Source: a virus (taxonomy: Duplodnaviria > Heunggongvirae > Uroviricota > Caudoviricetes). Taken from it: a stretch of 59,135 bases of DNA. The DNA lies in IMG/VR virus record IMGVR_UViG_3300037455_000543, positions 1 to 59,135 of that record; one strand, written 5' to 3'. The notes beneath the pieces were generated by a model that ran no database searches, was not told the origin of the DNA, and saw only the letters and a list, made by a program, of their open reading frames with translations. Position numbers and translations under genes: made by a program. Positions 1 through 59,135 of the stretch are shown in pieces; positions within the stretch are counted from its first letter, which is position 1, and the number at the start of each line of letters is the position of its first letter.

Positions 1-3
1 TAA

Positions 4-74
4 GCACCTATGGTGTACAAGTAGCAAGTCGCATTGCCTGTGCGAAGGAGACGGGGCAGTACCGTCTAGGTGCT
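4..74 (+). tRNA. tRNA-Gly(GCC), non-canonical T-loop
   Basis: Acceptor GCACCTA/TAGGTGC, anticodon arm TCGCA-TTGCCTG-TGCGA, T-arm GACGG-GGCAGTA-CCGTC, discriminator U. Confidence 0.85.
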
Positions 75-83
75 CTAAAAATT

Positions 84-156
84 GCCTTATTGTTGTATTG
101 GCTTAGCAAGCGATCCTTCCAAGTTCGAAGAGTGAGTTCGATTCTCACATAAGGCT
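84..156 (+). tRNA. tRNA-Gly(TCC)
   Basis: Acceptor GCCTTAT/ATAAGGC, loop CTTCCAA, T-arm GTGAG-TTCGATT-CTCAC, U73. Confidence 0.9.
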
Positions 157-167
157 CTAAAATCATC

Positions 168-238
168 CCATACGTAGTGTAACGGTAGCACAACAAACTG
201 TGACTTTGTTAGATTGTGTTCGACTCACAACTTGTGGA
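168..238 (+). tRNA. tRNA-His(GTG), no encoded G-1, A73
   Basis: Anticodon arm ACAAA-CTGTGAC-TTTGT, T-arm TTGTG-TTCGACT-CACAA, acceptor CCATACG/CTTGTGG with one mismatch. Confidence 0.85.
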
Positions 239-243
239 CTAAT

Positions 244-272
244 AAAGACTAGTTTTTAAACTAGTCTTTTTT
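244..272 (+). terminator. Intrinsic terminator ending tRNA cluster A
   Basis: AAAGACTAGTTT/AAACTAGTCTTT hairpin followed by T-run. Confidence 0.8.
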
Positions 273-275
273 ACA

Positions 276-283
276 TATAAATA
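276..283 (+). promoter_or_regulatory. T4-type late promoter TATAAATA (also at 22269, 24706, 25951, 28834, 29177, 30724, 32842 on +; 9701-9708 and 32838-32845 on -)
   Basis: Exact TATAAATA shortly upstream of starts of virion-type or late genes; matches the gp55-dependent promoter consensus. Confidence 0.75.
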
Positions 284-287
284 TTAT

Positions 288-1169
288 ATGGAATTGAATG
301 AAGCTATTTTAATATTAAAAGAAAATAATTATATAGTAACAGAATCATTGGTATCTAATGGGCCAAAACTTTTGGCTATGATAAATAATTATTTGAAGAA
401 ATCTGGTAACTATGAAGAGCCGCGTAGAGTAGCAAAATATATTTTGCACAAATCGACAATTAAAGGTAGTGAATCTTTTAGAGTATATAAGAGTGAAAAA
501 CTTGCTAACGATGACAATTTTCTTAAAGCATTAAAACATGCATGCGATGTTTGTGGGTTCTATTGTAATTTTGATGCTCCAAATGTAATTAACATTACGC
601 CGAAACAAATGACGAAGCAAAAGAAAAGAGATCCAGGTAAATGTTTTTATCATGTTTCCAAGGCAGCGAACCTTGACAAGACTGGCATAAGAATTAAGAG
701 TAGGCTAAAAGATGACATGTTCGACGTATATGAGGGCAGAATCTATATGGCAATGATTAAGCCTTCTGGCGTAAAGGATTTAATTACAATGATTACGAAA
801 GAACATCGTATGAGAATGTCAGAGCTCAGTATATATAAAGTTGATGTTCCAGCAAATTATGAAATATATCAAGATCCTACATTGGGCTCAGCAGTTTATG
901 TTACAAATAGTATTCCAGCGAAATATGTAACTAAGCTAGACGTGCTTGATTTTATAACTCCACGATATTATAGGATGCATGACAAGCCACTTGATTTCAA
1001 AAAAGATAAAGGCTTCTGTATTGCACTTTCAAGAATATTTAGTGATTACGATATAAGTTATGATGTTTATCAAGATCTTATTGAAAAAGAAGCGGACAAG
1101 ATTCAAAAAATGTATATAAATGACGACACGCCTCATACAATAGTAAAAAAGCTTTTAGGACTTAAATAA
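288..1169 (+). CDS. Late protein with ADP-ribosyltransferase/Tpt1-like domain
   Basis: FYHVS..GI..RIY..VYVTNSIPAKYV pattern typical of the ART/KptA fold; late promoter. Confidence 0.5.
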   Translation: MELNEAILILKENNYIVTESLVSNGPKLLAMINNYLKKSGNYEEPRRVAKYILHKSTIKGSESFRVYKSEKLANDDNFLKALKHACDVCGFYCNFDAPNVINITPKQMTKQKKRDPGKCFYHVSKAANLDKTGIRIKSRLKDDMFDVYEGRIYMAMIKPSGVKDLITMITKEHRMRMSELSIYKVDVPANYEIYQDPTLGSAVYVTNSIPAKYVTKLDVLDFITPRYYRMHDKPLDFKKDKGFCIALSRIFSDYDISYDVYQDLIEKEADKIQKMYINDDTPHTIVKKLLGLK

Positions 1170-1173
1170 TTTA

Positions 1174-1210
1174 AAAGGGGGTTGATGAAAATCAACCTTT
1201 TTTCTATATT
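1174..1210 (+). promoter_or_regulatory. Fused terminator / sigma70-type promoter
   Basis: Hairpin GGTTGAT-GAAA-ATCAACC plus T-run containing -35 TTGATG, 17-nt spacer, -10 TATATT. Confidence 0.65.
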
Positions 1211-1239
1211 ATAATCAAAAGTTATTAAAAGGGTAAATC

Positions 1240-2007
1240 ATGGGTGCATTAGTATCGAAAGGATACGCAAACGAACTATTAGAAGAACTCAAAAAGGCAG
1301 CAGAAATTAATCCTGCTATGTTTAATCAAGAAAAGATTAAAACGTTCTATGAAGACCTTTACGGAACTGGCGATCAGGGAATTGGACAAGTCTTTGCTGC
1401 ACTTGACCATGTTTATGAAGAAGAAATCCGTTTTACTGATGAAGAAATTAATGAAATCAAACAAGTTGTTGGAAAACATGGTTTTGAAATTTTAGAAGAA
1501 TACAAAAAAGAACCGAAAGAAGAAGCAAAAGCACGTTTAGGAAATAATTATAATCCAGTTCGTGATGATTATTGCTTTATTGGCAAACTTGGCGAAAAAG
1601 AATTTGCTTTTCATGTCTGTAAGTTGAAAAAGAAAAACGGTGGTTTTATTGTAGATGCAAAAAACGGATTAGTTCCAATGTATAACATTAATCAGTTTTG
1701 TGTAAATGAAAAAACGACTAAACATTATTTTACTACACCGGCGGTTCAATTTATTATGTTTAATTATATTGATGCAGATTTTAAGGAAATGATAAAGTGT
1801 CTTGATGCTGGTTTGAATTTAAAGCAGTTTGAACAAAATAATGATGATGATTATTATCGCGTAGTTAGCGCACTTGAAAATTTGGAACTTGAAAAAGGTA
1901 AAAGAGGTAAAGTTCGAAGCCGTTTAGCTATTCTTAAGAAATATGAAGAATCATTAGAAAAGAAGAAAGCTAAAAAGAAGAAAATTGGAAAAGGTAGACT
2001 GAAATAA
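1240..2007 (+). CDS. Hypothetical protein
   Basis: 255-aa ORF after promoter. Confidence 0.8.
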   Translation: MGALVSKGYANELLEELKKAAEINPAMFNQEKIKTFYEDLYGTGDQGIGQVFAALDHVYEEEIRFTDEEINEIKQVVGKHGFEILEEYKKEPKEEAKARLGNNYNPVRDDYCFIGKLGEKEFAFHVCKLKKKNGGFIVDAKNGLVPMYNINQFCVNEKTTKHYFTTPAVQFIMFNYIDADFKEMIKCLDAGLNLKQFEQNNDDDYYRVVSALENLELEKGKRGKVRSRLAILKKYEESLEKKKAKKKKIGKGRLK

Positions 2008-2020
2008 AATATTTCAGGGA

Positions 2021-2055
2021 AAAGGGTTGACATTCGTCAACTCTTTTTTTATATT
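2021..2055 (+). promoter_or_regulatory. Fused terminator / sigma70-type promoter
   Basis: TTGACA(2027)-17nt-TATATT(2050) within hairpin GGGTTGAC-ATTC-GTCAACTC plus T-run. Confidence 0.75.
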
Positions 2056-2062
2056 GAATAAT

Positions 2063-2605
2063 ATGGAATTTACTAAAGTAATAGAAGACATTGAATCAAA
2101 GTTTTTAGAACTTAGGCAATCTGCTAAAGTTGTATTTAAATATATGACAAAACATAACGGCGATGAATTTTCCGCTGATTATTATAAGAATCAGTATTGT
2201 TATCCATTTTATGAAATTGGCGCATATTTTGTTGAACCAGGTGGTCCAGCATTTGAATCTGAGCATAGCTTTATAACAGTTAAGATTGATTCAGAAATGC
2301 GACGTTTTATCAATGCTCTTCGTGAACTGAATACTGCTATTAAGCCGATGTTTTCATGGAATATTGCAAAAGATAAACCTCGTAATGATGAAGGAAATTT
2401 AGTTCTTGGTAATGTTCGTGGTTGGTGTTATCAGGCGCATGGTGTAAGTACTCGTAAACTTCATGGACATGCTGCTCTTGTTGGCACTATTATTCGCGGC
2501 GTTTATAAAGATGCGTTTCTTGCAGAATTAATTGAACTTGCAAAAGAAAAAGGGAGTCCGCTCAATAAAAATGATTTCTGTAAAGTACAGGCTTTTTCTC
2601 GTTAA
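2063..2605 (+). CDS. Hypothetical protein (start moved to ATG 2063)
   Basis: The upstream TTG start lies in the -35 box; ATG follows the promoter. Confidence 0.75.
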   Translation: MEFTKVIEDIESKFLELRQSAKVVFKYMTKHNGDEFSADYYKNQYCYPFYEIGAYFVEPGGPAFESEHSFITVKIDSEMRRFINALRELNTAIKPMFSWNIAKDKPRNDEGNLVLGNVRGWCYQAHGVSTRKLHGHAALVGTIIRGVYKDAFLAELIELAKEKGSPLNKNDFCKVQAFSR

Positions 2606-2626
2606 CTTTAACCAAAGGAGTAAACT

Positions 2627-3154
2627 ATGTACGAAGCACTTTTTAAAAGAATCAAGTCAACCGATTTTCCCCTGAAGTGCAGAGGAATGTATTATTTTAG
2701 CAAGGGTCGTCATGCCCATCAGGAACGTAAAGGTTCTGGTTTTCCTTACTTCGTGCATCCGAGAGGTGTTGCATACATCGTAATGGAACATGGTGGTTCA
2801 GTTGACCAAATCAATGCTGCATTGGCACATGATTTGCTTGAAGATACTGAAACATCATATCTCGAAATAATGGCAGTTGCTAATTCTGAAAACTGTGCAG
2901 ACCTGTGTACTGAATTGAGGAATAACGAAATCCTTAAAGAAGAAATGGGTAAAGAAGCATATATTACTGAAAAGCTTCTCAAGATGAGTGAAGATGCATT
3001 ACTCATCAAGCTTGCTGATATGGTCTACAATTCTTATGATCAGCCCGGTGAAAAAGCGTTGAACAGAATGTATAAAAATGTTTGCGAACTTCTTCTAAAG
3101 CGTGAACTTAATGATAAATGTAGAGAACTTGCAAACCTCGTTATTTTAGCTTAA
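2627..3154 (+). CDS. Small alarmone ((p)ppGpp) hydrolase, HD domain (SpoT/Mesh1-like)
   Basis: HAHQERKGSGFPYFVHP, AALAHDLLEDT and LIKLADMVYN motifs; SD AAGGAG. Confidence 0.88.
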   Translation: MYEALFKRIKSTDFPLKCRGMYYFSKGRHAHQERKGSGFPYFVHPRGVAYIVMEHGGSVDQINAALAHDLLEDTETSYLEIMAVANSENCADLCTELRNNEILKEEMGKEAYITEKLLKMSEDALLIKLADMVYNSYDQPGEKALNRMYKNVCELLLKRELNDKCRELANLVILA

Positions 3155-3164
3155 AGGAAATAAA

Positions 3165-3749
3165 ATGGGAAGAAAGAAGAAAGTTATTGAAACTGAAGAT
3201 GACCCAGTAGTAGCATATACAGTAGATGGTCCACATACAAAGAGTCAAGAAGAAAAGAGATTAAAGGATCTTCGTTCAGGAGTCATTGAACAGATGAAGA
3301 ACGCAGTTAAAGAAGAACCGGATAAGTATGATGCAAATCGTCTTCAAGATGCAATCGATGATTTAATGAAGATTAAGGATGAAAATCTTGATGCATATTT
3401 GATTCTTGGTAGGCATCTTTCAATTTTGATGAAACAGATTGAATTCAGTAAAGCTGAAGTTGATAAACTCTATAAGATGTTAAAGAAAAATTTTGAAATA
3501 GTCAAGGACCAACAATGTGAAAAAGACGATAGAACACGTGATGATTTCCAGTTTTTGATTAAGACTAAGAATTGCGACAAGGTTATTGTCTGGATTAATA
3601 AAATGCAGCCATTATTTAGCGATTATAAGAGTGGTTATTATAATATTCTGTCATGTGGCGATATGTTTTCGATGGTTGAAAAGAATTTTGATAAATTTGA
3701 TGACATGCTTGATGATCTTAAGTCTAGGATTGAAAAATTTCATTTATAG
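3165..3749 (+). CDS. Hypothetical protein
   Basis: ORF with SD AAGGA. Confidence 0.75.
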   Translation: MGRKKKVIETEDDPVVAYTVDGPHTKSQEEKRLKDLRSGVIEQMKNAVKEEPDKYDANRLQDAIDDLMKIKDENLDAYLILGRHLSILMKQIEFSKAEVDKLYKMLKKNFEIVKDQQCEKDDRTRDDFQFLIKTKNCDKVIVWINKMQPLFSDYKSGYYNILSCGDMFSMVEKNFDKFDDMLDDLKSRIEKFHL

Positions 3750-3770
3750 TCTATTAACAAAGGATTAATT

Positions 3771-4238
3771 ATGAAAAATACAAAAGTATTTACCGACGGT
3801 AATGAAGTATCTAAAGCATCAATAGTTCTTTTCGACATTAATGCCCATATAAAAGAAATTGCAAAAAAATATAAAAGTTATGCAATGACTGCTTTTAATG
3901 AGTTTAAAGAAGTCATGTATATTGCTAAAACTGATAAACGATTTAAAGTTACTAAAGGCTTAAAGCTAAAGCAGTCTTTTATTGACAAGACAAAGCAGAC
4001 GCTTGTATTTCATTTTCAGGATGTAGCTGATAAGATTAATTGCGAACTTGTCATGCAACCATTTTGTCGAGAATCTGATAGTCCTGAAGCAGAACTTGAT
4101 TATGGTTATCATCTTTATCTTGAACTGTCAAAAGGTAAATCTGCAGATACAATGTTAGATCCTTGTAGAGATTTTGATGAACGCTATGAAAAATATAAAA
4201 ACGAATTATTGGAAAAAATTAAACGCGATCAAGAATAG
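3771..4238 (+). CDS. Hypothetical protein
   Basis: ORF with SD. Confidence 0.75.
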   Translation: MKNTKVFTDGNEVSKASIVLFDINAHIKEIAKKYKSYAMTAFNEFKEVMYIAKTDKRFKVTKGLKLKQSFIDKTKQTLVFHFQDVADKINCELVMQPFCRESDSPEAELDYGYHLYLELSKGKSADTMLDPCRDFDERYEKYKNELLEKIKRDQE

Positions 4239-4259
4239 TAATTTAATGGAGAATGTCTA

Positions 4260-4802
4260 ATGCAAGTTGAAAATGGCGTTATTTTTAAAAAGGAAATCGA
4301 TGGAAAAATCAAATGGGTTTTTTCAGAAAATCATTATGATGGTTGGGGCGGTTTTCCATATACTGTAGATTATGTTTTTGACACATTCTATGATGCTGAA
4401 CATGAAGCTAGAATTCGTAGTAAGAATATAAAATATACAAGCAATTTTGATAGAGCATACGACAAAAATGGTAAAGAAACTTATAAGGAAGAAGAGGTTA
4501 TATTTAAAATTATAACTCCTGATCCAGATAATTATTGGTATGCAATAAGATATAATGCTGAACTGGCTGAAGACTGGCGTAAGTATAATAAGTCTTTTTG
4601 GCGTAAATTATTTAAGTATTGGTTTAAACCTCCATCAGAATATATGGTCATAGAAAAAACCAGAGTAATAATGAAAACTGGTAATGAAGTTGTTACAATT
4701 TTTGAAGGCGCTGATTGGGGTGAAGCAGAAAAATATATTAGGCAATTTGTAAAGAATAAACCGATATATAAAATTGTCGATGGTAATACTATTAAGGGTT
4801 GA
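4260..4802 (+). CDS. Hypothetical protein
   Basis: ORF with SD GGAG. Confidence 0.75.
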   Translation: MQVENGVIFKKEIDGKIKWVFSENHYDGWGGFPYTVDYVFDTFYDAEHEARIRSKNIKYTSNFDRAYDKNGKETYKEEEVIFKIITPDPDNYWYAIRYNAELAEDWRKYNKSFWRKLFKYWFKPPSEYMVIEKTRVIMKTGNEVVTIFEGADWGEAEKYIRQFVKNKPIYKIVDGNTIKG

Positions 4803-4834
4803 CATTTGTCGACCTTTTTTCTATATTATATAAT

Positions 4835-5269
4835 ATGGAAATCTTTAATACGAAACGTGTCTATATTGAGAATAAGCCGATGACAATCGACCATATTCTT
4901 AGATTATATGATAAAGGTGAGATTGACAAGCAGAATCTATATGTAGATTGGGAATATCCAAGCTATATTGAATCGTTATGGCTTGGAATTGATAATAATC
5001 ATATTCTCATGTCACTTGGTTATCAAGAAGACGGAATATATCGTATTGAAAATGGCGATTATAAGATTGCAACTATTCTTAAGTTTGTCAAAGATGGAAT
5101 GAAACTTGAAGGTATGCAATATTATACAGAACTTGAAGGCATGACAATCGACCAGATTCCGGCATTAAAATATAATATGCTTATGGAACACGTATTTGAT
5201 GTAAAGATTATTTCACCAAGTAATAAGTATGAAATTACAAGTAATTTGATACACCGTTTTGATTTTTAA
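4835..5269 (+). CDS. Degenerate DUF262 (ParB-like/GmrS-type) domain protein
   Basis: W..YIESLWLGI...YRIENGDYKIATILKF..ELEG resembles DUF262, but DGQQR is replaced by NGDYK; promoter TTGACA(4799)-17-TATATT. Confidence 0.5.
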   Translation: MEIFNTKRVYIENKPMTIDHILRLYDKGEIDKQNLYVDWEYPSYIESLWLGIDNNHILMSLGYQEDGIYRIENGDYKIATILKFVKDGMKLEGMQYYTELEGMTIDQIPALKYNMLMEHVFDVKIISPSNKYEITSNLIHRFDF

Positions 5270-5282
5270 TGAGGTATAGAAA

Positions 5283-5675
5283 ATGGAATTTCTTAAATGT
5301 CTAGGTTTACTTGGTGGAAGTTTGATGGTTTTTATGGTAGCTGGTGGCAGTGCTGAGTTACAACATCATCGTGCTATGGAAACAAGGGTTGACCAGAAGG
5401 TAGAGCGTTCAGATCTTAAGCAGACTGGAAAAGTCCTTGTTGAAATGTATACTGTAATCGATGATGGCATTACCAAGAGAACATTGAAATCTCAAATTGT
5501 AGTTGATTCAATTTACGATAGAGATGTCGAAAATCTTAATTCTGCATTGAAGGAAATGACCTATAATACGGTTGTTCAGAGACAGAAGGAAATTGACAAT
5601 ACAAAGCATACATTTATTAATCAGGCTGCAGAACAAACATTAGACGATATCCATAAAATGGTATGGGGAAATTAA
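5283..5675 (+). CDS. Hypothetical membrane-anchored protein
   Basis: N-terminal hydrophobic segment. Confidence 0.7.
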   Translation: MEFLKCLGLLGGSLMVFMVAGGSAELQHHRAMETRVDQKVERSDLKQTGKVLVEMYTVIDDGITKRTLKSQIVVDSIYDRDVENLNSALKEMTYNTVVQRQKEIDNTKHTFINQAAEQTLDDIHKMVWGN

Positions 5676-5678
5676 AAT

Positions 5679-6299
5679 ATGTCATATAGATTTTTAAATG
5701 CGGTTCTTTATAATAAAACAGAAGATGAATTGATTTCTGACCTTAATTCGGTTCGTGATGACTATCATAAGTATATTTCAAACCAAATCAAGAAGCATGC
5801 GAAGGCTTATATAGATTTTGGCGATAAGAAATATAAGCCTGATGAAGATGAAGATGGTACTAGGCTTTTGTCGAGAGCAATTAGGACTATTGAAAAGGGT
5901 GCAAATACTCTCGAACGCGGAAATCCGGTTGATTTTAGTGGAAACTGTGTAGTATTAAAGGCACAAGATAAGATTGTTTTATGGTTCTTTGGTGGTTATC
6001 ATTTTGATGACTTTAAAAGACAAAACAAAATTTTGAAAGTTCTGAAAGATTATTCATATATGAGTAGTTCTGATATTGAATTTGACAGTGAGGAAGAAGA
6101 AAAAGAATTTGAAACTCGCGGAGACTTCTGGTATTATCTTTTAGATAAGTATAATACAAGCATTCCGTCAAGAATGGGTCTTGTATATGAATTCTTTACA
6201 CATGAAGATATTTGGGACTTTGGCTGCGAATTGAAAGAAGAATATGAAAAAGCTATAGGAAAAAAAAAAATAAATGCTCAAAGACGACGAAATCTGTAG
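5679..6299 (+). CDS. Hypothetical protein
   Basis: 206-aa ORF in operon. Confidence 0.75.
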   Translation: MSYRFLNAVLYNKTEDELISDLNSVRDDYHKYISNQIKKHAKAYIDFGDKKYKPDEDEDGTRLLSRAIRTIEKGANTLERGNPVDFSGNCVVLKAQDKIVLWFFGGYHFDDFKRQNKILKVLKDYSYMSSSDIEFDSEEEEKEFETRGDFWYYLLDKYNTSIPSRMGLVYEFFTHEDIWDFGCELKEEYEKAIGKKKINAQRRRNL

Positions 6300-6642
6300 A
6301 CAAATAAATAAAGAACTTGCTGAACACGGAAAACGACTTCAGGCAGAAGCTGACTTTTTGAAACCATATGTCGGAGCTCTTAGAGGTCGGTTAAAAGGAG
6401 CTTTTCCATTATGTGTATCTAACCAGAAATTTATGAATGCTGTTAAGATTGATTTCTGTCATGGATATAATATTTTCATTTATGTCGATAAAGAGCATCC
6501 TAATGAATATAGTTGGTCAATCGAAGAACAATATGATAATGGTGTAGATAATTATTTTATTAGATCTAAATATGCTGAGAAAAAATATTATTCTATTGAT
6601 GAAATCTTAAAATTTCTTAATTCTATAAAGGACTGGTTATAA
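6274..6642 (+). CDS. Hypothetical protein
   Basis: ORF coupled to neighbours (TAATG). Confidence 0.7.
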   Translation: MLKDDEICRQINKELAEHGKRLQAEADFLKPYVGALRGRLKGAFPLCVSNQKFMNAVKIDFCHGYNIFIYVDKEHPNEYSWSIEEQYDNGVDNYFIRSKYAEKKYYSIDEILKFLNSIKDWL

Positions 6643-7085
6643 TGAGAAGATTATTTATTATTAGAAAAGATTTACATTTGCATGCAGGTAAACTTGCAGC
6701 AATGATAGGTCATTGTGCAGAATGTTATTGGATGAACTTAATTAAATCTGCCAATCGGCCGTTTAATGATGGTCCAGGTACATTAGTATCTTTTGTCATC
6801 GACGACGATGTTATGCAAAATTATATTCAAGGTATTTTCACTAAGACCATTTGTGAAGCTAAGAATCTTAATCACCTTATGAAGGTTGTAGAAATCGCAA
6901 AGGAAATGGGTCTTAAAGAAAATCAAGATTATGGTTTTATCGATGACGTTTGTAAGACTGACTTGACTCCCGAGTTCGTCGATGAATATGGTACTCCTCG
7001 TTGCAGAGTCGGTATCTGGTTTAAACCGTTATCAGATGAAGATAGTCATAAATTGAGTAAGAAATATCAACTTTATAAAGATTAA
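6642..7085 (+). CDS. pth2: Peptidyl-tRNA hydrolase, Pth2 family
   Basis: IIRKDLHLHAGKLAAMIGH, K..C, IDDVCKTDL and C-terminal KYQLY pattern of Pth2. Confidence 0.8.
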   Translation: MRRLFIIRKDLHLHAGKLAAMIGHCAECYWMNLIKSANRPFNDGPGTLVSFVIDDDVMQNYIQGIFTKTICEAKNLNHLMKVVEIAKEMGLKENQDYGFIDDVCKTDLTPEFVDEYGTPRCRVGIWFKPLSDEDSHKLSKKYQLYKD

Positions 7086-7087
7086 TT

Positions 7088-7636
7088 ATGAGAGAACGTA
7101 AAAATATATCAGTTGAAGAATTTAAACAAGTATGTAAAAATCTTAACCTTGAAATTGAGGAAACAACAGATCCTAGAATTCCAGGTTTTCTAGGGATTTA
7201 TGCCTATACTTACAGTCCAATTTTTAAATTCGGTAAAGACGCGATTGCCAATTTGCTTATACAGGATGATAAGCAAGAACATCCCTGGGTTACATATTGT
7301 GATGGGCTCGTAAAAGATGATAGCTACGATAATTATATAGTTCTTGACGAAGGACTAACCGGTCTTTGGTCCAGTCCATTCGATACAGATGACCTTGAAT
7401 TGCACTTACGGCGTGCAATTGATAAAATTAAGGCGGTCGAAGAAAAAACTAAATGGCCAAAGCGTCAACATATCACAATTGATGTATTCTATGATCAAGA
7501 ACGTGATAATCGATTCTTACGTAAAGACTTAGATGAAATTGTATGGAAGTTTTTTGATGATATAAGTGATAAAGTTCCGGTAGCAGTTCTTAATGCTGCA
7601 GGTAACACATATTATGCAAGAGAAGATAAAATTTAA
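7088..7636 (+). CDS. Hypothetical protein
   Basis: 182-aa ORF. Confidence 0.75.
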   Translation: MRERKNISVEEFKQVCKNLNLEIEETTDPRIPGFLGIYAYTYSPIFKFGKDAIANLLIQDDKQEHPWVTYCDGLVKDDSYDNYIVLDEGLTGLWSSPFDTDDLELHLRRAIDKIKAVEEKTKWPKRQHITIDVFYDQERDNRFLRKDLDEIVWKFFDDISDKVPVAVLNAAGNTYYAREDKI

Positions 7637-7650
7637 AAAGTGAGAGATTA

Positions 7651-8364
7651 ATGAAAGTCGGTCTTATCGGCAAAGGAATAGAATACAGCAAATCAAAGGA
7701 AATATTCGAATCCCAAGGAATCGAATATCATGTTTATGATGTTCCTTATGTAGAACAAGGTATTGAATGCGTATTTGCCGATAAGCTCGATGGCTTTAAT
7801 GTTACTACGCCGTTTAAACATGATATTATAGAATATCTTGACGGATTGATGCCTGAAGCTATTAAAGCACAATCTGTTAATTGTGTAAAGATATGGGGAG
7901 ATAACTATATCGGCGACACATTTGATGGTAGAGCATTTGGTGCATCATTAGATCATTACATTAGCAATCATGATGACTGGGAATTTGATTTTCCTCATAA
8001 TATTGCTATTCTAGGCAATGGTGGTGTAGTTCCTTCTATATTGTCGAATATTCATGAGACAATCGATGATGTAAATTCTAAGCATGAGATTTATGTCTTT
8101 GCTAGAAATCCTAAAAATGATGAGTTAAAACTATCAGATTTCAATGCAAAAGAATTCGACTTAATTGTAAATACTATTCCGTTTAAATCAAAAATTGATA
8201 TTAACTTTAATAATGAGCATAAATTTATCTATTATGATTTAAATTATGCCGATGATACGTTAATTAAAAAGGCAGAAAGAAATAGTCATTGCTCATGGGC
8301 TATTGATGGACTGGATATGCTAGAACGTCAAGCTGAAATGTCACTTAACTGGTGGAAATGGTAG
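7651..8364 (+). CDS. aroE: Shikimate dehydrogenase
   Basis: GLIG..I.YSKS, GFNVTTPFK, SVN, ILGNGG, IVNTIP, YDLNY and DGLDMLERQA motifs. Confidence 0.88.
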   Translation: MKVGLIGKGIEYSKSKEIFESQGIEYHVYDVPYVEQGIECVFADKLDGFNVTTPFKHDIIEYLDGLMPEAIKAQSVNCVKIWGDNYIGDTFDGRAFGASLDHYISNHDDWEFDFPHNIAILGNGGVVPSILSNIHETIDDVNSKHEIYVFARNPKNDELKLSDFNAKEFDLIVNTIPFKSKIDINFNNEHKFIYYDLNYADDTLIKKAERNSHCSWAIDGLDMLERQAEMSLNWWKW

Positions 8365-8371
8365 GTATAAT

Positions 8372-8632
8372 ATGGCAAACATAAAAGAACGATACTTTAA
8401 TATATGCACAAGTGAAATAGTATGTCCATATTGTGGACATGAAATATCTGACTCATGGGAATTGACTTGTGATGATGATGAATATGAATGTGACGAATGT
8501 GGAAAGAAATTTCATTATTATCGAGAAGTAGATGTCCATTATACAACGCATCGAATCGGCGACGACGGTAAAGTTGATTATTGGGACGATTTAATTAAAG
8601 AAGAACAGACAAAAAATAAAGCGGGTAATTAA
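8372..8632 (+). CDS. Zinc-ribbon protein
   Basis: CPYCG...CDECGK. Confidence 0.75.
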   Translation: MANIKERYFNICTSEIVCPYCGHEISDSWELTCDDDEYECDECGKKFHYYREVDVHYTTHRIGDDGKVDYWDDLIKEEQTKNKAGN

Positions 8633-8642
8633 CCCGCTTTTT
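8618..8642. terminator. Bidirectional terminator between convergent genes
   Basis: AAAGCGGGT-AATTA-ACCCGCTTT. Confidence 0.75.
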
Positions 8643-8643
8643 A

Positions 8644-9570
8644 TTATTCATATTTTATTTCATAACTTATATTTTCTATTTCATCTTTATTAAGAACTTT
8701 ACTATATAGCTTTTTAAGCTTTGCCATAAGTGATTTTGCTTTTTCATGAGACATAGGTCTTGTGTCAATGGTTATTGCAATTTTATTATTTCCATCAACA
8801 GAACCCAAAAATTGTGTATCATATTCTTGATCAAAGAATTTTTGACCATAATAACGGATCATTCTATTTTTCCATTCTTCATCACGACCAGGAACTTCAT
8901 TATACTGTATTCTAGTAGCAATAAATGAAGACTTACCTTCTAGGGCATGTTGATAAATTTCATAAAAATCATTATAACCATTCGGTGTAGATAAAAGAAT
9001 TGTCTGTGTATTTATATGTGCTGCTTGTACTGGAAATACGCTAACAACAAAATCATGTAATACTCGAGCATCACAAAATGCCATTTCATCGAAAACCATT
9101 AAATCTACTGTTTTTCCACATATAGGACGTCTACTGTATGCACCTATAAAAATATAAGTTCCATTTTCAAAGTCGATTCTATTATATGTAGCCTTTTTAA
9201 TATTGACTTTCAAGAAATCTGGTAAACGATTATAAATTTCTTGTACTTTGTTAAGTATTTCTTCTGCTATGCTTTCTTTATTGGCCAATATTGCAATGCA
9301 TTTATCGGAATTGAATAATGCATACCATAAAATATAAATTGCCGAGATTGTAGTTTTGCCACATTGTCTTGGTGCAATTACTATATGGTTTTGCCTTTTC
9401 GTTTCTTCACGATTTTGCCAGCTGTCAGCAAACTTACGTAAAAGCGTTCTTTGAAACCTATATGGTCTAAAATTTGTATAGCCTTCTGCTGTAAGTATTT
9501 TTACGTATTTTATAAATTGACTAATATTTTTAGAACACGTTTCAAACGTGTTTTTTTGTTTGATATTCAT
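8644..9570 (-). CDS. Stand-alone terminase large subunit ATPase domain (T4 gp17-like; nuclease domain absent)
   Basis: YRFQ, APRQCGKTT Walker A, VFDEMAF Walker B, LSTPNG, FDQEYDTQFLGS; only 308 aa. Confidence 0.85.
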   Translation of the reverse strand: MNIKQKNTFETCSKNISQFIKYVKILTAEGYTNFRPYRFQRTLLRKFADSWQNREETKRQNHIVIAPRQCGKTTISAIYILWYALFNSDKCIAILANKESIAEEILNKVQEIYNRLPDFLKVNIKKATYNRIDFENGTYIFIGAYSRRPICGKTVDLMVFDEMAFCDARVLHDFVVSVFPVQAAHINTQTILLSTPNGYNDFYEIYQHALEGKSSFIATRIQYNEVPGRDEEWKNRMIRYYGQKFFDQEYDTQFLGSVDGNNKIAITIDTRPMSHEKAKSLMAKLKKLYSKVLNKDEIENISYEIKYE

Positions 9571-9772
9571 TTTTCACCTTAATTTTTTAATGTTTACTTT
9601 CGGATAATCCATACTTTACGTATATCAGTTTCCTCCGCTATGGGTTTTTAATGGCTAACCCTTCCGACTTTATGACGTACACGTTTTTGAAAACCATTGT
9701 TATTTATAAAAACAATTGACAAAACAGGTATATTTTATTATATTTAAAAAAGAAAATTAATAAAGGTAAATA

Positions 9773-10222
9773 ATGCACGAAATTAAAAGTGATAATACAT
9801 TCCGCGGGCCTTCAGAAAGCATGTACTTTGATAGAAGATGTGACATTGTACATGATTTGGCTTTGAAACTTGAAGATAAAGGTTTTAAAACATACGGAAC
9901 AAATGAAGAACTCCGTTGTTATATTCCGTCACCAAAAGAAGAAAAAGAAGGAATTAATTTTAATAATCCTGGTGGTATTGTTATTGAGCCATGTTATGCA
10001 GATATGAATCATTATGGAAATATTGATGATTTCGAAAATCTTATAGTATATATTAGATCTGTTGGCTTAAAAGTAAAGACTACTATGAAAGACTTTAAAA
10101 AGACATTTGATAATAAAGGAATGGTTGTTAAAGCAATTCATGAGTATGAGTCAACCGTAGAACAATTACGTAAGACAATGCAAGATAACTTGTCAATGGC
10201 AGTTACTTTGACTAACACTTAA
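9773..10222 (+). CDS. Hypothetical protein, paralog family P (copy 1)
   Basis: Shared MH..D..R..S...VH.LA..LE..G..T.G.N.EL motif; promoter TTGACA..TATATT. Confidence 0.75.
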   Translation: MHEIKSDNTFRGPSESMYFDRRCDIVHDLALKLEDKGFKTYGTNEELRCYIPSPKEEKEGINFNNPGGIVIEPCYADMNHYGNIDDFENLIVYIRSVGLKVKTTMKDFKKTFDNKGMVVKAIHEYESTVEQLRKTMQDNLSMAVTLTNT

Positions 10223-10235
10223 TAAGGAATATAAA

Positions 10236-10667
10236 ATGCATCAACTTGTAAATGACAATCAATATCGTCCGCTTTCAGAAGCAGTCAGTTTTAGTAAAGC
10301 CCGTGATGAAGTACATGGTTTGGCAATGTATCTTGAAAAATGTGGAATTAATACTTATGGCGAGAATACAGAACTTTATGCTACTGTAAAAGTAGGTAAA
10401 TGTAAATATACAATTTATCCAAGATGGACTTTTAATAATAAAATCAGTATTAAGATTCCGTCATTAGAGACTAATTTTGAAGTGTCAAGAGATAGTCTTG
10501 GAAAGGTATTTAAACCGGGTAGTTTTGTAGTACAAGCTATTTCTGAGTATCAGGCTGCAATGGATGAATATGAAATTAAGGTTGCACCTTTTAGGCAATC
10601 ATTGAAATCAGCGGAAACTGCTTTTAAAAACAGTATCACAATGGCTGAAGAATTGGATAACGTTTAA
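10236..10667 (+). CDS. Hypothetical protein, paralog family P (copy 2)
   Basis: Same N-terminal motif and C-terminal MA..LD. Confidence 0.75.
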   Translation: MHQLVNDNQYRPLSEAVSFSKARDEVHGLAMYLEKCGINTYGENTELYATVKVGKCKYTIYPRWTFNNKISIKIPSLETNFEVSRDSLGKVFKPGSFVVQAISEYQAAMDEYEIKVAPFRQSLKSAETAFKNSITMAEELDNV

Positions 10668-10697
10668 AGGAAGAATATAAAAATAATTATTTTAGGG

Positions 10698-10726
10698 TTT
10701 ACAAAATAAAATAAATTTACTATATT
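10698..10726 (+). promoter_or_regulatory. Promoter of tRNA operon B
   Basis: TTTACA-17nt-TATATT. Confidence 0.75.
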
Positions 10727-10786
10727 TAACAGCGTAAAATAACAAAAAATTAAAAAAGAAAATCATATATAATATAAAGGTTAAAA

Positions 10787-10873
10787 ATGAAAATGCTTAG
10801 TTTAACAATCCTCCTACTCAGTAGCCTGCTCCTTAGCTGGTTATTGCGTCGTAGTATAGTGGGAACTAAGTAG
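10787..10873 (+). CDS. Attenuator leader peptide 1, MKMLSLTILLLSSLLLSWLLRRSIVGTK
   Basis: SD AAGG; 10 Leu (all six codons), 5 Ser (all AGY), 1 Trp; precedes a terminator and the Trp/Leu/Ser(GCT) tRNAs. Confidence 0.85.
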   Translation: MKMLSLTILLLSSLLLSWLLRRSIVGTK

Positions 10874-10903
10874 TTCGATTTTTTAATCGTAATGAAAGAT
10901 TTA

Positions 10904-10936
10904 AAGGTTCCCATAGGTTGGGGACCTTAATTTTTT
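10904..10936 (+). terminator. Attenuator terminator 1 (antiterminator partner GTGGGAACT 10859-10867)
   Basis: AAGGTTCCCA-TAGGT-TGGGGACCTT plus AATTTTTT; the 5' arm GGTTCCCAT can alternatively pair with 10859-10867. Confidence 0.8.
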
Positions 10937-10942
10937 ATATAT

Positions 10943-11015
10943 AGCTCTATGTGGTAATTGGTTAACCGAGGTGACTCCAAATCTCCTGTTCCCTGTTCGA
11001 ATCGGGGTAGGGCTG
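10943..11015 (+). tRNA. tRNA-Trp(CCA)
   Basis: Loop CTCCAAA, acceptor AGCTCTA/TAGGGCT, G73. Confidence 0.9.
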
Positions 11016-11021
11016 TAAAAA

Positions 11022-11095
11022 CGGTTTGTAGACCAACTGGCAGAGTCGACGCACTCAAAATGCGTGTAGTGTGGGTTCGAATCCCACTAAACCGA
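11022..11095 (+). tRNA. tRNA-Leu(CAA), short variable loop
   Basis: ACGCA-CTCAAAA-TGCGT, GTGGG-TTCGAAT-CCCAC. Confidence 0.9.
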
Positions 11096-11106
11096 TAATA
11101 AATTAA

Positions 11107-11180
11107 CGATTCGTAGACCAACTGGCAGAGTCAATGGCATGAGAGGCCATAAAGTATGAGTTCGAATCTCATCGAATCGA
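11107..11180 (+). tRNA. tRNA-Leu(GAG), short variable loop
   Basis: ATGGC-ATGAGAG-GCCAT, acceptor CGATTCG/CGAATCG. Confidence 0.88.
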
Positions 11181-11187
11181 TATATAA

Positions 11188-11261
11188 CGGTTTGTAGACC
11201 AACGGCAGGAGTCAACACGTTCAGAGCGTGTGCAGTGTGGGTTCGAATCCCACTGAACCGA
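11188..11261 (+). tRNA. tRNA-Leu(CAG), short variable loop
   Basis: ACACG-TTCAGAG-CGTGT. Confidence 0.9.
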
Positions 11262-11267
11262 GAATAA

Positions 11268-11351
11268 CGTCATGTGGAGTAATTGGTAGCCTCGCAAGAA
11301 TGAGAGTCTTGTGGTAGAAATACCGTGAGGGTTCGAGTCCCTCTGTGACGA
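11268..11351 (+). tRNA. tRNA-Leu(GAG), long variable arm
   Basis: CAAGA-ATGAGAG-TCTTG, variable arm GGTA-GAAA-TACC. Confidence 0.9.
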
Positions 11352-11360
11352 TAAAATTTT

Positions 11361-11450
11361 GGAGTTGTGCCTGAGTGGCTTATAGGGACGGTTTGCTAAA
11401 CCGTTGAGGGACGTAAAGTTCCTCCGAAGGTTCGAATCCTTCCAGCTCCG
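11361..11450 (+). tRNA. tRNA-Ser(GCT)
   Basis: ACGGT-TTGCTAA-ACCGT, long variable arm, G73. Confidence 0.93.
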
Positions 11451-11458
11451 CTAAATAA

Positions 11459-11532
11459 CGCCAGGTTACCAAATTGGCAAAGGGGCCTGACTTAGGATCA
11501 GGTATTTGCGGGTTCAAGTCCCGCTCTGGCGA
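11459..11532 (+). tRNA. tRNA-Leu(TAG), short variable loop
   Basis: CCTGA-CTTAGGA-TCAGG. Confidence 0.9.
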
Positions 11533-11535
11533 TAA

Positions 11536-11609
11536 CCGGGTCTATCCCAACAGGCAGAGGAATGGGTCTTAAAAACCTTTCAGTTTCGGTTCGAATCCGA
11601 AGATCCGGA
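11536..11609 (+). tRNA. tRNA-Leu(TAA), short variable loop
   Basis: Loop CTTAAAA, acceptor CCGGGTC/GATCCGG. Confidence 0.88.
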
Positions 11610-11643
11610 TTATAGAGAAACTTGAAAAAATTATAGTATAATT

Positions 11644-11856
11644 ATGACAAATTTTGAAATGTGAAAAGAATCACTTACCCCCGAAGAATGGGCGAGTAAG
11701 TTTGTTGAACTGGACTATTGTCCAAGATGTCCTGCATATAATTTCTGTAAAAACTGTAATATAACGAATCCAACAAATTCCGATGGAACAGTTAATACAG
11801 AAGAATGCAATAATACATGCAGAAAAAGATTTATGGCATGGGCTAATGAAAATTAA
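11644..11856 (+). pseudogene. Small Cys-rich ORF interrupted by in-frame TGA at codon 7
   Basis: MTNFEM*KESLTPEEW...CPRCPAYNFC...CRKRFMAWANEN; TGA at 11662. Confidence 0.55.
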
Positions 11857-11917
11857 GGGATTTACTATTATCGATATTTTTCCTATATTATACAATATTA
11901 AATAGGATTAAAAATCG

Positions 11918-12307
11918 ATGCATAGTATTGACCATGATTATCGTTCATATAAACGTAGTCAGAATTATGACTTGTTATGCCGTAGAGTACATGATGTTGC
12001 AGAAAGGCTTGAAAAATTGGGTTATGAAACAAATGGTTTAAATGAAGAGCTTTATATAAAGCTACATATCAGCGAAAAAGAAATATTGTATCTATATATT
12101 CATTGCACTGATGAAAATGATACGATTCAAGTTGAAGACCAACATCTGAGTATCAGGATTCCGACAGCAATAGATGATTTTCCAAAGCTGTTTAATAAAG
12201 AAAGTTATCTTGTAAAAGGATTACTTGAATATAGACAATTATTGAGGCAGTTTAGACTATCAATGACATCAAATCTTGATATGGCTATAAAAATGGATAA
12301 AATATAA
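11918..12307 (+). CDS. Hypothetical protein, paralog family P (copy 3)
   Basis: MHSIDHDYR..VHDVAERLEKLGYETNGLNEEL. Confidence 0.75.
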   Translation: MHSIDHDYRSYKRSQNYDLLCRRVHDVAERLEKLGYETNGLNEELYIKLHISEKEILYLYIHCTDENDTIQVEDQHLSIRIPTAIDDFPKLFNKESYLVKGLLEYRQLLRQFRLSMTSNLDMAIKMDKI

Positions 12308-12313
12308 AAGGGG

Positions 12314-12342
12314 TTTACAAACCGTAAATAATTTACTATATT
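12314..12342 (+). promoter_or_regulatory. Promoter of structured ncRNA
   Basis: TTTACA-17nt-TATATT; predicted start coincides with the RNA 5' stem. Confidence 0.75.
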
Positions 12343-12347
12343 ATAAA

Positions 12348-12476
12348 ATGACGATAGCTTAGTAAAGGTGCTGAAAATTCGGTTCGAGTCCGATTAAGCC
12401 ATGGAATGGTAAAAGCTGTTCGACTCAGCGTTTGATTTGTGGATTATCTGGCAGTTCGATTCTGCAGTATCGTCAT
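12348..12476 (+). ncRNA. Unknown RNA with three tRNA T-arm-like hairpins
   Basis: Closing stem ATGACGATA/TATCGTCAT; TCGG-TTCGAGT-CCGA, GCTG-TTCGACT-CAGC, GCAG-TTCGATT-CTGC. Confidence 0.7.
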
Positions 12477-12680
12477 AAAAACTTGGCGGCTCCGGAACGC
12501 ATCGTAGGACCTCTCCGAACCTAAGGCTGGTAATTCGTTTCATGTAGGAAGTTCCTCGTGAAATGCTACTTACCAATAAGCTGGACGTGCAAACTGTGCG
12601 TCACGTAGAGAATGGGATCGTATTAGCCCGTGAAGTTTGGTTATTTTCTTTGGACTTTAAAAATAACCGTTTTTTAGGGG

Positions 12681-12709
12681 TTTACAAAACAAAAGTTTTT
12701 TACTATATT
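12681..12709 (+). promoter_or_regulatory. Promoter of tRNA operon C
   Basis: TTTACA-17nt-TATATT. Confidence 0.75.
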
Positions 12710-12773
12710 TTACATCGTAAAAAACGAAAACAAGGAAAAATTTTTTATATATAATAATAAAAGGATAAAAGCA

Positions 12774-12866
12774 ATGAACTTACAGTCTTATACATCATCA
12801 TGCATTTCGATTTGTGGACAGCAGTCCTCAATTTATTGCATGTATTCCATTAAGACTGGTGGGTGA
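12774..12866 (+). CDS. Attenuator leader peptide 2, MNLQSYTSSCISICGQQSSIYCMYSIKTGG
   Basis: SD AAGGA; 7 Ser (all TCN), 3 Tyr, 3 Cys, 4 Ile, 3 Gln (all CAG), 1 internal Met, matching the downstream tRNAs. Confidence 0.85.
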   Translation: MNLQSYTSSCISICGQQSSIYCMYSIKTGG

Positions 12867-12894
12867 CACCTAGTAAATTCGTATAGAATTTTAT

Positions 12895-12929
12895 AAAGTG
12901 TCACTAAGAAAGTGACGCTTTTATTTTTT
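12895..12929 (+). terminator. Attenuator terminator 2 (antiterminator partner GGTGACAC 12862-12869, over the leader stop codon)
   Basis: AAAGTGTCACT-AAGAA-AGTGACGCTTT plus T-run. Confidence 0.82.
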
Positions 12930-13009
12930 ATTATATGACTGAACAGACCCTTGAGACGTATGTTGTATAGGAGCGTTTGTTCGGACAATCGGTGAAAATC
13001 CGATATTAT

Positions 13010-13094
13010 GGCAGTTTCGGATAGCGGCAATTCCTGGAGGCTGTAACCCTCCCGCCCTAACGGGCTTCCGTAGGTTCGAGTCCTACAGCTGTCA
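13010..13094 (+). tRNA. tRNA-Tyr(GTA)
   Basis: GGAGG-CTGTAAC-CCTCC, long variable arm. Confidence 0.92.
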
Positions 13095-13107
13095 CTAACA
13101 AATTAAT

Positions 13108-13190
13108 GGGTATGCTGATGAGTTGGAGATCATCTCCGGTCTGTAAAACCGGCGCCTACGGCTTTGGTGGTTCGAATCCACCCATACCCA
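13108..13190 (+). tRNA. tRNA-Tyr(GTA)
   Basis: CCGGT-CTGTAAA-ACCGG, acceptor GGGTATG/CATACCC. Confidence 0.92.
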
Positions 13191-13195
13191 CTACA

Positions 13196-13276
13196 GGCAG
13201 AGGATGACTGATCATCATTGGATTACTCTTGTCCTACACGGTTTCCTAGGACTAAGGATAGGGCACTCTGCTACCA
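13196..13276 (+). ncRNA. tRNA-like element with acceptor stem and ACCA end but no canonical T-arm
   Basis: GGCAGAG/CTCTGCT then A-CCA; internal hairpins GATGA/TCATC and GTCCTA/TAGGAC. Confidence 0.4.
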
Positions 13277-13407
13277 TTTAGTTCGCAGTGACGCTATGCG
13301 AAAGGGAGGAATCCTAAAATAGCGGTCGTGTTTGTGAGGTAAACAAGGTGGTAGGCCACTAAAGTTTTTCGGTATCTTTGGGTAAAAACCGTAGAAAAGT
13401 TTTTTAT

Positions 13408-13495
13408 GCGCTCTTGGGTCGAGCCTGGCCGAAGACCACAGTCTGCAAAACTGTTGTGAGAAATCACCGCGTTGGTTCAAATCCAACAGAGCGCT
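13408..13495 (+). tRNA. tRNA-Cys(GCA) with long variable arm
   Basis: ACAGT-CTGCAAA-ACTGT, acceptor GCGCTCT/AGAGCGC, U73, variable arm GTGA-GAAA-TCAC. Confidence 0.88.
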
Positions 13496-13502
13496 CTAAA
13501 TA

Positions 13503-13564
13503 GCATAAGAAGTTCCTATACGCCCAGTGGGCATCCGACTTGAAATCAGACTAATTACTTCTCG
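13503..13564 (+). ncRNA. Structured motif shared with the TerD-gene 5' UTR
   Basis: GCATA-AGAAGT-TCCT...CTAATT-ACTTCT-CGC. Confidence 0.55.
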
Positions 13565-13607
13565 CTATTGCGCTTTTAGACTTAGTACGCGTCAAAAAGT
13601 CACTCTT

Positions 13608-13683
13608 CCCGGAGTAGCTCAGTTGGTTCAGTAGCGTTTGAATCATAATCAAAAGGTCGTTGGTTCAAGTCCAACCTCCGGGA
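13608..13683 (+). tRNA. tRNA with CAT anticodon (elongator Met, or Ile2)
   Basis: TTTGA-ATCATAA-TCAAA, acceptor CCCGGAG/CTCCGGG; no initiator features. Confidence 0.88.
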
Positions 13684-13930
13684 CTAAGGATTAGAATTGT
13701 TCCTTAAACAATCAGGATATAGACGAAACAGTCCTTGTTCGTAAAATAATTACTTACAAAGCCTCTCTTGATCCAGTCAATCGATGGATATACTGGTAAG
13801 GAAAATTTACATAGGTGCTAAATTGTTAGACGTATAAGCAGTGAAATTTTAGAGTATGAAAGACTAAGACTGAAGTCGCTATTTAATGTAACACTGGTTA
13901 GAACAAAAACTAAATAAATAGAACTATTAT

Positions 13931-14012
13931 CGGCATATAGTGTAATTGGTTAACACGCCCGTCTGATACGCGGGAAACGATGCTTGTCCTAGTTCGAGTC
14001 TAGGTATGCCGA
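13931..14012 (+). tRNA. tRNA-Ile(GAT), enlarged variable region
   Basis: CCCGT-CTGATAC-GCGGG, acceptor CGGCATA/TATGCCG. Confidence 0.85.
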
Positions 14013-14016
14013 CTAT

Positions 14017-14093
14017 CCACAGGCAATAAGCCGATTGGTGCGGCAGCAAGTCTGATAAACTTGTAAGTGTTTGTTCAAGTCAAACTCTGTGGA
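14017..14093 (+). tRNA. tRNA-Ile(GAT), atypical acceptor-D connector
   Basis: CAAGT-CTGATAA-ACTTG, GTTTG-TTCAAGT-CAAAC. Confidence 0.75.
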
Positions 14094-14104
14094 CTAAAAA
14101 TTAT

Positions 14105-14189
14105 TGAGGATTAACCCTAATGGTAAGGGCCTGGTTTGGAATGCCAGCGTGGGTTTACTCACTTGAAAGTTCGAGTCTTTCATCCTCAG
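14105..14189 (+). tRNA. tRNA-Ser(GGA)
   Basis: CTGGT-TTGGAAT-GCCAG, long variable arm, G73. Confidence 0.9.
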
Positions 14190-14591
14190 CTAATAAATAA
14201 GAAAAGCTATAGGTATCATAACAGACTGTCGGAACCTATACACGTAGCATGCAACGTCGAAGATAAGGTCTAAGATTTATAAGTTTGGGAAAAGGTAAAC
14301 TTATACAGCACGGTTCACTGTGAACTATGAACCATTTTTTAGAATTTGTTTAATTATACTTCTCGATAAAGTATATAATTCATGGTTTGTACAGACTATG
14401 ATTAAATGCGGTGCCCGGCGGTCGGGACTGGCCGAAATCGAAAATGTATCTAGTGATCCTAATAAGTAGTTCTTAAAGGGTGAAACTCTAGTTGCCTTCG
14501 GCTTCGTAAAATGGAGTTCAAACGAAGTCATCCCGGTTTCTGGAATGGTCTACCAAGACAAGTGCCTAACTAGCTCAAGAAACCATTTTAT

Positions 14592-14679
14592 GGCGGTGTG
14601 GCCGAGTGGTTTATGGCTTCCGATTTGAAATCGGACGTGGGTTAACAGCCCACCGTGGGTTCGAATCCTACCACCGCCT
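14592..14679 (+). tRNA. tRNA-Ser(TGA)
   Basis: TCCGA-TTTGAAA-TCGGA, long variable arm. Confidence 0.92.
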
Positions 14680-14688
14680 CGAATTTTT

Positions 14689-14772
14689 GGAAGTGTCCCG
14701 CAACTGGTGGCGGAGCTGCTTCGAACGCAGTGAGTCAGAGATGACTTGGAGGTTCGAATCCTTTCACTTCCG
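14689..14772 (+). tRNA. tRNA-Ser(CGA)
   Basis: GCTGC-TTCGAAC-GCAGT, long variable arm, G73. Confidence 0.9.
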
Positions 14773-14782
14773 TTGTTTTTAT

Positions 14783-14853
14783 TGCCGGTTGGTGTAATGG
14801 CAGCACAGGGGTCTCTGAAGCCCTTAGCATTCGATCGTAACGAGTACCGGCAA
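14783..14853 (+). tRNA. tRNA-Gln(CTG), non-canonical T-loop
   Basis: GGGGT-CTCTGAA-GCCCT, U1-A72, T-loop ATCGTAA. Confidence 0.85.
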
Positions 14854-15040
14854 CTATGCTATATGAGTAGTTTAAAATGGCAACTCACCATTTTAGATGA
14901 AAGAGATATAGACCGTAAAGGACAATGCGTTATCAACCCCGCTGGCACGGCGGTCAGGTGGAGACCGGTGTATTTTTAAGATTTTCAAATAAAAATATCG
15001 TTCATAATCTTGAACGATATTTTTTTATATTTGTATTACT

Positions 15041-15268
15041 ATGAATAAAGAATTAGATACAGAAATTGATAATATTATTGAAACTATGGAAGACGATGAT
15101 TCCGGTTTCGTTTTTAATAAACATATCGCAACATATATTTTTGGAATAGCGATGGGAATTCTTATTTCTCTTGTTATTATCGCTGGTATTGGTGAGTCAC
15201 AGCTTGAACATAAGAATTTTAATGACGTTATTACTTCAACAGAAATTATTCAAACAGAGGGAAATTAA
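15041..15268 (+). CDS. Small membrane protein
   Basis: One TM helix. Confidence 0.7.
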   Translation: MNKELDTEIDNIIETMEDDDSGFVFNKHIATYIFGIAMGILISLVIIAGIGESQLEHKNFNDVITSTEIIQTEGN

Positions 15269-16135
15269 ATGAGTCATTTTACTACATTCGTTATTACTAA
15301 AACCAATGATAGAAAAGAACTTGATAGGTTGATGTTACCATATCATGAATATGAATGCACAGGTATTACAGATTATTGCATTCATGTTGATAGATCAGAA
15401 GAAGCGATTAAGGAATATAATGATCATAAGGAAGATTATACGATTGAAGACTTCTTAGAAAGTTGGTATGGTGTTAATGAAATCTATGAAGAGGAACCTT
15501 CAGAGAAGCCACAAGATTCTTATGCTATTGTAAAAGATGGAGAAATTAAAAAGGTTTATGATTTCACCAATCCTAATCATAAATGGGATTATTATATACC
15601 TTATGACTGGAAAGCATGGAGTTATATTGATGGTTTAAAGGATGAAGATGAACCAGAGACTATTAAGAAGTCACAGTTTAATATCGATCAGTTTATGGCC
15701 GATAAGAGAGATTATTTCTCAGGTCTATATAATAAACTGAAACCATATTTTACACCGGATTTCATTAGCTGGGAACAGGCTCGTAAAGAAAATCCTGAAA
15801 ATATCGATAAAGCTAGAGAAATTTACAATAATCAAAAAAGTATTAAGAAAATGGACAAAGAAATTGGTTCTACTGAAATGTTTCATATTAGATGGTCCAT
15901 TACTGTAGACAATATCGCTTCTATGACCGAAGAAGAGTTTGTGCAGAATAATCTTAGTACAGCAGCACCTTTCTGGGCAATGGTTCTTCCTACTGGAGAA
16001 TGGATTGAAAAAGGCCACATGGGCTGGTGGGCAGTAAGCTGGGATGAGGACGAGAATTTTAATAAAACTTGGACTGAAGTTTGGAAAACTATTCCTGACG
16101 ATTACTATATCTGGCGTTGTGATTGCCATACTTAA
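15269..16135 (+). CDS. Conserved-looking phage hypothetical protein
   Basis: MSHF, NPNHKWDYY, GEWIEKGHMGWW and terminal DCH motifs. Confidence 0.75.
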   Translation: MSHFTTFVITKTNDRKELDRLMLPYHEYECTGITDYCIHVDRSEEAIKEYNDHKEDYTIEDFLESWYGVNEIYEEEPSEKPQDSYAIVKDGEIKKVYDFTNPNHKWDYYIPYDWKAWSYIDGLKDEDEPETIKKSQFNIDQFMADKRDYFSGLYNKLKPYFTPDFISWEQARKENPENIDKAREIYNNQKSIKKMDKEIGSTEMFHIRWSITVDNIASMTEEEFVQNNLSTAAPFWAMVLPTGEWIEKGHMGWWAVSWDEDENFNKTWTEVWKTIPDDYYIWRCDCHT

Positions 16136-16379
16136 TAAGGAGTGATATTTTGAAAAAGATTATATTTGCTTGTTTGTTGTTTTCCGCGTTTGTATTTGCG
16201 AAAGATATGAGAGTCGATGTTTGTCGTGGCGATAATTGCTATACTTATACCGTTCCGGATGCAAAAGATTATCGTTATATCCATGATATGAATGGAAGAA
16301 AGTATCTTAGAATTTTCAAATACAATAATAGAGTTCTCGATATCTTTGTCGACGGTATGACCGTAAAGGTAGGTAAGTA

Positions 16380-16739
16380 ATGTTTTATAACAATTTGGAA
16401 GATGAATGTTGGGATATTAAGGATATTATTAAGCGTAATTTGCTTAACGAGGATGATGAAGAAAAAGAAACATTCATGCTTACAAAGGAAGAAGCACATA
16501 ATATTCTTAATAAGCTCAAGAATATAGAAGACGAATATGATGACATGGTTTCTGACCTTGAAGCTAAAGATGAAGAAATAACTGATTTAGAAAACAAGGT
16601 TGAGGACGTAGAATACTATGATGATGTTCCTGATGAACTTGCAGAGCTATTAAGTCGTTCTGATTTTGACTTGGGAACTGTTATTGAATTGCAAGATGCA
16701 ATAACAAAGGTTCTTAAAGGCAGAGGTTATAGTGTTTAA
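16380..16739 (+). CDS. Acidic coiled-coil hypothetical protein
   Basis: TAATG-coupled ORF. Confidence 0.7.
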   Translation: MFYNNLEDECWDIKDIIKRNLLNEDDEEKETFMLTKEEAHNILNKLKNIEDEYDDMVSDLEAKDEEITDLENKVEDVEYYDDVPDELAELLSRSDFDLGTVIELQDAITKVLKGRGYSV

Positions 16740-17262
16740 AGAACAACTTGTAACAGAAAAGAATATAGATCTTGTCATAGATATGTGGCATAAGATTTTT
16801 CCGGAAGAACAGTTATGGTGCGGATATGAATGTGCTAAGAACTGTTTTGAAAAATCTTTGGACCCAGATGACTTTTTGAAATATTATATTCATTTCGATT
16901 CTACACCTGATAAACCTATGGGTTTTCCAGTCGGTATTTCTGGAATTTATACAGAAAATGCTGAACCTGAATCAGCTTGGCTTGGCTGGTTTGGCGTTCT
17001 TCCTGAATACAGAAGACAAAGATATGGAACCAGAATCATGAATTTTTTCTTACGTCAATGTCGTGATTTCGGTTTTAAGTATGCAAGACTTTATACAGGT
17101 GCTGAAAATATAATAGGTCAAAAATTTTATGAATTTAACGGGTTTACTGGTGAACCAATTCATATTGATTATACAGATGAACCTGAAGACTTGATTATAT
17201 ATTCTAAAACTCTTTGTGATGAACCAGTTCCGCCTTGGAATAATAGGCATCTTGATTTGTAG
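16732..17262 (+). CDS. GNAT acetyltransferase
   Basis: WLGWFGVLPEYRRQRYGT acetyl-CoA motif; FYEFNGF. Confidence 0.85.
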   Translation: MFKEQLVTEKNIDLVIDMWHKIFPEEQLWCGYECAKNCFEKSLDPDDFLKYYIHFDSTPDKPMGFPVGISGIYTENAEPESAWLGWFGVLPEYRRQRYGTRIMNFFLRQCRDFGFKYARLYTGAENIIGQKFYEFNGFTGEPIHIDYTDEPEDLIIYSKTLCDEPVPPWNNRHLDL

Positions 17263-17422
17263 GAATTAAATATGACGTCTCACGAAATTGCAAGAAAAAT
17301 ACTTGAGTTTCCCGATAATGAACTAAAATGTCTTGGTAATACAGAAGAGTTTAATGTCGAGGAAGTAGGTAACTGGAACGACGAATTTGTGTATCTTGCT
17401 ATACACCATGTTGATATTGATT

Positions 17423-17456
17423 AAGGGTTTACAAAAACCCTTTATTTTTTTATATT
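17423..17456 (+). promoter_or_regulatory. Fused terminator / promoter
   Basis: AAGGGTTT-ACAA-AAACCCTT hairpin plus T-run; TTTACA-17-TATATT. Confidence 0.7.
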
Positions 17457-17686
17457 ATATAATATGGGAAAAGAAACTGTTAAGTTAAGAGAATATTCAT
17501 TTGAAATTCAATCGACTGATGATACAAGTGAAACTGTTGGTATTGTAGGTGAAGAATATTCATCAGTATATAGTGATGAAAAATTCTATCGTAAGGAAGA
17601 CGTTGATAAGTTGCTTGCTGAAAAGGATAAGGAAATTAAGCAACTTGAATATCTGTTACACATTTCTTCAAAGATGGCCAGGTAAA

Positions 17687-18094
17687 ATGAAACCTATTTT
17701 TATTAGCGGAAGTTCTTCTATTCATGAACTGAATGAAGATATGATGAAGAACCTTGATGAAATAATCAAGCGTAATATTCCAGTTATTATTGGCGATTGT
17801 TATGGAATTGACTCCTTAGTTCAACGTTATTTTCATGAATGTAACTATAATAATGTAACTGTCTATTATGTAGGTAGTTTTCCTCGTTGTCATTTTCTCG
17901 AATTTAAAAAGCGTGATTGTAACGATAAGGTTACGAATGAAACAGGTCGTGCATTTTATGAAATTAAGGATATCAAGATGACTGAAGACTGTGCTGGTGC
18001 ACTGATGTTCTGGGATGAGAAAAGTCAAGGAACAAAGAATAATATTGAACGTTGTAAGAAGCTTAATAAAAATTATAAGATTATTAAAGGATAA
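17687..18094 (+). CDS. SLOG-superfamily (YspA/DUF2493-like) protein
   Basis: IFISGS, IIGDCYGIDSL, KD..M and WDEKSQGTKNNI motifs. Confidence 0.7.
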   Translation: MKPIFISGSSSIHELNEDMMKNLDEIIKRNIPVIIGDCYGIDSLVQRYFHECNYNNVTVYYVGSFPRCHFLEFKKRDCNDKVTNETGRAFYEIKDIKMTEDCAGALMFWDEKSQGTKNNIERCKKLNKNYKIIKG

Positions 18095-18096
18095 TT

Positions 18097-18918
18097 ATGA
18101 ATTGTAAGGCAGAAAACCTCAAAATTTTTAATGATACACTAAGTAAGATTGACGCCGACAAGGTTCTTCATGAATCTATTCAGAAGTCGGTAATGGATTC
18201 AAAGGTTTATATTGAAAGATATAACAGATTAAAGAAGCCTGAAAATGCACAGGATATTGGTCCTGCAGTTGTCAAGGTAACAAAAAATAGTTCATTTAAT
18301 GCTGCAAGATGTTATAGTGGAAATATTGCAGTTCTTAACTTTGCATCTGCAACTAATCCTGGAGGAGGTGTAACTAAGGGGTCTAATGCACAGGAAGAAT
18401 GTCTTTGTAGATGTTCTACGCTTTATCCTATTCTTAGTGACAGCCGATTTGCACTTCCGTTTTATGAAGATCATAAGCAAAATGGTAATGCTCTTCATAA
18501 TGATGACATTATCTATACTCCGAATGTCTATATTATCAAATCTGATAATTATAGCACATTATATAGACCGTTCAAGGTAAATGTTATTACTTGTGCTGCA
18601 CCTAACCTTAGAGAAACACCTGCAAATGCGTATAACCATGAACGTGGTGAACGTCCGACTATATCTGATAATGAACTTTTGCAGTTGCATGAAAAACGAG
18701 CAAGAGCAATTTTTAATGCTGCACTTGAAAACGGTAATGAAACTATTATTCTTGGTGCATTTGGTTGTGGTGCATTTAGGAATGACCCGGAAATTGTTGC
18801 ACAGGCATACAAAAATGTTCTTCCGGAATATGTAAATAATTTCAAGAATATCGAATTTGCTGTGTTCTGTGGTCATGATAGTTTAAACTATGACACATTT
18901 AAACGAATTTTAGGATAA
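18097..18918 (+). CDS. Microbial PARG / TIGR02452 (DUF2263) macrodomain ADP-ribose glycohydrolase
   Basis: VLNFASATNPGGG...AQEECLCRCSTLY and LGAFGCGAFRN. Confidence 0.9.
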   Translation: MNCKAENLKIFNDTLSKIDADKVLHESIQKSVMDSKVYIERYNRLKKPENAQDIGPAVVKVTKNSSFNAARCYSGNIAVLNFASATNPGGGVTKGSNAQEECLCRCSTLYPILSDSRFALPFYEDHKQNGNALHNDDIIYTPNVYIIKSDNYSTLYRPFKVNVITCAAPNLRETPANAYNHERGERPTISDNELLQLHEKRARAIFNAALENGNETIILGAFGCGAFRNDPEIVAQAYKNVLPEYVNNFKNIEFAVFCGHDSLNYDTFKRILG

Positions 18919-18919
18919 T

Positions 18920-19471
18920 ATGAGTAACGAAATTAATGAATTTGTAAAGTCTGCAATTCTTAATACAAAAAAGAGTGATCCAGATTATTTCAAGAAATGT
19001 CTTGAACAGCGTTTAATTAACGGTCAAGGCAGTGTAACTGAATTCGATAATGTTGAAGATTTGGAAAAGGCTTTACTTAATGCTGACTGGGAAAAATATA
19101 CGCACCCAAATATCGCAGAAGGTTGTTCTGCATATATAACCAAGTCATTTGGCGGTTTCATGGGAATGATTCAGATTGAATATTTATCTGATCAGTTAAT
19201 TTGCCGACTTGATGATATTAAGGGAACTGGAAAGCTTTCATTGACCTGTTATGCTGATCGTGATAGATATCCGGTTGACTATAATATCTTGATTATCGGC
19301 GATGACGGATTTGGTCCGTGTATGTTTACGTTCCATCCTGGTGAACCGCTAAAACCGTCTACTTTATCGTCTGATGGTAATAATGAATTCGGATTGAAAG
19401 AGGGCGATACTATAAATGTGGCGCAAGCTAAAAAATTCGGATTCAAATATGTAAAACTCCTCACAATTTAG
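18920..19471 (+). CDS. Hypothetical protein
   Basis: 183-aa ORF. Confidence 0.75.
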   Translation: MSNEINEFVKSAILNTKKSDPDYFKKCLEQRLINGQGSVTEFDNVEDLEKALLNADWEKYTHPNIAEGCSAYITKSFGGFMGMIQIEYLSDQLICRLDDIKGTGKLSLTCYADRDRYPVDYNILIIGDDGFGPCMFTFHPGEPLKPSTLSSDGNNEFGLKEGDTINVAQAKKFGFKYVKLLTI

Positions 19472-19527
19472 GGGTTTACAAAAGTAAAATCATTTACTAT
19501 ATTTAATCTCACAAAATGAATAAAAAC

Positions 19528-19579
19528 GCATAGAGGGTTCCTTAGAAATGGTTCTAGGAAAAACTGAATTACCCTCCGC
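19528..19579 (+). promoter_or_regulatory. Structured 5' UTR motif (homolog at 13503-13564)
   Basis: GCATA-GAGGGT-TCCT...CTGAATT-ACCCTC-CGC between promoter (19475-19503) and SD. Confidence 0.6.
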
Positions 19580-19595
19580 AAAAAAAGGAAACAAT

Positions 19596-21563
19596 ATGTC
19601 TACATTGTCCAATATGATTAATCTCAAGCTCATCACTATGTTCAACGTTGCACCGATTGCAACTGTTGATTCTCAGAAGCTTTCATTTGATGAAGTTAAC
19701 GCCGAATCGTCTAAGTATGGTTATCTTATTCATCCGGATTGTTGCTCTAAGCTCACGCTTCAGTGGGTTAAGGAAGTTGCACGTACCAATTACAATAAGA
19801 CTTTCTATAAGAAGTGGGAAGATATCACTTCAAAGACTCGTTTCGAGCTCTTGATTGATCAGTTGCGTCATTATGCATCTACCTATGGCACTGGCTTTAC
19901 TGCAGGTAATGGCTATGTTCCGAATAACGGTCCGGATGTTGAAATTCCGTATAATAACTTCAAGGTTATTTTGCCGGCTACTGATCGTGAAATTTACGAT
20001 CGTTGCGTAGGTATGCTTAATAGTGGTATTGCTCTCGAAAGCGACACTGCTGATACTATTTCGACATATGTAATTTTCCATTACAAGAATTCTGGTTTCG
20101 AACTTGATGTTGACAAGATTAAGAATAAGGAAGCACAAGTTAAGTTCTGTGATGAACTTGGTATTACTCCGAAGGATGCATTTGCATTGTTGCGTTATAT
20201 CGTTTATAAGGCAACTGGTAAGTTTATGCTTATCAAGGACCGTGCAACTATCAATGCTTTGAAGGAAAACCAGGATAAGTATTGCATTTCTTTCCTTACT
20301 CATGATCAGAAGGTTGCATTGGCTTCTATCTTCTACAGATTTAAGCCGTTGTTCCTTGCAATGAAGTCTTCGGCTGGTTCTTCTAAGTCCATGATGTCTG
20401 AAGCTTTCAAGAAGGCTGCAGCTAAGATTGGCGTGAAGAAGGTTATGCCGTCTTCTAATGCATCCATTATTAACGAAATCCGTAGACTTGCAAAGACTTA
20501 TCATAAGCCGTTTAAGTCTGGTCTTTGGGAAACTGTCCTTTGTGAAAAGAAGGATCTTGAACAGGTAAAGGCTCATCTTGGTGACATTACTAACTTCAAG
20601 AAGATTACTCTTATGCAGGGCATCATGGCTAAGCTCCAGAAGTGCAATGGTAAGATGTATGTTATCCGTAACGGTAAGATGTGGGTTGACGCTGATTATA
20701 AGCCGAAGAAGGATAACACTTCGTACTTGATGTCTCTTTACAACATTCTTGAACAGTCTGTTGTTGATTCTATCAAGAGCAAGGCAGGTTATGTTGTAAT
20801 GCCGAAGAATGTTCATTTCACTGTTCCGACTTCTGAAAAGAACTTCATTGGTAACTATCCGTTTGGTACTAACGTTGACCTTGGTGACAAGAATAACGTT
20901 GTTGGTATCTATTGGAGAAATGAATGGGGAACTCGTGACTTTGACCTTCATATGATGGATATGCATGGTAACAACTACGGTTGGAACTCTAGCTATACCA
21001 ATGGCAAGAATACTGTCATCTATTCTGGTGATATGACTAATGCTGAACCGGAAGCAACCGAATTGTTCTATTTCTCTAAGGAAATTGGGTCTGGTAAGGT
21101 TTCTGTTAACCAGTTCTCTGGTAATCCGGTATCTCAGTTTAAGCTCTTTGTGGCAACTGAAGATATGAGATCTAAGCTTGGTTGTGATGGCTTCGGTCGT
21201 CGTACTGGTGGTCATGTTGTCATGTGTGATCCGAACAATGTTAAGGCTGAATTCATGATTCCGGTTGACCATGAAAGCTGCAAGGAATGTGCATTGATTA
21301 GCGATAATAAGATTTATCTTATGGACCTTACTTCGGGTTGTGGTCGTGTTCCGAACTACAAGTATAACGATGTTTACTTGGAACAGATCGAAATCAAGTG
21401 CCGTACATTCATCAACTTGGAAGACATTCTTCTCAAGGCTGGATGCACCTTGGTTAACGAACTTCCGGAAGCTAAGGAAGGCGAAGCAGCACCGACTGCT
21501 GTGCTTGACTTGACTAATCCGGCAAAGGACTCGCTCATCAAGTTCTTCAGCGATGAAAAGTAA
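19596..21563 (+). CDS. Large helical protein with C-terminal TerD-like domain
   Basis: LLIDQLRHYASTYG; VGIYW..RDFDLH..GWN..YSGDMTNA..ATE (TerD-like); SD AAGGA before ATG 19596; strong codon bias. Confidence 0.65.
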   Translation: MSTLSNMINLKLITMFNVAPIATVDSQKLSFDEVNAESSKYGYLIHPDCCSKLTLQWVKEVARTNYNKTFYKKWEDITSKTRFELLIDQLRHYASTYGTGFTAGNGYVPNNGPDVEIPYNNFKVILPATDREIYDRCVGMLNSGIALESDTADTISTYVIFHYKNSGFELDVDKIKNKEAQVKFCDELGITPKDAFALLRYIVYKATGKFMLIKDRATINALKENQDKYCISFLTHDQKVALASIFYRFKPLFLAMKSSAGSSKSMMSEAFKKAAAKIGVKKVMPSSNASIINEIRRLAKTYHKPFKSGLWETVLCEKKDLEQVKAHLGDITNFKKITLMQGIMAKLQKCNGKMYVIRNGKMWVDADYKPKKDNTSYLMSLYNILEQSVVDSIKSKAGYVVMPKNVHFTVPTSEKNFIGNYPFGTNVDLGDKNNVVGIYWRNEWGTRDFDLHMMDMHGNNYGWNSSYTNGKNTVIYSGDMTNAEPEATELFYFSKEIGSGKVSVNQFSGNPVSQFKLFVATEDMRSKLGCDGFGRRTGGHVVMCDPNNVKAEFMIPVDHESCKECALISDNKIYLMDLTSGCGRVPNYKYNDVYLEQIEIKCRTFINLEDILLKAGCTLVNELPEAKEGEAAPTAVLDLTNPAKDSLIKFFSDEK

Positions 21564-21620
21564 AACCTAAACAAGGGGAATAGTAAAATATTCCCCTTTT
21601 TATATTAAAAGGAATAAATT

Positions 21621-21761
21621 ATGAAAACCTTACTTATCTTTATTTTGGCTTTACTTATTGCATATCTCCTTTTTAAGGCGTTTGTAGTAGTTGTAGTTCC
21701 GATGGCCACATTTGTCGGTATTATCGCACTTGCTTTGTTTATTCTTTGGCTTTTGCTATAA
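21621..21761 (+). CDS. Small two-TM membrane protein (46 aa)
   Basis: SD AAGGA; almost entirely hydrophobic. Confidence 0.65.
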   Translation: MKTLLIFILALLIAYLLFKAFVVVVVPMATFVGIIALALFILWLLL

Positions 21762-21864
21762 AAGCGAAAATGAAAAACTAAAAATCATATATACTATATA
21801 ACATTTAACAAGACGCTTGGCTTTTGACCAAGCGTATATTTATTTTTTAAAGGTGAGGTAGTAT

Positions 21865-22236
21865 ATGAGAAACGTAGTTCAAGTAGTAAGATTTTACTTG
21901 ATTTGCAAAACAACAGGTATGAGGTCAATCGAAAGCTTGCTCGATAAGCCGGATTATAATCCGTTACTTAAAAAATGTGTCGATGAAATCAAACGATATC
22001 CAGATGCAAGCATCCAAGACTGTAAGTATTATAGGGCGCAGCTAGATAAGGGTGAATTTAAGTTTAATTCTGGTTCATGGGCCATGGATATTAGAGAAGA
22101 AGACTTGCCTAAGGGAACAACTATCGAATATCTTGATATGAAGAACGCGTTTCAGGCCATTATCGACTGGATTAAGGATAATAGAGCAGTGTTTACAAAA
22201 AGGCTGCAAATTGAAGAAGAATTCCGAAATTCTTAA
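21865..22236 (+). CDS. Hypothetical protein
   Basis: SD GAGG. Confidence 0.75.
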   Translation: MRNVVQVVRFYLICKTTGMRSIESLLDKPDYNPLLKKCVDEIKRYPDASIQDCKYYRAQLDKGEFKFNSGSWAMDIREEDLPKGTTIEYLDMKNAFQAIIDWIKDNRAVFTKRLQIEEEFRNS

Positions 22237-22301
22237 ATAATAACCTGGTTAAAAGCCAGGTTTTTTATTATAAATAATATAAAAGTTTGAGGATTTTAAA
22301 T

Positions 22302-24656
22302 ATGGAACAAAATTTTGAACAATATTTAACTGAAATGAAGGATAAAAACCTTTATAGTAATGAAGTTGAGTCCAATTTCTTGAACGAACTTTCATTAAAT
22401 ACTCGTTTTGACCCTTTTAAGACTGATAAAAAGGCTAGACCTTGTATTTCTGTTGCTATTGATTTTACTTCTGAAAAGTTTATTAACAATGCAGCAGAGC
22501 AAATAAAAGATTTAAAGGGTGATGAAGCAAAAACTAAAGAAGCAATAACAAACAAGATTTGTGATTATATTGCAAAAATAAATGATGCATTTAGAGCTAC
22601 ATCCGGTCACCTTTTTGTTCGTGGTTCTGATAACGGCACATTAAAATACTATTTCAAGATGTATTCTAAGACTGATCCTGAAGGTAATGCAAATGACTTT
22701 AAGAGCAGAATCGACCAGGAACTTGAATTATCCTTCATCAAGAATAACATGATTGTAAAGGATGATACTTATTCCAGAATTGAAAAAATAAATCTTGAAA
22801 AAAAGCCAAATGAATTAAATCCGGCAGAAAATGCAACTGAAACTACTATAAAAGAAAATTTAGCAAATTCTGTATTTGTTAAGAACGTAGTTGAAAAGAT
22901 TTCTGGTACTATTAAAGAAAGAATTGAAAAGGCTAATAACCTTGCAAAGAATGGTGAACTTAAGCAAGTTTACTGTGTTCCATTTAAGATTTCCGAAACA
23001 CTTATCAATGCAAACAAGGATAAATCTGATAATATAGATACTTTCTGGGATAATTTAGTAAATGAAATTAACAATGGTTTTAAAAATGCATTGGAAAATT
23101 TAGGTGACAATATAAGCTCTTATATTGGTTTTGTCCCTATTAAGACTCATGGTCTTAATATCTACTTTACAGATATGGATGCTGCTGAACAATTTGCAGA
23201 ACAGCTTACACAAGAAGGAACACCAAATGTTTCTGGTAGAAAGCGTTATGAAAAGAAGATTGCTGCATATCCTCAACTTTTACAAGATAATAATGAAACT
23301 ATCGCTGGTAGAGAACTTGCTGGTATTGAACATGCGGTCTTATATTTCAAGAGCACATTATTTGCAAGAGAAAAAATTGCAAGCTTAATAAAAGAAAAAT
23401 TCCCGAATGCTGATGACATGATTGTTGTAAAACGTTATGCCATAAAATTACCGAAAGAAATAATTAACGATATTCTTAAGGCTAAGCAAGGCGGTGATTT
23501 AGATATTAATACTTGCTATACTAACTATATAAAGAAGCTAATTGAGCCATTCTTAAAAGCAGAAGAATTTATTGGTGCCGGCTCTGAAAAAGATGAAATT
23601 GAATTTATCTTTACAAGAAAAGCATCAACTGACAAGGTTAAAGAAGCACTTACTAATGAATTGCATATAAACCGTGATGATATTAAAGTTAATGACCTTT
23701 CTTTGACACAGAAAGAAATTGAAGAATCTTCTAAATCTATCAGAGATGATTCCGCTGCGGCAAAGAATTTCAAGTCTTTAATTGATGAAATAACCGGTAA
23801 TGATGAACATGACAAGATTGAATTGAATACGCTTGAAATTCAATTAACTAATGAACAAAAGTCAAAACTCTTTGACACTATTAAAGCTAATAGCGGAAAT
23901 GTTCAAAAAGTCATAAGCAACTTTGCAACTGAGTTGGATAAAGTGCTTAAGGCAAAGGTTAATTCTTATATTACATTTAATTGCCTTGAAGATTATAAGG
24001 TTAGAGTATACTTTAAGGATTCTGCTGGCATTGACCAGGCTAAAGAAGTATTTGCAAGCAGTAAGATGTTCACTGTCGGCGAAAGCGGAACTACTACCGT
24101 AACCAATACTGACTTTGAAAAATTCAAGAATGTTCATAATACAGATGGTCTTGAAAAGTCTATTGGAAAGACTAATGCTGATAATGCCGAAGCTGCAGCA
24201 AATAAGAAATATACTTATACTATTAAGAAATCGAAAGAATACGATGGTTTATCTATTAAGGACTTTGCTACAGCACTTAAGAGCTTACCGGAATCACTTA
24301 ATGAATCATTTAAAACTACATTATTCAATTATTTGTTAAAGACAACTAATATTATAAATGAAGTTACACAAAAAGAAGTCAATGATGCTAAGAGTTGGCT
24401 TGAAACAAATAGTAACTCTACTGATCCTATAAACACTAATGCAAATATCTTGTTACAGGTAAAAATTAATGGCTTGTTCAATGGTATAAAGTCAGAAATT
24501 AATGATACAAATATATTTGAATATAAGTCTGCTGAAAAGGAAGAAAATGATAATATCGGCTATATTACAGTCGCTGGTAAATTTGTCGATAAACTTAAGA
24601 CAGTATTTGGTAAGCTTAATGCTTCTAAATTGGTAGTCGTCGTTAAAGCTAAATAA
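22302..24656 (+). CDS. Large late (probably virion-associated) protein
   Basis: TATAAATA at 22269, SD GAGGA, F.QYL.E N-terminus. Confidence 0.6.
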   Translation: MEQNFEQYLTEMKDKNLYSNEVESNFLNELSLNTRFDPFKTDKKARPCISVAIDFTSEKFINNAAEQIKDLKGDEAKTKEAITNKICDYIAKINDAFRATSGHLFVRGSDNGTLKYYFKMYSKTDPEGNANDFKSRIDQELELSFIKNNMIVKDDTYSRIEKINLEKKPNELNPAENATETTIKENLANSVFVKNVVEKISGTIKERIEKANNLAKNGELKQVYCVPFKISETLINANKDKSDNIDTFWDNLVNEINNGFKNALENLGDNISSYIGFVPIKTHGLNIYFTDMDAAEQFAEQLTQEGTPNVSGRKRYEKKIAAYPQLLQDNNETIAGRELAGIEHAVLYFKSTLFAREKIASLIKEKFPNADDMIVVKRYAIKLPKEIINDILKAKQGGDLDINTCYTNYIKKLIEPFLKAEEFIGAGSEKDEIEFIFTRKASTDKVKEALTNELHINRDDIKVNDLSLTQKEIEESSKSIRDDSAAAKNFKSLIDEITGNDEHDKIELNTLEIQLTNEQKSKLFDTIKANSGNVQKVISNFATELDKVLKAKVNSYITFNCLEDYKVRVYFKDSAGIDQAKEVFASSKMFTVGESGTTTVTNTDFEKFKNVHNTDGLEKSIGKTNADNAEAAANKKYTYTIKKSKEYDGLSIKDFATALKSLPESLNESFKTTLFNYLLKTTNIINEVTQKEVNDAKSWLETNSNSTDPINTNANILLQVKINGLFNGIKSEINDTNIFEYKSAEKEENDNIGYITVAGKFVDKLKTVFGKLNASKLVVVVKAK

Positions 24657-24717
24657 AATTACTTAATAGATTTAAAACCGGATAATTAATTATCCGGTTT
24701 TTCTTTATAAATAGAAT

Positions 24718-25293
24718 ATGAGTGGAATAACAGAACATATTAATGACTTTAGTAATAACAAGTTCGTGGTCAGGTTTTCAAACCTGGTCAATATGACAAA
24801 CTTTGAACTTGATACACATATCCTGGATAACTACGTAAAAAATATTAGCGTTCCTGATCTTTCAATTCCGATGCTGGACAGTAGATATAAGCATGAACGC
24901 CAGTTACACCCAAATCCAATCGGTGCACGTGAATTACAAACGATGAATATCGAATTTGTTCTCGACGAGCACATGTGTAACTACTATTATTTCTATGCAT
25001 GGATTTACTGGATGCGTTTCGGTGAGCCCGTGGGCAAGACAAACCTTAAAGGTGAAGAACTTTTAAGAATGAACTGTGTAGACGCAATAGAACTTGTTTC
25101 TTTGAACAATAATAATAAGATTATGTCAAAGATGAAATTTAAACATGCGATACCTACAACATTGTCTAATTTGAGTCTTCAATATGGTTCTGCTGAAACT
25201 GTTACATTTGTCGTTACATTCGAATATGAACTTATTGAATTGATGCTTGAAAATACAGAAGATATTACGGGTTCTACTAACCATATCCAATAG
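24718..25293 (+). CDS. Tail completion / tail-tube-like protein (T4 gp3-like)
   Basis: NKF..., V.NISVP..SIP, F.LDE...NY..W, F..A.PT.LS.L..Y, VTFEY; late promoter. Confidence 0.7.
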   Translation: MSGITEHINDFSNNKFVVRFSNLVNMTNFELDTHILDNYVKNISVPDLSIPMLDSRYKHERQLHPNPIGARELQTMNIEFVLDEHMCNYYYFYAWIYWMRFGEPVGKTNLKGEELLRMNCVDAIELVSLNNNNKIMSKMKFKHAIPTTLSNLSLQYGSAETVTFVVTFEYELIELMLENTEDITGSTNHIQ

Positions 25294-25300
25294 GTTAATC

Positions 25301-25894
25301 ATGTATTCTGAAGATTGTTTAAATTATATCAATGAATCTATATTGGTAGATAAGGTAAAGAATAAAATTGCTGAACTTAAGGCTAAGCGTGTAAAATGTA
25401 AGAACCAGCAAGAGCTTGACAATATCAGCAAAACTACCATGTCTCTTTGTAAAAAGATAAAGAATTCTTCATTGAGCGATAAGGCAAAGAAAGCATTAGT
25501 CGTAAGTGCACTTGGTATATTGTCATGTGTTGGAATTTCTAACGGTCAGACATTTGCAGACTTGCAGAATCAATATAATTTAAAACCGTCTACACTTGAA
25601 TATGAAGGAAGTGGTGCATTTGATGAACCAGACGAAGCAGATATCATACAAGACGCTAAATATCTCGCTGTTGCTTCAAAGGGTGCAAATATAAAGGGTA
25701 TTGAACTTGAAAATGCAGATACTGATGACGAAGACGAAGATGTTACAAGAGTATATAATTTTAAGGACGGCATAACATTGTCAATCAATGTTAAAGATGC
25801 AATATTCGTATATGATAATGGAATATTGCTTAGACAATATGATGCACATAATCCCGCAATGTCAGCATTATTAGATGTTGCGAGAAATTTTTAA
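25301..25894 (+). CDS. Hypothetical late protein with hydrophobic segment
   Basis: ATG 25301; ALVVSALGILSCVG. Confidence 0.65.
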   Translation: MYSEDCLNYINESILVDKVKNKIAELKAKRVKCKNQQELDNISKTTMSLCKKIKNSSLSDKAKKALVVSALGILSCVGISNGQTFADLQNQYNLKPSTLEYEGSGAFDEPDEADIIQDAKYLAVASKGANIKGIELENADTDDEDEDVTRVYNFKDGITLSINVKDAIFVYDNGILLRQYDAHNPAMSALLDVARNF

Positions 25895-25963
25895 ATATTT
25901 TATTTCGCAATGTTAAAAACGGTTTACAAAAACCGTTTTTTTCTTATTTTTATAAATATATAA

Positions 25964-26458
25964 ATGTTAAAAGATAGTTTAAAGATACCAGTGGATAATA
26001 ACGAGTGTGACCGAACTAATTATATAGTTAACGGTTTCTTTTATATAATGCAATATAAAGCGTCATCAGATGTTTCAACCAAGGAAGGTTTTGACCGTGC
26101 ACCAGTTATATATTGCTTTATGCCAGATGATAAGAACATAAACTGTTTCTGGGGAATAAATTTTCATTATTTCAATACAGATATACAAGAATTGATTTTT
26201 ACTAATATGCTGAAATACTATAATATAATGGAACATAACGATAAGAGAGTTATATTATCACCTGAACAACTTAATAAAATTTATACAAATATCGGTATAG
26301 GCGCAAGATGTTATAGCAGAAAGAATGTTCTGGATGCATATAGGATAAAGAATCAATACATTCCAAAATATTTGAATTTTGATTCAGAGTTCTATATCAA
26401 GAATAAGGATTTAATAGGCATAGAGTTTAATTTGGCACCGGGTAATAAAGGATTTTAA
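25964..26458 (+). CDS. DNA end protector-like protein (T4 gp2-like)
   Basis: FDRAPVI..FWGINFHY..RCY; late promoter. Confidence 0.6.
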   Translation: MLKDSLKIPVDNNECDRTNYIVNGFFYIMQYKASSDVSTKEGFDRAPVIYCFMPDDKNINCFWGINFHYFNTDIQELIFTNMLKYYNIMEHNDKRVILSPEQLNKIYTNIGIGARCYSRKNVLDAYRIKNQYIPKYLNFDSEFYIKNKDLIGIEFNLAPGNKGF

Positions 26459-26459
26459 T

Positions 26460-26762
26460 TTGAATTACGAAAAAATTTATTGGGATATTATTTTTAGAGC
26501 ACAAAAACGTAACAATAATTTAATACTTGAAGTTGAACGACATCATATTATACCTCGTAGCGAGGGAGGTTCTTCCAAGAAAACAAATCTTGTCGAACTG
26601 ACGATGAAAGAACATTTCATAGTTCATAAGTTATTGATTAAAATGGGAAAGTGCTTAAAGTATTGTTATAGACATTTGAATTCCAGTAGGGAGTATGTAA
26701 GGGAAAAACGAAAAGAACGAAAGAAGAAAGGCCTATATTATGAGGAGCCTACGGAGTTATAA
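26460..26762 (+). CDS. HNH homing endonuclease (short)
   Basis: NYEKIY..ERHHIIPRSEGG..NLVELT..EHFIVHKLL. Confidence 0.8.
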   Translation: MNYEKIYWDIIFRAQKRNNNLILEVERHHIIPRSEGGSSKKTNLVELTMKEHFIVHKLLIKMGKCLKYCYRHLNSSREYVREKRKERKKKGLYYEEPTEL

Positions 26763-26866
26763 ATTATGCAGCTTATTTATTAGATTAAAAAAACTAAATA
26801 AATTTTACAAAGTATTGCAGTCAGCAATACTTTTCTATATTTAATGTAAAAATAAGGAAACGTAAA

Positions 26867-27703
26867 ATGAAAGTATTAATATTTGATATATCAAACTTAA
26901 TGATGCGTTGTCTTTTTGCACAAAAAGTGGATCCAGCAGAAAAGCGCTTTGATTTATTCAAGCTCACATTTATCGGATCATTTACAAAGGCATTAAAACA
27001 ACATACGCCAGACAGGGTTATATGGGTAGAAGATTCGGATAGTTGGCGAAAAGAACTTTGCCCAGATTATAAGGCAAACCGTGCAGCAAAGAGAGAGCAA
27101 TCGGTAGTTAACTTCGATGCGTTCTTCCCAGTAGCTACCGAATTTTTCGAAAATCTTCATAAGTGTTTCAGGAATATTCCGTTTATTCGTGTGCCAAGGG
27201 CCGAGGCTGACGATTGTATAGCCACCATAGTGAAACATAAGCCGGAATGGAATATTATTAATATTTCATCTGATAAAGATTTTTACCAGTTGTTCCGTTA
27301 CCCAAATTATGCCCAGTACGATGCGGTGAAGCATGAATTTGTTCAGTGTCTTAATCCTGAACAGGCATTATTGCTTAAGATTATTACTGGCGACAAATCT
27401 GACAATATTCCTGGCTTACAGCGTGGTGTCGGTCCAGTTAAGGCATTGAAGATTATTAATGAAGATGTCGACGCCTGGGTAGAAAAAGAGAAACTGAAAG
27501 AAAAATATGAGCTTAATACAAAATTAATCTCATTCAACTGTATACCTAAGGAAATCGAACTTGAAATTCTCAAGGAACTTGATTCATTCGAATATCAGGA
27601 ATTCGATACAAAGGCATATTTCAAGTTTGTCCAAATGAATGGCTTGGTTGAACTCATGGACACTATGACAGAATTTACAAACTTAATTAAAGGACTCAAG
27701 TAA
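26867..27703 (+). CDS. rnh: RNase H / 5'-3' exonuclease (T4 rnh-like)
   Basis: WRK..YKANR, EADD, ISSDKDFYQL, GDKSDNIPG. Confidence 0.9.
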   Translation: MKVLIFDISNLMMRCLFAQKVDPAEKRFDLFKLTFIGSFTKALKQHTPDRVIWVEDSDSWRKELCPDYKANRAAKREQSVVNFDAFFPVATEFFENLHKCFRNIPFIRVPRAEADDCIATIVKHKPEWNIINISSDKDFYQLFRYPNYAQYDAVKHEFVQCLNPEQALLLKIITGDKSDNIPGLQRGVGPVKALKIINEDVDAWVEKEKLKEKYELNTKLISFNCIPKEIELEILKELDSFEYQEFDTKAYFKFVQMNGLVELMDTMTEFTNLIKGLK

Positions 27704-28317
27704 TGTACACAAAAGAAATATACGAGATTGACGATATTATTAAACTATTTAAAAGCAAACTCGATATTGATGAATTGAAAGCTAGACTAATAAAACATCC
27801 ATTAAACGAAGGCAAAGGTTCAACAAAAACTGGCGAAAAGGAGGAACGAGAATATATAAGCACTGTTCCAGAGCTTAATTTTGTCCATGCAAACGACATT
27901 ATTAGCAATGACCCAAATGTGCACCTGGCATCATATAATCAGTATGAAGGCGATATAATTTATTGTGAAGATAAAGAATCACTTACGGATATGGCAGCAT
28001 TGAAGGACGCAAATACGATTAATTTCGATATTAAGATTTCATCAAGAGCACCACTGGTAGAAGAGAATTCACCATATCCTAAATGGTTCGTAGGATGTAT
28101 AACAAAAGATTCACTTAAAGGATTCGGCGCACCAAATCATTTCTATCTTTCGTTCTCGAAAAATTGTGATACTTGTGTAATTGGTGATTCATATTTAATT
28201 AAAAGAGATATTCAGCATAGTCAACTTCATTATAAATACACAAAGTCAAACGAAGCATTTATAACGTTTAATCAGATGACAGAAGGCGTGCACTGGAAAT
28301 ATCTGTATAAGAGGTAA
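27703..28317 (+). CDS. Hypothetical protein (possible PD-(D/E)xK nuclease)
   Basis: GDII..FDIKIS weak motif. Confidence 0.45.
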   Translation: MYTKEIYEIDDIIKLFKSKLDIDELKARLIKHPLNEGKGSTKTGEKEEREYISTVPELNFVHANDIISNDPNVHLASYNQYEGDIIYCEDKESLTDMAALKDANTINFDIKISSRAPLVEENSPYPKWFVGCITKDSLKGFGAPNHFYLSFSKNCDTCVIGDSYLIKRDIQHSQLHYKYTKSNEAFITFNQMTEGVHWKYLYKR

Positions 28318-28826
28318 TGATGAGCAATATAAACTATAGCATGATTGTAGCAGTTTCCGATAACAATGTAATCGGTAAGAATGGCGATATGCCATGGCAT
28401 TTGAAAACAGACTTGCAAAGATTCAAGAAGTTAACCGACGGTCATTGCATTATCATGGGACGAAAATGCTATGAATCTATTGGTAGACCATTGCCAAATA
28501 GAACAAATATTGTAGTATCGTCTAACCAGGACTTGGAGATACCAGGATGCATAGTCAAGCCTTCTTTACAATTTGCTGCAGACTATGCTAATTCCAAGAA
28601 TGACTTAACTCCCTTTATTATTGGCGGTGGAACTCTTTATAGGCAAGCAATAAACCTTGTAAATTACCTATATCTCACAAAGGTTCATACGACGATTCTG
28701 GACGGAGATACGTTCTTCCCTGATATCAATATGGATCAATGGGAAATACTGTCCCAGGAAGAGTTTAAAGCAGATAAAGACAACGATTTCGATACTACTT
28801 ATATGGTTTTAAAAAGAAAGCGTTAG
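28317..28826 (+). CDS. frd: Dihydrofolate reductase
   Basis: IGKNGDMPWHLKTDLQRFK, MGRKCYESIGRPLPNR, IIGGG, GDTFFP. Confidence 0.95.
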   Translation: MMSNINYSMIVAVSDNNVIGKNGDMPWHLKTDLQRFKKLTDGHCIIMGRKCYESIGRPLPNRTNIVVSSNQDLEIPGCIVKPSLQFAADYANSKNDLTPFIIGGGTLYRQAINLVNYLYLTKVHTTILDGDTFFPDINMDQWEILSQEEFKADKDNDFDTTYMVLKRKR

Positions 28827-28845
28827 CTTTTGATATAAATAGTAT

Positions 28846-29181
28846 ATGATAGTTAATTTTAAAGAAGTCGATAAGAAAATTGAAAAAATCTTAAACATAT
28901 TGGTCTCCAAAGGATTCTCGTATGAGATTTTTTCGGAAAAAAGGTTTAATATAATTGATAACAACGTAAATTTCGCAGAAAAGAGAAATATCGGCGTTAT
29001 TACTCAATATAATGATGGTAAGATTTCTGTTAGAATCTATGGCCATAAGAATCGTCATAAGCTAAAAGATATCATGAAAGTCAATGAAGTAATAATCAAG
29101 CCTTCTGAAGGTGTATCTGATGCCTCTTCTAAGACAACAAAGTTAGTTAATCATTACATTAAATCCGTAAAATCATTATAA
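28846..29181 (+). CDS. Hypothetical late protein
   Basis: TATAAATA upstream. Confidence 0.7.
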   Translation: MIVNFKEVDKKIEKILNILVSKGFSYEIFSEKRFNIIDNNVNFAEKRNIGVITQYNDGKISVRIYGHKNRHKLKDIMKVNEVIIKPSEGVSDASSKTTKLVNHYIKSVKSL

Positions 29182-29212
29182 ATAATATAAAGAAATTAGG
29201 AGATTAATTACT

Positions 29213-29599
29213 ATGGACTTTAAACAGCAATTTAAAGAATATTACGAAAAGAAGCTTCAGGAAGACATCGAATTAGCACAGAGATCTGCAGCTGAACAGA
29301 GCTATCAGACTCAGGCTATGAATAGTTCTCTTGATACTATTGTCATGAAATATGTTGGCAATGGCGACATTAAGGAAGGCCTCAAGCAGCTTGCTACTGA
29401 TCTTGGTACTGCCATTTATAACTACATTATTTCTGACAAGTATGTGCAGGATGAATTGTTCAATGCACCGGATGACAAGGCTAAGTATGTTAACTTGATG
29501 ACTCAGAAGATTCAGCAGGGTGCTAATGCTACTCTCGTTGACCTCCTCCGTCACATGGCTATCGATATTTCCAACGCAAAGAACAGTATTACTAAGTAA
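29213..29599 (+). CDS. Hypothetical late (likely virion) protein
   Basis: TATAAATA, SD AGGAG. Confidence 0.7.
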   Translation: MDFKQQFKEYYEKKLQEDIELAQRSAAEQSYQTQAMNSSLDTIVMKYVGNGDIKEGLKQLATDLGTAIYNYIISDKYVQDELFNAPDDKAKYVNLMTQKIQQGANATLVDLLRHMAIDISNAKNSITK

Positions 29600-30220
29600 T
29601 ATTCAAAATAATCTTATAAATAAACGGTGTAAAAACCGTTTATTTTTTCTATATTTGTAAACAGTGTTTTATAAACCGATGGTGAATATACTAGATAAAT
29701 GCAATTATATTAAGCTGTCAGCTCTCTTCTATATGAAGCCTATAAAAAATGGCGAGCTGATTGGTGATTATATATTTGTAGACTTATATAGGAACAAGAT
29801 AGATCTATTGTCTGTCAAGGATAAGTTCCTATGTTTTAGTTGTAAACCGAAGATAATTAAAAAAGAATATAAGTTTTTTACGTTTTCTGAATTTAAAAGG
29901 TTAGTAGCACGTAACGAAACTGCAATAAATGAATTTATAGATAAATATATAGACTGGGAGAATAAGCATGAATCCTTATGAGCAATACATGTATAATGGT
30001 TCTTTAATTGAAAGCGTAAAAGATACCTTGCTAAAATACGGTTATGCCTATGATGAAAGACATGGCTGGTATAATGAGCACGAAAATTTGCTGAGTGAAG
30101 ACCAGAAAAGAATCGCAAAAATAGGTATCGAAAAGATGAAAAAAGCGGTTGAAGAAAATAATATATTATTGAAGACTCTTAATTTCTAAATTAAAAACCC
30201 CAGTTGACTGGGGTTATTTT

Positions 30221-30688
30221 TTATGCATTAGTTACTGTAATTTTCATCAGTTTCTTTTTATTGTTGTCAAGGTCGTCCGAACCCCAATGTTTTTCGCCTC
30301 CTGCAAAAAGTTCAAGACATTTATCAGCCATACCTGCTTTGAATCTACTTATACCGCTGCAACGCCATATACCTCTAATGAAATCGTCAGATTCTTCTCT
30401 GGTGAATATTCCTACACCCTTTAATGTATACAGACAGTCATGAACAATGGCACCACAGTTATACTTCATGTTCTTTGTGTCCCATTTCGGAAGGAACCAA
30501 GTAAATGCTGACGGGATAGATGCACCGTCAGTTCTGAATCCTTTTTCCAATTTGAGATTCAGCTTGTAGGTCTTGTTATTCTTGGTGTATGTAACAATAA
30601 TCGTAGCCGGATTTACAAATGTATAAATTCCGTCTTGCTTGCTGGTCGTTATCTTTGAGTAGTTGACGCTCTTTACTGTAATTGCCAT
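30221..30688 (-). CDS. DUF1353 family protein
   Basis: GFRTDGASIP..AIVHDCLY..REESD. Confidence 0.8.
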   Translation of the reverse strand: MAITVKSVNYSKITTSKQDGIYTFVNPATIIVTYTKNNKTYKLNLKLEKGFRTDGASIPSAFTWFLPKWDTKNMKYNCGAIVHDCLYTLKGVGIFTREESDDFIRGIWRCSGISRFKAGMADKCLELFAGGEKHWGSDDLDNNKKKLMKITVTNA

Positions 30689-30735
30689 AATATACCTCCT
30701 TTGTGGCCCTATATATTATTTATTATAAATAGAAT

Positions 30736-31266
30736 ATGATGAATTTTCAAGATTATAAGAAACAGTATGAGCGTTATCTTAACTTGGTAGTCAAGTATCT
30801 TCAAACTTACCTATTGATGACATATCTAAATAACTACAATGTATTCTATGATGAACATGGTAAGAAAAATCCAAAATATCATCAAGCAGTAAAGTTCTTG
30901 GAATACATGTTCAAGGATGCTTATGTAGATAGAACGATGGATAACTTGTTGACTAAGCAAGGTTCAGCTGTATCTAAAAATCCTTATGTAAAAAACGAAT
31001 ATCCATACTATCATTTCTTTGACCCGACACATCTTGACCAGATATTCTTGGCACAGGGTTTAATAGAAAAGACATGGTATAAGTTTAGACAATTTATTGA
31101 TCATGATTATTTTAGGTTTATCGAAAAATGCATGGCTGACTATAAAAATGCTGAAACTTGTTATCTGGAACTTTTACCGATTCTTTGTGAATCGATTCAA
31201 CTACCGATGCAAGATGAACCTAATGGCTTAGATGTAGCAGATGAATATAATAAAAATATAAAATAA
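30736..31266 (+). CDS. Hypothetical late protein
   Basis: TATAAATA at 30724. Confidence 0.7.
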   Translation: MMNFQDYKKQYERYLNLVVKYLQTYLLMTYLNNYNVFYDEHGKKNPKYHQAVKFLEYMFKDAYVDRTMDNLLTKQGSAVSKNPYVKNEYPYYHFFDPTHLDQIFLAQGLIEKTWYKFRQFIDHDYFRFIEKCMADYKNAETCYLELLPILCESIQLPMQDEPNGLDVADEYNKNIK

Positions 31267-31685
31267 TTCAGAACTATTATAAAAGGTTTACAAGTTTATT
31301 AAAAATAACTATATTTTATATTCAAAATAGGTGAAAGTTATGATTAAAGAATTCTTTAAGAATATTTTTACAAAAAAGGCTACTGTTCTTAGTGGCCAAT
31401 GTAAAAAGATAAATGCAGAACCTGACACATATTTCTTTTATTTTACGCAGGATTCTGTAAAGAAAATTGATAAGTTTCTTGGAGACTATTTTGATTATGA
31501 CTTTTACGATGGCGGAATAGTTATTTGGCCAGAACCATATAACAAAGTATATATTCATAAGCCATACTTCTTCCCCTATAATACATATATCGTCAAATAT
31601 ATGGATATTACAGAAATAACGCTACGATGTTATTCTGAAGACGAATTTAATAAAATATACCGGATTGTTTAATCCGGTTTTTATT

Positions 31686-32831
31686 TTATTCTTGTTTTTT
31701 AACACACACTGTAAATCCGATAAATCCTACCAGATATAGAAGCCCTAGAACTAAGTATAGGCTATTGTCTGTAAATACGTTTGCTAATGTAGGGCCTAAG
31801 ATACCAGCGATTCCCCATCCAGAAAGAGTCATTGCATGGATTGTAGAAACGGATGACTGACCGAAATATTTGGACAATAAGCTCGGCAATACTGAGAAGT
31901 TTCCGCCATAAGAGAATTCACAAAGCATGATGCCAATGAGCGCAAGATATGGATTCTGTGTAAAGCAAAGGAATGCTGCAATAATACCTAACGAACATAC
32001 CCAATGATATGCCGCTTTTCTACCAATCTTGTCAGAAGCAGTAGACATTCCAAAACGACCAAGAATATTAAATATGGCAGTAGTCGACATCAATATTGCA
32101 ATTTCTTTGAAGCCAAGATTTAACAATAATCCTTTTTCTTGTGAAATCAATGCAAGACCGCAAGAAATATTAATACAGAACATCAACCATACAGAAATAT
32201 ATTTCTTACTCAAAAATATAGTGCTAACCAGGTCCTTATAAGGTATCGCAGTATAGATCGTGCTTATATAAATCGGATTTGGTTTATATAGCCATGAACA
32301 TAATGACATTATTGCTAAGAATATTCCAGACAGGATTAGGAACATATAAGGCAATGAGAAATTCGCCAACAGGTATTCAATAACCGGCGCAAATACGAAC
32401 TTGCCGAGTCCGAAACCAGTAATTGCCAAACCACTAGCTAGTCCCTTATGGTCTTCGAAATTACTTAGTAGTTGTTTTATCGGCGACGTATAGCCAATAC
32501 CTGTTCCAGTTCCCATAAATGCACATGCAATGTAATATAACGGCAGCAATACGAAGTTAGTTGCCAGGAACATTAAGAACATGCCTACTGAGAAAAGAAT
32601 AGTGGAAACGATAGCCATTCTTTTCGGGTTTAATTCGACCATTCTACCGAATGTTGCAGCACCCATTCCAAGGAAGAAAATAATGAGCATGAAGCCAATA
32701 TCGCCCTGGAATTTAGTAATGTCGAATAATTGTTGGATATTTACCGAATATTGTGAGAAATTATAAACTGTTCCCAGAGACATCGGTAAAAGAACTCCAG
32801 GAATCAGTATTTGAGTGAATCTGTTTGTCAT
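31686..32831 (-). CDS. MFS transporter, oxalate/formate antiporter (OFA)-like
   Basis: About 12 TM; GIGYTSPI..F..HKGLASGLAITGFGLG, FNILGRF..SDKIGRK, YGGNFSVLP. Confidence 0.88.
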   Translation of the reverse strand: MTNRFTQILIPGVLLPMSLGTVYNFSQYSVNIQQLFDITKFQGDIGFMLIIFFLGMGAATFGRMVELNPKRMAIVSTILFSVGMFLMFLATNFVLLPLYYIACAFMGTGTGIGYTSPIKQLLSNFEDHKGLASGLAITGFGLGKFVFAPVIEYLLANFSLPYMFLILSGIFLAIMSLCSWLYKPNPIYISTIYTAIPYKDLVSTIFLSKKYISVWLMFCINISCGLALISQEKGLLLNLGFKEIAILMSTTAIFNILGRFGMSTASDKIGRKAAYHWVCSLGIIAAFLCFTQNPYLALIGIMLCEFSYGGNFSVLPSLLSKYFGQSSVSTIHAMTLSGWGIAGILGPTLANVFTDNSLYLVLGLLYLVGFIGFTVCVKKQE

Positions 32832-32965
32832 ACAGTCTATTTATAAATAATAAAGATTAGATTATGAATGTTAAGACAGAAATAAAAATAATGAATATTT
32901 TAATAACTGTTATGTCGATAGCTATTATTGCTGGCTTAATATTTTTATTTTGTAGGTCCTAATAT

Positions 32966-33868
32966 ATGTTAATAGATCAGATTCGCCATATTGCAGAAGA
33001 ATCGGGCATTGATTTGCCTGTGGAACTTGCTCTTGTAAGATTAGCCGAAGCAGGTTATCTAATATACGATAAAGACGAAAATCTTTTAAACGAAGGTATT
33101 TTGAAGAAAGCATTAGGTGTTGGAGCACTTGCTGCGGGTTTAGCTTTTGGCAATAGTAATGTAGCTCAGAAAGAAGTACAAGATGATTCATTTGGCAAAG
33201 GGTCAAAGGTTCATGTTCAGTTAAGAAAAGATTTGCCGCATGACAAATATGGCGTTCCGACCAGTTATACAGTAAAAGATAAGTCTGTTGTTAAAGGAAT
33301 GAGCCTTAAAGATGAAATCGAATTGACCAAAAAGAAAATTCTTTCCACTCCGGATTCGATGTTGAAAAAGGAAGGAAAAGAAAATGTCGATAAGATAGCT
33401 AAATATATTACTACGACAGCTAACAAATATAATATTGACGTCGATATCCTTTTGGCTATGGCTGGAACCGAATCCAATTACAAGCATGCAGGAACGGTAA
33501 GTAACAAAGGTGCAAGAGGTATCATGCAGATTACACCGATTGCTGCGAAGGATGCACATGTAAGATTACAAGGTGGTTCAGAAAAGACGTTCGATTTCGA
33601 TGACATGTTGGACCTCAAGAAAAATATCGATGTCGCAGGTCGTAAACTAGCTGACCTTTCTAAGACCCATAATAATGTCATTGAAATGATGCTCGCTGCT
33701 TACAATGGTGGTAGGAGACAGGCTACAGCATGGAGAGCTTATAAGGCAAACTCGAAATTTGATAAGAATGGCGGTAAGGCACCAGCACTTACAAAAGAAA
33801 CTCGCCAATATGTAGAACGATGCTTGATGCTTTATAAGTTATATAAAAAGATAAATAAATCAGCATAA
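32966..33868 (+). CDS. Lytic transglycosylase (SLT domain)
   Basis: AMAGTESNY, GARGIMQITP, LAAYNGG, ETRQYV. Confidence 0.88.
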   Translation: MLIDQIRHIAEESGIDLPVELALVRLAEAGYLIYDKDENLLNEGILKKALGVGALAAGLAFGNSNVAQKEVQDDSFGKGSKVHVQLRKDLPHDKYGVPTSYTVKDKSVVKGMSLKDEIELTKKKILSTPDSMLKKEGKENVDKIAKYITTTANKYNIDVDILLAMAGTESNYKHAGTVSNKGARGIMQITPIAAKDAHVRLQGGSEKTFDFDDMLDLKKNIDVAGRKLADLSKTHNNVIEMMLAAYNGGRRQATAWRAYKANSKFDKNGGKAPALTKETRQYVERCLMLYKLYKKINKSA

Positions 33869-33933
33869 AAATAATAGACGGGTTTACGAAACCCGTTTTC
33901 TTTTCTATATTTTAAATGTTATAGAGGAATATT

Positions 33934-35792
33934 ATGTCAAATTTACATGATGAAAATGTTATTCTTGTTGGACGTCTTGAGGCACTTTCCGCAGATCATG
34001 AACGTGTATGTGAAGAGAACAATGACCTCAAAAATCAAATTGTCGCACTTAAAGAAGGCGCAGTAATAAAGGTAAGTGCATGTCCAGAAGTAATCTTTAC
34101 TAAACAGGAACTTATCGATCTCATTATGCGACAGGCTATTGCATGGGCCAAGAAATTCAATATCAAGGTTGATTCATATAAGACCGAAGGAACTAAGACT
34201 ACACTTGTATTAGATACCGAGGAAACTAACTAATGGGTTTAACAGAATTTGCAGTATGGCGTTTCCGTAATGCTGAAGGCGTTATGGACTATGTTCAGTC
34301 GTGGAATGCGACCGAATGTATTTTGAATGTCAATAATGTGCATATTAAGATTGTATATGACTACACCAATGAGATTGCAAAGGTCAGCAATCTTGATGAT
34401 TCGTTGATGTTTGATACGGCTATTCCTTTTAAGGACTTTGTTAGCACATTAACCGCTATGGGTTATTATAAGGAAAGAACAGTTAACCGTCATGCATTGA
34501 GCTATAAGGATAGAAAAGATTAATGAGTTATCAACTTGATAGATATGTTGCTGTCAGGAGCGTGTTCCAATATATTACAGGATTGTCAGACCCGACTTTC
34601 TGTAATAAGACTACGTATAAAGAAAACAAAGATTCTTTAGCTTTGTGGTTGTCTGTAAAGGAACCTGAAACGAATAAGCAGTTAGACTACTATTATGCGT
34701 TCGGTGATTCCCAAGTGCATAGATATGTTGACGAAGCAGACCCTAGGGTAATGACAACGGACAGTAAAAAACTTGAAAGCCATATACTGATGGATATTAA
34801 TGATTTTGTAAAAGGAAAGACAATAGCATGATTGCGACCGAAGAAGTTGAATCTACGATTAATCGCTGTAACCTCATCGTAAATAATAGCGATTCAGCCG
34901 TGGAACGTTTTATTGCCGTTCAAACTATTCAGGCACTCGGTCAAATATTACAGGGTGTTAAGCAGCTTGAAGGACATCCAAAACTAGAAGACATGGCTTC
35001 TGAATTTTTTAAAGACGAGGTGAATAATGACAATACTTGATTTGTTTAGAAAGGTGTTTGGCTGTTACCATGATAACAGTATGGATATTCAGGAACCGGA
35101 AATTCCAGAATCACATGTCCTTGATATGAGTGATGTTAATGACTTGTGCCATCAGATTATCGACAAGCTCGAAAATGAGCGGAAGACTGCAATCGGTAAT
35201 ATTGTTTCTGCAGTAATTGCTCATAAGGAAAAGGGATTTATTTCCTATACTGAAGAAGCTATGGACCAGGTAACTGGCGGAAAGTACAAATTTATTAAAT
35301 ACAGAAAATAACAAAAAGCACGCAATATTCGACATAAATACAACAAGATTTTTAAATAGGAGAGTTTTTATGTCGAAATATTACACAGAACGTTGCGAAT
35401 TTGACGAAGATGTTGATGCCGATGAAATTTATGAAAATATTATTTCCGATATCGAAAATAATAGAGATGAAAGAGTAAATTGGCGCCAAGCTAAATCAGT
35501 TCTCAAATACATAAAGGAATCTATTGATGATGGCGTCAATTCAGACGAAATCTATGAGACTGCCATGCATCAGTTAGATGAACTTGAACTTTAACTTATG
35601 GATTTTATAAAAGATACATTATATTACGGGGTGATTCTCGGTTTTGTCGAAATTTTCCTCATGGTAATATCCTCAATAAGTTTTAAATTAAATACGAGTG
35701 ACCCAGTAGAAACGGTTTACTCGTTTTTAAAATTTATACTTATTTTCTTGGGCTTAAATATTGTATTTATCGGTATATTAAATTATAGGTGA
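33934..35792 (+). other. Operon of seven small hypothetical ORFs
   Basis: Closely spaced ORFs, several stop/start-coupled (33934, 34233, 34523, 34828, 35027, 35370, 35598), after promoter TTTACG-17-TATATT. Confidence 0.65.
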
Positions 35793-35796
35793 TGAC

Positions 35797-36564
35797 ATGG
35801 CAGAAAAAATAAGAAAGATAGATTTTACAGCAGTTGTATGTAGTTATAAGGCGCATCGTGCATTCAAACTCTGTTTGCACCAACTTGCAAGATATGGTTT
35901 TACAAAGGATAATCTTATTATATCCGAAAACAGTCCGGCATATTTTAACAGCAACAGGGAACTGCTTAACAAATATAATATTCCGTTTATCAATAATCCG
36001 GATGCTAACCTTACTGATGCACTTAATAATGTCCTTCCACAAGTCAAGACTAAGTATGCTTTAATTCTTGACAGTGATACATTCTGTGTAATCGATCCGA
36101 TTAAGGTTTTTGAAAATGTAAAGAAGCATAATTTGCAGCTTTATGGTGATATTTCTAATAATCGTGGTGGATTTAAGACTCATAAGCGTGTAAATCCCTG
36201 GTATTGCTTTGTCGATGTTGATTTCTTGAAGAAAAATAAGATTCTATTCAATGACAATGAACGTATTGTAGCATCCAATTCAGTTTCAATGGTCGACAGG
36301 AACCACTTTATGGATGGAAAAAATCCAAATGTCATATATTATGATGCTGGTTCAACGATGTTCGAAGATGTTCAAACTGCTGGCGGTGTCGTAGGTGATA
36401 TTGGCGAATACTTGCCCTATATTCATATAGGTGCAGCAAGCTGGCAAGATATGATGAAAAATCCAGAATTTGTAGCAAAAAATGATAATTGGATTGATTT
36501 ATTGTATGGTAAGCTATTCTTCGATGAAAAATTCATCGCTACGATGGGCGAAAACCATAAATAA
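35797..36564 (+). CDS. GT-A fold glycosyltransferase (GT2-like)
   Basis: VVCSY, VKTKYALILDSD DxD motif, YYDAG, H.GAASW. Confidence 0.75.
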   Translation: MAEKIRKIDFTAVVCSYKAHRAFKLCLHQLARYGFTKDNLIISENSPAYFNSNRELLNKYNIPFINNPDANLTDALNNVLPQVKTKYALILDSDTFCVIDPIKVFENVKKHNLQLYGDISNNRGGFKTHKRVNPWYCFVDVDFLKKNKILFNDNERIVASNSVSMVDRNHFMDGKNPNVIYYDAGSTMFEDVQTAGGVVGDIGEYLPYIHIGAASWQDMMKNPEFVAKNDNWIDLLYGKLFFDEKFIATMGENHK

Positions 36565-36669
36565 ATCATGAACATTGCGCAGACAATATAATTAAATTTT
36601 TAAAAAGGGGTTTACAATCCCTTTTTATTTGTTATATTGTATAATAGTTTAACTTTAAGGAGAAACACA

Positions 36670-38454
36670 ATGACAAAAATCAAATCATTAATTATGTGCT
36701 TGCTCATGTGTATTTCTATGGCCTTCGCTGGACCGGGTTTAGCCGATGGTGCAGCAAAGTTCGTAGGTAATATTACTACACAAGGACAGGTTCGTTCTGA
36801 CTTCACTACATTGTGGAATCAGATTACGGCAGAAAACGAATGTAAGTGGGCATCTATCGAAGGTACTCGTGGTAATTATAACTGGCGAGGATGTGATGCT
36901 GCTTATAACTGGGCAAAGAACAATGGCGGACATTTTAAATTCCATGCGCTCGTTTGGGGTTCACAATATCCGAATTGGTTGAATGGCCTTTCTGTAGATG
37001 AAACCAAGAAAGCAATTACTGCTTGGTTTGACGCTGTAAAAAATCATTATCCTGACCTTGAAATGATTGACGTGGTTAACGAAGCTATTAAGTCTGGTGG
37101 TAGTTATCACTCTGGCTATGGTAAGAACAACAACATCATTGGTGCTCTCGGTGGCGACAATGGTAATTATGAATTCGTTGTTACCGCATTTAAGATGGCA
37201 AGAGAACGTTGGCCGGATGCTATTTTGATTTATAATGACTATAATACTGTTCAGTGGCAGAAGAATGAAGGCATTGATTTGATTAACAAAATCAAGAAGG
37301 CTGGTGCTCCTGTAGACGCATATGGCTTGCAGGCGCATGACATGCAGGTTTCCGGTGGTCAGCAAGGTGGTCAAGGCGGTGGCGGTTCTTGTTTGAACAT
37401 TAATACATTAAAGTCTGCTATTGAAGAAATTTGGAATAAGACACAAATGCCAATGTTCATCTCAGAATATGATATTGCTACTGAAGATGATAATGACCAG
37501 AAGAACTGCTATTCACAACAGATTTCCTACTTTATGGAAAATGAACACATTGCTGGTATCACATTGTGGGGTTACATTTATGGCGCTACCTGGACTACAA
37601 ATGGTAACTCTGGTATCATCAAGAATGGACAAGATCGTCCAGCTATGACATGGCTCAAGCAGTATCTTGCAAGTAATAAGGGTGTGAACTCGACTGGATT
37701 GCCAACAGGTGATGGCGTAACCATTGTTGAACCTGAACCGCAGAAGCCGTTTAAGGGTGAAGCATTTAATCTTGCATTCCCGATTGAAGCTGAAGATTTC
37801 GATATTCCTGGTAAGGGAGCAGGTAATAATTCCTATTCCGTTAGCGGTGATTGCGATGATACATGGAACACAGAATACCGTAAGGGAACAACTGTAAAGA
37901 TTGGCGAAAAGAATGGTGGATTGGTTCTTGGTTGTAACCCAACAGGTAACTACTTCCAGTATACTGTCAAGGTTCCTGAAGCAGGCAATTACTATGTATA
38001 TGCAACAGTAGCAGCAGATGGTGAAGGTGCTATTCTGTTCAAGGTTGGCGACAAGGCAGTAACTGATACATTAAAGTTCACAGGCGACTCTTGGTCTAAG
38101 TTTGACAAGATTAAGGGACAGGCAACATTCACCACTGCTGGTGAACAGATTTTGACATTGGAAATTGCTAAGGGCTATATTGATGTTGATAAATTTGAGT
38201 TTATGGTAACTGATTGTGCTCCTGGTGATGCATCCTGTGGCGGACCGTCATTTAATTGTGAAGATTATCCAGAGGATCCGGCATGTAGGACTGTCGTATT
38301 TGCACCTGTTCAAGAACAACAGAAATTACAGCATTACAAGATTTTCGACCTTAATGGTAACTATCTTGGTGTAATTAGTGGATATAATAAGGTTGATGCG
38401 GCAAATGTTGTAACAAGTAAACTCCATACGAGAGTAATTCTTATCAACAAGTAA
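36670..38454 (+). CDS. Secreted GH10 endo-1,4-beta-xylanase with CBM6 and Fibrobacter-type C-terminal tail
   Basis: Signal peptide; ITAENECKW, FHALVWGSQ, DVVNE (acid/base), YNDYN, GLQAH, ISEYD (nucleophile); IEAEDFD CBM6; YKIFDLNG tail. Confidence 0.9.
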   Translation: MTKIKSLIMCLLMCISMAFAGPGLADGAAKFVGNITTQGQVRSDFTTLWNQITAENECKWASIEGTRGNYNWRGCDAAYNWAKNNGGHFKFHALVWGSQYPNWLNGLSVDETKKAITAWFDAVKNHYPDLEMIDVVNEAIKSGGSYHSGYGKNNNIIGALGGDNGNYEFVVTAFKMARERWPDAILIYNDYNTVQWQKNEGIDLINKIKKAGAPVDAYGLQAHDMQVSGGQQGGQGGGGSCLNINTLKSAIEEIWNKTQMPMFISEYDIATEDDNDQKNCYSQQISYFMENEHIAGITLWGYIYGATWTTNGNSGIIKNGQDRPAMTWLKQYLASNKGVNSTGLPTGDGVTIVEPEPQKPFKGEAFNLAFPIEAEDFDIPGKGAGNNSYSVSGDCDDTWNTEYRKGTTVKIGEKNGGLVLGCNPTGNYFQYTVKVPEAGNYYVYATVAADGEGAILFKVGDKAVTDTLKFTGDSWSKFDKIKGQATFTTAGEQILTLEIAKGYIDVDKFEFMVTDCAPGDASCGGPSFNCEDYPEDPACRTVVFAPVQEQQKLQHYKIFDLNGNYLGVISGYNKVDAANVVTSKLHTRVILINK

Positions 38455-38543
38455 TAATTGATACATATTTAAAAGGACGGTAGAAATACCGTCTTTTTTA
38501 TTTAACGTTTACAAAAGTAAATATTTTTACTATATTTTATTTT

Positions 38544-40901
38544 ATGGGAAAATGTATATCAAAAGCAGAAGCTGGTGAATTATTTCAAAAAGAACATGAT
38601 TATAAAGAAGAATGCGAATTTTGGAATAAATTTAATGATGTAGAATTCACCGAAGCTGATATAAAAGATAAAGAATTACATTTTATCATGTGGCATAATA
38701 CCAATAATGCAAGTCCCATGAATGGTAAACAGGTATTAATACGTGTAAGATGGTATAATGGTAAAATAGGAGTTTATCTTGGTAAGAGAGTTTCTGATTC
38801 TGAATGGGTTTATGACTATGACGATAAGAAATTATATCCAGCTGATGAAACTCAAGGTGGTGAAGGTTGTGGAAATGTCACGCACTGGTCTTATATTGAA
38901 AGGATGAAATAATGGTTATACCTCCGCCAAATAGTTATAATAGGACAACACAATATTATTTGGATCTTTCTGCAGGAACATGTGATCCAGCTGAAATAAT
39001 CAGCGATATTAATTTTTATAATGAACAGTTGAATTCATTACAGACAGAATATTACCAGAAAGCAGAAGAACTTAAGACGTATAAGCAGAAGATTGAGCAA
39101 ATAGAACGTGCTATGGAATCGCATAGTAAAGATATGAATAGCATACAACAAATACTCAGTTCATTAGCAGTATGTCTTGCAAAGAATAAGAATATAAAGA
39201 TCTAAAAGGAAGAACAATAAAATGGAATATACCCTAGTTAAACAAGATTTTCCGAATGGTTGGAATGACGCAACCACTATGGATCTTTTAACCAGACTTC
39301 TCAATGAAAACGGTTTTAAGATAGTAGATTCTTGTGAAGTTTATGCAAATGAAATGGTCTTAGATGCAAGACCTCATACTGACATATACACGATTGAAAA
39401 AGACGGTAAGACGTATATGTTCAAAATGGATATGGAACGAGATTTACGTCGCGATAATGAATATGTTGAGGGTATTGAATGGTTTAAGATTGGACGTAAT
39501 TCAAAACCAGTAAAGCAAATCAAGTTTGAAGTTCCGCCCGATCGTGATGTCGACCATCCTATATGTGCAGCTATTGAATATTGGGTTCAAGATGTAGCTA
39601 ATTATGTTAATGGAAAACCGTTAACAGAAAGAAAATTTAACTATGCTTATTGGGAAAAAATTCGTAAAGAAGAATATGCCAAGATAAAAGCAGAAACTGA
39701 AGCCAGATATAATGATTATCTGCAGCATCCTGAAAAATATTTTGGTCCTCCTCCGCGTCTAGTTGAACCACAATTATACGACTGTCAGACAGTTGCTGTT
39801 GTTCCTGTAGATAAACCTATTGGTCTTGCTTATGCATTGAAAGGGCTTGTAAAAGATGAAAGAGTACAAAATTTAATAAATTTAAATATTCAAAAGGAAA
39901 AATAAAATGAAAAAGCTAATTATTATGCTTATGTTTATGATTGGTTTCGCATTTGCCGACGTCAAGCTTGACTTCTTGGTATCAGTTCGTAGAATGGGAT
40001 GTGAAACAATCCAATGGATTGAAAACGATTATGAATCCGGAGTAAAGTGGAAATACTATGGAAAGTTCGCATGTAAAGAACTTAATAAGGTTCCAGTTAA
40101 GATCGTAGGATTAAAGTATCTTGATGTTTCAAGAAACCTTAAAGGTGAATTAGTATTTACATATGGACTTGAAGAATAAAGATTGTAAATACTGTCATTT
40201 TGATGGTTATGATGGTCCTATCATATTTTATGATGACTATGCAACTGACAATTTTCATTTAGTACATGAAGCAAAAGGTGTATGGCTTATCGGATGCTAT
40301 GCGTCTGAAAGCTCGCAAATTTATTATTGTCCAATGTGTGCAAGGAAATTAGATGACTGATACTAATGCTATATTACGTGATACGTCGACAACAATGTGT
40401 TTTGTCGATTTTAAAAATAAACGCTATTGCTGTACTTTCCCTTCAACGTTGGAGGAACGAAAATGGCTAATCGATAATGGCTTTGTAGCTATTGACGAAG
40501 CTATTGCCGCACCGATTATTGCACTTAATGACAATGGTTGTGAAACACAATATTGTTGTAGCGGTCATCTAGGTCAGATGGGTTCATTATATATCGTATT
40601 CACGAAAATCAGTGAAGAAATAGATAGCAAATTTAGAAAGACCCGTCTATGGGGAAAAACGGTAGATGAATATGATAGGGTAGTATGGCGTGCGAAAATT
40701 CCAACACTAAAAGATTGGCGATTTGCATTGGATGAGCTTTATAATATAGTAGATGGGTTAGATGATAACTTTGAACAATATGTAAAGCTTATTGTTGGAT
40801 ATAAAGGAAATAATACCGACCGTGTATTTGTAAAGCAATCAGATATCGATTCATATTGTGAAAAACGGTTAGATACATTACTTTATGCGCAAATAGATTA
40901 A
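38544..40901 (+). other. Operon of six hypothetical ORFs
   Basis: ORFs 38544, 38912, 39222, 39907, 40163, 40353 after TTTACA..TATATT promoter. Confidence 0.65.
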
Positions 40902-40970
40902 ACAGAATTAATTTATGGAGGGTTTACAAAAACCCTTTATTTTTTTATATTTTATAAAAAAGGATTTATT

Positions 40971-41771
40971 ATGATTGATAAAATGGGTGATAGACTGAAG
41001 TATTATGAAGGCATTGAAGCAGGACGTGTTTTAATTCCTCATTTGCCTATCTGCGTGCGTGTTGATGGTAGAGCCTTCCATACCTTTACCAGAGGAATGG
41101 AACGTCCTTATGATATCAATATGAGCAATTCTATGATAGAAACCATGAAGTACCTGGTCGAGAAGACCGATGCTTGTATTGGTTATGTTCAGTCTGATGA
41201 AATTTCTCTCATTTTGTCTGATGTCAAAGATCCGATGTTCGGAGGTAGGGTTCAGAAACTTACTTCTGTTATCGCTTCTATGGCTACTGCTAAGTTTAAC
41301 CAGGAAATTCATAAGTTCTATCCGGATAAGCCGTTAGCAGAATTCGATTGCCGTGTATGGAATGTTCCTAATAGAACTGAAGCGGCAAACACTATTCTTT
41401 GGCGTGAATTTGATGCGACAAAGAATTCTATTTCTATGGCTGCAAGAGCATATTATTCTGATAAGCAGTGCCTTGGCAAAAACAGTTCTGAAAAGCAAGA
41501 TATGCTTATGGAAAAGGGTGTTAACTGGAATGACTATCCAGTTTTCTTTAAGCGTGGCACTTATGCTAAGAGAGTTGTCGTAAATCGTACTCTTACACCT
41601 GATGAACTCAAGGATCTTCCAGAACATCATAATGCGAGAAAGAATCCAGATATGATTGTTACAAGAACAGAGATAAAGGAAATTTATATGCCTGTTTTCT
41701 CTAAAGTTGTAAACAGAGAAGAAGTCATTTTTGATGACGCAAAACCAATTTTGGAGGAAGGAAATGGTTAA
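40971..41771 (+). CDS. thg1: tRNA(His) guanylyltransferase Thg1-like protein
   Basis: RVDGRAFHTFT, YVQSDEISL, FGGRVQKL.S, FDCR, WRE.DA.KNSI, GVNWNDYP.FFKRG. Confidence 0.92.
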   Translation: MIDKMGDRLKYYEGIEAGRVLIPHLPICVRVDGRAFHTFTRGMERPYDINMSNSMIETMKYLVEKTDACIGYVQSDEISLILSDVKDPMFGGRVQKLTSVIASMATAKFNQEIHKFYPDKPLAEFDCRVWNVPNRTEAANTILWREFDATKNSISMAARAYYSDKQCLGKNSSEKQDMLMEKGVNWNDYPVFFKRGTYAKRVVVNRTLTPDELKDLPEHHNARKNPDMIVTRTEIKEIYMPVFSKVVNREEVIFDDAKPILEEGNG

Positions 41772-42042
41772 ATTTAAAATTGATTGGTATAATAGTAATA
41801 AATTCAAGTTTGAAACCATTGATGACGCCGAAGGAACACCAGGCGCATCTCGTCAATATACAAGATTTAATTCTGAAGTAAAACCGGAATTAATTAAGTA
41901 TTTAAAGGAAAATAAAGGTATGACTTTTGCTGAATTTGAAAAACGCTTAAATAAGCATAATTTCGAAGTCGTAGATCAGTGGAATACTGATAAAGATGGT
42001 TTAATTACAAATTATTATAACATAGAATCTACGGAAGGCTAA
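41764..42042 (+). CDS. Tandem paralog A (DDAEGTPGASRQYTRF motif)
   Basis: Shares MVKFK start and a 16-aa motif with the next gene. Confidence 0.7.
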   Translation: MVKFKIDWYNSNKFKFETIDDAEGTPGASRQYTRFNSEVKPELIKYLKENKGMTFAEFEKRLNKHNFEVVDQWNTDKDGLITNYYNIESTEG

Positions 42043-42320
42043 TGGTCAAGTTTAAGTTAAATATTCTAAAAGAACCAACATCTATTGAACTTGTAGACGA
42101 TGCAGAAGGAACACCTGGTGCATCTCGTCAATATACAAGATTTAGACAGAACATCGCAGATTTCGAACAGGCCTGGAATAATACAGTAGGTTATAGTGTA
42201 GAGTTAGCTGGTAAGACATTGGCTAAGTCATTGTCTAGTTGTAATTTCAAGGTTACTGACATCAAGGAAACTGACGAAAAGGGTGTTGTATTATTCTTTG
42301 CAGAATCGACTGAATCGTAG
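42042..42320 (+). CDS. Tandem paralog B
   Basis: Same motif as paralog A. Confidence 0.7.
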   Translation: MVKFKLNILKEPTSIELVDDAEGTPGASRQYTRFRQNIADFEQAWNNTVGYSVELAGKTLAKSLSSCNFKVTDIKETDEKGVVLFFAESTES

Positions 42321-45300
42321 GATAGCATAATGGAACAGGATGAAAAGAAATTAGGCGAAGGTATTAAATTCCAACATGATTATAAGAATGACGATGATCA
42401 TGTTTATACTAATATAAGGAATGAATATGAAAACAGAGAATACAGTAGCCGAAGAAATTAAAGATTATCCTCCTTATCTTGATTGCCCTAAACCAGAGTC
42501 TGATGAAGTTCGATATAGTAAAATGAGCGATAATGGATTATGCGAAGAGCTTAACAAGATTTGGGCAGAAAAAGCAGTATTGGAAATAAAAGAAAAACTT
42601 ATTCAACAAATTCGCTCAAGTCGTTAAAGGAGTAATATGTCAAAATATTTTATAGAAACAAGTCTTCCTGGTGATGAAGGTAAATATTTTCGATATATCA
42701 TCTTGACCGAAAAGAAAATCAAGAAATATATTGATTGGTTCAAGGCATATGACTGGGAAGATAATAATGATGGAATTTATTATGAAACCCTACAAGAATA
42801 TCGTTATACAAAAGACGAAATTCTTAATGCATTAACTGAAGAAGCTAAGCCGATTACTGATGAACAGATTAAGTTTTTGAAAAAATTTTGTCCTGGAACA
42901 AGGTTCGATATTTTTCAACGCCTTATTAACGAGAATGGCTCGGACGATGAGGTAGAACCTGACGATGATGATCCAGCAAATGATGAAGAAAACACTAAAG
43001 CCATAAGAGGAATAAGATAATGGGACCGAATAACTTTTTTATTTTAAGATATCGTGAAATGCATTGGGTTGGCAAAGGCGATCCAGATGGTTTTAGATAT
43101 CATGAAGTCTGCAGAACACCTGTCAAGCAATTTATTGACGAATTAGTCAATAAATATCATCTTCGTATTGTAGACCCGAATGATGATTATGCTGATGGAT
43201 ATGAAATTGTAGAAGAGAAGACAGTTTCTGATAATGTCGATTATGACTATATCGTAAAGCATAGCGATTCTAAACATGTCGTCGGAGATTATTAATGATT
43301 CCAGAAGAAGTAGATAATAAGCTTGAACATTGGGACTTGTTCAAAAAAGGAGATTCTTTATATACTGGAAAAAGTTGGCCGCGTACGCTTCAGGGCAATA
43401 TTGCGACGTTTTTTAATTATAATAAAGGTTATTGGGGCGTCCGAGGATTGGATGATTTTGCCGTAAGTTATAATACAGATAAGCCAATAGTTGAATGGTA
43501 TAATACTGGGACTGAAGTAGATGCGGATAAATTTGTAGAATATATGGATCATTTCCGCGAAGTAGTAACTCATTTAAAATTAGTAGAACATGAAATGCTG
43601 TTAGGCTATGCATTAAAAAGAGGAAATAATGGAAATTAATTTTAAACAAGGCGATGTATCTTTACATAAGATATTACCAGAAGGCACAACACGATTTGTT
43701 GTATCTGATAATGATGCAGATATTGCTAATCATTATCTTTCGATGATTCGTATATCTAATGAAGCTATTGATGATGAAGGCGATGAATGGCGTCGTTGTA
43801 AAGAATGTGGTCAATGGAAGCCATTAAATCAAATGTCCCGTGGAGTATATTTGTCATATCCTGGACAATATGATTGTCTTGAATGCTGTGAAGCAAGGAA
43901 GAACAAGAAACCAGAAATTAAAGTCATACAGCCTGCTTATACTGATAAAGATTTCGAAGTATTACCATATAAAGGAAAAATTAAAAATAAATCGGGTGTA
44001 ATTTTCTGCCCATTCGAAGGAGATAAAAATGTCTAGTTCATTACTGTATCTATTTAATCTTTACGTAAATATTGCTGATTTCCTCAGCGGAATGTATGCT
44101 GTAACAATTTTCGCATTATGCATTTTTGGTATTATTGCTATTATAAATGGTATATGTGATGGCGATATTATTAATGAAAAAATAAAACCTACATTTAAAA
44201 AGTGGATTAAGATTACACTTATTGTATTCGGTATTTTGACTATTCCTGCTATTTTTATGCCACAGCCGAAAACTGTTGCATTAATGTATGGCGTAGAAAA
44301 GATTAAAGAACTTAATGTTGATGCAAATACATCTACGACTCAACTTTATAAGGATGTAGTTACTATTATTCATAATTATGCTACAGAAAAGGAAGAAAAG
44401 TAAATGGATATTAATGAAGTATATAAGAATGCGCAAAAGATTGTATTAAAACCGAATCCTGAATCAGCAGGTGATTGGTCACAGCTTCGTTTTGGTACAT
44501 ATTGGAGGAAGTAAATGATAGTTTTAGATAAAGAAAAAATTATTACTTATGAAGAACCAGGTTGTTTCGGTAATCCACCAACTGCTAGATCTTGTATCAG
44601 TTTAGATTATGCTCATGAATTAATTCGTGAGGCCAATCTTGAAATCGAAGAACTTTATAAACAAATTGCAGACTTTTCAAAAAGTGACGCAATAGGTAAA
44701 GTTCCATTGACATTAAATCATGTATGTTCTACTGTTGCTACATTTACTAGATTGCCATTTAGTAAAGTTAAAGAATATGCAGAAAAAGCTTACCAGCCTG
44801 ATAACTGGTCTCTTCATTTTGTAAGCATTGAAGGTGTGTGGACAATTGAAAGCGCAATAAAGATTAAAGATTGCGATTTAGTAACATTTGTCAGAAATTT
44901 TAAGTCTATGGTTGACTGCAGCTCAGAGACTAGAATGCCTGTTTCTAAATTTGAAGATTATACAAAGATGTTATTTGCGGAATTTAAGAAACAGAATAAT
45001 CTTGAATAGTATGAAATTAGAAATAACAGATAAAAGAATAGTAAAAGATAGAACTTGCTATTTTTGTGGTGAACATTTAATTTTCAGCACGACAACAGAG
45101 GTTCCGTCTTTTATTCAAATGACGCAAGAACAATGGGATTATTGGCGTCAAGAGTGTGCAGAAAGAAGAGTTAAACAAGGCTGGATAGGTAATGATATTA
45201 CTAATCCAATTAAATGGGAGTTTTAAATATGGAACAAGCTTTAACATTGGTATATACACATCCATGGATTACAATAGGTCTTATTATTGTCGTTACATGG

Positions 45301-45601
45301 GCAATTACTGATATTATTACTGCTTTTAAATCCAAGAAATAATATGAGCAGAGATTACTATCGTCACAAAGTCGATATTCAAATAGAAAAAGGCAAAGTC
45401 TACGATTGCTCGTGGTTTGGTTACGGCATGGGTGGTTGCACAGCACGTTTTAGAGCAGTAATGCGTAAAGGTGAACTTGTGCTTCAACGGGTTGGATGCT
45501 ATGAAATTCGCAAACCTGATTTTTTCTATTATATTTGTCTGTCTGATAATCAAGAACCACATTTAAGTTACAGTGAAAGATTGAGCCAATATGAGGATTA
45601 G

Positions 45602-46066
45602 ATGTATACTGGTTATTTCGCTAAATTAAAAAAGTATCAAGAAGCTGGATTGGTTCCTGTTTCTATTGCTTTGAAATCCCCTGATTGGTATCATGGACTT
45701 GAATATAAACAGCTAGCACCTAATTGGGATATTCTTAGTGCTTGGAAATCTGGAGAACATCAAGGCGATGTCGATTATTATACACAAGAATTTAATGATA
45801 AAATTCTTAAAAATCGTAGTATAATCACTGTTATTCATGACTTAATGGAATTGACTAATACTGAACCCAATAATATTATTTTATTGTGTTATGAAAAACC
45901 AGAAGACTTTTGTCATAGGCATTTAGTTGCAGATTGGATAACTAAAGGTAGTTTATTTTTATCTACATGTATAGTTGGAAATGTCGTCGAATTTGGTAGT
46001 GAAAAACCTATAGTTTTAACTGATGAAGCAATACAGAAATTAAAGGATTTGGGAGTTGAGATATGA
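45602..46066 (+). CDS. DUF488-like protein
   Basis: YTGYFA, LAP.W, LLCYEKPEDFCHRHLVA. Confidence 0.75.
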   Translation: MYTGYFAKLKKYQEAGLVPVSIALKSPDWYHGLEYKQLAPNWDILSAWKSGEHQGDVDYYTQEFNDKILKNRSIITVIHDLMELTNTEPNNIILLCYEKPEDFCHRHLVADWITKGSLFLSTCIVGNVVEFGSEKPIVLTDEAIQKLKDLGVEI

Positions 46067-48598
46067 GTAAATGTGAAAAATGTAAAGAAGACGTAAATTT
46101 ACTTAATGCTTATGTATATTTTGGACCAAGTTGGATTAGATGGGTATGTCCAAAATGTAATTATGAACTGAATTATGAAATGACAGGCACTAAACCAATA
46201 GATCCTTATGTAGAGAAAATAATTGGGAAATAATATGAGTTTGCATACCGCTAGAAAAAAAGTTGATGAACTTACAAATGAAGAATTAGATAAAGAATTA
46301 AATTCCGCTAAAAGACTTTTTGTAGATTTGAATTGGCGTTATGAATATAACAGAAGAATAAAAGAATTTAAAAAAGAACATCCTGATGCTTCTGATTCTG
46401 ATATTAAATCTCAATATAGCAAAGAAGCACATCATATCGCCAATTTACTTAATGCCGTAGGTAATGATTATATTGAATTATTAGAAGACTATATTAAACT
46501 TAAAAAGAATGGATTAAAATAATGCTAACAGATGAGCAAATGCTAATTAATATGTGTCATCTAATGGATGAAGCTCATATTCCACATAATTGCAATGGGG
46601 ATGATCTTATTGAAATTGATAAAAATCATAAAATCAAAATCAATAAGTCTACAATTCCATGGCGTTGTACATTAGTAATAGATGATAAGGAAGTTTATTC
46701 CAGTAATCCTACTGGTATTATCGTTGTTCTTAAATCTCGTCTCGCTTATGAAAAACATTTTAAAAATAAAATAAGGAAAATGAATAATGGCTGAAACCGA
46801 AATTCCCAAAGTAACAAAATTTAAGTATTTTACATCTCTTCAAAATATTTGTAAAGTTCTTAATGCTGCAGTTATGAAAAAAGACTCAAAATTTATAGGT
46901 GGTTATTTCTGGGTTAACTCTGATATTAATATCAGTCAGATTCAACCTAGGTTTTATCAGATTTTTGTTACTCGTATAAAGCCAGGTTCAGATGTTAAGG
47001 TTAGGCCAGATAAGTGGACAAAAGACATGATGAATTGGCCATTTATGGAAATTGATATTTCCCATAACTGTGAAGCACATGGTTGTAATGGTTTTCCTGG
47101 CATGATAGGAACTGACGGGATTAAGATTAAGTTCTTTAAAGGCATGGATTTGTCCAAATATGATGAAAGCATTGAAGAATGGAAGAAAAACGGCGGTGGA
47201 GAATACATCAAAGCAAATATTCCTGGTCGTTGGGACATGATTAAGACATTTGAGCCAAAGGATTGCTACGAATTTGAAGAAAAGTTGATTAAGTATTTTA
47301 ATGACGGAAGTATTTTAGATCCAATAAAGCAACTTTGGTTTGCCTGGGATTATTTTGAAAACGTCAATAATGTTTTTGAAGAAAAGAAAACTATTGATGC
47401 CGTAGATGATGAAGAAAATCTGGAGGAAACTTAATGACTATTGATGAACTTATAAAAGAATTATCAGAATTAAGTGAACGTGGTTTTGGTAATTGCCAGC
47501 TAAGAAAACATATTCCTGTTCTTTATACTGACAAAGATGGCATAATTCATGAAAATATGTATAGAATGAAGGATGAAGATTTCGAATTCGACAGTCATAA
47601 TTATGTAGGTAATGGTAATGATTATGAATGTATTGTTTTGCCATACGGAAGTCATGAGACGTGTTCTATTGAAGAGTATAAGAATGATAGGGAAGAATGG
47701 GAAAAGGACCTAGAAGATACGTCTATGGACGAAGAAGACTATGATAGTCCATTCTCAACAGATGAGGATCAATAATATGTTTGATGAAGACGATTATTTA
47801 GCCAAGGCACCTGAAGAACCTATGCCATATCAGAGAACTGACAAGTATACTGAAATGGTAGAAGATAGGAATAGATGGCGTAAATTATGCAGGGATATTA
47901 TAACCGTATTAGGCAATGATCCTTATATGGCTTATACTTGTATGGATTCTTGGATAAAGAGATGGTGCGATAAGGATGAAGAAAAACAAGCGAGTAAGCT
48001 TACAAATGACATCTTAAAAAGACTGAACGAGATTAAACCACAAGACTGGGAGTAAGATATTATGTGGCCATTTAATAAAAGTGCAGAAAAACAGGCAAGA
48101 GAGAATGAACAGTTCGGTAATGAATGTTTGAATGCTGTAAAGAAGACGATTGCAAGAGAAAAAGAACATTTTGTAAATTCTCCAGAAGAACTTGCCAGTC
48201 GTATTATTGCTTTTGCGACGATTCATAAGGCAGATAAGATTTGTTTGTCAAGAGGATTTCGTCATACCATGTTTTATGATTATTTGTCGATGGAATGTAA
48301 TTTCATAGTCGATTCCAAATGGTATGTTCTTGTAACGGGTGAATGCAATGACATTAAGAGTTCTGGTGGTTTACATTATTCTGCCGGACCAGCAGATGAC
48401 GGACTTGCTAAATGTCTTTTACCAAAGATTACAACAACCAAGACATATCTTGAAACTGGAAAATTCGATTCTGGGTTTATCAGGGATGCAACTATGGAAC
48501 TCTACAGTCCGGAAGATTTTGGCGGGATTCTTAGATTCTGTAAAGAATTTTTGAAACCGGTTTTAGAAAAGAATTCAACAATGAGATAAGGTTAGTAA

Positions 48599-49075
48599 AT
48601 GATACAAGTAAGTGAACAAAAGACCAATAATCCGAATTATTCATTGGGTCGTCGTAATATGACGCAAAACCAGATTTGGGAAACTGAAGATAACGGCGGT
48701 TTTATGATGACTACCGTCATGGGTGAAGCTGAAGTTAATAGAAATAATAAGAAATATACGCCTGAATCTATTAAGAAAGCAGTAGATGATTATAACCAAC
48801 GTATTAAGACAGGTGAAAGCATTGCAGTAACATGCCTTAACAATGATTATTCTATTCCTCTCGACAGAGCATATGCAAAAGTCATTGATATGCATGTTAC
48901 AGATGATAACAAGATTGCAGCAAAAATGATTTTATTAGATACACAAAGTGGAAATGATATAAAAACACTTCTTACTTCTGTGAATAAAGCTAACTATAGT
49001 CTAAGACTTGAAGGAACGGCTAGCAAAGATAATTTAGAACATATTTTAAACGTAACGGTTAAGGAAGATGGCTAA
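48599..49075 (+). CDS. Degenerate prohead protease (T4 gp21-like)
   Basis: AEVNRNNKKY..KAV.DY, ILLDT..G; catalytic ELxHP and SSRG motifs replaced. Confidence 0.6.
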   Translation: MIQVSEQKTNNPNYSLGRRNMTQNQIWETEDNGGFMMTTVMGEAEVNRNNKKYTPESIKKAVDDYNQRIKTGESIAVTCLNNDYSIPLDRAYAKVIDMHVTDDNKIAAKMILLDTQSGNDIKTLLTSVNKANYSLRLEGTASKDNLEHILNVTVKEDG

Positions 49076-49381
49076 TATGGAAAATGAAGAAATTACAAAA
49101 TATAAAGTGGATAATGAAAAATTCTGTAGCAGAGTTGTTACGTGGAAAGATTTAGCCGAAGCAGGAAAAGGACGAGAAGATAATATTGCATACTTCAAGC
49201 TTCCAAAACCGGTGGAAAGCTGTGGACAAGAATATAATGACTTTTTCTTTGTTAAATTGGATAATGGTGAATTGGCAGTCGTTTTTATTAAAACCGTAGA
49301 AACAAAAGATGGTAAAAAACCAATGTTTGCATTGCCAGATCCGCGCATGGATGAATTTGTTAAAAAAATAGTAGATGCATA

Positions 49382-50050
49382 ATGGAAATTAAGCACGAAA
49401 TAGTAAAACAATTACGTAACGAAGCTAATACGGGTTATGGTATAGTTGTCGCTGGAAAGGCATTAAAACGGTTTAATGGCGATTATGAAAGAGCAAAGGT
49501 ATCGCTTAAAAACCATCGTTGGAGTACGCCTTTATCTGGCGTTGTCTATCATGAACCGGATGAAGACGATGTTGATTATATTGATGTCGAAAATTTCAAA
49601 GAATTTGATCAAGATTTCAAGGCATGGCGTTATGCAAGACATATTGAAGTGAAGCTCAAAGATGACGGAACTATTGACTACGACGGTTCTGGCTGGCCAA
49701 GACCTATTTCTGAAATCAGAGAACTTGAAGAATTTGTAAAGCAAAGAAAGGAAGCTGCAGAACATTGGACACCGCAAATTACTGTTTCTGATATTATTAT
49801 GTCTAGTGTAAACCAATTTAACGCTGGCATTAAGTTTAGGGACCAATGGTTTGTTGCCGAATTTTCAAGAAAATATATTCAAGATTCTGGTATGCATGTA
49901 TGGCAATATGCAACGAAGTACGATGATTATTTTATAACTTTGAGATTCCCGATGGATCAATATATGGAATGGAATAAAATCGTATTTGACGGTAATAACT
50001 ATATCTTTAACGGTAAATCAGTTTCATTGAAAAAATTAATGGGAAAATAA
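49382..50050 (+). CDS. Hypothetical protein with EF-Ts N-terminal (UBA-like) domain
   Basis: IVKQLR..G.G....KAL...NGDYERA...LK. Confidence 0.55.
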   Translation: MEIKHEIVKQLRNEANTGYGIVVAGKALKRFNGDYERAKVSLKNHRWSTPLSGVVYHEPDEDDVDYIDVENFKEFDQDFKAWRYARHIEVKLKDDGTIDYDGSGWPRPISEIRELEEFVKQRKEAAEHWTPQITVSDIIMSSVNQFNAGIKFRDQWFVAEFSRKYIQDSGMHVWQYATKYDDYFITLRFPMDQYMEWNKIVFDGNNYIFNGKSVSLKKLMGK

Positions 50051-53000
50051 TATGAGCTTTGCGATAGATGTTAGATGCCTTAAAGGCATGTATAAGCAAT
50101 ATGGCGCATTACCTATTTTTGTCAGAGACAGGAAAGGAATAGAGAAGCCTGGTAAATTTGTTCCATTACATTCATTTTTCGAAGGTTATTACTGGAATGT
50201 AATGACCATCGATGACTTGGATGAGGAAGATAAGAAAATTACCATCATTGGAGGACCGGATGATGGTAAGTGTCCATATCCTAGAGGCTATAAGCAAGAT
50301 ACTCTTGAATTCGTAGAAACGAATACATGGGCTGACTTTGACTGGTGTATTGTACATTGCAATGGCAAGTTTGGTCCTAATGCTCCGTGTTTTACAGAAG
50401 TAAACGTCTATGATGATAAAGTTGTATTCTTTGAGAATACTGAACGTATTCTGGAATGGCAAGCTAAATGTCTTAAAGAAAAAGAAGAACGAGAAAAGAA
50501 AGCGGCACAACGGGGAGTTTTCTGCGGTCAAGGAAATGATGTTATTCCGTTGCCAATGATTAGAAGAGCATATCCTAAGCTGTTTTCTGATGTATTAGTG
50601 GACGTAAAACCGAAAAAACAGCCAGAAAGTTCATATTATAAGTTAAGATGTATTGATGGCGCAGAAGTAACAGACGGAGTATTATCATGGGTAAGAAAAA
50701 AGAAACAATAGAGTTTTTAGCAGAAATTTCAGAATTTGAAGATAGATTCGAAAGAATTGGTAAAGAAGTAATACCGGAATTAGAAACCTATAATGTAGCT
50801 GCTGAAGTGTCTTATGATGCCTGGAATTACAGCGATACATTATTAAAATATGAAGTTAAACATTTCAAGTATAACGAGTTCGATATATACTTCGAATACG
50901 ACTCCGTATGTGCGACCATAAGCGAAAAACAGGTTTGGATAAAGATAACACCTTATGACACGTTTGACGTCCTTGGAGACGTGTTTCTGTGCGATTTTAT
51001 AGACTTTAAGGATGATGACTGGTATGTGCAATCACCGATAGACACTAATAACTCAGAAATTTCTCATCCGATAGTATTGACAGATTCAATGATAAAATCT
51101 ATATTTGAAAAGGTAAAGTCTTATGGAATTTAGGTGGTCAGTTTTAACATATCCGTTTTCGCAAATAGATCTCTTCCCAGCGATCTATAAGTATTCTATT
51201 GCATACCATTTTGACATTCCATCAGATAATTCGAAAAATAAATCTACTATGCCAGTTATGCCGCTAACTGAAGATTATATCTTCTCGCCAGATAAAGAGA
51301 TTCGACATTTACCAATGGATGTTTATGCAATTGATGGCAATGTTATGATATATGTAGATTTTGCGGAAATGAATAAGCCTATAGTAGATAGCGTCTTAAA
51401 GCAGAAACTCAAAGAAATTGAGTCTGATGAAAAAGGTTCATCGGTCGACGATGATTTGGGTTTTTAACAAGGATTAAATAATGGCTAATTATCATGTTGG
51501 ATGTGGACTGGCAGGAATTTATGCCGGAACTATTTCTAAACCTGGTGTTTGGAAAGTAAAGAACGATGTTACTGATGAGGCAATCTGTGCTGTCGCTGAT
51601 TATATGCGAGGCAAGATTGAAAATGGCAGTGACACCTATGAAATTACTTGGAAGCTTCCAACCGGTCGAAAGATTATCATGTCTTTGACCGTTGATGATC
51701 GTAATGTTGAGGCTAGCAAATGACAGATGCTGAAATTCCAAAAATTTGCAGAGATTGTAAACATTGTCAGAGATATCATGAAATCTCTGACTGGATGCCA
51801 CATTGGCTTCCTTGGAAATATAACTGTGATGTTGTAAAGTCGGGCACTGCAAAACAATGGTCTTACGAGCATAACGATTATATTTGTTTGAAAAAGGAAT
51901 AATATGAAGTTAAGAATCAAAGATCCTGTTGAATTATGCTGTGCAAAATGTCGTAAAAAGATTATTGTAAATCCTGAAGAAGTACACTATGAAGCGGATA
52001 TATGCGATACCCGTTCAATGGGACCTGAGATTCAACATACTTTAGGATATTGTAATGAGTGTCCGCGTTGTAAACTTGCATATTATTTCAATATAGATGC
52101 TTTTGAATATCCATCTGATTGTATTAATTATGTCGAGTACGAAACAAATGGTGCAAGCTGGTGGCAAAATAATAAGCCTATATTATTAGATGAAAATGGA
52201 AACGAGGTCAAATATGACACCTGATGAGTTTGACAAGAGGCTTGATGAATATCGTCATGCCAAATATGATATTATAGAAAATTTTGATACTGAACTATAT
52301 GATTGCTTTGAAGACCTGGTTTCTTTAAAAGATGATACATTAGAACATTTTGACTATTACGATTATGATGATGAATGGACAGCATGTTCTGACCTTAAAG
52401 ATAATGCTTGTTATATTATAAATGTTCCAGGCTATATTGTTAAAAGGTGGTTTGAAGGCAAGAAAGAAGAAGCCAAAGAAGCATTGAAGAAAGCACAAAA
52501 AACAAACGGCCGTTATCGATTAAAAAGGGAATAAGATGACAGCAGAAGAAGCAAGACAACTTAGACATTCAAAAGAAGACGAACAAATAGGGCATAAAAA
52601 TACATTCAATCTTCTTGTTGGCGATTATGTCGATATGATTGAAAGTAAAATCAGAAGTGTCGCTAGATATACTGACGCTGGTATTTATCCGCTTCCTGAT
52701 TTATGTAATAGGGCAGATGTCGTAGAAAAAATAGTAGATACTTTAAGAACTGACGGATTTACAGTTTCAGTCGAAACAAAATACCGTTTTGATATTAAAG
52801 CATGTTATTTTGACTTGTACATTACTTGGAGAAAACCCAATGAACAACAAGCCTAAAGATCGTTATGAAAATAAACTAAATCGGTTTATTAAAGAATGTG
52901 ATAAAAGGTGGAGAGAACTAAGGAACTCTACACCTGAATATTGTCATATTCTCGGTTTATATAATAAAATTGCAGAAGACGTTCAAAAAGAACTTGGTTT

Positions 53001-56000
53001 AACAGAAGATGATGTGCAACGTGCATGGTCTTTAAGACGTCATCATAGCGATAGGCATTTCTGGTGTGATTCTGAATTTCATAAAGGCGAACAGAAACAA
53101 AATGCTATTGCAAAAGCTGAAAGAAAATTAAAACCTGCTGATGAAGTTCTTGAACAAGAATTAAAAGATGAAGACGATTGGATTATGGATGTATATGATG
53201 CATACTATGACCCGGAGGATATGAGTAGATAATGTTACAAGATGATCTTAGATATATGATGGATAACGTTAATTTACCTGATGATATGGTGATGAAGCCA
53301 CTATCTATTGCGTTATGCGTTAGATTAAAAAATGCATTATCGCAAATTAGTTTTTCCAAGGAAACTTCAGGTGAAGTTGAAATTATAAAGTGGCCGTTTG
53401 AATTCGATATACGTGCTTTAACTGATGCTGGACCTGATCCAATAGGACATGATCCGGTAAGCCACATAATGGTGGTAATAACAAATGAATGTATAGAGAG
53501 ATTTAAATCCTATAAGCCGTTTACGGTTAATTTCTGTGGAATATATAGAACTGATGTAATCGGTAAATTTAATGTTATTTTTAAGATAGTCAAATGAGTG
53601 AAGAAATAGAAAATAAAAACTGGTCAGAATGGCTTGACTGGTCACAGACTGATATTTATGACACTATCTATGACAACGTTCCAGGTAGTTATTGGGGCGA
53701 TATAGATATCGAACTTAAGTTGAAAGATGGTTCTATTATGAAGGCATATATGGAACCATATGAAGAATATACAGAAGATGACTATTGGAAGTCATATGAT
53801 TTGACTGATGAACATTATAACTGGCCAATAAAAACAGACAATGTTGTAGAATGGCGTTATTTAAATGAATGGGAGAATGAAACATGAGCTATAATCATGA
53901 AGCAGACCTTGAATATTTTAAACGAAATCAAACTGAATTTGTTAAAAAGTATAATGGTCTAGAACTTGTTATTAAAGACTGTAATTTAATTAATGCATTT
54001 GATTCGCTTGGTGATGCGTATAATTATGGATGTAGATTTTTAGGTGCAGGCAATTTTACAATTCAACATTGTATTCCGGGCGAAGAAGCATATACCATAA
54101 ATAGTCCTTACATAGAATCTGCTGCAAATGCTCAAGCATATTTTCAGTCATATAGAGGGCTTTGTAATTTAAGGGTTAAATATGCCAATTTTATGTCTGA
54201 TGGTTTTGAACAGATGCATTTGAACGACGTAATCACTCCGGAATGGGTTCAGAAGAAAATTGCATTTTGGGCTAAAGTTAGAGATTATTGGAAAAATAAG
54301 TTTGAAGAGTCTAAGCAAAAAGAAGACCAATATTTTCACAAAGGATAAGTTATGGATGTATTTCAACAGAATATGATTAATGCCATGATTGAATCAAATA
54401 GAACTATTTTCTATTTTGATGTTGTAGGTGAAATTGACGAAGATAAATTTAAAAAACAATTCAATACTGATAATTACTTTATTTTGAAAATATGCAAGAT
54501 TGAAGAGATTGTTTTGTATCTTAATAGATTATATAATGAAGTTGATAAAAACGGTTCATTTGACGACCTTGGAATAATCGTCAATGATATACGACATTTT
54601 ACCAGTGAATATCAAAACCAAATGATGTCTGATAAAATGTTGGAAATGTATATGGCTAATTATACAAAGTTGTTCTTAGCTATGATACGAGATTTAGCAA
54701 TTAAAGGCGTTCCTGTGTATATGGTTGGAAATACGCCGAAAAAGGATGAAAGATAATTATGGAAGACGAAAAGAATGATGGTCTTCGATTGGGCGATTTT
54801 GCAGAACTCGGCCGAATGATTAAATATATTGACCGACATGATGAAGAAGAAATTAAGGCGATTACAAAGAAAGAAGCTGAGATAGAATTAGCGCGTGCAG
54901 AACAAAACCTTAAACGTGCGGAAGAAAATATCGTTGGCGACTAAAATGGATAAATACTATTACTTTCATAAACGATATAAGATATGGATGCATAGAACGC
55001 CTTTAAAACTGTTCATTAATCCGATATTAAGGTTTATCCAGTTTTGGACAATGAAACCTTTTGTAATAGCCAGCGATACTGATTTTGATGAAAAAGGTAA
55101 ACCGCATTTTATGGGTTACTGTATTTGTAAAACAGAATACGTAAAAGAAAAAATCAATGAAGAAGACTTGATTAATATAGAGGATTTTTAAATGACTAAT
55201 TTTATAAAATTTGAATTTCTTGTATCTTGTGCGATGTATACATATGATACTCAATGTATAACTATGCGGGATCTTGAATCGTATCGAGTAAGATTAGAAG
55301 AAGAGTTCAGAAACCGCAATATTGATGCAATGTTTTTGATTTCAAATAAGTATGCAGAACAGATGGTTTATGAAAATCCTGGCGTTTTTGAATTAATATG
55401 TGATGGAACTGCTGTTAGAAGAAATGATAACATTTCGCTTGATGATATCATGGAAAAATATTTGTCGTATATGTCTAATGATGACTTATGGGCGGTTTAT
55501 GAATTAAAGGCAAAAATTGAAAAGGAACAGAACATGGCTAGAATAGAAATTGAACTGAACAATGACGAAGTTGAGATGTTAAATGGTTGGATTGGCCAAA
55601 TGTCAGATGGTGTAGGCGAAAATTCTGATTGGTGCAGATATTATTATCCATATATAGAATTTGACAATAACGGTGTTTTATATAATAAGACAGCAGCACG
55701 TTTTAAGGGTAAATCTGATAAAGATATTTTAAAGATGCTAGGAAAGAAGTTTATCAAGATTACAGAAATGGGCTCTATGTATTGTACTGAAGCCGAATTG
55801 TATTTTGATTTTGTTCCGAATGCTGAACATGATAAGCGAGACGATATTATTCTTGGTCAAAAAACAGCTAATTCTATTGTCGAAAAGTTTACTGGCGAAA
55901 AAGACTATTTTGAAGTAGATGACGAAGAAGAGCTTAATGCAAGGCTGCAAGAACAGCAAAAAGAATTTGACGAACTGCATGGAAAAGTTATGAAAGGATT

Positions 56001-56113
56001 GGATGATCTTTATAACGATCTTGCTGATTTGACTGGCGACGAAGATTTACGTGATCCAGAAAAACGCCGTATGGACCCTGATGAATTTTATAAACAACTC
56101 AAAGAATTGAATA

Positions 56114-56677
56114 ATGGATAATAGACTTTTTGTAATTAGTGCGGCAAGTGGTGTAGGAAAAACTACCTTGGTTAACATGGTTATCAAGGATTTTTCGGAT
56201 ATTAAGTATTCTATTTCTGCGACGACACGTAAGCCACGTGAAGGAGAGATAGATGGCATTCATTATTTCTTTAAGTCTAGGGAAGAATTTGAACAGCTGA
56301 TTAATGAAGACGGACTTGTAGAATATAACGAAGTATACGGTAATTATTATGGAACGCCTAAGAGTTTTGTAGAAAAAACATTGGCAGATGGTAATAGGGT
56401 TCTGTTTATTCTTGACGTATTTGGTAAAGTCAATTTTGATAAGGTATATCCAGAAGCTACTGGTATATTGATTATGCCACCTAGCATAGAGGAACTTGAA
56501 AGACGACTTCGTGCTCGTGGAACAGACAGCGAAGAAGTTATACAGCTTAGACTTGCAAATGCTAAAAAAGAAATAGATTTTGCTACAACTAAGGGCAAAT
56601 ATGAACATATCGTCATAAATGACGATTTACAGAAAGCTGCTGATGAACTTAGAAATATTTTAAAGGGTGACAGATAA
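56114..56677 (+). CDS. gmk: Guanylate kinase
   Basis: SAASGVGKTT, SATTRKPREGEIDGIHYFF, YYGT, PPS.EELERRL..RG. Confidence 0.95.
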   Translation: MDNRLFVISAASGVGKTTLVNMVIKDFSDIKYSISATTRKPREGEIDGIHYFFKSREEFEQLINEDGLVEYNEVYGNYYGTPKSFVEKTLADGNRVLFILDVFGKVNFDKVYPEATGILIMPPSIEELERRLRARGTDSEEVIQLRLANAKKEIDFATTKGKYEHIVINDDLQKAADELRNILKGDR

Positions 56678-56779
56678 ATGGAAATTATTGTAGAAATAAT
56701 TGGAGCTATATTAGAAGCATTATGTGTTTCTGATTTTAGGTTTAGCGATAAAGATAATAAGTGATAATTTTGAGGTTAA

Positions 56780-58388
56780 AATGGTTAATTTTAGATTATA
56801 TTGTGGCGGGCTTGAAAAGCATGAAGTAGAGTTTACCAAGATTGATGACTTAAAGAAAGATGAATTGATGAAGAAACGTCTTTTTGACAAAGATGGTTCT
56901 TTACGCCAATTTACTTATCGTGATACGCTTGAACCTAAGTATGATAGAAGTCTTGAACATTATAGCTTAGTTCTTTTTGATGAGAACGGATGGCGAGATG
57001 CATATTTAGAATCATCTAATCCTGAAGAAATTGCAGAAGCAGTTAAAAAATTAAATGTTATACCTTTTGTAAAATAAAAAATTTGGTAGATTATGATAAG
57101 ATATCATGAAATAATTGGTTACATAGACGATACATTTGCAAAGTATAGAAAAGAAGAATGCACTCCGGATTCTGAATGGAAGCCATATTCTTTTTATAAA
57201 TGGCTTGACGATGTAAGAGTTGGTTATTCTGTATATTGTGGCGCTGTTATGCATGAACTTAAAGAACTGATTGAACGATATCAGCAAGATCAACAGATAA
57301 AATTTACCGATGAAGAAATGGGTAAATTATTTTCTATATTTGAAACAGCGAATAACCAAGATAATGACGATGACGCATGGACTGATATTATGTTTCGTGA
57401 TAAGTTTTGGTTTATGGACACATTTAGAGAAATATTAGCTAACTATAAGGTAGCGCATTAAACATAAGGAGATTAAAATGTTGTGGACACTTATTCTTTC
57501 AATGACTATTTGGACACAAAGTGGAGCTTCCACTCATACAATCACTGTACCAAATATTCCTACTAGAGAAGCATGCCGAGCTACAGGACAACAGCATGTA
57601 GATAAGTATACTGCTCAATGGCCTCACATGCGTAATACATTTTCTGCGGTTTATACTTGTGTAGAACAAGGAAAGTTTTAATATGGAAGCATTTTTTGAA
57701 ATAATTTTAGCAGCACTTGATGCTCTTTGCTGGATGGATTTTGACTTCGGCAAGAAAAAGGAACGAAAGTAATGAAACGATATTTGTTTAAATATACAGA
57801 TAATGATACTAAGCAAAGTTTTAATGCAGTTATTGAAGCACCCGATAAAGAAGCTGCATATTATTATTGGAAAGAAGCTTATTTATCTGAGAAATGCGTA
57901 GTAGATAATATTATAGATTTATGACAGTAGAAGAAGTTAAAGCGTTGTTACAAGAAAGTAACGAAGCAGATTATAAGAAAGCTAGAGAAAAAATTGATAA
58001 GTTAGCTAAGAAAAGGTTGACAGACGATACTCCAATTTACTATATTGCAGGTAAATATAATGGTTTCTCTGCAGTTGGTCATAAGCTAACCGCATTTGTT
58101 GAATATGATAATCAAGTTATTCTGATTATTTTTGATTCGTTTTCATGTAAGGCCCGTGACCAAGGTCCAGTTCATGCAGATCTTGATGTTTTTACATTGA
58201 ATAATGGTTATAGACATGATGACCTTAAAAATGACGGAAGTTTCCTTTTGGAAGGTAGTACATTAGGTGATAAGGAAATGTTCTTTAAATATATTAATGC
58301 AATGGTTGACGGTTATACTGAACATAGAATTTTAGATAGAAATATTGATTTAAGAGATCTTTTAAATTTACCGAAAAAGGAAGATTAA
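56780..58388 (+). other. Small hypothetical ORFs
   Basis: ORFs at 56780, 57093, 57478, 57683, 57772, 57921. Confidence 0.6.
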
Positions 58389-58389
58389 T

Positions 58390-58914
58390 ATGACAGATTT
58401 AGAATATTTAACTGATACTCTCGAAGGCTTAGGTTTTTATTATACAATTAAAAATCCACCACAGCCAGTTCCAACAGATGCAGTCTGTAATTTATGTGTT
58501 GTTTTAAATACTGGTTTAACTGTTTATAAAGAAGAAGTCTTGTTTTATTTCAAAAATGAAAAATTTGTAGTTGGTGCTCCATCTCAGCCATGTAATCCTA
58601 AATTAATTTTTGATAACCTTACAGAGATGATTGAGGATTTATTATCTGCATTAACACCGGATCGTAAAGTCACTCCAGGAAGCAAATGGAAGCACTTTAA
58701 GGGCACAACAGCAGAAGTCATTACTCTTTGTAAGCATTCTGAAACCGGTGAAGATTTGGTTGTCTATAAGTGTTCTGGAAACAAGGGTAAAACTAACCAT
58801 GAAGATGGAATCTATGCTAGACCGATAGAAATGTTCCTTTCTGAAGTTGACCATGAAAAATATCCAGATGTAAAACAGAAATACCGTCTTATAAAGGTAA
58901 GCGATGGAGAATGA
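58390..58914 (+). CDS. DUF1653 domain protein
   Basis: WKHFKG..HSETGEDLVVY..YARP..MF.SEVD..KYP. Confidence 0.8.
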   Translation: MTDLEYLTDTLEGLGFYYTIKNPPQPVPTDAVCNLCVVLNTGLTVYKEEVLFYFKNEKFVVGAPSQPCNPKLIFDNLTEMIEDLLSALTPDRKVTPGSKWKHFKGTTAEVITLCKHSETGEDLVVYKCSGNKGKTNHEDGIYARPIEMFLSEVDHEKYPDVKQKYRLIKVSDGE

Positions 58915-59135
58915 TATAATAAATTATCGAATCCAGATGACTAACGATGCCGTATTCCATGTTATTATCAGTCTTTGCAAGGATAAGGAAATATGGTCAC
59001 GGTTTACTACAAAGCCCTGGTGTGAAACCAGTGCCGTAGCCAGTGTGTTTTCTTGTGATTTTTCTATTTGCGATAAGGTGAATGCCGATATGAAACTTGC
59101 CGCCAAAAGTTTGAACGTATTTTCGTCAGAAGGTG
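58904..59135 (+). CDS. Hypothetical protein (truncated by window end)
   Basis: ATG after AAGG, open to the end of the window. Confidence 0.5.
   Translation, partial: MENDIINYRIQMTNDAVFHVIISLCKDKEIWSRFTTKPWCETSAVASVFSCDFSICDKVNADMKLAAKSLNVFSSEG

Follow-up and report, generated by a model that had tools for sequence, protein, structure and literature searches.

Candidate codon-matched leader-peptide attenuators ahead of tRNA gene clusters in a large rumen phage

Introduction

Why phages carry tRNA genes and how these are expressed is an old question; the published view is that they are promoter-driven supplements. In Escherichia coli, the chromosomal pheM-pheST attenuator controls a synthetase and senses a single amino acid. 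T-box riboswitches, a few of which have been reported upstream of tRNA genes in Firmicutes, bind uncharged tRNA directly via one specifier codon and do so without translation. The mechanism of the multivalent leader-peptide attenuators of E. coli (trpL, hisL, leuL, thrL, and ilvL of ilvGMEDA) has been summarized (PMC1183508). In cyanobacteria, tRNA L-arrays are stress-induced and stand under the repressor TrcR (PMC8421152, PMC10272220); the text of this work mentions neither ‘attenuation’ nor ‘leader’. Phage tRNAs counter the defence systems PARIS, retron-Eco7 and PrrC, and their expression has been attributed to strong promoters (PMC12409363, PMC11555353); the string ‘attenuat’ is absent from the text of PMC11555353.

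Here we analyse a stretch of 59,135 nucleotides (the window), which is the start of the complete 424-kb genome of a T4-like rumen phage, the host of which is probably Fibrobacter. Its tRNA units resemble the biosynthetic attenuators of E. coli in the regulatory codons of a short leader ORF, alternative 1:2, 2:3 and 3:4 hairpins, a U-tailed terminator and predicted read-through upon slow decoding. They differ in that they belong to a phage, that the output consists of tRNA genes rather than enzymes, that each leader would sense three to six amino acids at isoacceptor level, and that seven units span most of the code, with a product acting directly on the sensed step. With pheM-pheST they share attenuation of part of the translation machinery, with feedback on aminoacyl-tRNA supply, but the controlled genes encode tRNAs. 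As in T-boxes, a terminator and an antiterminator would be switched by tRNA status; in contrast to T-boxes, there is a conserved leader ORF. The cyanobacterial L-arrays are likewise a spare tRNA set kept silent until translation stress, yet each is one array under a protein repressor, without codon-level feedback. The phage tRNAs directed against PARIS, retron-Eco7 and PrrC similarly stand in for host tRNAs that defence nucleases have destroyed, but with expression attributed to strong promoters. An earlier note on this DNA knew of no attenuation of tRNA genes, and we found no report in the literature searched, outside which most subscription papers lay.

Results

Seven tRNA clusters are present in the phage, and every one is preceded by a short ORF and a terminator. 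The earlier note had described two operons of a common architecture, and their promoters, SD-led ORFs, T-tailed hairpins and tRNAs were confirmed (Table 1). The SD of leader 2 is of the AAGG type and lies 9 nt before the ORF. The T run of terminator 1 is interrupted by AA. Cluster 1 has the order Trp(CCA), Leu(CAA), Leu(GAG), Leu(CAG), Leu(GAG), Ser(GCT), Leu(TAG), Leu(TAA), and no phage-type promoter was found within it. Cluster 2 contains Tyr (twice), Cys, Met/Ile2(CAT), Ile(GAT) (twice, the second scored by ARAGORN under a relaxed threshold alone), Ser(GGA), Ser(TGA), Ser(CGA) and Gln(CTG), with unidentified structured RNAs among them. As the genome is circular, a third unit runs over the junction into the start of the window; its leader (Asp/His/Lys-AAG/Arg-CGN/Gly) begins at genome position 423102, beyond the junction. 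The seventh leader is nested inside another unit.

Table 1. Features of the tRNA units in the window.
Feature	Position	Strand	Remarks
Third unit, last two tRNAs, Gly-TCC and His-GTG	84–239	+	tRNA search
Promoter, unit 1 (TTTACA-17-TATATT)	10698–10726	+	motif; style as in Fibrobacter tRNA promoters
Conserved 5' UTR motif, unit 1	10766–10780	+	SD (AAGG) at its end, 6 nt 5' of start codon
Leader ORF 1	10787–10873	+	28 codons (28 aa)
Antiterminator strand (segment 2), unit 1	10859–10867	+	pairs with 10906–10914; −15.3 kcal/mol, z −3.2
Predicted intrinsic terminator 1 (3:4) and T tail	10904–10936	+	hairpin 10904–10928; −16.0 kcal/mol, z −3.3
tRNA cluster 1	10942–11609	+	tRNA search
Promoter, unit 2 (TTTACA-17-TATATT)	12681–12709	+	
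Conserved 5' UTR motif and SD (AAAGGA), unit 2	12746–12766	+	
Leader ORF 2	12774–12866	+	30 codons (30 aa)
Antiterminator strand, unit 2	12862–12869	+	covers part of stop codon; pairs with 12898–12905; −16.3 kcal/mol, z −3.3
Predicted intrinsic terminator 2 and T tail	12895–12929	+	hairpin 12895–12921; −13.6 kcal/mol, z −5.7
tRNA cluster 2	13010–14854	+	tRNA search
Terminator at end of cluster 2	14991–15030	+	

There are 106 phage-type promoters in the genome, and a short ORF with terminator follows only six of them, each at a tRNA cluster. A search of the phage for RNA polymerase beta and tubulin genes found neither, and its capsid is T4-like; the units are therefore probably transcribed by the host polymerase in the cytoplasm. 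An RNA polymerase pause and transcription–translation coupling in the host are assumed; the host-type promoters and the negative search for phage polymerase beta and tubulin genes bear on them only indirectly. No leader was seen at hisE-hisG, pheS and about 30 tRNA loci of Fibrobacter, a point against the attenuation reading.

The codons of each leader correspond to the tRNAs encoded downstream. The control block of leader 1 (codons 4–20) comprises all six Leu codons, AGT/AGC and TGG, that of leader 2 (codons 4–26) TCN (seven times), ATT (four), CAG, TAT and TGY (three each) and ATG. The core counts of the earlier note, 15 of 17 and 21 of 23 cognate codons, were reproduced, as was the match at isoacceptor level (Ser as AGY in 5/5 cases in leader 1; Ser as TCN in 7/7 and Gln as CAG in 3/3 in leader 2). 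Overall, 16 of 27 codons of leader 1 and 21 of 29 of leader 2 are cognate to their own cluster (expected from phage codon usage 0.11 and 0.20, p = 1e-9 and 1.5e-9, respectively). Each is the best for its cluster among the 3067 short ORFs of the genome and shares only one to two matching codons with the other cluster of the window.

For all seven leaders together, 107 of 180 codons are cognate to the respective cluster. This count omits two uncertain ARAGORN calls, which were dropped when the statistics were rerun: Tyr at genome position 416049, which may be Thr(CGT), and a doubtful Leu(CAA) at 414783; with them, it is 108 of 180. The true pairing of leaders and clusters ranks first among 5040 permutations and, of the 38 leader codons for amino acids divided among clusters (Ser, Lys, Arg, Ile, Gln), 37 match the downstream isoacceptor, so that chance was rejected as an explanation. 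Of the 54 codons readable by the clusters, 46 occur in at least one leader, where CCT, GCC and GCT count as readable only via four-way wobble. The eight codons sampled by no leader include GAG and CCG, although their tRNAs exist. The seven leaders may thus act as a sensor panel that resolves isoacceptors over most of the code.

For both leaders of the window, the classical 1:2, 2:3 and 3:4 hairpins are predicted, each significant (z −3.2 or lower); the 1:2 hairpin, expected if the leader is untranslated, has z −3.2 in both units. The terminator 5' arms had been described as complementary to the ORF ends, and this pairing was located in both units, in the second across the stop codon. In all seven families the antiterminator duplex lies at or just past the end of the ORF, and its shuffle P is ≤0.02 in six of the seven units of this genome and 0.11 in the remaining one. 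Complementarity to the terminator is kept across the families by differing sequences, with the gap fixed at 23–34 nt. In two units, the antiterminator pairs with the inner stem and loop of the terminator.

The position of a ribosome was simulated with downstream-only folding, a 10-nt downstream footprint and an assumed kinetic step. A stall on the control codons leaves segment 2 free, and a ribosome near the stop codon masks it. In both window leaders, cognate codons cease where the ribosome would begin to mask the antiterminator; overall, cognate codons amount to 93/131 upstream of the predicted switch point and 3/32 downstream of it, a drop that is partly expected because the antiterminator constrains the leader tail. 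In the same model, the minus-strand unit lacks this geometry and has a weak duplex. At equilibrium the complete terminator mostly prevails in the model, whether or not a ribosome is stalled, and the switch would therefore have to be kinetic. Between lineages, terminator and antiterminator arms have co-changed. For the two window families, exchange of arms across lineages weakened pairing in three of four cases; for two further families it did not discriminate either way.

The in silico analysis thus recovered a promoter, SD and short ORF, cognate codons, a 3:4 terminator, mutually exclusive 2:3 and 1:2 pairings and the ribosome geometry. The Rfam leader families (Trp_leader, His_leader, Leu_leader, Thr_leader) gave no match, and the downstream genes encode tRNAs, not enzymes. 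Identity as a T-box was rejected, as there was no Rfam match at gathering score or at E up to 5, and an ORF is conserved in place of stem I and specifier.

A co-variation of leader codons with cluster anticodons in related phages, which the earlier note had put forward as a test, was found for three tRNA relocations, each paralleled by codon gain and loss. Where Cys has moved to cluster 1, Cys codons rise from 0 to 2 in leader 1 and fall from 3 to 1 in leader 2. Gln-CTG in the Lys/Arg/Ile unit is accompanied by a change of CAG from 0 to 2 in that leader and from 3 to 0–1 in leader 2, and Ile-GAT in the Glu/Ala/Phe unit by a change of ATY from 1 to 4–5 in that leader and from 4 to 1 in leader 2. 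Length differences between homologous leaders are multiples of three in 22 of 22 comparisons. In one lineage (three identical records), codon 9 of leader 2 is TAA, and one cluster lacks a leader. No suppressor tRNA occurs there in the regions read; an apparent ochre suppressor turned out to be a miscalled Lys(TTT). A related clade has no leaders, and its array of ~38 tRNAs is unsorted. The proposal that such a circuit accounts for how the tRNAs are sorted into clusters is supported in part: leaders track clusters and the leaderless relative is unsorted, which would fit either direction of cause.

INPHARED contained no close cultured relative of the phage. In the cultured Caulobacter phage phiCbK, codon-matched ORFs with terminators lie ahead of two tRNA blocks; the predicted terminators span record positions 49745–49769, behind gp335, and 51465–51502. 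Its gp335 has 31 of 44 codons cognate to the adjacent block (p = 6e-7) versus 1 of 44 for the next block, and simulated arm capture is unaffected by ribosome position. A third mini-ORF, upstream of Glu/Asp, is not enriched in cognate codons (3/19). In the stretches examined of Serratia phage BF and Streptomyces phage Wofford, tRNAs are dispersed among ORFs.

Discussion

We read these units as ribosome-mediated transcription attenuators that exert negative feedback on tRNA supply, with a probability of about 0.87. The attenuator reading of the earlier note is strengthened by five more units in the genome, by the full set of folds and ribosome geometry, by leader codons that change along with relocated tRNAs in relatives, and by the same layout in phiCbK. 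From the layout, the codon match, the alternative folds in silico and the covariation we infer leader translation, coupling, termination and the trigger. Host RNA polymerase would initiate at the promoter, and a ribosome would load onto the leader. If all control codons are decoded fast, the ribosome would reach the last four to nine codons or the stop codon and mask segment 2; the terminator would form and the tRNA genes stay untranscribed. A shortage of a cognate aminoacyl-tRNA, whether through cleavage, degradation, lack of charging or demand in excess of supply, would make the ribosome pause in the control block; segment 2 would take the terminator 5' arm ahead of synthesis of the 3' arm, and transcription would continue into the cluster. 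The tRNAs so produced would decode the sensed codons and close the loop. Without a ribosome on the leader, the 1:2 hairpin would release the terminator and the unit would be off.

It is unlikely that the leaders sense cognate decoding speed with an output via Rho access, RNA processing or precursor stability, the hairpin being a leaky terminator or processing site. Equilibrium favours the terminator at most simulated stall positions, the swap tests are mixed, the duplex of the minus-strand unit is weak and arm capture at gp335 is independent of the ribosome, all of which would suit such an output. Complementarity preserved in all seven families by differing sequences and with a constant gap, and lost in the model where the cognate codons end, argues against it. 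That the attenuators respond to impaired translation in general, as from antibiotics, collisions or mRNA cleavage, with the codon match being secondary, we regard as very improbable. Any stall within the first 20–26 codons should give read-through in the model, and the cyanobacterial arrays are induced by translational stress (PMC8421152, PMC10272220), but a general sensor has no need of seven distinct leaders, near-perfect isoacceptor matching and codon turnover upon tRNA relocation.

There is equally little reason to expect that the ORFs are functional small peptides or untranslated, and the clusters expressed by constant leak-through or a phage antitermination factor. The leader 1 peptide does resemble a signal or membrane peptide, being hydrophobic after a basic N-terminus, a nonsense allele is maintained in one lineage and the leaderless clade retains about 38 tRNAs. 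However, the other six peptides have no signal or membrane character, reading frames are preserved while amino acids turn over with tRNA content, and synonymous codon choice, invisible to a peptide, follows the cluster; a signal-peptide function was rejected on these grounds.

Under the attenuation reading, an anti-defence purpose is plausible, as RtcB, a T4-type RNA ligase, a CCA-adding-type enzyme and a tmRNA are also among the phage's gene products, but it is inseparable from general supply-and-demand control. We lean slightly towards the broader idea that in large phages a code-wide panel of ribosome sensors detects isoacceptor loss, for example through tRNA-cleaving defences, and transcribes only the replacement cluster: an inducible counter-defence of RNA and mini-genes in unrelated phages (the rumen T4-like phage and phiCbK). 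A leader that lists the codons to be rescued makes it directly testable which tRNA loss induces which cluster. If true, attenuation would extend from enzymes to tRNA genes as a natural feedback on tRNA supply at isoacceptor level, a class of mini-genes annotated as ‘hypothetical’, such as phiCbK gp335, would be accounted for, and compact genetic reporters of tRNA depletion would become available for the discovery of tRNA-targeting defences.

The region is present in four rumen metatranscriptomes as assembled contigs, some of which cross the terminators and may represent either DNA or read-through.

Leader ORFs matched to the downstream tRNA clusters

The earlier note had described two tRNA units of shared layout in the window, and every part of both was found where it had been placed. 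Its codon counts were reproduced on recount: 15 of 17 core codons in leader 1 and 21 of 23 in leader 2 are cognate to their own cluster, and the match extends to isoacceptors (Ser AGY 5/5, Ser TCN 7/7, Gln CAG 3/3). With long-ORF codon usage in the phage as expectation, binomial p is 1e-9 and 1.5e-9, respectively, and the two leaders top all 3067 short ORFs of the genome for match to their own cluster.

Five further clusters of the same design are present in the genome. Their leaders are rich in Val/Thr/Asn/Pro, Asn/Pro/Thr, Phe/Glu/Ala, Asp/His/Lys/Arg/Gly and Ile/Arg/Lys/Gln codons, and each matches its own cluster. Over all seven leaders, 107 of 180 codons are cognate (counted after dropping two doubtful tRNA calls), and the true leader-cluster pairing ranks first in 5040 permutations. 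For the five amino acids split between two clusters (Ser AGY versus TCN, Lys AAG versus AAA, Arg CGN versus AGA, Ile ATT versus ATA, Gln CAG versus CAA), 37 of 38 codons fit the downstream isoacceptor; the sole non-matching codon lies within an antiterminator segment.

Only 6 of the 106 phage-type promoters are followed by a short ORF and a terminator, each time ahead of a tRNA cluster, and no such promoter was found inside any tRNA array of the genome. The seventh leader (genome 415154) lacks its own promoter and is nested in the transcript of the preceding unit, so that transcription of its cluster would require reading through two successive attenuators; in one relative, the counterpart of this leader has its own promoter. 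UTR and terminator of the seven units probably share ancestry. The leader-cluster matches had to evolve separately, since codon contents differ among the leaders. An ORF directly after the Glu/Ala/Phe cluster (genome about 421.6k) resembles, by eye, the EF-Ts N-terminal domain.

Coordinates of the leader units and associated RNAs
Feature	Sequence	Positions	Remark
Promoters 1 and 2	window	10698; 12681	start
Leader ORFs 1 and 2	window	10787-10873; 12774-12866	
Terminators 1 and 2	window	10904-10928; 12895-12921	
tRNA arrays 1 and 2	window	10942-11609; 13010-14854	
Promoter, ~330 nt structured ORF-poor RNA, terminator-like hairpin	window	12314-12676	separate; directly before promoter 2
Structured non-tRNA RNAs in cluster 2	window	12936-13009; 13195-13400; 13690-13925; 14200-14585	
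Repeated motif GCATAAGAAGTTCCTA ... ACTTCTCGC	window	13500-13575	
Same motif	genome	414.5k; 414.8k; 415.0k; 423.3k	
Five further leaders	genome	412652; 415154; 420231; 423102; 325929	starts; 325929 on minus strand
Codon-matched mini-ORFs of phiCbK	L279 (NC_019405.1)	5541-5678; 7342-7440	
~400-nt structured RNA of leaderless clade	L027	885-1300	minus-strand numbering
Same RNA	L028	822-1240	

Predicted RNA switch

In predicted folds, the 1:2, 2:3 and 3:4 hairpins (leader hairpin, antiterminator and terminator) of leaders 1 and 2 all beat shuffled sequences, with z from -3.2 to -5.7. Across 41 distinct units from the 424-kb genome and its relatives, the gap from stop codon to terminator is 23-34 nt, and the duplex with the terminator sits at or just past the ORF end. 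When folding was limited to RNA downstream of the ribosome, the 5' arm of the terminator was captured with the ribosome on the control block and freed past codon 21 in leader 1 and codon 27 in leader 2. Cognate codons number 93/131 before the predicted release point and 3/32 after it in six leaders, a drop to be expected in part from the constraint that the antiterminator places on the leader tail. Once the 3' arm is made, the terminator is usually favoured at equilibrium in the folding model; the switch must therefore be kinetic. The minus-strand unit has a weak antiterminator duplex (shuffle P 0.11). In three of four tests on the families of the two window leaders, cross-lineage swaps made pairing weaker.

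Covariation in related phages

Covariation of leader codons with cluster anticodons, proposed earlier as a test, was borne out in relatives by about three tRNA relocations (counted without a tree), and in each the donor and recipient leaders agree. The lineage of records L002, L005 and L012 has tRNA-Cys in cluster 1, where leader 1 gains two Cys codons; leader 2 retains one, in the antiterminator segment. Two lineages have Gln(CTG) relocated to the Lys/Arg/Ile unit; two CAG codons were gained by that leader, and the CAG pair is gone from leader 2. L026 and L184 have Ile(GAT) transferred to the Glu/Ala/Phe unit, where the leader contains 4-5 ATY codons; leader 2 in the genome of L026 has one, and the L184 gene is almost identical to window 13931-14013. 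All 22 of 22 length differences between homologous leaders are multiples of three.

Exceptions were also found. Leader 2 of three identical records (L024:801-893, L029, L030) has an in-frame TAA at codon 9, with no suppressor tRNA in the genome regions examined, and this lineage also has one leaderless cluster. In a clade of more distant relatives (422 and 419 kb), about 38 tRNAs form a single unsorted array, for which no leader was found. Between its single promoter and the first tRNA lies a structured RNA of ~400 nt, which may be a different regulator; the L027 copy has no Rfam match at gathering score. Two relatives contain tandem Ile(GAT)-like genes whose D arm is collapsed and whose variable region is long (L026:8250-8335, L024:1740-1925).

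A cultured example

In Caulobacter phage phiCbK, gp335, a 45-codon 'hypothetical' gene, and an annotated terminator precede tRNAs for Pro, Thr, Lys, Leu, His, Ala and Ser. These tRNAs are cognate to 31 of 44 gp335 codons (expected 0.34, p 6e-7), those of the following block to 1 of 44. The Phe/Val/Ile/Gln/Arg block is preceded by a 32-codon ORF, absent from the annotation, and a terminator (15/31 cognate, p 0.004). The model gives a ribosome-dependent switch for the 32-codon leader and none for gp335. ARAGORN adds Thr, His, Ala, Ser-GCT and Arg tRNAs missing from the record annotation. The phiCbK genome paper (PMC3556154) does not mention attenuation.

Phage and probable host

The window opens a complete genome of 424 kb (35% GC), which has direct terminal repeats and encodes a tmRNA; tRNA calls number nearly 60. 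The phage encodes a T4-type major capsid protein, and neither an RNA polymerase beta subunit nor tubulin was detectable in its genome; it is therefore probably not nucleus-forming and relies on the host polymerase. It was found in gut samples of cattle, sheep and goat. Fibrobacter is the probable host, because the phage GH10 xylanase (window 36637-38454; CBM6 in relatives' versions) shares up to 72% identity with Fibrobacter genes, and tRNA promoters of Fibrobacter are of the phage form (TTGACA/TTTACA-17-TATATT). No leaders were seen at the 30-odd Fibrobacter tRNA loci or in the hisE-hisG and pheS regions examined. Also encoded by the phage are RtcB, a T4-type RNA ligase and a CCA-adding-type nucleotidyltransferase. 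The window further contains genes resembling shikimate dehydrogenase (7651-8364) and a stand-alone terminase ATPase (8644-9570, minus strand), and an MFS transporter gene (31686-32831).

Mechanism and purpose

The phage units appear to work like the trp, his, ilv and pheST attenuators, sharing every feature testable from sequence; they lie outside the Rfam families of such attenuators and, by Rfam search, are not T-box riboswitches. We put at about 0.87 the probability that they represent classical ribosome-mediated attenuation (PMC1183508) with tRNA as the product. The observation is real, and the proposed mechanism is a known one acting on a new target, tRNA genes. A search of mostly openly accessible literature yielded no report of tRNA genes under attenuation or of leaders of this kind in phages. 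Fast decoding of the control codons would lead to termination; a pause there would permit read-through, and fresh cognate tRNA would relieve the pause. The proposed attenuation of phage tRNA genes is directly testable.

That the codon match reaches isoacceptor level suggests that the supply of particular tRNAs is sensed more than amino acids, whose starvation would presumably not be cured by extra tRNA. Counter-defence is a good candidate purpose, because hosts are known to cleave tRNA as a defence, and phage tRNAs overcome this (PMC12409363, PMC11555353). Ordinary infection demand or host RNA decay would trip the same switch, and we lean only slightly towards a specific anti-defence role.

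Other RNAs of the clusters

Rfam searches gave no match for the RNA ahead of promoter 2, which is covered by contigs of one RNA run, or for the structured non-tRNA RNAs of cluster 2, where window 14371-14574 is present in RNA-run contigs from two studies. Five of the six Leu tRNAs (window 11022-11609) are 74 nt long, without the extended variable arm typical of bacterial tRNA-Leu. The Cys tRNA (window 13408-13496) is long, at 89 nt, as are Gln(TTG) and two Asn tRNAs elsewhere in the genome. The repeated motif surrounds anticodon-like loops or entire tRNA-like units, and is possibly a substrate of the phage RtcB; tRNA-like genes at genome 414.9k and 420.0k contain a permuted form within the anticodon loop.

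Follow-up and report, generated by a model that had tools for sequence, protein, structure and literature searches.

A putative leader-peptide attenuator ahead of a tRNA operon in a giant rumen phage

A leader, a terminator and eight tRNA genes

The window analyzed in this work, a stretch of 59,135 nucleotides, belongs to the 424-kb genome of a giant rumen phage. Upstream of a block of eight tRNA genes, it carries a promoter, a short leader ORF, and an intrinsic terminator, all on the same strand (Table 1). The conserved box in which the sigma70-type promoter lies also heads the other tRNA units of this genome and those of its relatives, and a consensus scan found no second promoter between the terminator and the tRNA genes. 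The conserved box in the 5' untranslated region occurs 8 times in the 424 kb, and in 5 of these 8 cases it precedes a tRNA leader. Its AAAGG motif is located 6 nt upstream of the leader ATG, as is the case for the other genes of this phage, 64% of which are preceded by a Shine-Dalgarno-like motif as compared to 24% of controls, with an enrichment of G at positions -11 to -8. That the ORF is translated is nevertheless an inference.

The first-pass annotation of this DNA had described the leader as using all six Leu codons, and its codon counts were confirmed: ten Leu codons (CTT x2, TTA x2, CTC x3, CTA, CTG, and TTG) are accompanied by five Ser codons of the AGY type (AGT x3 and AGC x2) and a single TGG. 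The genes that it had listed downstream, for Trp, six Leu, and Ser(GCT), were called by both ARAGORN and Rfam. Five of the six tRNAs with Leu anticodons are 74 nt long and lack the long variable arm. Their acceptance of leucine is unverified, and the missing arm has to be counted as a weak point. Running ARAGORN with introns on tRNA-like spacers that had not been called resulted in inconsistent calls.

The terminator consists of AAGGTTCCC-loop-GGGGACCTT (10904-10928) followed by AATTTTTT, and it was found again by an independent consensus scan. Its T-run begins 57 nt after the leader stop codon, and tRNA-Trp begins 6 nt after the T-run. This geometry recurs: in the five units with the sigma70 box that were folded, the hairpin ends 53-57 nt past the leader stop and the T-run follows immediately.

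Table 1. Position of the features of the Trp/Leu/Ser unit and of its sister unit in the window
Feature	Start	End	Strand	Details
Sigma70-type promoter	10698	10726	+	TTTACA-17-TATATT, within conserved box GGGTTTACAAA..TTTACTATATT; consensus scan
Conserved 5'UTR box	10762	10786	+	ATCATATATAATATAAAGG; contains Shine-Dalgarno-like AAAGG at 10776-10780
Region 1 (anti-antiterminator strand)	10782	10819	+	Start codon to Leu11; predicted to pair with region 2 if ribosome-free
Leader ORF	10787	10873	+	28 codons + TAG; MKMLSLTILLLSSLLLSWLLRRSIVGTK
Region 2 (antiterminator strand)	10858	10868	+	AGTGGGAACTA; codons 24-28, ends 3 nt before the stop codon
Region 3	10904	10914	+	Terminator 5' arm plus two loop bases; common partner of regions 2 and 4
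Intrinsic terminator	10904	10936	+	10-bp stem, 5-nt loop, about -15 to -16 kcal/mol, then AATTTTTT
tRNA-Trp (CCA)	10942	11016	+	ARAGORN and Rfam
tRNA, Leu anticodon CAA	11022	11095	+	74 nt, without long variable arm; ARAGORN and Rfam
tRNA, Leu anticodon GAG	11107	11180	+	74 nt; ARAGORN and Rfam
tRNA, Leu anticodon CAG	11188	11261	+	74 nt; ARAGORN and Rfam
tRNA-Leu (GAG)	11268	11351	+	84 nt, ordinary class II shape; ARAGORN and Rfam
tRNA-Ser (GCT)	11361	11451	+	AGY reader; ARAGORN and Rfam
tRNA, Leu anticodon TAG	11459	11532	+	74 nt; ARAGORN and Rfam
tRNA, Leu anticodon TAA	11536	11609	+	74 nt; ARAGORN and Rfam
Sister unit	12681	12935	+	Promoter 12681-12709, leader 12774-12866 (MNLQSYTSSCISICGQQSSIYCMYSIKTGG), terminator 12895-12921
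Sister-unit tRNAs				Tyr, Tyr, Cys, Met, Ile, Ser x3 (TCN readers), Gln(CTG)

Alternative pairings of the leader transcript

The pairing proposed in the first-pass annotation between GTGGGAACT (10859-10867) and GGTTCCCAT (10906-10914) exists as claimed and comprises 9 bp, namely, 7 Watson-Crick and 2 G-U pairs. Including its flanks, the helix formed by regions 2 and 3 has an energy of about -14.6 kcal/mol, a value that only a single one of 500 shuffled versions of the segment next to the stop codon reached. In an alignment of 10 relatives, 93% of the cells of this pairing are paired, as compared to 17-54% when the partner is slid. The loop base at position 10914 is a C in relatives, which converts the terminal G-U pair of the helix into G-C, and within the Trp/Leu class a G-C pair of the same helix is replaced by A-U together with a matching change in region 4. 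In all classes, the segment over the last codons or the stop codon is complementary to the terminator 5' arm (-9 to -21 kcal/mol), and in most cases only 0-4 of 500 shuffles were as good; the terminator sequences themselves differ between classes. The earlier outline of an attenuator is thus supported but incomplete, as a further strand, region 1, is present. It forms a duplex of -18.6 kcal/mol with region 2 that is part of the minimum free energy fold of the leader (z = -6.05). Since region 1 sequesters region 2 in the untranslated leader, the unit corresponds to the full four-region design of the trp type.

The consequences of ribosome position were modeled by folding the nascent transcript, cut before the terminator 3' arm, with a masked ribosome footprint. 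The expected number of pairs between regions 2 and 3 was 0.7 without a ribosome and 0.9 with a ribosome at the stop codon, and it rose to 9-10 for A-site positions from codon 1 to codon 16, codon 11 excepted; the same pattern was obtained for three relatives. In this model, the antiterminator does not form when the ribosome is on the last codons or the stop, so that the original argument holds that a ribosome at TAG covers the antiterminator strand and that one stalled upstream frees it. A stall in the Leu/Ser run, to which that argument referred, has this effect on codons 1-16; on codons 17-20 (Ser, Trp, Leu, and Leu), however, the duplex of regions 1 and 2 is predicted to re-form behind the ribosome. 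The lone Trp codon, codon 18, is poorly placed, and the simple model predicts little effect there. Because it falls among these four codons, sensing of Trp is doubtful, unless sterics forbid the pairing.

The antiterminator had also been stated to exclude the terminator, which is borne out only before the 3' arm has been transcribed; once complete, the terminator is favored at every ribosome position. An equilibrium, or thermodynamic, switch was consequently rejected, as the complete terminator was favored throughout in the two units of the window and in the Glu/Ala/Phe unit, with a probability of about 0.96 in the Trp/Leu/Ser unit. Given that the complete terminator wins at equilibrium, a switch can only be kinetic and co-transcriptional; according to these models, it would depend on folding kinetics and on the coupling of transcription and translation in an unidentified host, both of which are inferred.

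The dominance of the terminator in all states, together with the closeness of the first tRNA to the T-run, is compatible with a post-transcriptional role, in which a ribosome on the ORF alters the processing or stability of the precursor via the access of RNase P or RNase E to tRNA-Trp and in which the hairpin is a constitutive leaky terminator or a processing signal. This possibility is considered unlikely: it leaves unexplained why, in every unit, complementarity between the last codons and the terminator 5' arm is kept through differing sequences and compensatory changes, and it provides no reason for the presence of region 1.

Leader codons and tRNA blocks in seven units and in relatives

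Of the 27 leader codons, 16 are cognate to tRNAs of the operon, against a background of 0.103, the frequency of these codons in the long ORFs of the phage (binomial p 6.5e-10). Only 2 of the 3,249 small ORFs of the genome reach this cognate fraction. The use of all six Leu codons is weak evidence when taken alone (p 0.058). The Ser codons are exclusively AGY (5 of 5, p 0.004), and the rare codons CTA, CTG, and CTC are present. The 11 non-cognate codons, among them CGT CGT, count against an attenuator.

Seven such units of the same architecture are found in the 424-kb genome, and each leader matches its own tRNA block. Over the seven leaders, 104 of 180 codons are cognate with the block that follows, the best of 5,040 permutations (mean 30.1); the next-best pairing, with 100 cognate codons, corresponds to a swap of two near-identical Asn/Pro/Thr blocks. 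The match is at the level of the codon, beyond that of the amino acid, because split codon boxes follow the anticodons. For Ser, the leader studied here has AGY codons only and is followed by Ser(GCT), and the sister leader has 7 of 7 TCN codons and is followed by the Ser tRNAs GGA, TGA, and CGA. Lys codons are AAG in 4 of 4 cases with Lys(CTT) and AAA in 2 of 2 with Lys(TTT), and Gln codons are CAG in 3 of 3 cases with Gln(CTG) and CAA in 2 of 2 with Gln(TTG).

Leader and operon content were also observed to co-vary in relatives, which were taken from IMG/VR and ENA and recovered by promoter-pattern searches. A terminase-based locus search in IMG/VR found none, and no close relative among cultured phages emerged, as megablast and blastn gave no match of the unit in 50,697 GenBank phage records. 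In four operon variants that have gained tRNA-Cys, the leader of the Trp/Leu operon contains 2 Cys codons, and in the eight variants without tRNA-Cys, including that of the window, it contains none. The variant with Gln(CTG) in the operon has 2 CAG codons in its leader, and in the Tyr operon, departure of the Cys tRNA is accompanied by loss of the Cys codons from the leader. Counting against this correspondence, the presence of a CTG codon among relatives is not coupled to that of the Leu(CAG) tRNA. The decisive support for an attenuator lies outside the segment covered by the first-pass annotation, namely, in the seven units and the co-variation in relatives.

These data bear on the possibility that the attenuator is non-specific, so that the leader merely reports whether translation proceeds (coupling or global ribosome availability) and not the supply of particular tRNAs, its codon bias being a by-product of the copying of neighboring sequence. 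The geometry of terminator and antiterminator would indeed react to any slowing of the ribosome. Moreover, the designs are not uniform, since in the Tyr, Glu/Ala/Phe, and Asp/Lys/Gly/His units, three of the five classes that were folded, the untranslated leader is predicted to read through. A general sensor is nonetheless improbable in view of seven leaders with seven compositions, each fitting its own block, and of synonymous codons that are partitioned by anticodon; nor would it need a leader composition that shifts when tRNAs move between operons.

Even less support remains for the leader being a small hydrophobic membrane peptide, with a terminator that merely ends a short transcript and tRNAs made by read-through or elsewhere. 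The 17-residue hydrophobic core of LSLTILLLSSLLLSWLL could span a membrane, and the leader region is 89-94% identical at the DNA level in close relatives, phages in which the neighboring protein is 67-95% identical; this conservation equally speaks for an attenuator. However, the sister leaders are acidic/Ala-rich, basic/Asp-rich, Tyr/Cys/Ser-rich, or Asn/Pro/Thr-rich, and yet the promoter, untranslated region, and geometry are common to all. Because 6 of the 7 leaders are not hydrophobic, it is improbable that the peptides themselves carry the function. The rare Leu codons, the exclusive use of AGY, and the absence of another promoter ahead of the tRNAs likewise argue against a membrane peptide. 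That the region is an untranslated structured 5' leader with a fortuitous Leu/Ser-rich open frame finds support only in the modest significance of the six Leu codons taken alone and is effectively refuted by the binomial statistics, the first rank of the true leader-block assignment among the 5,040, and the co-variation in relatives.

Proposed mechanism and relation to known systems

In the absence of experimental data, the locus is best explained, with a probability of roughly 0.8, as a ribosome-mediated (leader-peptide) transcription attenuator that gates the phage tRNA operon and feeds back on tRNA supply. Host RNA polymerase would start at the sigma70-type promoter and transcribe the 28-codon leader, with a ribosome that loads at the Shine-Dalgarno site trailing behind. 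If the Leu, AGY Ser, and perhaps Trp codons are decoded rapidly, the ribosome would arrive at the last codons or TAG and cover region 2; region 3 would then pair with region 4, and the resulting terminator would stop transcription at the T-run. A shortage of charged tRNA would hold the ribosome within codons 4-16, with region 1 melted and region 2 accessible; region 2 would then capture the emerging terminator 5' arm and permit read-through into the Trp, six Leu, and Ser(GCT) genes. An untranslated leader would fold into the duplex of regions 1 and 2 and terminate. Since read-through would yield exactly those tRNAs that were lacking when the ribosome stalled, the inferred circuit constitutes a negative feedback on decoding capacity, by which the Trp/Leu/Ser block would be made on demand. 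Production of these tRNAs by the phage is hence probably restricted to times at which their codons are decoded slowly. Rumen (bovine and sheep gut) metatranscriptomes contain parts of the region, available only as assembled contigs, which cannot reveal 3' ends, strand, or level and may stem from DNA carry-over, so that no conclusion on expression or attenuation can be drawn.

The reason for the presence of tRNA genes in phages is debated, and codon-usage compensation, replacement after host shut-off, and escape from tRNA-cleaving defenses have been considered. A tentative extension of the attenuator model, which at present has less in its favor than against it, is that the seven attenuators together act as an array of sensors, resolving the host tRNA pool codon by codon, that serves inducible counter-defense and homeostasis and is not a constitutive codon-usage supplement. 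Cleavage or depletion of certain tRNAs by a defense nuclease or by phage-induced host shut-off would then stall only the leader with the corresponding codons, and the matching replacement block would be switched on, and off again once decoding has recovered. If the attenuator model itself is correct, the phage gauges decoding capacity at the resolution of single codons and supplies tRNAs as they are needed, which would favor the replacement and counter-defense views and make both directly testable with simple reporter constructs. Attenuation, a textbook mechanism, would gain a new class of target genes, whose product is itself the molecule sensed, and the leaders would represent natural, compact, isoacceptor-specific sensors of tRNA availability.

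Arrays of tRNA genes are likewise present in T4, T5, vibriophages, and mycobacteriophages, where they are thought to compensate for codon usage or host tRNA loss. A full-text search, which mostly did not cover papers from the 1980s, retrieved no publication in which tRNA operons of phages or bacteria are controlled by a leader peptide or by attenuation. The small ORFs in the T5 tRNA region, considered as a possible earlier case, were rejected as a precedent, as those annotated resemble ordinary small proteins and show no codon match by eye.

T-box riboswitches are also transcription attenuators that report tRNA status through the choice between terminator and antiterminator. They recognize uncharged tRNA by direct binding, for which they use a specifier codon and the T-box sequence, and need no ribosome, whereas the phage unit has an ORF preceded by a Shine-Dalgarno motif; no match to the T-box family (Rfam RF00230) was found by cmscan at positions 10600-15100. 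Attenuation by a leader peptide is known for another component of the translation apparatus: pheM, the leader of E. coli pheST, controls a chromosomal aminoacyl-tRNA synthetase operon in response to one amino acid, and the phage unit would instead regulate a set of tRNA genes.

The attenuators leuL, thrL, ilvL/ivbL, hisL, pheL, and trpL of enterobacterial amino-acid operons consist of a promoter, a short translated ORF rich in regulatory codons, and an intrinsic terminator. The terminator and an antiterminator, whose upstream strand is located where the ORF ends, exclude each other, and regions 1 and 2 form an anti-antiterminator. The phage unit resembles them in all parts, translation of its ORF being inferred, and, like thrL and ilvL, contains regulatory codons for several amino acids. 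In the same cmscan (E up to 0.1), no Leu_leader, Trp_leader, Thr_leader, His_leader, or other leader family was detected; only tRNA reached the gathering score, and the weak hits below threshold were two plastid UTR families on the minus strand and the sRNA sX4. Judged from these searches, the phage unit is predicted to work like the Rfam leader families and is not homologous to them. It further differs from the enterobacterial systems in that it would regulate tRNAs and not biosynthetic enzymes, the sensed molecule being the product itself in a direct feedback, and in that it is phage-encoded, present in seven codon-partitioned copies, and discriminates between isoacceptors (AAG/AAA, CAG/CAA, and AGY/TCN).

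Architecture of the Trp/Leu unit and its siblings

The Trp/Leu unit is most likely an on-demand, negative-feedback supply of tRNAs, a prediction from sequence in which it is inferred that the ORF is translated, that transcription and translation are coupled in the host and that read-through is regulated. A ribosome stall in the regulatory codons would cause read-through, whereas smooth translation, or none, would lead to termination; since read-through would yield the tRNAs whose scarcity had made the ribosome stall, one codon-defined tRNA set would be supplied on demand. The first-pass annotation had correctly described a leader with ten Leu codons (all six used), five AGY Ser codons and one TGG, as well as the tRNA set Trp(CCA), Leu(CAA), Leu(GAG), Leu(CAG), Leu(GAG), Ser(GCT), Leu(TAG) and Leu(TAA), as called by ARAGORN and Rfam. 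Trp(CCA), the first of these, starts sixty-nine bases past the leader stop. Promoter and terminator hairpin were each recovered independently in a consensus scan, and AAAGG is found 6 nt upstream of the leader ATG, a distance at which G is enriched in the genes of this phage; 64% of the genes carry an SD-like motif versus 24% of control positions.

Features of the Trp/Leu unit, its alternative helices and the six sibling leaders (w, window; g, genome)
Feature	Position	Strand	Sequence or peptide	Detail
Promoter TTTACA-17-TATATT	w 10698-10726	+		upstream of leader ORF
Leader ORF	w 10787-10873	+	MKMLSLTILLLSSLLLSWLLRRSIVGTK	
Terminator hairpin	w 10904-10928	+	10 bp, then AATTTTTT	between ORF and tRNAs
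Helix 1:2	w 10782-10819 with 10857-10883			-18.6 kcal/mol
Helix 2:3	w 10858-10877 with 10898-10915		core GTGGGAACT with GGTTCCCAT	-14.9 kcal/mol
Helix 3:4 (terminator)				about -15 kcal/mol
Leader	w 12774		MNLQSYTSSCISICGQQSSIYCMYSIKTGG	Tyr, Tyr, Cys, Met, Ile, Ser(GGA, TGA, CGA), Gln(CTG)
Leader	g 412652		MQLVVTTNVTPVNNPKVTFD	Asn, Pro, Thr, Met, Val and others
Leader	g 420231		MTMNVFEHEFFAAERAAAEFAAAAFEAFCSDTVHRIR	Glu, Ala, Phe, Ala, Glu x3
Leader	g 423102		MTKFVVDTHDCKTRRDGRGFGKHDKDRYLHRVI	Asp x2, Lys(CTT) x2, Gly(GCC), continuing into the window's Gly(TCC) and His
Leader	g 415154		MTYVMNTNNTNPNNNPEVLQD	Asn, Asn, Pro x3, Thr, Tyr
Leader	g 325929	-	MMSIRKQIRIRKQGSPWF	Arg(TCT), Gln(TTG), Lys(TTT), Met, Ile(TAT)

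The same architecture recurs at other tRNA blocks: the box GGGTTTACAAA..TTTACTATATT is followed by an A-rich UTR, TTTTATATATAATATAAAGG and a short ORF, and 53-57 nt past the leader stop a terminator hairpin ends directly before a T-run. The possibility that the leader ORF encodes a membrane peptide would fit the hydrophobic Trp/Leu leader but not the six sibling leaders.

The window covers the initial 59 kb of one contig of 424,163 bp (35% G+C), which carries 50 tRNA genes and one tmRNA. Its terminase shares about 35% identity with those of T4-like phages, and the virus is therefore a jumbo phage. Public runs containing this genome are bovine and sheep gut metagenomes; contigs from RNA libraries include the region, but such contigs cannot show transcript ends or levels.

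Alternative pairings and ribosome position

The 172-nt leader folds at -55.5 kcal/mol (z = -6.05), far better than shuffles, and its minimum free energy structure combines the terminator and a long hairpin formed between the two ends of the ORF. Helices 1:2 (anti-antiterminator), 2:3 (antiterminator) and 3:4 are mutually exclusive, which bears out the earlier proposal of an antiterminator pairing that excludes the terminator; the TAG begins 3 nt beyond the end of region 2. In all units and relatives examined, the terminator 5' arm is complementary to the segment spanning the last codons or the stop (-9 to -21 kcal/mol), which was usually equalled by only 0-4 of 500 shuffles, despite class-specific terminator sequences. 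In the Trp/Leu class, the third pair of helix 2:3 is G-C here and A-U in the diverged groups, where region 4 has changed to match, and 93% of the helix 2:3 cells are paired versus 17-54% with a slid partner. The terminator-loop base 10914, T in the window and C in relatives, completes this helix. A purely post-transcriptional role would leave the conserved 2:3 complementarity unexplained.

The nascent leader was folded with a masked ribosome footprint of 28 nt. Once complete, the terminator wins at every ribosome position, so that the switch cannot be thermodynamic, and this version was rejected. With the decision moment modelled as a transcript cut just before the terminator 3' arm, the proposed ribosome logic was recovered: a ribosome at the stop masks the antiterminator strand and a stall in the Leu/Ser run frees it. 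The expected number of 2:3 pairs was 0.7 without a ribosome, 0.9 with a ribosome at the stop, 9-10 for A-site codons 1-16 other than codon 11, and 1-2 for codons 17-20; three relatives gave the same pattern. The model permits 1:2 pairing around the ribosome even when the linkers measure 8 nt or less, a geometry that is probably ruled out sterically, and this accounts for the low values at codons 17-20. Sensing of the lone Trp codon (codon 18) is nonetheless the least secure part of the predicted mechanism.

The folded leader follows the logic of the trp, leu and thr attenuators, in which a stall leads to read-through. Functionally, the unit parallels the multivalent leaders of enterobacteria (leuL, thrL and ilvL) but is not homologous to them or to T-boxes, and Rfam gave no leader-family or T-box match for it. 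Full-text literature searches returned no description of leader-peptide control of tRNA operons, and the annotated small ORFs of the T5 tRNA region showed no comparable codon match by eye. The novelty lies in the target and in the topology of the feedback, with phage tRNA genes behind seven isoacceptor-resolved copies of the unit, albeit on sequence evidence alone.

Match between leader codons and tRNA content

The seven units divide the code among themselves. Assigning each leader to its own block makes 104 of 180 codons cognate, the best of all 5,040 assignments (mean 30.1); the runner-up, with 100, merely exchanges the two Asn/Pro/Thr blocks. This match extends to the codon level: Ser codons are AGY in the Trp/Leu leader (5/5) and TCN in the sister leader at 12774 (7/7), Lys codons are AAG with Lys(CTT) (4/4) and AAA with Lys(UUU) (2/2), and Gln codons are CAG with Gln(CTG) (3/3) and CAA with Gln(UUG) (2/2).

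Relatives were retrieved as ENA and Logan contigs with the same gene order, found via the neighbouring 143-aa protein, and, by matching DNA patterns of the promoter and the UTR box, as dozens of IMG/VR loci, among them contigs 411 and 415 kb long. Identity of the Trp/Leu leader region is 89-94% in related phages with 67-95% identity in the flanking protein, and 63-69% in two diverged groups. Leader composition follows the tRNA content of the operon, though imperfectly. In the four variants with tRNA-Cys the leader contains two Cys codons (MKKVCLTSLLLLSLLSWCF.., MKSLSLQCQLLSNSLLSWCLL..), and in the eight without it, including that of the window, none; two CAG codons are present in the leader of the sole variant with Gln(CTG). 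Where the Cys tRNA left the Tyr operon, the leader has at most one Cys codon, versus three or four otherwise, and a Glu/Ala/Phe operon with two extra Val tRNAs has a leader richer in Val. CTG codons and Leu(CAG) tRNAs did not track each other among the relatives. The four CGN codons of the Asp/Lys/Gly/His leader are attributed to a tRNA-Arg(ACG) in the block, which is present in canonical form in one relative (L033). A general translation sensor would leave both the codon partition and this co-variation unexplained.

A chance origin of the Trp/Leu codon content is excluded by the statistics: 16 of 27 codons are cognate versus 10.3% in the 212 long ORFs of the phage (binomial p 6.5e-10), a fraction attained by 2 of 3,249 ATG-started ORFs of 20-40 codons genome-wide; the use of all six Leu codons is weak by itself (p 0.058), and the exclusive AGY among Ser codons is stronger evidence (p 0.004).

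Further elements around the tRNA units

Five of the six tRNAs with Leu anticodons (window 11022-11261, 11459-11609) measure 74 nt and have C1-G72 and A73; the long variable arm, the defining feature of bacterial tRNA-Leu, is missing from them. Their Leu identity rests on the anticodon, and the charging synthetase is not established. Close relatives (L002, 11247-11658; L004, 11243-11619) have ordinary class II tRNA-Leu of 82-90 nt whose anticodons and positions in the operon are the same, and both shapes coexist in some operons.

Three paralogous small proteins of 149, 143 and 129 aa without a Pfam domain are encoded beside or between the tRNA units (window 9773-10222, 10236-10667, 11918-12307), and homologues hold the same position in relatives. 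The terminase match comes from a 308-aa ORF (8644-9570, minus), isolated amid plus-strand genes, that corresponds only to the N-terminal ATPase part of T4-type large terminases and whose relatives carry Terminase_6N; the nuclease part must be encoded elsewhere or be missing.

The TTTTATATATAATATAAAGG box (window 10762-10786) is almost confined to tRNA leaders, which account for 5 of its 8 copies in the genome. The two units without it (genome 415126-415153; 325929-325945, minus) have (T)ATAAATA shortly upstream of the leader, about 20 nt from the ATG in the 415154 unit and 5 nt in the minus-strand unit. This motif resembles the T4 late promoter, and if a second promoter initiated within the leader or immediately upstream of it, attenuation could be altered or bypassed late in infection; TATAAATA has about 125 genomic copies, so that its presence near a leader is unremarkable.

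A third copy of the promoter box (window 12314-12342) heads, instead of a leader, about 330 nt of conserved, apparently non-coding sequence (to 12680) with tRNA-like pieces and a T-run near 12670 at its end. L002 and L004 retain this stretch, for which Rfam has no matching family; two T-arm-like hairpins in it could be enclosed by an acceptor-like stem formed by GACGATA...TATCGTC. Another recurrent element is a spacer inside tRNA operons that starts with GAAGTTCCTAT and ends with TACTTCTCGC (window 13499-13556, genome 415017-415094, and about 10889-10967 of the retrieved locus L006), which neither ARAGORN nor Rfam called as a tRNA; its longer copies have a T-arm-like hairpin and a UUCG-type loop at the place of the anticodon loop.

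At the position of the tRNA-Arg(ACG) of L033, the genome has an odd tRNA-like gene (423503-423583; about 11504-11584 of L001, a stretch of the same genome). Its anticodon loop is CTACGAA (ACG, Arg) and its T arm and acceptor stem are normal, but the D region is deviant and 23 nt are inserted; the gene would explain the four CGN codons. Finally, the stretch at genome 419904-420120 (L001 7905-8117) holds a further promoter box followed by a tRNA of about 111 nt (Rfam, 53 bits), read by ARAGORN as Arg(CCT) only with a 27-nt insert in the anticodon region, which may be an intron-bearing tRNA.

Follow-up and report, generated by a model that had tools for sequence, protein, structure and literature searches.

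A leader peptide with codons matched to ten downstream tRNA genes: a predicted ribosome-mediated transcription attenuator in a rumen jumbo phage

Introduction

Why phages carry tRNA genes has been an open question for decades, with compensation for codon usage and replacement of destroyed host tRNAs as contrasting answers. Phage tRNAs have been reported to rescue infection from defences that cut tRNAs (PMC11555353, PMC10264068); for example, a T5-like tRNA-Tyr counters retron-Eco7 and a tRNA-Lys counters PrrC (PMC11555353; PMC10264068). A tRNA operon in a 424 kb rumen jumbo phage, where a 30-codon open reading frame (ORF) and an intrinsic terminator precede ten tRNA genes, raises a related question, i.e., whether synthesis of phage tRNAs is coupled to the speed at which the ribosome decodes the very codons that these tRNAs read. 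An original prediction, made from the sequence, had proposed that this ORF is the leader of an attenuator that responds to amino-acid starvation; here, we evaluate this proposal and its alternatives computationally.

Results and Discussion

Phage genome and operon layout

The window analyzed here, i.e., the whole stretch of 59,135 nucleotides, is the start of virus record IMGVR_UViG_3300037455_000543, a complete genome of 424,163 bases with 35% GC and direct terminal repeats at its ends. The phage, which occurs in gut samples from cattle, sheep, and goat (15 studies), carries a T4-like major capsid gene, a CCA-adding enzyme, a tmRNA, and 50 tRNA calls; a domain search of its genome found neither TilS nor a class Ia synthetase domain. 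Its capsid is at most approximately 33% identical to those of cultured phages among the best matches listed, and in a comparison with cultured phages tRNA-Tyr gave the sole matches, with none for the leader. The nearest relatives of its NAD-synthetase-like gene are on rumen Treponema chromosomes (44-47%), while higher-scoring matches resemble phage contigs that were mis-binned. When 201 Treponema genomes were searched at the DNA level, only short matches resulted, mostly to tRNA, at 73-88% identity. Based on this one gene, a rumen Treponema could be the host, which we offer as a weak guess.

The tRNA operon runs from a promoter-like site through a ribosome-binding site, the leader, an intrinsic terminator, and ten tRNA genes (to 14854) to closing terminators, with the following features:

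12681..12709, + strand: sigma70-type promoter-like site TTTACA-17-TATATT, conserved before homologous leaders
12748..12756, + strand: TATATAATA box, common to five leaders
12761..12766, + strand: Shine-Dalgarno-like AAAGGA, from sequence and retained in homologues
12774..12866, + strand: leader ORF of 30 codons, with sensing block (codons 4-26) and non-cognate tail (codons 27-30)
13010..13095, + strand: tRNA-Tyr(GTA)
13108..13191, + strand: tRNA-Tyr(GTA), second copy
13408..13496, + strand: tRNA-Cys(GCA) with long variable arm
13503..13565, + strand: conserved non-tRNA RNA module with a lone Ser(UGA)-type anticodon stem-loop
13608..13684, + strand: CAT-anticodon tRNA, elongator-Met type (C1-G72, C3-G70, G4-C69, U29-A41)
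13931..14013, + strand: tRNA-Ile(GAT) with long variable arm
14017..14093, + strand: second tRNA-Ile(GAT), with an atypical 6-nt linker before the D arm, which folds as a full cloverleaf
14105..14190, + strand: tRNA-Ser(GGA)
14592..14680, + strand: tRNA-Ser(TGA)
14688..14773, + strand: tRNA-Ser(CGA)
14783..14854, + strand: tRNA-Gln(CTG)
14951..15034, + strand: two terminator-like hairpins at the operon end

The genome contains 116 sites of the same class as the promoter-like site, and no strong separate tRNA promoter was found between 12709 and the operon end. The TATATAATA box is a variant of the T4-like late motif of this genome, TATAAATA, and is possibly a second, late-like promoter. The second tRNA-Ile(GAT) is missed at default thresholds and detected by ARAGORN at a lowered threshold as well as by Rfam (29.2 bits). 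A Y RNA identity was considered for the 13503..13565 module and rejected, as a search detected no TROVE/Ro60 gene. Contigs from RNA runs span the region, one of them crossing the terminator (12768-12948); such contigs carry neither transcript ends nor levels and are not counted as support here.

Leader codons match the downstream tRNAs

The sensing block contains seven Ser TCN, four Ile ATT, three Tyr, three Cys, three Gln CAG, and one Met codon, and all tRNAs that the original prediction had placed below this six-amino-acid leader (Tyr x2, Cys, CAT, Ile x2, Ser x3, Gln CTG) are present. Under strict wobble rules, 21/29 leader codons are cognate to tRNAs of the operon, where 20% would be expected on the basis of genes from this genome (p=1.5e-9). 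Of the 5,267 short ORFs starting with ATG that the two strands of the genome contain, the leader ranks first, with the next ORF more than three orders of magnitude behind. The codon match is thus not due to chance.

Synonymous codon choice follows the anticodons as well (Ser, 7/7 TCN; Gln, 3/3 CAG; Ile, 4/4 ATT; joint chance approximately 0.002). In a neighbouring leader, five AGY Ser codons precede a tRNA-Ser(GCT), and the leader at genome position 325929 has ATA, AGA, AAA, and CAA codons over TAT/CAT, TCT, TTT, and TTG anticodons. All seven tRNA operons in the genome (i.e., this one and six further blocks of the same design) have such leaders, and all seven match their own leader best; out of 5,040 possible ways to assign leaders to operons, the actual arrangement ranks first. 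One sister unit lies in the window:

10787..11609, + strand: Leu/Ser(AGY)/Trp leader, terminator, and eight tRNAs

For Ser, Gln, Lys, Ile, and Arg, the tRNAs are distributed over different operons by codon, and the leaders track this division. What is sensed would be the codon or isoacceptor, and not the amino acid as such.

Leader codons shift with tRNA genes among relatives

Pattern scans yielded 14 distinct homologues of the leader-terminator region. Insertions and deletions within the ORF occur at four sites and are all 3 nt long, as compared to 1-2 nt outside the ORF. Within the phage group, tRNA genes change operon and the leader codons shift along. In the phage studied here, Gln(CTG) belongs to the Tyr operon, with CAG CAG at leader codons 16-17; in relative G002 it is in the Leu operon, which has two CAG in its leader. 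G001 and L048 have it in an Arg/Lys/Gln operon, likewise with two CAG in the leader, and the Tyr leaders of these two lack the CAG pair. The same pattern holds for Cys. Similarly, Ile(GAT) is found in the Ala/Glu/Phe operon of G002 and L008/L019, with ATT/ATC gained in that leader and lost from the Tyr leader.

Across 26 distinct leaders with complete operons, presence of Gln(CTG) agreed with presence of at least two CAG in 26/26 cases (8/0/0/18), and presence of tRNA-Cys agreed with at least two TGY in 26/26 cases (10/0/0/16); for Ile(GAT) and at least three ATY, there was one real exception, L016, which has Ile codons and no Ile tRNA. Fisher p-values for these tables are too strong, because the rows are related and represent approximately four independent events rather than 26. 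An Ile match in L008 was discarded as an AT-rich false positive, and pattern matches in L028, L044, L046, L062, and L064 were discarded as chance.

Certain tRNA blocks of relatives have no leader. In the relative G005, whose tRNA genes form one large array, the leader finder likewise returned none, which represents a weak negative. In one lineage (three records), leader codon 9 is changed from TCA to TAA, and in the same lineage the anticodon loop of the RNA module is changed from UGA to UUA. Stop-codon recoding in this lineage was considered and rejected, given that the lineage uses TAA as its main stop and that a full suppressor tRNA was not found.

Predicted RNA hairpins and the effect of ribosome position

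Four structures are predicted from the last codons of the leader ORF onward, ahead of the first tRNA gene:

12855..12874 (core 12858-12870), + strand: hairpin 1:2, stop codon in loop, -7.6 kcal/mol
12862..12905, + strand: antiterminator 2:3, a long interrupted hairpin, base helix 12862-12869 with 12898-12905, -16.3 kcal/mol
12875..12891, + strand: inner stem capping the antiterminator, variable in sequence with pairing retained in every homologue
12895..12930, + strand: intrinsic terminator 3:4 with U tract (hairpin 12895-12921, then T run), -13.6 kcal/mol

Three pairings had been proposed for this region and all of them are found at the proposed positions; however, they are not all mutually exclusive as had been suggested, since 1:2 can coexist with 3:4, and 2:3 is the only pairing that excludes the other two. 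In addition, the 2:3 pairing first described is the base of a longer hairpin, whose inner stem had been overlooked. Across the homologues, predicted energies range from -4.8 to -7.6 kcal/mol for hairpin 1:2, which includes one G-C to A-U double change, and from -14 to -23 kcal/mol for the antiterminator. Because the core pairs of 2:3 do not vary, they provide no covariation signal, and one A-U pair of 2:3 is an A-C mismatch in 9/14 homologues. For the terminator, 99% of cells are paired across the 14 homologues. In a shuffle control for the switch, only 3/100 shuffled sequences equalled the real one in pairing of the terminator arm; the same control was weak for leaders 4 and 5 (30/100 and 23/100, respectively).

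The effect of translation was modelled by masking the RNA under the ribosome at each codon and folding the nascent chain, using a 9-nt cover (a 12-nt cover moves the result by one codon). Before strand 4 is made, the predicted probability of 2:3 is approximately 1 for all A-site positions up to and including Ile26, with which the cognate codons end, and decreases to 0.8 at codon 27, 0.4 at codon 28, and 0 from codon 29 to the stop; this profile is alike in every homologue. Among the sister leaders, which are unrelated in sequence, 5/6 are predicted to drop the antiterminator close to where the cognate block ends (within approximately three codons); for leader 7, the masked-ribosome model gives no clean switch. 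With strand 4 present, equilibrium folding favours the terminator for all tested stalls except Ile26, so that read-through from earlier stalls would require kinetic trapping; the estimated barriers are close (8.9 kcal/mol from 1:2 to 2:3 and 9.8 kcal/mol from 2:3 to the terminator). Untranslated RNA is predicted to take the antiterminator fold.

Hairpin 1:2 loses to 2:3 on the nascent chain; it is more likely to act as an RNA polymerase pause hairpin than as a true blocker of the antiterminator. Its position after most of the sensing codons differs from the trp and his model, in which the pause is strictly ribosome-released (PMC1183508). Because 1:2 follows most sensing codons, strict release would leave those codons unsensed, and a timed pause, from which polymerase escapes if the ribosome is late, would suit hairpin 1:2 better.

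Proposed mechanism and natural signal

Taken together, the data are most consistent with ribosome-mediated attenuation of transcription, by which the phage would make these ten tRNAs according to how fast their codons are decoded; based on sequence comparisons and folding models, we assign this reading a probability of roughly 0.85. A translatable leader ORF is situated between the promoter-like site and the genes, its putative regulatory codons are cognate to the operon product (here the tRNA rather than an amino acid), an intrinsic terminator precedes the first tRNA gene, as supported by sequence and conservation, and antiterminator and terminator are exclusive in silico, with ribosome position predicted to gate the choice. 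The attenuator proposed originally is thus favoured by the match of leader and operon in all seven units, by indels of whole codons, by a predicted switch at the end of the cognate block, and by codons that move with tRNAs.

RNA polymerase would transcribe the leader, probably pausing at hairpin 1:2. With an ample supply of all six tRNA types, the ribosome would quickly pass codons 4-26, enter the tail, and cover 12862-12869, so that 3:4 would form and transcription would end near 12925. Scarcity, cleavage, or lack of charging of any cognate tRNA would make the ribosome late, and polymerase would proceed; the long 2:3 hairpin would then form ahead of strand 4, allowing for transcription of the tRNA operon. 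The fresh tRNAs would hasten leader decoding again, which would represent negative feedback.

The natural signal is likely to be a shortage of working tRNA isoacceptors during infection; selection for a response to tRNA shortage makes more sense for a switch whose output is tRNA and whose units are divided by isoacceptor. Extra tRNA would remedy a shortage of tRNA rather than a lack of amino acid, and feedback on tRNA supply is thus more likely than feedback on amino-acid supply. If tRNA genes are switched on only when their codons are slow, this would argue for demand-driven replacement as a reason for phages to carry tRNAs, a question that a reporter of 250 bases would make accessible one codon at a time. 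We further propose, tentatively and at somewhat less than even odds, that the seven codon-sensing units serve as an on-demand counter-defence, in which destruction of an isoacceptor by a host nuclease switches on only the unit that carries its replacement; if so, leader codons would provide a readable record of the host tRNAs that run short in infection.

Alternative explanations

The same switch could have been selected for host amino-acid starvation, as the original prediction had framed it. Starvation would slow the same codons, the switch does not distinguish uncharged from missing tRNA, and classical attenuators are alike in this regard and also show synonymous bias (PMC1183508); however, the tRNA output would supply no amino acid, and tRNAs for five amino acids are divided among operons by codon, with the leaders divided likewise. 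We thus consider starvation an unlikely natural signal, while still giving it appreciable weight.

If the leader were a general timer of translation speed, or if tRNA dosage were fixed by a terminator that is constitutively leaky, the codon match would have no specific sensing role. The antiterminator fold predicted for untranslated RNA, by which any translation block would turn the operon on, the persistence of the codon-9 nonsense allele, and the leaderless tRNA blocks of relatives are all consistent with this idea, which nevertheless leaves unexplained both a codon match at p of approximately 1e-9 and the shift of codons between operons along with the tRNAs, and is therefore improbable. Ribosome-free, T-box-like sensing, in which tRNAs or anticodon-stem-loop modules pair with leader codons, could account for the coupled change of codon 9 and the module loop; that change is a single event, however, and the lack of a T-box match in the genome where a positive control worked, the ribosome-binding site, single frame, and 3-nt indels that indicate translation, and a switch point that agrees with the ribosome footprint make such sensing very improbable. 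Finally, while an ORF with a ribosome-binding site and a terminator, whose peptide is conserved in close relatives, might encode a functional 30-residue protein with a plain terminator of its own, this is the least probable reading, given that entirely different peptides precede the same Tyr tRNAs in relatives, that downstream anticodons dictate the composition, and that the tRNAs lack a strong separate promoter between 12709 and the operon end.

Comparison with known regulatory systems

In E. coli, pheM-pheST is a case in which leader-peptide attenuation acts on part of the translation machinery, with feedback on charged-tRNA supply; it differs from the phage system in that it involves one amino acid and a synthetase target and is chromosomal. 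The closest known system appears to be the multivalent ilvGMEDA leader of E. coli, which has 32 amino acids including 15 branched-chain residues (PMC6123439). All features of trp/his/ilv attenuation that can be assessed from sequence are found in the phage locus. Like other attenuators of this type (E. coli ilvGMEDA, ilvBN, and thr, as well as trp, his, leu, and pheA; PMC6123439, PMC1183508), the phage operon has a short leader ORF rich in regulatory codons, a putative pause-type hairpin, an exclusive antiterminator and intrinsic terminator, and several amino acids per leader. By contrast, those attenuators control biosynthetic enzymes rather than tRNA genes; the phage leader covers six amino acids with 21 regulatory codons matched at the isoacceptor level, almost the whole tRNA set is shared out among seven operons, and the antiterminator strand contains the leader stop codon.

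T-box riboswitches (Rfam RF00230) also read tRNA status via a codon and switch between terminator and antiterminator; unlike the phage leader, they are ribosome-free and have one specifier codon and a conserved T-box sequence. A search of the phage genome for a Stem I specifier loop and T-box motif, in which the control was positive, found no T-box riboswitch. A T-box-controlled tRNA operon may exist in Bacillus, for which our literature search gave no confirmation. Phage tRNA arrays that act against tRNA-cutting defences likewise supply phage tRNAs and provide a plausible selective context; however, the papers on these arrays (PMC11555353, PMC10264068) describe a strong promoter or nuclease-resistant tRNAs, and the words attenuation and leader are absent from them. 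A search of the literature on attenuation in phages and of tRNA genes, which covered few subscription journals, found no publication on leader-peptide control of tRNA genes. The tRNA-gene target, the phage setting, and the genome-wide codon partition thus appear to be new, while the kind of mechanism is that of trp/his/ilv attenuation; the phage system would extend leader-peptide attenuation to tRNA genes and phages and would represent a compact six-input sensor of translation state.

Identity of the CAT-anticodon tRNA

Leader codons may also provide a means of assigning ambiguous tRNAs, such as CAT-anticodon tRNAs that could be Met or Ile2. The leader has one internal ATG and zero ATA, as had been noted when the CAT tRNA was predicted to be elongator Met. 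Initiator tRNA-fMet has an unpaired 1:72 position. tRNA-Ile2 is marked by a purine at position 3 with a pyrimidine at position 70, frequently with C4-G69 and C5-G68, and initiator tRNA by A11-U24 and G12-C23 (PMC1635315). The tRNA at 13608 has C3-G70, G4-C69, and G5-C68, which differ from the Ile2 marks, as well as a paired C1-G72 and C and U at positions 11 and 12, which differ from the initiator marks; C3-G70 without initiator marks points to elongator Met. The prediction of an elongator Met tRNA thus agrees with C3-G70 and G4-C69 and with the arrangement in two other lineages, where Tyr-operon leaders with three internal ATG are found above two CAT tRNAs. Several orthologues of the 13608 tRNA have the loop UU-CAU-AC. 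Its predicted charging with Met, free of modification by TilS, would depend on enzymes of the host. A second CAT tRNA, at genome position 325445, has A3-U70 and C4-G69, which fit Ile2, and the leader of its operon is rich in ATA.

A leader nonsense allele and a repeated RNA module

Among related records, the 30-codon leader that precedes the ten tRNA genes of operon 2 (the Tyr/Cys/CAT/Ile/Ser/Gln block) occurs with a premature stop, and a repeated RNA module within the operon differs in the same lineage.

L011:4197-4292: leader allele with a naturally occurring stop at codon 9, found also in G001, G004 and L015
13503-13565: repeated RNA module, with related copies at L011:4951-5006 and in L041, L035 and L045

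The module, of which the genome holds at least eight copies, follows the pattern GC-AHA-N5-UUCCUA, cargo, UA-N5'-C-GC, and the cargo of the copy at 13503-13565 is a single anticodon stem-loop, CU-UGA-AA. In the lineage with TAA in place of TCA at leader codon 9 (L011, L012 and L015), this loop reads CU-UUA-AA and the mismatch in the stem is repaired; relative to L041 and L035, the change from TCA to TAA is the sole substitution in the leader-terminator of this lineage. The joint change of leader codon 9 and module anticodon loop represents a single event that was spotted post hoc. The attenuation model predicts that the operon behind the nonsense leader would show constitutive read-through, and the TAATG overlap at this allele could permit translation to restart in a different frame, ending just 5' of the antiterminator strand.

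Structured non-coding stretches

12350-12473: structured non-coding stretch with a long closing stem and T-loop-like motifs
12482-12625: second structured non-coding stretch
12932-13008, 13194-13405 and 14192-14590: structured spacers within the operon

The first two stretches follow their own promoter-like site in the region 12314-12625, which is covered by RNA-library contigs; the spacer at 12932-13008 is kept in homologues. Rfam yielded no match for either stretch and no family for the three spacers.

Unusual tRNA genes

Short variable arms (type I) characterize five of the six tRNA-Leu genes at 11022-11609, and a search of the phage for a LeuRS-type domain found none; in operon 2, the Cys tRNA and one Ile tRNA carry long variable arms. 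Rearranged tRNA-Ile(GAT)-like genes (L071:3240-3420; also L037, L040 and L073) lack a D arm on the 5' side of the anticodon arm, carry a D-loop-like sequence on its 3' side, and are wrongly labeled by ARAGORN as Arg or unknown. At L069:11174 and L013:8169, the tRNA in the Arg(ACG) position receives a Gln(TTG) call and has a changed anticodon loop.

Late-promoter-like motif, other genes and related contigs

The T4-like late promoter motif TATAAATA was located genome-wide in the phage under study, with 80 of 125 sites no more than 70 nt from an ORF start and one directly upstream of the ATA-rich leader at genome position 325929; a sigma-factor domain gave a weak match at 242860 of this genome.

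8644-9570: terminase-ATPase-like gene
31686-32831: MFS transporter gene
36637-38454: GH10 glycoside hydrolase gene

Methanobrevibacter and Bacilli MAGs include 170-270 kb contigs (L084, L085 and L098) with copies, 60-80% identical, of a phage gene; these contigs probably belong to related phages that were assigned to the MAGs during binning.

What the first reader, a model, noticed from the sequence alone, without database searches (positions are those of the whole stretch)
13503..19579. Same covarying RNA motif in the tRNA operon and in the TerD-domain gene leader; one copy carries a Ser(UGA) anticodon-arm mimic
Copy at 13503: GCATA-AGAAGT-TCCT...CTAATT-ACTTCT-CGC. Copy at 19528: GCATA-GAGGGT-TCCT...CTGAATT-ACCCTC-CGC. 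The unpaired parts are conserved and the 6-bp stem differs with compensatory changes. The tRNA-cluster copy inserts TCCGA-CTTGAAA-TCAGA, nearly identical to the tRNA-Ser(TGA) anticodon arm TCCGA-TTTGAAA-TCGGA. Inference: the 655-aa TerD-domain protein binds this motif, autoregulating its mRNA and forming an RNP with a small RNA that presents an anticodon loop, loosely analogous to Ro60-Y RNA and possibly an anticodon-nuclease decoy.
Basis: partly seen in the sequence, partly recalled or inferred. Interest (0 to 1): 0.75.

Follow-up and report, generated by a model that had tools for sequence, protein, structure and literature searches.

The report
RNA handle shared with partner protein gene
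Two small RNA elements in this giant rumen phage, one in a tRNA gene cluster and one in front of a 655-residue protein gene, belong to one undescribed RNA "handle" family. That family sits next to this protein's relatives in phages and bacteria, often beside RNA-repair genes, so it looks like an independent counterpart of the Ro60/Y-RNA particle.

Summary
Both copies exist as described (13503-13565; 19528-19579). They are members of one RNA family: G-C, a 3-nt bulge A-W-A, a covarying 6-bp stem ending in GU, UCCUA, a variable insert, U-AC plus the stem complement, C, then G-C.

- **Family membership.** A covariance model built only from distant phage and bacterial loci finds both copies in the 424-kb genome (E 3e-9 and 1e-7).
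- **Link to the protein.** The handle lies within 800 nt of the gene's relatives, on the same strand, in at least 83 of 111 loci. In five whole flavobacterial genomes, all 13 hits lie just upstream of the single homolog.
- **Genomic context.** In those bacteria RtcB, a PrfH-like factor and an RNase T-like exonuclease are neighbours.
- **The protein.** It matches no Pfam, NCBIfam, PHROG or PADLOC family and shows no TROVE signal. Its C-terminal domain is TerD-like by fold (Z 8.2). Its N-terminal 420 residues match nothing known.
- **The tRNA-cluster copy.** It is 63/63 identical in phages whose protein is only 61% identical. Its arm matches the phage's tRNA-Ser(UGA) arm at 15 of 17 positions.

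Binding, autoregulation and a decoy role remain inferences. The scan already noted this module at the other end of the same genome (e1-5636093); this window holds the copy that ties it to the protein gene.

The parts
13499..13569 (+). Copy 1: about 71-nt small RNA between tRNA-Cys (ends 13496) and tRNA-Met (starts 13608). Its ends pair as a 6-bp outer helix, 13499-13504 with 13564-13569.
   Evidence: Sequence. The fold of the flanked stretch extends the outer helix. Model R2 hit of 35.2 bits, E 1e-7. The core 13503-13565 is 63/63 identical in four relatives.
13503..13519 (+). Handle 5' half of copy 1: G-C, bulge ATA, stem strand AGAAGT (13508-13513), then UCCUAU (13514-13519).
13522..13532 (+). 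Small hairpin GCCC-AGT-GGGC, in the position of a D arm.
   Evidence: The stem is kept and the loop changed (GTTA) in relative L014.
13534..13550 (+). Anticodon-arm mimic TCCGA-CTTGAAA-TCAGA. UGA sits at the anticodon position (13541-13543) and the central stem pair is a C.A mismatch.
   Evidence: 15 of 17 identical to the arm of the phage's tRNA-Ser(UGA).
13556..13565 (+). Handle 3' half of copy 1: U, stem strand ACTTCT (13557-13562), C, G-C.
19475..19503 (+). Sigma-70-like promoter TTTACA-17-TATATT in front of the leader.
   Evidence: Both hexamers are invariant in the six relatives' leaders.
19528..19579 (+). Copy 2: handle in the 5' leader of the 655-aa gene. The stem is GAGGGT (19533-19538) paired with ACCCTC (19571-19576).
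   Evidence: Model R2 hit of 40.0 bits, E 2.9e-9. It is conserved upstream of homologs, with the stem changing as GAGGGT/ACCCTC, GAGAGT/ACTCTC and GAAAGT/ACTTTT.
19539..19559 (+). Inner hairpin of the leader copy. It pairs the conserved UCCU with AGGA.
   Evidence: Fold. CCTA...TAGG is kept in eight relatives while the 8-14 nt between differ.
19585..19598 (+). Ribosome-binding stretch AAGGA (19585-19589) and the start codon (19596-19598), 6 and 17 nt after the handle.
   Evidence: Sequence.
19596..21563 (+). Gene of the 655-aa partner protein (P0001). It has an unmatched N-terminal domain (about 1-420) and a TerD-like beta sandwich (430-579), and is the only copy in the genome.
14592..14680 (+). 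Genuine tRNA-Ser(UGA), whose anticodon arm copy 1 imitates (context).

Best explanation
Both elements are copies of one structured RNA module, a 'handle'. The ends of the RNA pair into a stem that is interrupted by an A-W-A/C internal loop and followed by single-stranded UCCUA. I read this handle as the recognition module for the 655-residue protein encoded at 19596-21563, which has a new N-terminal domain and a TerD-like C-terminal domain.

Copy 1 is probably cut out of the tRNA-cluster transcript as a stable RNA of about 70 nt. The handle would dock the protein, and the insert presents a D-like hairpin plus a look-alike of the tRNA-Ser(UGA) anticodon arm.

Copy 2 sits at the start of the protein's own mRNA, 6 nt before the ribosome-binding site. 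The protein could therefore bind its own message and limit its translation when free handle RNAs are scarce, or the leader could simply supply one more handle RNA.

The particle would act on damaged or attacked tRNA as a decoy, sensor or repair platform, in the way proposed for Ro60 with Y RNAs.

**Shown:** the RNA family, its structure, its strict genomic linkage to the protein family, and the RtcB context in bacteria.
**Inferred:** physical binding, feedback, and the tRNA-related role.
For: **Structure**
- All 8 modelled pairs are standard in 67 sequences, and 6 of the 8 show double changes.
- The outermost pair was not used to select the sequences. It is G-C in 54, A-U in 10 and U-A in 3, and is never unpaired.
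- 96 of 107 sites that carry the 5' half have their own complementary 3' strand, against 18% when the stem of another site is used.

**Same family**
- Model R2, built without this phage lineage, finds both copies.

**Linkage to the protein**
- The handle is conserved in the leader of homologs.
- It is present within 800 nt on the same strand in at least 83 of 111 loci.
- 134 of 147 strict matches lie in those zones, which make up 16% of the bases; only 2 matches lie on the opposite strand.
- In five whole genomes of 4.4-5.5 Mb, all 13 model hits lie just upstream of the single homolog.
- The phage has one protein gene and 13 handles.

**Context**
- RtcB lies within 6 kb in 6 of 7 flavobacterial loci and in one phage locus.
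- In Tenacibaculum an RF-1-domain (PrfH-like) protein and an RNase T-like exonuclease are also adjacent.

**Selection on copy 1**
- The core is 63/63 identical in phages whose protein is 61% identical.

**tRNA parts**
- 29 of 140 inserts carry an anticodon-arm-like hairpin, against 12.8 expected; 16 carry a T-loop.
Against: - No experiment or co-fold shows binding.
- The protein has no recognisable RNA-binding domain. TerD proteins are known as calcium-binding stress proteins, not RNA binders.
- Most handles in other genomes have short inserts without tRNA parts, so tRNA display is not the core function.
- In the leader copy the conserved UCCU is paired with AGGA. That would hinder recognition if the protein reads UCCUA as single-stranded.
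- In this phage RtcB lies about 106 kb from the gene.
Confidence: 0.6

Rival explanations
1. The handle is a processing signal and the protein is an enzyme that cuts or joins RNA at it. In this view the system is a splicing or circularising pathway that works with RtcB. It would remove handle hairpins from the tRNA-like genes that carry the module in permuted form, or release the inserts of standalone copies.
For: - Four copies in this genome sit in permuted order inside tRNA-like genes, where ARAGORN calls 'introns'.
- Long tRNA matches of 107-121 nt lie upstream of the bacterial homologs.
- RtcB, the ligase of tRNA splicing, is a neighbour in bacteria and is present in the phage.
- The protein family has many invariant polar residues.
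Against: - No nuclease or ligase fold or family was found.
- Removing the hairpins does not leave a convincing anticodon stem in the two cases I read.
- Most handles are bare, stand in tandem before the gene, and have nothing obvious to splice.
Confidence: 0.15
2. The handle is mainly a cis-acting leader, such as an attenuator, a ligand sensor or an mRNA stabiliser, that controls the downstream gene. The tRNA-cluster copies are the same control or processing element reused, without any stable particle.
For: - The last handle usually ends 20-35 nt before the start codon.
- In several loci the outer stem is followed by a run of U, like an intrinsic terminator, for example in L038, L052 and L053.
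- A conserved promoter lies just upstream in this lineage.
Against: - One to six tandem copies occur, each with its own closing stem.
- Some copies lie downstream of the gene.
- Twelve further copies lie in the tRNA arrays of this phage, far from the gene.
- Copy 1 is perfectly conserved, as a stable RNA would be.
- In this window the leader handle is followed by a run of A, not U.
Confidence: 0.15
3. Copy 1 is a decayed tRNA gene and its likeness to the leader element is coincidental.
For: It lies in a tRNA array and keeps an anticodon arm.
Against: - It is 63/63 identical across diverged phages.
- An independent model finds both copies.
- Neither ARAGORN nor the Rfam tRNA model calls it a tRNA.
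- The stem covaries across 37 distinct stem sequences.
Confidence: 0.02

Closest known systems
Ro60 (Rsr) with Y RNAs (YrlA, YrlB, Yrn1), including the rsr-yrlBA-rtcBA operon of Salmonella (Chen et al. 2014, PMC4201824; Hughes et al. 2020, PMC7790460)
   Same: - Small RNAs whose two ends pair into a stem that carries a conserved asymmetric loop.
- A variable module that imitates tRNA parts.
- One to several RNA genes placed beside the protein gene on the same strand.
- RtcB repair genes as neighbours in bacteria.
- Occurrence in large phages.
   Different: - No TROVE or vWA domain by Pfam, profile comparison or fold search.
- The handle sequence is not the GNCGAAN0-1G or GGUCCGA motif quoted in PMC4201824.
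- No match to any Rfam family.
- Copy 1 shows an anticodon arm, whereas YrlA imitates the D arm, T arm and acceptor stem.
- Four of five bacterial genomes that have this system lack TROVE altogether.
TerD-family proteins (Klebsiella TerD 2KXT; Streptomyces SCO6318 2QZ7; 3IBZ)
   Same: Residues 430-579 align to TerD structures. VIA-align gives Z 8.2 (rmsd 3.0 over 121 residues) and Z 7.4; Foldseek gives probability 1.00 for 3IBZ. Invariant acidic residues D448, D450, D479 and E489 lie in this domain.
   Different: - There is no Pfam TerD match even at E 1 in any of 32 members.
- The domain is fused to a 420-residue domain without a known fold.
- The genomic partners are RNAs and RNA-repair genes, not the ter operon.
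Autoregulatory mRNA operators that copy the protein's RNA ligand, for example the E. coli thrS operator (which imitates the tRNA-Thr anticodon arm) and ribosomal-protein leaders (from my own knowledge, not checked here)
   Same: The same RNA module occurs in a free RNA and in the leader of the presumed binding protein's mRNA, a few bases before the ribosome-binding site.
   Different: Regulation has not been tested here. In other loci the upstream handles look like separate small RNA genes rather than operators.
Small stable RNAs (species 1 and 2) encoded in the phage T4 tRNA gene cluster (from my own knowledge, not checked here)
   Same: A non-tRNA small RNA embedded in a phage tRNA transcription unit and presumably released by tRNA-processing enzymes.
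   Different: No sequence or structural relation was tested, and no partner protein is known for the T4 RNAs.

Membership tests
Y RNA / YrlA with Ro60 | Partner protein carries a TROVE domain (Pfam PF05731) | tested here: not met
   P0001 and 31 relatives give no TROVE hit at E 1. No TROVE is found anywhere in the phage genome, while the control genomes do give hits. Profile comparison against a Chryseobacterium TROVE protein gives probability 0.16%.
Y RNA / YrlA with Ro60 | Ring-shaped helical-repeat fold of Ro60 | tested here: inconclusive
   No Ro60 chain appears among the listed fold matches for the whole model or for the N-terminal model. A missing match does not exclude the fold.
Y RNA / YrlA with Ro60 | Ro60-binding motif GNCGAAN0-1G (bacteria) or GGUCCGA (vertebrates) on the 5' strand of the stem (PMC4201824) | tested here: not met
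   The handle consensus is GCAWA-N4GU-UCCUA.
Y RNA / YrlA with Ro60 | Match to the Rfam covariance models for Y RNA or YrlA | tested here: not met
   Scans of the window, of both copies at E 10, and of ten related loci return only tRNA or chance-level rows.
Y RNA / YrlA with Ro60 | RNA genes lie next to the protein gene on the same strand, with RtcB nearby | tested here: met
TerD domain (PF02342) | Sequence match to the Pfam model | tested here: not met
   No hit at E 1 in 32 family members.
TerD domain (PF02342) | TerD beta-sandwich fold | tested here: met
   2QZ7_B gives Z 8.2 and 2KXT gives Z 7.4 over residues 428-579. 3IBZ gives Foldseek probability 1.00.
TerD domain (PF02342) | Calcium-binding acidic motifs | tested here: inconclusive
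   D448, D450, G478-D479 and E489 are invariant. I did not map them onto the TerD calcium sites.
tRNA | Cloverleaf with acceptor stem and T arm | tested here: not met
   Copy 1 is not called by ARAGORN or by the Rfam tRNA model. It has only a D-like hairpin and an anticodon-like arm.
Autoregulatory translational operator | The protein binds its own leader and lowers its own translation | not testable with these tools
   Only the position is known: the handle ends 6 nt before AAGGA.

The most novel reading that the evidence does not exclude
This is a second, independently evolved Ro60/Y-RNA-like system. A protein with a new RNA-docking domain plus a TerD-like domain is loaded with handle RNAs that present anticodon arms or whole tRNA look-alikes. 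These would serve as bait or sensors for anticodon-cutting nucleases and feed into RtcB repair. Phages would use it to protect translation, bacteria would use it as part of a repair operon, and the protein would set its own level through the handle in its mRNA leader.
Probability: 0.3. Interest if true: 0.9.

Novelty: new variant of a known kind. Interest (0 to 1): 0.78.

Why it matters
What Ro60/Y-RNA particles do with their tRNA-like parts is still unresolved. This system has the same layout but is built from an unrelated protein and an unrelated RNA handle. The family has at least 2,379 protein members and occurs in rumen and gut phages and in culturable flavobacteria (Chryseobacterium, Tenacibaculum). 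Convergent design would argue that 'docking stem plus tRNA mimic plus RtcB' is a general solution for tRNA damage in phage-host conflict, and it offers a tractable bacterial model. It also defines a new RNA family and a new protein family, and gives a TerD-like domain an RNA-linked context.

Tried and rejected
- **Nucleotide search of the phage collection.** Only tRNA-Met matched for the copy 1 region, and nothing matched for the leader region.
- **Rfam.** Nothing at gathering scores or at E 10.
- **Protein family libraries.** Pfam, PHROGs, NCBIfam, PADLOC and the PDB sequence profile gave no family for the protein.
- **TROVE.** No signal by sequence, profile or fold.
- **N-terminal domain folded alone.** Only its own family came back from the Atlas, and only generic helical-hairpin rows with Z of 6.2 or less from the PDB.
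- **Fused or split forms.** No longer forms exist; the shorter ones are mostly fragments from contig ends.
- **A general second helix UCC:GGA inside the handle.** GGA occurs in only 11 of 62 inserts, so I rejected it as a family feature. It is real for the leader copies of this lineage.
- **ARAGORN's 'intron' readings of the permuted copies.** The spliced products have weak anticodon stems, so I did not adopt them.
- **Simple 5'-half motif search with one mismatch.** It is not enriched on its own: 17 matches against 12.8 expected. Only the composite pattern with pairing is specific.
Full report
**1. Setting**

The window is the first 59 kb of a 424,163-bp phage record with direct terminal repeats. 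The genome carries 55 predicted tRNA genes. The related contigs all come from metagenome-derived viral records, and earlier notes of this scan call it a rumen phage.

**2.

- Copy 1 (13503-13565) lies between tRNA-Cys (ends 13496) and tRNA-Met (starts 13608).
- Copy 2 (19528-19579) lies between a promoter-like site (TTTACA-17-TATATT, 19475-19503) and the start codon at 19596.
- The composite pattern occurs twice in the whole genome and never in the reversed control.
- The simple 5' motif alone is not enriched. The signal lies in the combination of conserved flanks and a complementary stem.
- The genuine tRNA-Ser(UGA) arm is TCCGA-TTTGAAA-TCGGA. The arm of copy 1 matches it at 15 of 17 positions. 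It is the best match among all the phage's tRNAs and lies above the background of 11.9 on average and 14 at most.

**3. Anatomy of the module**

I aligned 67 copies from many loci. The module reads, from 5' to 3':
- a closing pair N-N' and an invariant C-G;
- a 3-nt bulge A-W-A opposite a single C;
- a 6-bp stem whose last two pairs are almost always G-C and U-A;
- invariant UCCU, usually followed by A/U then U;
- an insert of about 10 to more than 90 nt;
- a U, and then the 3' strand of the stem.

Support for the structure:
- All 536 pair cells are standard pairs, and six of the eight pairs show double changes.
- The outermost pair, which I did not use to pick the sequences, is G-C in 54, A-U in 10 and U-A in 3, and is never unpaired.
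- In a test that selects sites by the 5' half only, 96 of 107 sites have their own complementary 3' strand followed by CG. The figure is 18% when the stem of another site is substituted. There are 37 distinct stems.
- Outside the core, the closing helix usually continues for 4-9 pairs. In copy 1 it is 13499-13504 with 13564-13569.

**4. Both window copies belong to this family**

Model R2 was built only from loci whose protein is at most 45% identical to the window's protein, or from bacteria. It finds copy 2 at 40.0 bits (E 2.9e-9) and copy 1 at 35.2 bits (E 1e-7) in the whole genome, together with six more standalone copies. A pattern scan adds one standalone copy with a tRNA-sized insert and four copies in permuted order inside tRNA-like genes. 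That gives 13 in all, 11 of them outside the window.

**5. Link to the protein gene**

- The leader copy is conserved upstream of homologs with 61-90% identity. The stem changes in a compensatory way: GAGGGT/ACCCTC, GAGAGT/ACTCTC, and GAAAGT/ACTTTT with a G.U pair, which points to RNA read from this strand.
- In 61 viral and 56 genome-derived loci with homologs of 26-90% identity, one to six handles stand directly before the gene or, less often, just after it.
- With a strict pattern, 83 of 111 usable loci have a handle within 800 nt on the same strand. 134 of 147 matches lie in these zones, which are 16% of the bases. Only two lie on the opposite strand. Several of the 'empty' loci carry variants that the strict pattern misses.
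- In five whole flavobacterial genomes of 4.4-5.5 Mb, all 13 model hits at E 0.01 or better lie in one place: just upstream of the single homolog.
- The phage has one copy of the gene.

**6. The protein**

- The family has at least 2,379 members.
- It has no Pfam, PHROG, NCBIfam or PADLOC family and no sequence relative in the PDB.
- The AlphaFold model is confident (pLDDT 85, pTM 0.81).
- Residues 430-579 form a TerD-like beta sandwich: 2QZ7 gives Z 8.2 with rmsd 3.0 over 121 residues, 2KXT gives Z 7.4, and 3IBZ gives Foldseek probability 1.00. The nearest named Atlas cluster also carries TerD on 22% of its members.
- The N-terminal 420 residues, folded alone (pLDDT 75.5), match only their own family and generic helical hairpins.
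- There is no TROVE signal by Pfam, by profile comparison with a real TROVE protein, or by fold.
The hoped-for TROVE-like fold was not found.

**7. Context**

- In Tenacibaculum the gene order is RtcB, an RF-1-domain (PrfH-like) protein, a TPR protein, handle RNAs, the homolog, then an RNase T-like exonuclease, with a Band 7 protein further on.
- In Chryseobacterium a WYL-WCX regulator and RtcB precede the handles and the homolog.
- RtcB lies within 6 kb in six of seven flavobacterial loci and in one phage locus.
- Long tRNA-model hits of 107-121 nt lie among the bacterial handles.
- Four of the five bacterial genomes lack TROVE.
- The phage has RtcB about 106 kb away.
- In the window, the genes just upstream of the leader include a GNAT acetyltransferase and a microbial-type PARG.

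**8. What the two copies look like in detail**

Copy 1:
- Its core is 63/63 identical in four relatives, including two whose protein is only 61% identical.
- In a fifth relative only the loop region of the small hairpin differs. This is the conservation pattern of a functional RNA.
- The insert holds a D-like hairpin and the Ser(UGA) arm. It has no T arm or acceptor stem.
- The arm has a C.A mismatch at its central pair, where the real tRNA has C-G.
- The copy at 423355 imitates the tRNA-Cys arm (14 of 17) and has an A.C mismatch at the same position.

Copy 2:
- It has no tRNA part. Its insert is a hairpin that pairs the conserved UCCU with AGGA.
- CCUA...UAGG is kept in eight relatives while the sequence between varies.
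- The closing helix is only 2 bp, followed by A7 and AAGGA.

Across the family, 29 of 140 inserts carry an anticodon-arm-like hairpin (12.8 expected) and 16 carry a T-loop. tRNA display is therefore a frequent addition, not the core.

**9. Interpretation**

The strict co-location makes the handle and the protein functional partners. I hold that with high confidence. That the protein physically docks on the handle is the simplest reading, but it is inferred.

The leader copy fits feedback control, because the binding site ends 6 nt from the ribosome-binding site. It also fits simple co-expression. In other lineages the upstream handles have long closing stems followed by U runs, so they may double as leaky terminators.

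A decoy or sensor role for the anticodon-arm mimic is attractive given the RtcB context and the published link between damaged tRNA and the rsr-yrlBA-rtcBA operon (PMC7790460). I could not test it.

The main rival is that the protein is an enzyme acting at the handle, which would make this a splicing-like pathway with RtcB. A purely cis-regulatory role is the second rival.

**10. Comparison with what is known**

The closest system is Ro60 with Y RNAs (PMC4201824; the jumbo-phage survey PMC7824862 notes TROVE proteins with tRNA-like partners in some jumbo phages). The layout is the same, but the protein and the RNA motif fail every sequence-based membership test, and the fold test was inconclusive. 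It works like that system but is not a member.

Two literature searches for RtcB with TerD or PrfH found no description of this pairing. The Burroughs and Aravind 2016 survey of RNA-repair systems could not be read here, so prior mention there cannot be excluded.

**11. Relation to earlier notes of this scan**

Note e1-5636093 described the same module at the other end of this genome: 13 copies, linkage to an uncharacterised protein, and Ro60 as the closest system. I re-derived the copy count, the linkage and the repair-gene context independently, and they agree. This window adds the leader copy that ties the RNA family to the gene, the fold assignment of the protein, and the whole-genome exclusivity test.

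Noticed in passing
G000:414500-423420 and G000:320300-320500 (outside the window): Eleven further copies of the handle. Four of them are in permuted order (3' half, loop, 5' half) inside tRNA-like genes that ARAGORN reads as intron-bearing tRNA-Pro, tRNA-Arg and tRNA-Ser. One standalone copy (414762) encloses a whole tRNA-like sequence.
   Followed up: partly
window 13534-13550 and G000:423381-423397: Both anticodon-arm look-alikes (Ser-UGA type and Cys-GCA type) carry a C.A or A.C mismatch at the central pair of the stem, where the genuine tRNAs have a standard pair. The reason is unknown.
   Followed up: no
window 14029-14085: A partial Rfam tRNA match (29.2 bits, model positions 9-63) lies between tRNA-Ile and tRNA-Ser(GGA). 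ARAGORN does not call it. It may be a truncated tRNA or another tRNA-part RNA.
   Followed up: no
window 13192-13407, 13685-13930, 14191-14591: Three spacers of 216, 246 and 401 nt inside the tRNA array have no tRNA and no Rfam match. They could hold further small RNAs or the attenuator leaders described in earlier notes.
   Followed up: no
window 16732-17262 and 18097-18918: A GNAT acetyltransferase and a microbial-type PARG (ADP-ribose-removing) gene lie just upstream of the partner-protein gene. A GNAT gene also follows the homolog in Flagellimonas (L132:8253-8681).
   Followed up: no
window 17428-17456 and 19475-19503: The same promoter-like hexamer pair TTTACA-17-TATATT, each preceded by GGGT/GGGGT, occurs twice. 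This may be a phage promoter class.
   Followed up: no
L021 and L024, about 3950-3975: In the 61%-identity lineage the leader handle is followed by GCGATA-GCGAT and a U run. The 5' strand ATCGC therefore has two alternative partners, which looks like an attenuator-type switch.
   Followed up: no
L129:5402-5516, L129:5569-5689, L125:5627-5733: The Rfam tRNA model matches RNAs of 107-121 nt directly upstream of the bacterial homologs. These are tRNA look-alikes with inserts of about 40 nt, among the handle copies.
   Followed up: partly
window 13510-13522: GAAGTTCCTATAC in copy 1 is, as far as I remember, identical to one arm of the yeast FLP recombinase target (FRT). Only GTTCCTA is conserved in the family, so this is most likely coincidence. 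It could trigger vector-contamination filters.
   Followed up: no
G000:122965-123660 (outside the window): ARAGORN calls a tmRNA (tag ANTYAMAA) and an overlapping 'tRNA-Leu with a 612-nt intron' in the phage genome.
   Followed up: no
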